Assembly: GCA_031284745.1 (NCBI GenBank)
Contig: JAITXJ010000033.1
Coordinates: 1-21,992, forward strand
DNA from: Acholeplasmatales bacterium
GTDB lineage: Bacteria > Bacillota_I > Bacilli_A > Acholeplasmatales > Acholeplasmataceae
Length of the DNA: 21,992 nt
Direction: 5' to 3'
Shown: piece by piece, positions 1 to 21,992 of the stretch
Position numbering within the stretch: the first letter of the stretch is position 1
How the letters are laid out: every line of letters begins with the position of its first letter
Notes under the pieces: generated by a model
Databases searched by the model: none
What the model saw: the letters and a program-made list of their open reading frames with translations, nothing else
Told to the model about the DNA's origin: nothing
Made by a program: the position numbers and the translations under genes

Positions 1-7868: not shown

Positions 7869-9628
7869 TGAATAAAACATGGGATCTTTCGAAGTTGTAT
7901 GCGGACTTCGGAAGTGTTTTTCAGCATGATATTGAACTATTAAAAGAGTTAACCAAGAAATATAATGAAGCAGTTGGTAAAACTAGTCAAGATGTCGTTA
8001 GTTATTTAGAAAACGTTTTTCACGTCGCCGAAGAAATTGAGATCTTAACTTATAAATTATATTCATACCCTTCTTTAGTTCAAGCAACGGATGTGAATAA
8101 TCAACAATCAGCGAAGGCTCTGGCGGTTATAAGTGATATCTTAAATACAATGGTCGTCGCGGGGGTGCGTTTTTGTCGTTATGTGAAGAAGGTTAATGTG
8201 GCTGAGGTAGTCAAGCAATCATCATTTTTAAGCGAATATGAATTTAACCTGCAAACTATTAAGCAAGAAGCTCTGCACTTGTTGAGCGAAAAAGAAGAAG
8301 AGTTATATGCTAATTTAAAACCTCTTGCTTCGGGTTCTTGGTCGGACTTACAAAGTTTGGCGACGGCTAATTTAGAGATTGCTTATCGAGAACAAAAGCT
8401 GACTTTATCGGAAGTACGTAATTTAGCTTATGACCAAGATCCGTTAGTTCGCAAGGATGCTTACTACGCTGAGTTAGCGGCTTATAAAGGGGTCGAGAAT
8501 TTTGTAGCTTTGGGTCTTAGCAATATTAAAAGAGAAGTTAATATCATAACAAAATTAACGAAGTTTAAGTCACCCTTAGATCATTCGCTTTATGTTTGTC
8601 ATATGAGTAAAAAATCCTTGAATGCTTTATTAGGAGCTATTGAAGATAAAAAAGGAATTTTTGCTAAATACTTAAAGGAAAAGGCAAAGTTTTTAGGTTA
8701 TAAGGGTGGTTTACCTTTTTATGAGATGTTTGCACCAGTCGGAAAGGTGAGCAAAACCTATAGTTATGAAGAAGCCAGTGATTTAGTATGTCAAGCTTAT
8801 GCGAGTTTTTCTCCGAAGTTAGGGGCTTTTGGAAGAAAAGCTTTTGATAATAGTTGGATTGATGTTTTACCTCATCCTGGTAAAGTTGGTGGGGCTTTTT
8901 GTTCCAATATCCCCCCACTCAATGAGTCGCGAGTTTTAACTAATTTTACTGGTTCTTTATCGGATTGTTTAACTTTGGCCCATGAACTTGGTCATGCTTA
9001 TCATGGAGAGATCATTGCTCAAAATAAGCCATTAAATTGGGATTATCCGATGCAATTAGCGGAAACGGCCTCGATTTTTTGTGAAACCATTACCAATAAT
9101 TATCTTTTAAGTAAGATCGATTCCCCAGAAGAAAAATTACACATTCTCGAGAGTCAAATTCAAGACGCTACCCAAGTAATTGTGGATATTTTATCAAGAT
9201 ATAAATTTGAGCAAAGTGTCATCGCTTTAGGCAATGCTCCAGCAAGCGCGCAAGAACTGAAAGACTTAATGCTCAAAGCTCAAAAAGAATCTTACCTTGA
9301 TGGACTAGATCATGATTTATTACACCCTTATATGTGGTTATGTAAGGGCCACTATTATAGTGCGGGCTTTAATTTTTACAATTTTCCTTATGCTTTTGGC
9401 CTGCTTTATGCTCAAGGTCTTTATGCTAATTATTTGACCGGTAAAGAAGAGTTTGTCCAAAAGTATGATAAGATGCTTTATGCAACTACTCATAAAACCG
9501 CGGAAAATGTTGCTTTGGAAATGGGTGTCGATATTACAGATAAAAAGTTTTGGTTGTCCTCCTTAAAACAAATTGAAAATACGATCAATGAGGTCGTAAA
9601 ATTATTTCATGAATTGAGGAAAAAATGA
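7868..9628 (+). CDS. pepF: Oligoendopeptidase F family (M3B metallopeptidase).
   Basis: HELGHAYHGE HExxH zinc motif. N-terminal W-DLS-LY motif. 586 aa. Confidence 0.92.
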   Translation: MNKTWDLSKLYADFGSVFQHDIELLKELTKKYNEAVGKTSQDVVSYLENVFHVAEEIEILTYKLYSYPSLVQATDVNNQQSAKALAVISDILNTMVVAGVRFCRYVKKVNVAEVVKQSSFLSEYEFNLQTIKQEALHLLSEKEEELYANLKPLASGSWSDLQSLATANLEIAYREQKLTLSEVRNLAYDQDPLVRKDAYYAELAAYKGVENFVALGLSNIKREVNIITKLTKFKSPLDHSLYVCHMSKKSLNALLGAIEDKKGIFAKYLKEKAKFLGYKGGLPFYEMFAPVGKVSKTYSYEEASDLVCQAYASFSPKLGAFGRKAFDNSWIDVLPHPGKVGGAFCSNIPPLNESRVLTNFTGSLSDCLTLAHELGHAYHGEIIAQNKPLNWDYPMQLAETASIFCETITNNYLLSKIDSPEEKLHILESQIQDATQVIVDILSRYKFEQSVIALGNAPASAQELKDLMLKAQKESYLDGLDHDLLHPYMWLCKGHYYSAGFNFYNFPYAFGLLYAQGLYANYLTGKEEFVQKYDKMLYATTHKTAENVALEMGVDITDKKFWLSSLKQIENTINEVVKLFHELRKK

Positions 9629-9936
9629 AATACGCATCGGAAGTATACCATATTTTAGAACAATTACCTCCGACAAAAGTGACAACTTATGGCCTAATTG
9701 CCCAACAATTAGGCAATAAATCGCTAGCAAGATATGTAGGTAATGTCCTACATCATAATAGTGAGCCACTAAAGTATCCTTGTTTTAAAGTAGTTAATAG
9801 TAAAGGTTTTTTGTCTAAGTCTTTTGGTTTTGGTGGTTTAGAAGGCCAAAAAAAGCTACTTACTCAAGATGGGGTGTTGGTGGTAAATGACCGGGTTGAT
9901 TTAGCAATTTATCTTGTAAATGAGAAAAATAAATAA
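9625..9936 (+). CDS. MGMT-family (Ogt C-terminal / DNA-binding domain) small protein, ~103 aa, with the active-site-like Cys retained (YPCFKVV).
   Basis: PCFKVVNSKG resembles the PCHRV alkyl-acceptor motif of O6-alkylguanine-DNA alkyltransferases. The ATGA start overlaps the pepF stop. Confidence 0.75.
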   Translation: MKYASEVYHILEQLPPTKVTTYGLIAQQLGNKSLARYVGNVLHHNSEPLKYPCFKVVNSKGFLSKSFGFGGLEGQKKLLTQDGVLVVNDRVDLAIYLVNEKNK

Positions 9937-10133
9937 CTAAATTTTCTTGTAAGGCGGAATCCTTTTAATAATGCTGATAGAGCCCGCCTATGGGTTTGTC
10001 TCCTTAAAATAAATACTTAAAACGATAAAAATAAATTAGTCTCCTGCTTGAGATAGTTTTAGTTTTGTCTTAATTCATCAAATAATTTTAAACTATTTAA
10101 GTTTTATTATGCAGTAAATAAAATATTTTATTT

Positions 10134-10142
10134 TGGTATAAT
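10134..10142 (+). promoter_or_regulatory. Extended -10 promoter element TGgTATAAT for the first zinc-ribbon paralog, followed by a 7-bp-stem leader hairpin (10146-10172).
   Basis: TGnTATAAT match. SD AAGGAG at 10173-10178. ATG at 10184. Confidence 0.5.
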
Positions 10143-10183
10143 ATTATTGTTATCTGATATGTTGTTAACAATAAGGAGAATTT

Positions 10184-10564
10184 ATGGATCAAAAATATTG
10201 TTCTAATTGTGGAAGACCATTGGAAAATGGAAGTCAATTCTGTGCAGATTGCGGTTATCGAAACGGCGCAGAGGAAAGTTATACCCCAGCAAATTCCTTG
10301 AATGTTCTTAGTTTAATTGGTTTTATTTTATCTTTTTTACAGCCAATTGCGGGACTCATCATTTCGATTATTTCCCTTAAAAAGCCAATATTAAATTCGC
10401 GAGATAAAAATTTCTCGATTGCTGGATTGGTTATTTCCATTGTTGGCGTGGTAGGGATGATAGTTAGCTTTTTCTTTTTGAACTCGATAATAAATGCTAT
10501 TGTTCAATGGGTGGAAAATACTTACGATAATTTTTTATCATCATCGTCTTTTCGATTTTTTTAA
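10184..10564 (+). CDS. Zinc-ribbon (CxxCG...CxxCG) + DUF4190-like small membrane protein, paralog 1.
   Basis: N-terminal CSNCG...CADCG zinc ribbon. Hydrophobic helices with a GLIISIISLKKP-type motif typical of DUF4190. Confidence 0.75.
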   Translation: MDQKYCSNCGRPLENGSQFCADCGYRNGAEESYTPANSLNVLSLIGFILSFLQPIAGLIISIISLKKPILNSRDKNFSIAGLVISIVGVVGMIVSFFFLNSIINAIVQWVENTYDNFLSSSSFRFF

Positions 10565-10676
10565 AAAAAATGGCGAGTTCAGACATTAATTATTTTATTA
10601 AATCTTTTTTATTTGAATTAAATTATTTGATATAATTATTTTTGATAACTATTAACAAATAGTAGAGAGGAGTTTT

Positions 10677-11024
10677 ATGGCAACAAAATTTTGTCCAGCG
10701 TGTGGGAAACCCGTTAATGAAGAAAATATCATCTGTCCAAGTTGTGGACACAATCTTTCGGCGATTTCCAGTGTAGAAAGCGAAGTCGTCCATGATGATG
10801 GTCCGGCAATTACCGGTTTCGTTTTTTCGTTTATTTTTTCTTTGGTTGGTTTAATTCTTTCGGCGATTGCCTTAAAGAAACCTAATATTAGTCACCGAGG
10901 ACACGGCTTTGCTAAAGCGGGGCTAATTATTTCCATTGTTGGTCTCGTATCTGAAGTAATTGCTTCAATTATAATTATATCATTGGCGGGAACAATCGCT
11001 GCTTTCTTTGCGGGAGTCGAATAA
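10677..11024 (+). CDS. Zinc-ribbon + DUF4190-like small membrane protein, paralog 2.
   Basis: CPACG...CPSCG ribbon. GLILSAIALKKP motif. SD GAGAGGAG. Extended -10 TGaTATAAT at 10628-10636. Confidence 0.75.
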   Translation: MATKFCPACGKPVNEENIICPSCGHNLSAISSVESEVVHDDGPAITGFVFSFIFSLVGLILSAIALKKPNISHRGHGFAKAGLIISIVGLVSEVIASIIIISLAGTIAAFFAGVE

Positions 11025-11500
11025 ATAATATTTTAGTTATTCTTTTAAGTAGTTAAAGTAAGCTAAAGTAATTTACTCGTCAAAATCAATAATAAAGTCT
11101 TTAAGAACTTATAACATAATCCCTTTGGTGATTTTTTTCGTGGTAAGGAAACATTCGTTTATTTTGTTAAAAAAATAAACTTCTTACGTAATATTATTTG
11201 TATATAGTGATATAGATTACACACAAAAGAAAATTAAATCTACTTATAACAAACTATGAAAGATCGAAGAAATATTTATAATAACTAAAACTGCTCTTTT
11301 ATAGAGACTTAGCATATAATAACTCATTTTTATATGCTATTTAAATTTATTTATCATTAGATTATATTAATACAAACGAAAGTTACTTTTAGAAGTTACT
11401 TTAGGAAAGAAAGATGACTACTTCCGCATGAGGATTTAGTTTTTTGTGGTATAATTTTATCGATAACACTATGAATAATAGTTTAGTTAAGGAGATTAAA

Positions 11501-11836
11501 ATGGTCAACTATTGTCCCTGTTGTGGGAATAAAATTGAAGATAATGAGAGATTTTGCGCAAAATGTGGTTTTAGTGTTCAGACAATTCAGGAAGAATATT
11601 CTCCGGCTAATAATGGTTTAAGCATTGTCGGTTTTGTTCTTTCCTTTTTTATTTCGATTGCTGGGCTGATTATTAGTGCGATTGTTCTACATAAAACACC
11701 AATTAGTAAAAGAGATCATGCCTTTGGGAAAGCGGGACTAATAATTAGCATTATTAGTTTAGTTACGATAATTTTATCAATTATTTTTTGGATTATATTT
11801 TATTTTCTTATTTTAAATTTTGCAATTATGTATTAA
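11501..11836 (+). CDS. Zinc-ribbon + DUF4190-like small membrane protein, paralog 3. The true start is probably MVNYCPCCG; the ORF-track frame extends to 11444.
   Basis: AAGGAG SD 8 nt before ATG 11501. Extended -10 TGgTATAAT at 11447-11455 lies inside the longer ORF-track frame. Paralogs 1 and 2 start just before the first Cys pair in the same way. Confidence 0.7.
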   Translation: MVNYCPCCGNKIEDNERFCAKCGFSVQTIQEEYSPANNGLSIVGFVLSFFISIAGLIISAIVLHKTPISKRDHAFGKAGLIISIISLVTIILSIIFWIIFYFLILNFAIMY

Positions 11837-11852
11837 AACTTTTAGTTAAATA

Positions 11853-11886
11853 AAAGAACCAAGTTGATCAACTTGGTTCTTTTTAT
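11853..11886. terminator. Bidirectional intrinsic terminator: a perfect 30-bp palindrome flanked by T/A runs, between convergent genes.
   Basis: AAAGAACCAAGTTGA|TCAACTTGGTTCTTT followed by TTTT. The reverse complement is also followed by a T-rich tract. Confidence 0.7.
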
Positions 11887-11891
11887 ATTAA

Positions 11892-13289
11892 TTATTTACC
11901 TTCTTTTTTAGGTTCATCTTCTTTAACTAAATATTCAGGAAGTTTTAACCCAGCGCTTTTATATAAATCTTGAAGTGGAGGAATGGATTTTAATAATGAA
12001 GAAGCAAAATTGCTAGTACTAGAACCATCCTTACTACCATTACCAGAATCCCAAACCGTAATTTTGTCAAACTTTAAATTCTTAATAGCATCAACTTGGA
12101 TAGTGACTAATTTTTCCAGTTTGTCGGTAATTAGCATTTGAATAGCTTCAGCCGATCCCCCAGCCGATTCTACTAGTTTCGCAAACCCCAGTGCTTGTTT
12201 GGAAAGAATTTCATAAGTACCTCGGGCCTGAGCATCATATTTGGAGTATTGAGCATCCGCTTGACCTTTAGCTTCGCGTCTGATTTGTTCGGCTAAGGCT
12301 TCCGCATCAATGATTCGTTTTTCTTTTTCGATATTAGCATTAACGATGACATCAGCTTCGAGGGTAGCTTTTTCTTTATCGCTACGAGCCTTTTCGGCTA
12401 ACTCTTGAGCACGGTAGGCTTCTTCTTTAGCCTTCGCTTCGGAAATTAATTCGGCGGCTTTAGCTTTTCTTTCGGCTTCGGCTTGTACTTCACGACGGAT
12501 AGAACTAGATTGAGCTATTTTTCCTAAAGATTCATTTTCACCTTCAATGGCTTTTGAATTAGCCACAGCTACTTCAATTCTTTGATCTCTTAAAGCGTTA
12601 GCTTCACCAATGGAACCATCACGATTTTTTTCCGCGACGTTTTTCTTTGCTTCGTTAATTACTTTAGCAGCGGCTTCTTTACCAAGCGCCTCGATATAAC
12701 CATCAGCATCTTTAATGTCGGTGACGTTAACGTTGATTAAACGCAGACCAATCTTTTTAAGTTCGATTTCCACATTTTTGGAAACTGATTCTAAGAATTT
12801 ATCCCGATCGGCGTTGATTTCTTCAATCTCCATGGTCGCGATGATTAATCTTAATTGACCTAAGATGACATCCTTGGCTAATTCTTCAATGGCGGTATCA
12901 TTTAAACCTAATAATCTTTCAGCCGCATTTTGCATTACCCCATTTTCGGTGGAAATAGCTACGATAAAGTTGGAAGGAACATCAATACGAATGTTTTGTT
13001 TGGAAAGAGCACTTCGTAAATCAACTTTAATGGAAATCGGCTTTAAACTAAGAAAAGTATATTGTTGAACGAAGGGCACAATAAATTTGGTACCTCCATG
13101 CAAACAAAGAGCACTTCTTGTTGAACCATCTTTGTTATTTTTAATTTTACCAGATACCACCATAATTTTATCACTAGGACATTTTTTAATTCGACTAATG
13201 ATGATAAAAAAGGCACTAAAAAAAACTACCACGAATAGAATACTAAGTCCTACCCAACCAATTGTACTAATTGCTGCAAATGTTAACAT
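11892..13289 (-). CDS. floT: Flotillin-like SPFH/band-7 protein (FloT/YuaG-like).
   Basis: N-terminal TM segment, SPFH domain, C-terminal Glu/Ala-rich coiled-coil repeats (AEAERKAKAAELISEAKAKEE). SD AAGGAG. 12-nt gap after nfeD. Confidence 0.88.
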   Translation of the reverse strand: MLTFAAISTIGWVGLSILFVVVFFSAFFIIISRIKKCPSDKIMVVSGKIKNNKDGSTRSALCLHGGTKFIVPFVQQYTFLSLKPISIKVDLRSALSKQNIRIDVPSNFIVAISTENGVMQNAAERLLGLNDTAIEELAKDVILGQLRLIIATMEIEEINADRDKFLESVSKNVEIELKKIGLRLINVNVTDIKDADGYIEALGKEAAAKVINEAKKNVAEKNRDGSIGEANALRDQRIEVAVANSKAIEGENESLGKIAQSSSIRREVQAEAERKAKAAELISEAKAKEEAYRAQELAEKARSDKEKATLEADVIVNANIEKEKRIIDAEALAEQIRREAKGQADAQYSKYDAQARGTYEILSKQALGFAKLVESAGGSAEAIQMLITDKLEKLVTIQVDAIKNLKFDKITVWDSGNGSKDGSSTSNFASSLLKSIPPLQDLYKSAGLKLPEYLVKEDEPKKEGK

Positions 13290-13301
13290 ATTTTTTTCTC
13301 C

Positions 13302-13910
13302 TTATACTTTTTCGACAACGAGGATGTTGTCTTCTTTTAAACTAACTATTTTTACAAATGTTCCCGGTAATAAGTCTTCGGTTTCATTACTTACGGCGTC
13401 AACCTCAAGATACCTATCATTAAACTGCACTATTATTTTACCAGTTTGTCCATTATTTGGAATTTTAATGTATACTGAGGCTTGTTTTCCAATCGAATAA
13501 CGATAATCTAAGTTACCATTTTGTTCTAATTTATATATTTGCTTATAGAGTAAGGCTACTAAAACGGCAGAGATTGCTCCCGCACTAATACCAATGAGTA
13601 AGGATGCCCACCAAGGAAGTGCTTCATTTAAAGCAAAACTTGCCCAACCCATCACCCCCAGAAAGACTAAAGCCCCTCGTAAAGTAAATAAGCGAAAACC
13701 GGAAATAAAGGATAATGGCTCGTCATTGGAGACATCCACGGAATTTACGGCTCCGCTTGAGTCAAAATCACTGGCATCAACATCGTCAAAATCGGCATGA
13801 CTTCCGAGACTAACGATCGATAAAATCAAAAATATTAATAATATTCCACTGGTTGTTGTTGCAACGATGAACATTGCTTGTTGAAATCCACTTAAAGTTT
13901 CCCACCACAT
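13302..13910 (-). CDS. NfeD-like membrane protein (YuaF-like), partner of flotillin.
   Basis: N-terminal TM helices plus a C-terminal beta-rich OB-like domain. Sits upstream of floT as in the B. subtilis yuaF-floT operon. A strong SD, AAGGAGGA, precedes the internal ATG at 13910 (MWWETLSG...). The ORF-track frame extends to 13946. Confidence 0.78.
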   Translation of the reverse strand: MWWETLSGFQQAMFIVATTTSGILLIFLILSIVSLGSHADFDDVDASDFDSSGAVNSVDVSNDEPLSFISGFRLFTLRGALVFLGVMGWASFALNEALPWWASLLIGISAGAISAVLVALLYKQIYKLEQNGNLDYRYSIGKQASVYIKIPNNGQTGKIIVQFNDRYLEVDAVSNETEDLLPGTFVKIVSLKEDNILVVEKV

Positions 13911-14192
13911 ATGAAATCCTCCTTGTCCACAATAATATTCTATCATATAAAGAAGGTGATCATTACCAGATTATCGAATAAGAATTCTTCTTTAATAAAT
14001 GTAGTATATGTAGTATACTAATTCTTATGAAAGATATTTTTCTTATTATGGCGAAGTATGGTATGATATTAGTCCAATTAGATAAGATGGGCCTAGGTAA
14101 CGAAATAATCTTGCGGCTGTTTTGCTTAATTTAGCGATAGGCAATATATACATATAATCGAGGGCTTCAAAGTTGTGTAGTATAATAATATT

Positions 14193-15689
14193 GTGTTTAT
14201 TAAATTAGTAAAAATCCCGAAAAAAAATACTCATTATGTCCAAGTAGTGGAAAGCTACCGTGATGAAAATCAAATACCTCGTCACCGAGTTTTATATTCT
14301 TATGGAATTTTAGAAGAAATTCAAAAAGAACGTCCTAATTTTTTAGAAGAATTAAAAGAGAATTTAAAAACTGATTTTATTGATTTTAAGTTAGATCTCT
14401 TAAAAGAACATACCAATACCATGGAAAATTATGGTTATATCATCATCGATAAGCTGTTGAGAGAACTAAGTTTGGATAAAATTATTACTCATTATTGTAA
14501 AGATAATGACGCAGCTTATCAATCTTTGTTGCAGGTTTTAATCTTTCGAATATTACAAACAAATTTAAAAAATCCCTTAGATAAGTTATTTAATTTTAAT
14601 ATCAAAAATCCTTCGATAATCAAAGAGGACTTGCAAAAGATTATGTCTTATCAAGAAGAAATTATCAAGGATCTCTATCAAATTAATAAAAGTCATATCG
14701 ATCGAAGTGATGTGATGTGTAATGTTGTGGATTTTTATTTAGAAAAGGATACTAATTTAACAACTCCCGAAATTGAGCACCATGTTACTTTAACCCTTTT
14801 TAGTGATATTTTAAAGCAACCGCTTTATTATAGTATCAAAGCTCATTTAGAAATGCGAGACAATACCGATTATAAAGAGGTAATTGAGATAGCGAGAACC
14901 ACATTAAATTTGGATGATATTACTTTAGTTGCAAAAAAAGAGGGCGTGAATTCCCCCTTAATCGAAGTAAAATTTGCCCAAAATAATTATTATATTATGG
15001 GCTCTTTAATCAAAAACGCTGAGCATCCATACTCGAGTATCGCCAATGACAAAGCTTCCTTTAAAAGTTTACCAAGCAAGGGAATTAGTTATAAATTAGT
15101 CACCCTACTAAGAGATGTCTTTGTGGAGACTAAATCCGGGAAAATCTTTAAAAAAACGCTAAATGAAAAGGTTTTATTACTATTTTTTACTGATGAAGGC
15201 TATGAATTGAATAAGGCCCTGAGTTTTTTATTAGAAGAAAATTTAAATATTGATTTAGAAAATTATTTATTTATCAGTGCGAAAAATGAAGTCCACAAAG
15301 GATTAACTTTTTATAGTATTTCCACCAATGATTTAGATCTTTCTTTTTATGATATTATTAATAAGTATCTTTATTTGCAACAAGTTAAACACGATTTTTC
15401 TGAACACTTTGATGAAGAGATAAATTCCGTGGCGCTTAATTTCTTTCTGAATTATTTAGTAAATATGTTTAACACGACGATTGTACGCCTGAGCGATTAT
15501 AAATACTCCCTAAAAAATATCTATGAGTCTTTAAAACTGGCTAAGTTAATTAAAATCCGATCTGATTTGGTGATGATCACTTATTTAGATCCGCTTTTAA
15601 AAATCCTCCTATCAAAATGGGAAATAGAATTAACTAAACAATATTATCGAAGCGAAAAACTTCGTCGCATTTTTAAATCAATAAGCTAA
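14193..15689 (+). CDS. IS1634/IS4-family transposase-like protein (498 aa), possibly an orphan or domesticated copy.
   Basis: N-terminus KKNTHYVQVVESYRDENQIPRHRVLYSYGILEEIQKE matches the characteristic IS1634-family N-terminal motif, as recalled from memory. Candidate DDE residues are LDDITLVAKK (first D), LLFFTDEGYE...YLFISAKN (second D, DRGY-like region) and YSLKNIYESLKLAK (degenerate Y-2-R-3-E-6-K). GTG start with no SD, placed 7 nt after a TATAAT at 14181-14186. Confidence 0.5.
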   Translation: MFIKLVKIPKKNTHYVQVVESYRDENQIPRHRVLYSYGILEEIQKERPNFLEELKENLKTDFIDFKLDLLKEHTNTMENYGYIIIDKLLRELSLDKIITHYCKDNDAAYQSLLQVLIFRILQTNLKNPLDKLFNFNIKNPSIIKEDLQKIMSYQEEIIKDLYQINKSHIDRSDVMCNVVDFYLEKDTNLTTPEIEHHVTLTLFSDILKQPLYYSIKAHLEMRDNTDYKEVIEIARTTLNLDDITLVAKKEGVNSPLIEVKFAQNNYYIMGSLIKNAEHPYSSIANDKASFKSLPSKGISYKLVTLLRDVFVETKSGKIFKKTLNEKVLLLFFTDEGYELNKALSFLLEENLNIDLENYLFISAKNEVHKGLTFYSISTNDLDLSFYDIINKYLYLQQVKHDFSEHFDEEINSVALNFFLNYLVNMFNTTIVRLSDYKYSLKNIYESLKLAKLIKIRSDLVMITYLDPLLKILLSKWEIELTKQYYRSEKLRRIFKSIS

Positions 15690-16862
15690 ATTAAGGATTT
15701 TTAAGATATCCTCTTCATTTAAGATTTTTAAGCCTCCCAGCGTTCGAGTTTTAAGACCAAACTCCGTGGTGGCCGCTTTAGCCAGTTGTCCAAAACTACT
15801 TGGAGGAATGTTAACTTCTCTTAACCTAGTTTTGAGGCCAAGTTTTTTACTAAAATTTTCGAGTTTTAAAATGGCTCGGAGAATTAATTGGTCCTCACTT
15901 TCGTTTTTATGAGCTTTCAAACCCATGATTTTAGTTGCAAAGTTGATAAATATTTTTTTATTTGTGGGATAAACATATTTCATCCAGGCCGGAGTGATAA
16001 TGCTAAGACCCAGCCCATGGGCAATATCAAACATCGCACTTAATTCGTGTTCAATTTGGTGACTAGCCCAATCAGTTACTCTTCCTGCTCCCAGCAGGCC
16101 ATTATGAGCTAAAGTGCTCCCTAAAGCTATTTCACTCCAAGCCGCATAATTAGTATAGTCTTTATTGACAATTAAGGCATTGCGCATGATGCTTCGCAAA
16201 ACTGCTTCACTAATGCCATCGATCACATCGTTATTTGTTGTATTACTGAAGTAACGTTCAAAAATATGGCTCATCATATCAAAGACTCCCGCTGAAAAAT
16301 CAGCTTTTGGTAAGGTATAAAAGAATTCCGGATTAATAATACTAATATATGGGCGAATAGCATCATTTTGATAACCGATTTTTTGTTTCGTTGCGGGGTT
16401 GGTAATAACCGAGGAACTCGAATTCTCACTGCCAGCGGCTGGAATGGTGAGGATAGCGCTGACCTTTAAGCAGGCTCGTGGGGTATGGCGCTGAATATAA
16501 TAATAGTCCCAAACATCATCAGTGATTTTAGCTCCTAAAGCAATGGCCTTAGCACTATCGAGGACCGAACCGCCACCGATTGCTAAAATATGATCAACCT
16601 TCGCCTCCACACAGATTTTAATGCCCTGGTAGACTAAATCAATTCTTGGGTTTGGTACCACTCCTCCGAGGGTTAAATATTTGATTCCCGCCTTGGTTAA
16701 AGCGTCCGTTACCGCCAGTAATAAGCCACTATGAACAATTCTGGGACTGCCATAGTGAATTAAAACGATTTGGGAAACATCTTTTAAAAGATCCCCAATT
16801 TGTAAGTGTGAGTTAGCTCCGAAAACTATTTTTGTGGGTGTATATAAACTAAAGTTGTTCAT
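15678..16862 (-). CDS. Iron-containing (Fe-ADH family) alcohol dehydrogenase.
   Basis: GGGSVLDSAKAIA glycine-rich NAD-binding motif. 394 aa. His-rich metal-binding region (HQIEHELSAMFDIAHG). Confidence 0.9.
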   Translation of the reverse strand: MNNFSLYTPTKIVFGANSHLQIGDLLKDVSQIVLIHYGSPRIVHSGLLLAVTDALTKAGIKYLTLGGVVPNPRIDLVYQGIKICVEAKVDHILAIGGGSVLDSAKAIALGAKITDDVWDYYYIQRHTPRACLKVSAILTIPAAGSENSSSSVITNPATKQKIGYQNDAIRPYISIINPEFFYTLPKADFSAGVFDMMSHIFERYFSNTTNNDVIDGISEAVLRSIMRNALIVNKDYTNYAAWSEIALGSTLAHNGLLGAGRVTDWASHQIEHELSAMFDIAHGLGLSIITPAWMKYVYPTNKKIFINFATKIMGLKAHKNESEDQLILRAILKLENFSKKLGLKTRLREVNIPPSSFGQLAKAATTEFGLKTRTLGGLKILNEEDILKILNLAY

Positions 16863-16869
16863 CGTCGAC

Positions 16870-21992: not shown

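Follow-up and report, generated by a model that had tools for sequence, protein, structure and literature searches.

DDE transposases have been domesticated (exapted) as host genes mainly in eukaryotes, where SETMAR/Metnase, FHY3/FAR1, DAYSLEEPER, and PiggyMac are familiar cases. To our knowledge, such domestication is well documented in eukaryotes but only rarely in bacteria, where inactive copies of insertion sequences (IS) are normally deleted quickly. Transposase-derived host genes of prokaryotes include the TnpB-derived TldR regulators, the REP-associated tyrosine transposases (RAYTs), and the Piv invertase; TldR has lost its catalytic residues and acts as a DNA-binding repressor. In these systems a transposon nuclease or recombinase scaffold is reused by the host after the loss of mobility, as we propose here for the gene of a 498-aa protein, although their folds (RuvC/TnpB, HUH, and DEDD) are unrelated to that of the 498-aa protein, for which a regulatory role is hypothesised. 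The Tn5 Inh protein and the KP repressor of the P element are models for dominant-negative inhibition. Tn5 Inh, however, comes from the transposase gene of an active element, as a product truncated at its N-terminus, and not from a fixed chromosomal gene; the Tn5 transposase itself keeps its DDE triad, and the sequence identity of Tn5 transposase and Inh (PDB 1MM8) to the 498-aa protein is 6%. A literature search on domestication or inactivation in the IS1634 family found nothing relevant.

The window, that is, the whole stretch of 21,992 nucleotides that was analyzed, carries this gene between an alcohol dehydrogenase gene (adh) and an nfeD-flotillin pair (Table 1), and its current annotation is 'hypothetical protein'. 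With somewhat better than even confidence, we read it as the fossil of an IS1634 transposase lodged between housekeeping genes, which lost its mobility and was kept and domesticated in three Acholeplasma-like gut bacteria that are related only distantly; in the cell, the gene probably serves a new purpose that involves no cutting. A preliminary description of this DNA had reported a 498-aa ORF with a GTG start, which was borne out, and the peptides it quoted are all present (YVQVVESYRDENQIPRHRVLYSYG at residues 15–38, LDDITLV at 240–246, FTDEGYE at 332–338, YLFISAKN at 358–365, and YESLKLAK at 444–451).

Table 1. Coordinates of the gene, its presumed functional parts, and its surroundings in the window.
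Feature	Position	Strand	Description
498-aa gene from IS1634-family transposase	14193..15689	+	begins with GTG; one copy; without the catalytic triad
N-terminal ~60 residues	14193..14372	+	three beta-strands and helices (predicted); presumed DNA-binding domain from the transposase
Codon N177	14721..14723	+	first catalytic Asp column; MCNVVDFYLE here vs canonical Y-D-V-T-N-Y-Y-F-E
Codon K248	14934..14936	+	second catalytic Asp column; VAKKEG here (LVAKKEG) vs canonical VADKG
Codon K399	15387..15389	+	catalytic Glu column; LQQVKHDF here vs canonical L-x-x-I-E-x-x-F
–10-like box TGTAGTATAAT	14176..14186	+	TATAAT at 14181–14186, then 6 nt, then GTG
Tandem TGTAGTATA x2	14000..14017	+	candidate operator or promoter element
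Inserted DNA relative to the L009 empty site	13947..15677	.	boundaries ±3 nt approximately
adh/ORF overlap, 12 nt	15678..15689	.	last three codons and stop of the ORF (S-I-S-stop) antisense to the native adh end (L-A-Y-stop)
Fe-dependent alcohol dehydrogenase (adh), right flank	15678..16862	–	Pfam Fe-ADH and ADH_Fe_C; match to residue 393 of 394
nfeD-like and flotillin genes, left flank	11892..13910	–	divergent from the ORF; Band_7 domain
nfeD-like gene	13302–13910	–	probably starts at the ATG at 13910, Shine-Dalgarno sequence AAGGAGGA
Flotillin gene	11892–13289	–	Band_7

The IS1634 ancestry suggested earlier is supported by a partial NCBIfam match and by phmmer and hhalign. The NCBIfam IS1634 profile (NF033559) matched the ORF over residues 29–282 only, with 26.1 bits (E 4e-6) against a cutoff of 100 bits, while canonical matches score 125–362 bits. 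Against 1.84e9 representative sequences, phmmer retrieved canonical IS1634 transposases at E 1e-14 to 1e-6, the nearest being ~21–29% identical to the 498-aa protein. An hhalign comparison of the three-member clade described below with canonical members aligned the two end-to-end (probability 100%, E 4e-43), and residues 61–498 by themselves still matched canonical transposases (E 2e-9). These alignments show common ancestry with the IS1634 family over the whole length of the protein. By contrast, the Pfam profiles proposed as a check in the preliminary description, DDE_Tnp_1 (PF01609) and DUF4277, did not match the 498-aa protein even at E ≤ 10, whereas canonical relatives reach 29–55 bits for PF01609; the sole Pfam match at E ≤ 10, to ALIX, was judged spurious. 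Neither a PDB sequence search nor PADLOC and PHROGs returned anything meaningful, and from the latter two there is thus no link to defense systems or phages. Whether the query was the single protein or the three-member profile, word-indexed protein searches returned just the protein itself and a single canonical transposase, and pattern scans of genomes and metagenomes found only the known contig L002 and the canonical IS1634 elements L005–L007, which served as positive controls.

The 498-aa protein and the IS1634-family transposases (ISfinder family IS1634; NF033559; IS4/Tn5 DDE superfamily) have in common an N-terminal signature (M-F-I-K-x-V-K ... Y-V-x-x-V-E-S-Y-R-D ... R-H-R), the same domain order along the full length, and a Tn5-like predicted fold. 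The AlphaFold2 model was confident, but its input alignment included canonical transposases, from which the fold is partly inherited. Family motifs kept in the 498-aa protein are NYGY, P210, YK-x-x-x-x-R, and TNDL-x-LS-x-x-x-II-x-x-Y. Canonical members are, however, ~65 residues longer; the 498-aa protein has deletions between the second Asp and the Glu and after the Glu motif. It has N/K/K in place of DDE and scores below the family cutoff. The gene also differs from IS1634 elements in being without terminal inverted repeats or detectable direct repeats, in being single copy, and in being fixed at an orthologous chromosomal site.

A search of ~15 billion proteins brought up just two close relatives, both on Acholeplasmatales-type metagenome contigs: P0003 on L001 and P0005 on L002. 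The orthologue set consists of three members, all on metagenome contigs and two from one sample. They formed one clade in 296/300 neighbor-joining bootstraps, a figure that long-branch attraction could inflate. No other protein reaches even 31% identity to the 498-aa protein in a search of ~15e9 sequences, no paralogues were seen there, its 90% identity cluster contains one contig only (in assembled sequence), and tblastn against plasmids gave no match. In the sequences searched, the gene is shown to be single copy. It had been called an orphan; this holds for its copy number but not for its relatives, since two syntenic orthologues exist.

In the catalytic core our alignment departs from the preliminary description, which had recognized a DDE-like core with changed Arg residues. 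It places the triad at N177/K248/K399, and neither FTDEGYE nor YESLKLAK corresponds to the D or the E motif. In this alignment, D/D/E stands at these columns in 11 of 16 other full-length members of the family, and the TNDLDLS..DII..Y motif ahead of K399 is retained. Judged from this alignment, the DDE triad is entirely lost in the window protein. With all three catalytic carboxylates replaced, the protein would no longer be able to cut or join DNA, leaving the element immobile. The corresponding residues are a gap, E248, and H408 in P0003, and Y165, N234, and E396 in P0005, so the triad is missing from both relatives too; since the residues differ among the three orthologues, the catalytic positions are unconstrained.

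Terminal inverted repeats flanking the ORF were not convincingly found. The best flank pair was an 11-nt perfect match (14125–14135 and 15685–15695) that 10/200 shuffles equaled or bettered, and it is ruled out as an IS end by its right arm, which is native adh coding sequence. A second candidate near the left insertion boundary, the 16-nt repeat I20 (13956–13971 and 15565–15580, 14/16 matching), scored within the shuffle range and was likewise rejected, since its right arm falls within the ORF, 36 codons short of the C-terminus, and the protein can be aligned to canonical transposases as far as that end. A terminator-like hairpin at 15648–15674 was also rejected: its stem is 5 bp, it sits within the ORF ahead of the stop, and such hairpins are no commoner than in shuffles. 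In a positive control, the canonical IS1634 element of L006, the same test recovered a perfect 16-nt inverted repeat (16/16), reached by 1/200 shuffles, yet no terminal inverted repeats were found at any of the three orthologous loci. The inferred boundaries 13947 and 15677 showed no direct repeat; the right boundary is eroded, and an original duplication would no longer be detectable there. The convergent 12-nt overlap with adh was confirmed, and because the 3' end of the ORF runs into native adh there is no room for a right IS end. The absence of terminal repeats and of a right end, both claimed earlier, therefore stands, and so does the earlier conclusion against an active IS, which is supported by the lost ends, the lost triad, and the single copy.

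These observations also bear on whether the three genes could belong to an unrecognized, still active IS subfamily whose catalytic residues or ends are unconventional and which entered similar sites independently. A full-length ORF with a promoter-like element would fit such a subfamily, and the ends of IS1634-family elements can be short and hard to spot. However, the catalytic columns read N/gap/Y, K/E/N, and K/H/E across the three proteins with no alternative active site conserved, the gene is present once, nothing physically remains of the right end, and shared flanks point to one ancient insertion. We regard this reading as hardly credible and already close to refuted.

The preliminary description had suggested looking for related loci in which nfeD and adh adjoin without the ORF, and contig L009 gave a clear answer. 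It is collinear with the window over uppS, cdsA, dxr, rseP, adh, nfeD, and flot at 46–76% identity (62% for adh, 62% for nfeD, and 76% for flotillin), and there adh is followed by 31 nt and then by nfeD, with no ORF between. The native adh-nfeD spacer (AATAATATT[C/T]TATCAT) is common to L009 and the window up to 13946, and the limits of the insertion were taken from junction alignments of the two. In the window, adh is the last gene of a uppS-cdsA-dxr-rseP-adh run, with its native stop at 15678. On another contig, L008, whose flotillin is 87% identical, the sequence ends within nfeD. As these alignments are read, the insertion severed nfeD-flotillin from the adh operon.

Both orthologues share a flank with the window. 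On L002, the gene of P0005 divergently adjoins nfeD-flot as in the window (56% and 72% identity to the window nfeD and flotillin), and the C-terminus of P0005 is the residue equivalent to window K495. On L001, the gene of P0003 abuts the convergent 3' end of a Fe-ADH gene with a 4-nt stop/stop overlap; this synteny link is weaker, as the adh fragment is 29% identical to the window adh over 89 residues and the upstream neighbor is unrelated. Judged by flotillin and NfeD, L009 without the ORF has slightly higher identity to the window than L002 with it; it must therefore be assumed that these identities are misleading, which is possible given the extreme AT bias of L002, or that one loss or a second gain took place. 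Orthologues at syntenic sites together with an empty site in an outgroup are a recognized mark of domestication, and both are found in the contigs compared.

The three orthologous ORFs are 481–507 codons long with 0 stops, while the other five frames contain 29–82 stops, and the probability of no stop by chance is ~1e-16 to 1e-20 for the three ORFs. Four-fold sites of the neighboring flotillin gene are saturated (40% identical vs 36% expected). Divergence among the three orthologues was too great for dN/dS. Identity among them is 49–58% in the N-terminal 60 residues vs 14–26% in the remainder, and 23/61 invariant columns fall within residues 1–54. From these patterns we infer that purifying selection for a protein function is probable, and by analogy with the family the N-terminal domain would bind DNA.

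A decaying IS remnant without present function, open by chance, would account for part of these data; any selection would then act only on the inserted DNA in cis, for example on a promoter of nfeD-flotillin, a role made plausible by the severing of this pair from its upstream operon. Such decay would be in keeping with the loss of the triad, the inverted repeats, and the right end, and with the much faster evolution of the gene than of its neighbors (24–31% whole-protein identity among orthologues vs 56–72%), a rate that also fits very relaxed constraint. The GC content of the ORF (28.8%) is below that of the flanking genes, as expected from weak constraint and AT mutation bias. Nevertheless, the ORFs remain without stop or frameshift in three lineages despite saturated synonymous sites next to them, the N-terminal domain is selectively conserved, and the full-length profile match and confident fold prediction are kept. 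Moreover, in two lineages the deletions that took the whole right end came to a halt on reaching the final codons of the ORF. We consider decay rather unlikely. The preliminary description had left the choice between a domesticated and a decaying transposase, and its first half is favored, because three ORFs stay stop-free with neutral sites saturated and the N-terminal domain is conserved. The gene matches the features by which domesticated DDE transposases are usually recognized: it is transposase-derived, has lost its repeats, is single copy, has syntenic orthologues, has stayed open beyond neutral expectation, and has its presumed DNA-binding domain conserved best. It differs from the eukaryotic examples in being bacterial, in its IS1634 source, in having three orthologues, and in its very high evolutionary rate.

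The start region suggests that the gene may be expressed. An in-frame TAG at 14178–14180 blocks upstream extension of the ORF, and the proposal that the GTG 7 nt after a TATAAT is the start agrees with the starts and spacing of the orthologues. L002 has the identical 11-mer TGTAGTATAAT, then 6 nt, then ATG; L001 has TAAAAT, then 6 nt, then ATG; and both orthologues begin at the same residue as the window ORF (MF(I/V)KLV). No Shine-Dalgarno sequence lies upstream of the window GTG, although nfeD has one, and such a start would also suit a decaying gene. Canonical IS1634 genes carry a Shine-Dalgarno sequence, whereas the 498-aa gene instead has the –10 box directly before its start codon. Because this box, kept in three loci, sits only 6 nt before the start codon, the arrangement is consistent with a predicted leaderless mRNA. 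The motif TGTAGTATA has three exact copies in the whole window, all intergenic, namely the tandem pair and a copy at 14176 (0.19 expected; 0/100 shuffles reach three, for a motif picked post hoc). The L002 promoter has a tandem TGTAGTAAA-TGTAGTATA and, on the nfeD side, an inverted GTAGTATAA; L001 does not have the TGTAGTATA motif. The palindromic AGTATACT could serve as a minus-strand –10 for nfeD. Rfam and tRNA scans of the window gave no match, and neither a guide RNA nor REP-like repeats turned up.

Collectively, these results suggest the following history. An IS1634-family IS would have landed in the 31-nt adh-nfeD spacer of an Acholeplasmatales-like ancestor, in the orientation opposite to the operon. 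Deletion would then have removed its right end as far as the final codons of the transposase gene, and no left inverted repeat appears to survive. The N177/K248/K399 replacements would have abolished catalysis and left the element immobile, while a full-length, foldable, transposase-shaped protein was presumably kept, its N-terminal domain conserved best. The gene would be expressed from the conserved –10 box as a leaderless mRNA, and the intergenic region, which holds locus-specific TGTAGTATA repeats, would now also have to bear a promoter for the severed nfeD-flotillin pair.

What the protein does is most likely to act as a non-catalytic, sequence-specific DNA-binding protein, judged from its sequence, and its own intergenic region is a plausible target. 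Going further, we tentatively suggest, as a possibility with the odds against it, an exapted host DNA-binding regulator, translated from a leaderless mRNA, that combines an end-binding N-terminal domain with a dead Tn5-like scaffold and governs the nfeD-flotillin promoter region created by the insertion. Alternatively, by analogy with the dominant-negative inhibitors, the dead protein might have been domesticated as a repressor of related mobile elements, binding IS ends or forming mixed multimers with active IS1634 transposases. Retention of the N-terminal domain and of the whole scaffold, including the C-terminal region, with only the chemistry lost, is what such a repressor would require. 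Yet no cognate active element was seen on the three contigs, and a repressor so diverged from the nearest canonical IS1634 transposases would be unlikely to recognize their ends or to multimerize with them; we therefore hold this role to be quite improbable.

Even if the gene has no function, its position below every transposase HMM threshold is a warning for annotation pipelines. For transposase domestication, the locus is a clean case, with an empty site, insertion boundaries, three syntenic orthologues, the triad and ends lost, and the presumed DNA-binding domain kept. Should the regulator reading prove true, the gene would be a prokaryotic counterpart of the eukaryotic transposase-derived transcription factors, acting on nfeD-flotillin as a membrane-microdomain operon. 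If functional, it would offer a tractable model for the rewiring of an operon by an IS, which here separated nfeD-flotillin from rseP-adh and brought in new divergent promoters, and it would mean that Mollicutes-like bacteria with small, streamlined genomes are able to turn IS proteins into host factors.

The ORF, annotated to date as 'hypothetical protein LBV55_03380', lies on a complete MAG contig of 21,992 nt ('Acholeplasmatales bacterium'), and every peptide string quoted for it in the preliminary description was found in its translation. The protein gave no match to Pfam DDE_Tnp_1 or DUF4277, even at E ≤ 10, and scored 26.1 bits against the NCBIfam IS1634 model (NF033559, cutoff 100), which covered residues 29-282 only. 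When 1.84e9 representative proteins were searched exhaustively with phmmer, just 39 matched (1e-14 to 1e-4), all of them canonical IS1634 transposases (550-580 aa) or N-terminal fragments thereof. Profile-profile comparison with nine canonical members ran end to end over 495 columns (probability 100%, E 4e-43), so that IS1634 ancestry is secure despite the low family scores. Canonical members are ~65 residues longer; the protein has deletions between the second Asp and the Glu and after the Glu motif. HMM cutoff, DDE triad, inverted repeats and copy number were all tested and none identified the ORF as an IS1634 element; it is an IS1634 derivative.

Features of the insertion locus and catalytic columns of the ORF protein
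Feature	Position	Strand	Description
Inserted DNA	about 13947-15677		1731 nt; junction alignments vs L009
IS1634-derived ORF	14193-15689	+	498 aa, GTG start
Fe-dependent alcohol dehydrogenase (adh)	15678-16862	-	Pfam Fe-ADH + ADH_Fe_C; convergent to ORF
First Asp column	N177		in MC-N-VVDFYLE; canonical Y-D-V-T-N-Y-Y-F-E
Second Asp column	K248		in VAKKEG; canonical VADKG
Glu column	K399		in LQQVKHDF; canonical L-x-x-I-E-x-x-F

BLASTP, MAFFT and hhalign placed the catalytic columns alike. FTDEGYE and YESLKLAK had been taken for the D and E motifs; the alignment instead puts the D/D/E columns at N177/K248/K399. TNDLDLS..DII..Y, directly upstream of the Glu column, is kept. On this alignment, the catalytic triad is absent, not modified. 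Only two proteins grouped with the ORF protein (296/300 bootstraps, NJ tree), namely P0005 (481 aa, MAG Acholeplasmatales Zx50_bin8) and P0003 (507 aa), which is encoded on a 3.7-kb JGI contig from the same metagenome. The two relatives scored 21.7 and 40 bits with the IS1634 HMM, far under the cutoff, and neither matched a Pfam DDE domain. Across this trio the catalytic columns read N/K/K (ORF protein), gap/E/H (P0003) and Y/N/E (P0005), and these positions vary freely. The P0005 gene adjoins nfeD-flotillin divergently, the same arrangement as in the window (NfeD 56% identical, flotillin 72%). The P0003 gene is convergent with the 3' end of an Fe-ADH gene (stop/stop overlap of 4 nt); its synteny link to the window is weaker, since the adh fragment is just 29% identical to the window adh (38% to that of L009, a collinear relative contig).

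An empty site was sought with the flotillin protein as query and the contigs of the nearest relatives compared. L009 keeps the window's gene order for uppS, cdsA, dxr, rseP, adh, nfeD and flot (46-76% identity), plus pepF and asnB, and a 31-nt spacer without any gene separates its adh stop from the nfeD start. In junction alignments with L009, the window retains the native spacer AATAATATT[C/T]TATCAT as far as 13946, and the native end of adh lies from 15678 on; these two points together delimit the inserted DNA. More distant nfeD-flot loci (L010, L012/L013, L014) had different neighbours and no such ORF. GC content in the inserted gene (14001-15500) is 28-30%, vs 37-42% in the flanking adh and flotillin, which fits either a foreign origin or weaker constraint plus an AT mutation bias. 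L009 dxr (5534-6537) is called as two short ORFs (125 and 151 aa), each equivalent to half of the window Dxr (349 aa, 18462-19511), and cdsA is likewise matched in two pieces, which points to pseudogenisation or frameshifts on the L009 contig. The window Dxr is itself short for its family, as is UppS (197 aa), which Pfam matches in two stretches. Just past the flotillin 3' end (11892), a low-GC stretch (24-33%) holds three successive small genes (10184-11836, +; 126, 115 and 130 aa), each with an N-terminal zinc-ribbon and one also with DUF4190.

The ORF and adh overlap convergently by 12 nt, and the Pfam match in adh reaches residue 393/394. The last three ORF codons and stop (S-I-S-stop) are the antisense of adh L-A-Y-stop, and the last residue of P0005 corresponds exactly to K495; the whole right end of the IS has thus been deleted, and the deletion goes no further than the end of the ORF. 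A terminator is absent between the two genes, hence antisense overlap of their transcripts is expected. Within the ORF's final 14 codons, at 15648-15674 (+), there is a weak terminator-like hairpin (5-bp stem plus T-run).

No flanking inverted repeats were found around the ORF. Upstream intergenic DNA was also compared with the 3' flank in a search calibrated by 200 shuffles. The best pair, a perfect 11-nt repeat (14125-14135 / 15685-15695, CTTAATTTAGC / GCTAAATTAAG), brackets the ORF and was of marginal significance (score reached by 10/200 shuffles); its right arm spans the ORF stop codon and is native adh coding sequence, so the pair is probably due to chance. The same test on both orthologous loci yielded nothing exceeding chance. 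As a control, the canonical IS1634 element in L006, a JGI metagenome contig, gave perfect 16-nt repeats (153-168 / 2175-2190, 1/200 shuffles). We regard an active, unconventional IS, here with neither catalytic triad nor ends, as highly improbable. An element closely similar to that in L006 (canonical, 24% GC) occurs in a 'Pyrodictiaceae archaeon' MAG (contig JALVSY010000010.1, 2031 nt), most likely as a binning contaminant in this hyperthermophile.

All three proteins start M-F-(I/V)-K-L-V, which fixes the start position by homology, and an in-frame TAG (14178-14180) blocks any upstream extension. TATAAT (14181-14186) lies six bases upstream of the GTG. TGTAGTATAAT, 6 nt and a start codon are common to the window (GTG) and the P0005 locus (ATG); the P0003 locus has TAAAAT, 6 nt and ATG. 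A Shine-Dalgarno GAGGAG precedes the start of the canonical L006 element, unlike that of the window ORF. In the same intergenic region nfeD carries a strong AAGGAGGA, which shows that this genome does use Shine-Dalgarno sites. Given this and the conserved -10-to-start spacing, the best reading is a predicted conserved leaderless layout. Exactly three copies of TGTAGTATA are present in the window, and all of them lie in 14000-14184 (0.19 expected; 0/100 shuffles, for a motif chosen post hoc). The P0005 locus has a tandem pair at the promoter and an inverted copy toward nfeD, and the motif is absent from the P0003 locus; these repeats, picked out post hoc, may act as promoter or operator elements. 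A 35-codon ORF (14027-14134, +; MKDIFLIMAKYGMILVQLDKMGLGNEIILRLFCLI and stop), with TGTAGTATACT plus 7 nt upstream, shows the main gene's layout, with a -10 box just ahead of the start codon; this stretch has no counterpart in the P0005 locus. The insertion severed nfeD-flot from the rseP-adh unit, so that inserted left-end DNA must now provide the nfeD promoter.

At flotillin four-fold degenerate sites, the window was 40% identical to the P0005 locus (36% expected) and 43% to L009 (38% expected). This is saturation, and unconstrained DNA would thus have been randomised over these divergences. The reading frames of the trio contain 0 stops over 481-507 codons (29-82 in the other five frames; chance from base composition, 1e-16 to 1e-20). 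Identity among the trio is 49-58% over the N-terminal 60 residues and 14-26% over the remainder, and residues 61-498 of the ORF protein alone matched canonical transposases at E 2e-9. Collectively, these data suggest that a non-catalytic protein is under purifying selection, strongest on the N-terminal domain. Compared with the neighbour genes it is clearly under weak constraint. Beside such intact frames, a functionless fossil, its insertion perhaps kept in cis for the promoter, is unlikely. In Tn5 and the IS4 superfamily the N-terminal domain binds element ends; by analogy, that of the ORF protein may do so too. We consider the ORF protein most likely to be a domesticated, catalytically dead IS1634 transposase that works by binding DNA and might control its own divergent promoter region. 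For a dominant-negative repressor of related IS elements no cognate element is known, and we consider this role rather improbable.

Domesticated transposases are a category well known in eukaryotes; to our knowledge, domesticated bacterial DDE transposases have rarely been documented, and our literature search found no report of IS1634 domestication. The evolutionary case appears clean on its base of three metagenomic contigs, and by structural and evolutionary criteria the ORF would rank as a domesticated transposase. Catalytic residues are also lost in other full-length public IS1634-family proteins (P0007, P0020, P0011, P0019 and P0038 listed): the Glu is His in P0007 (locus L015, 1865-3541; a cluster of 7 members on NCBI contigs up to 28 kb), the three columns read Y/K/Y in P0020, the second Asp is His in P0011, and the first is Tyr in P0019. 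Full-length but inactivated IS1634 transposases may be more widespread than this locus.
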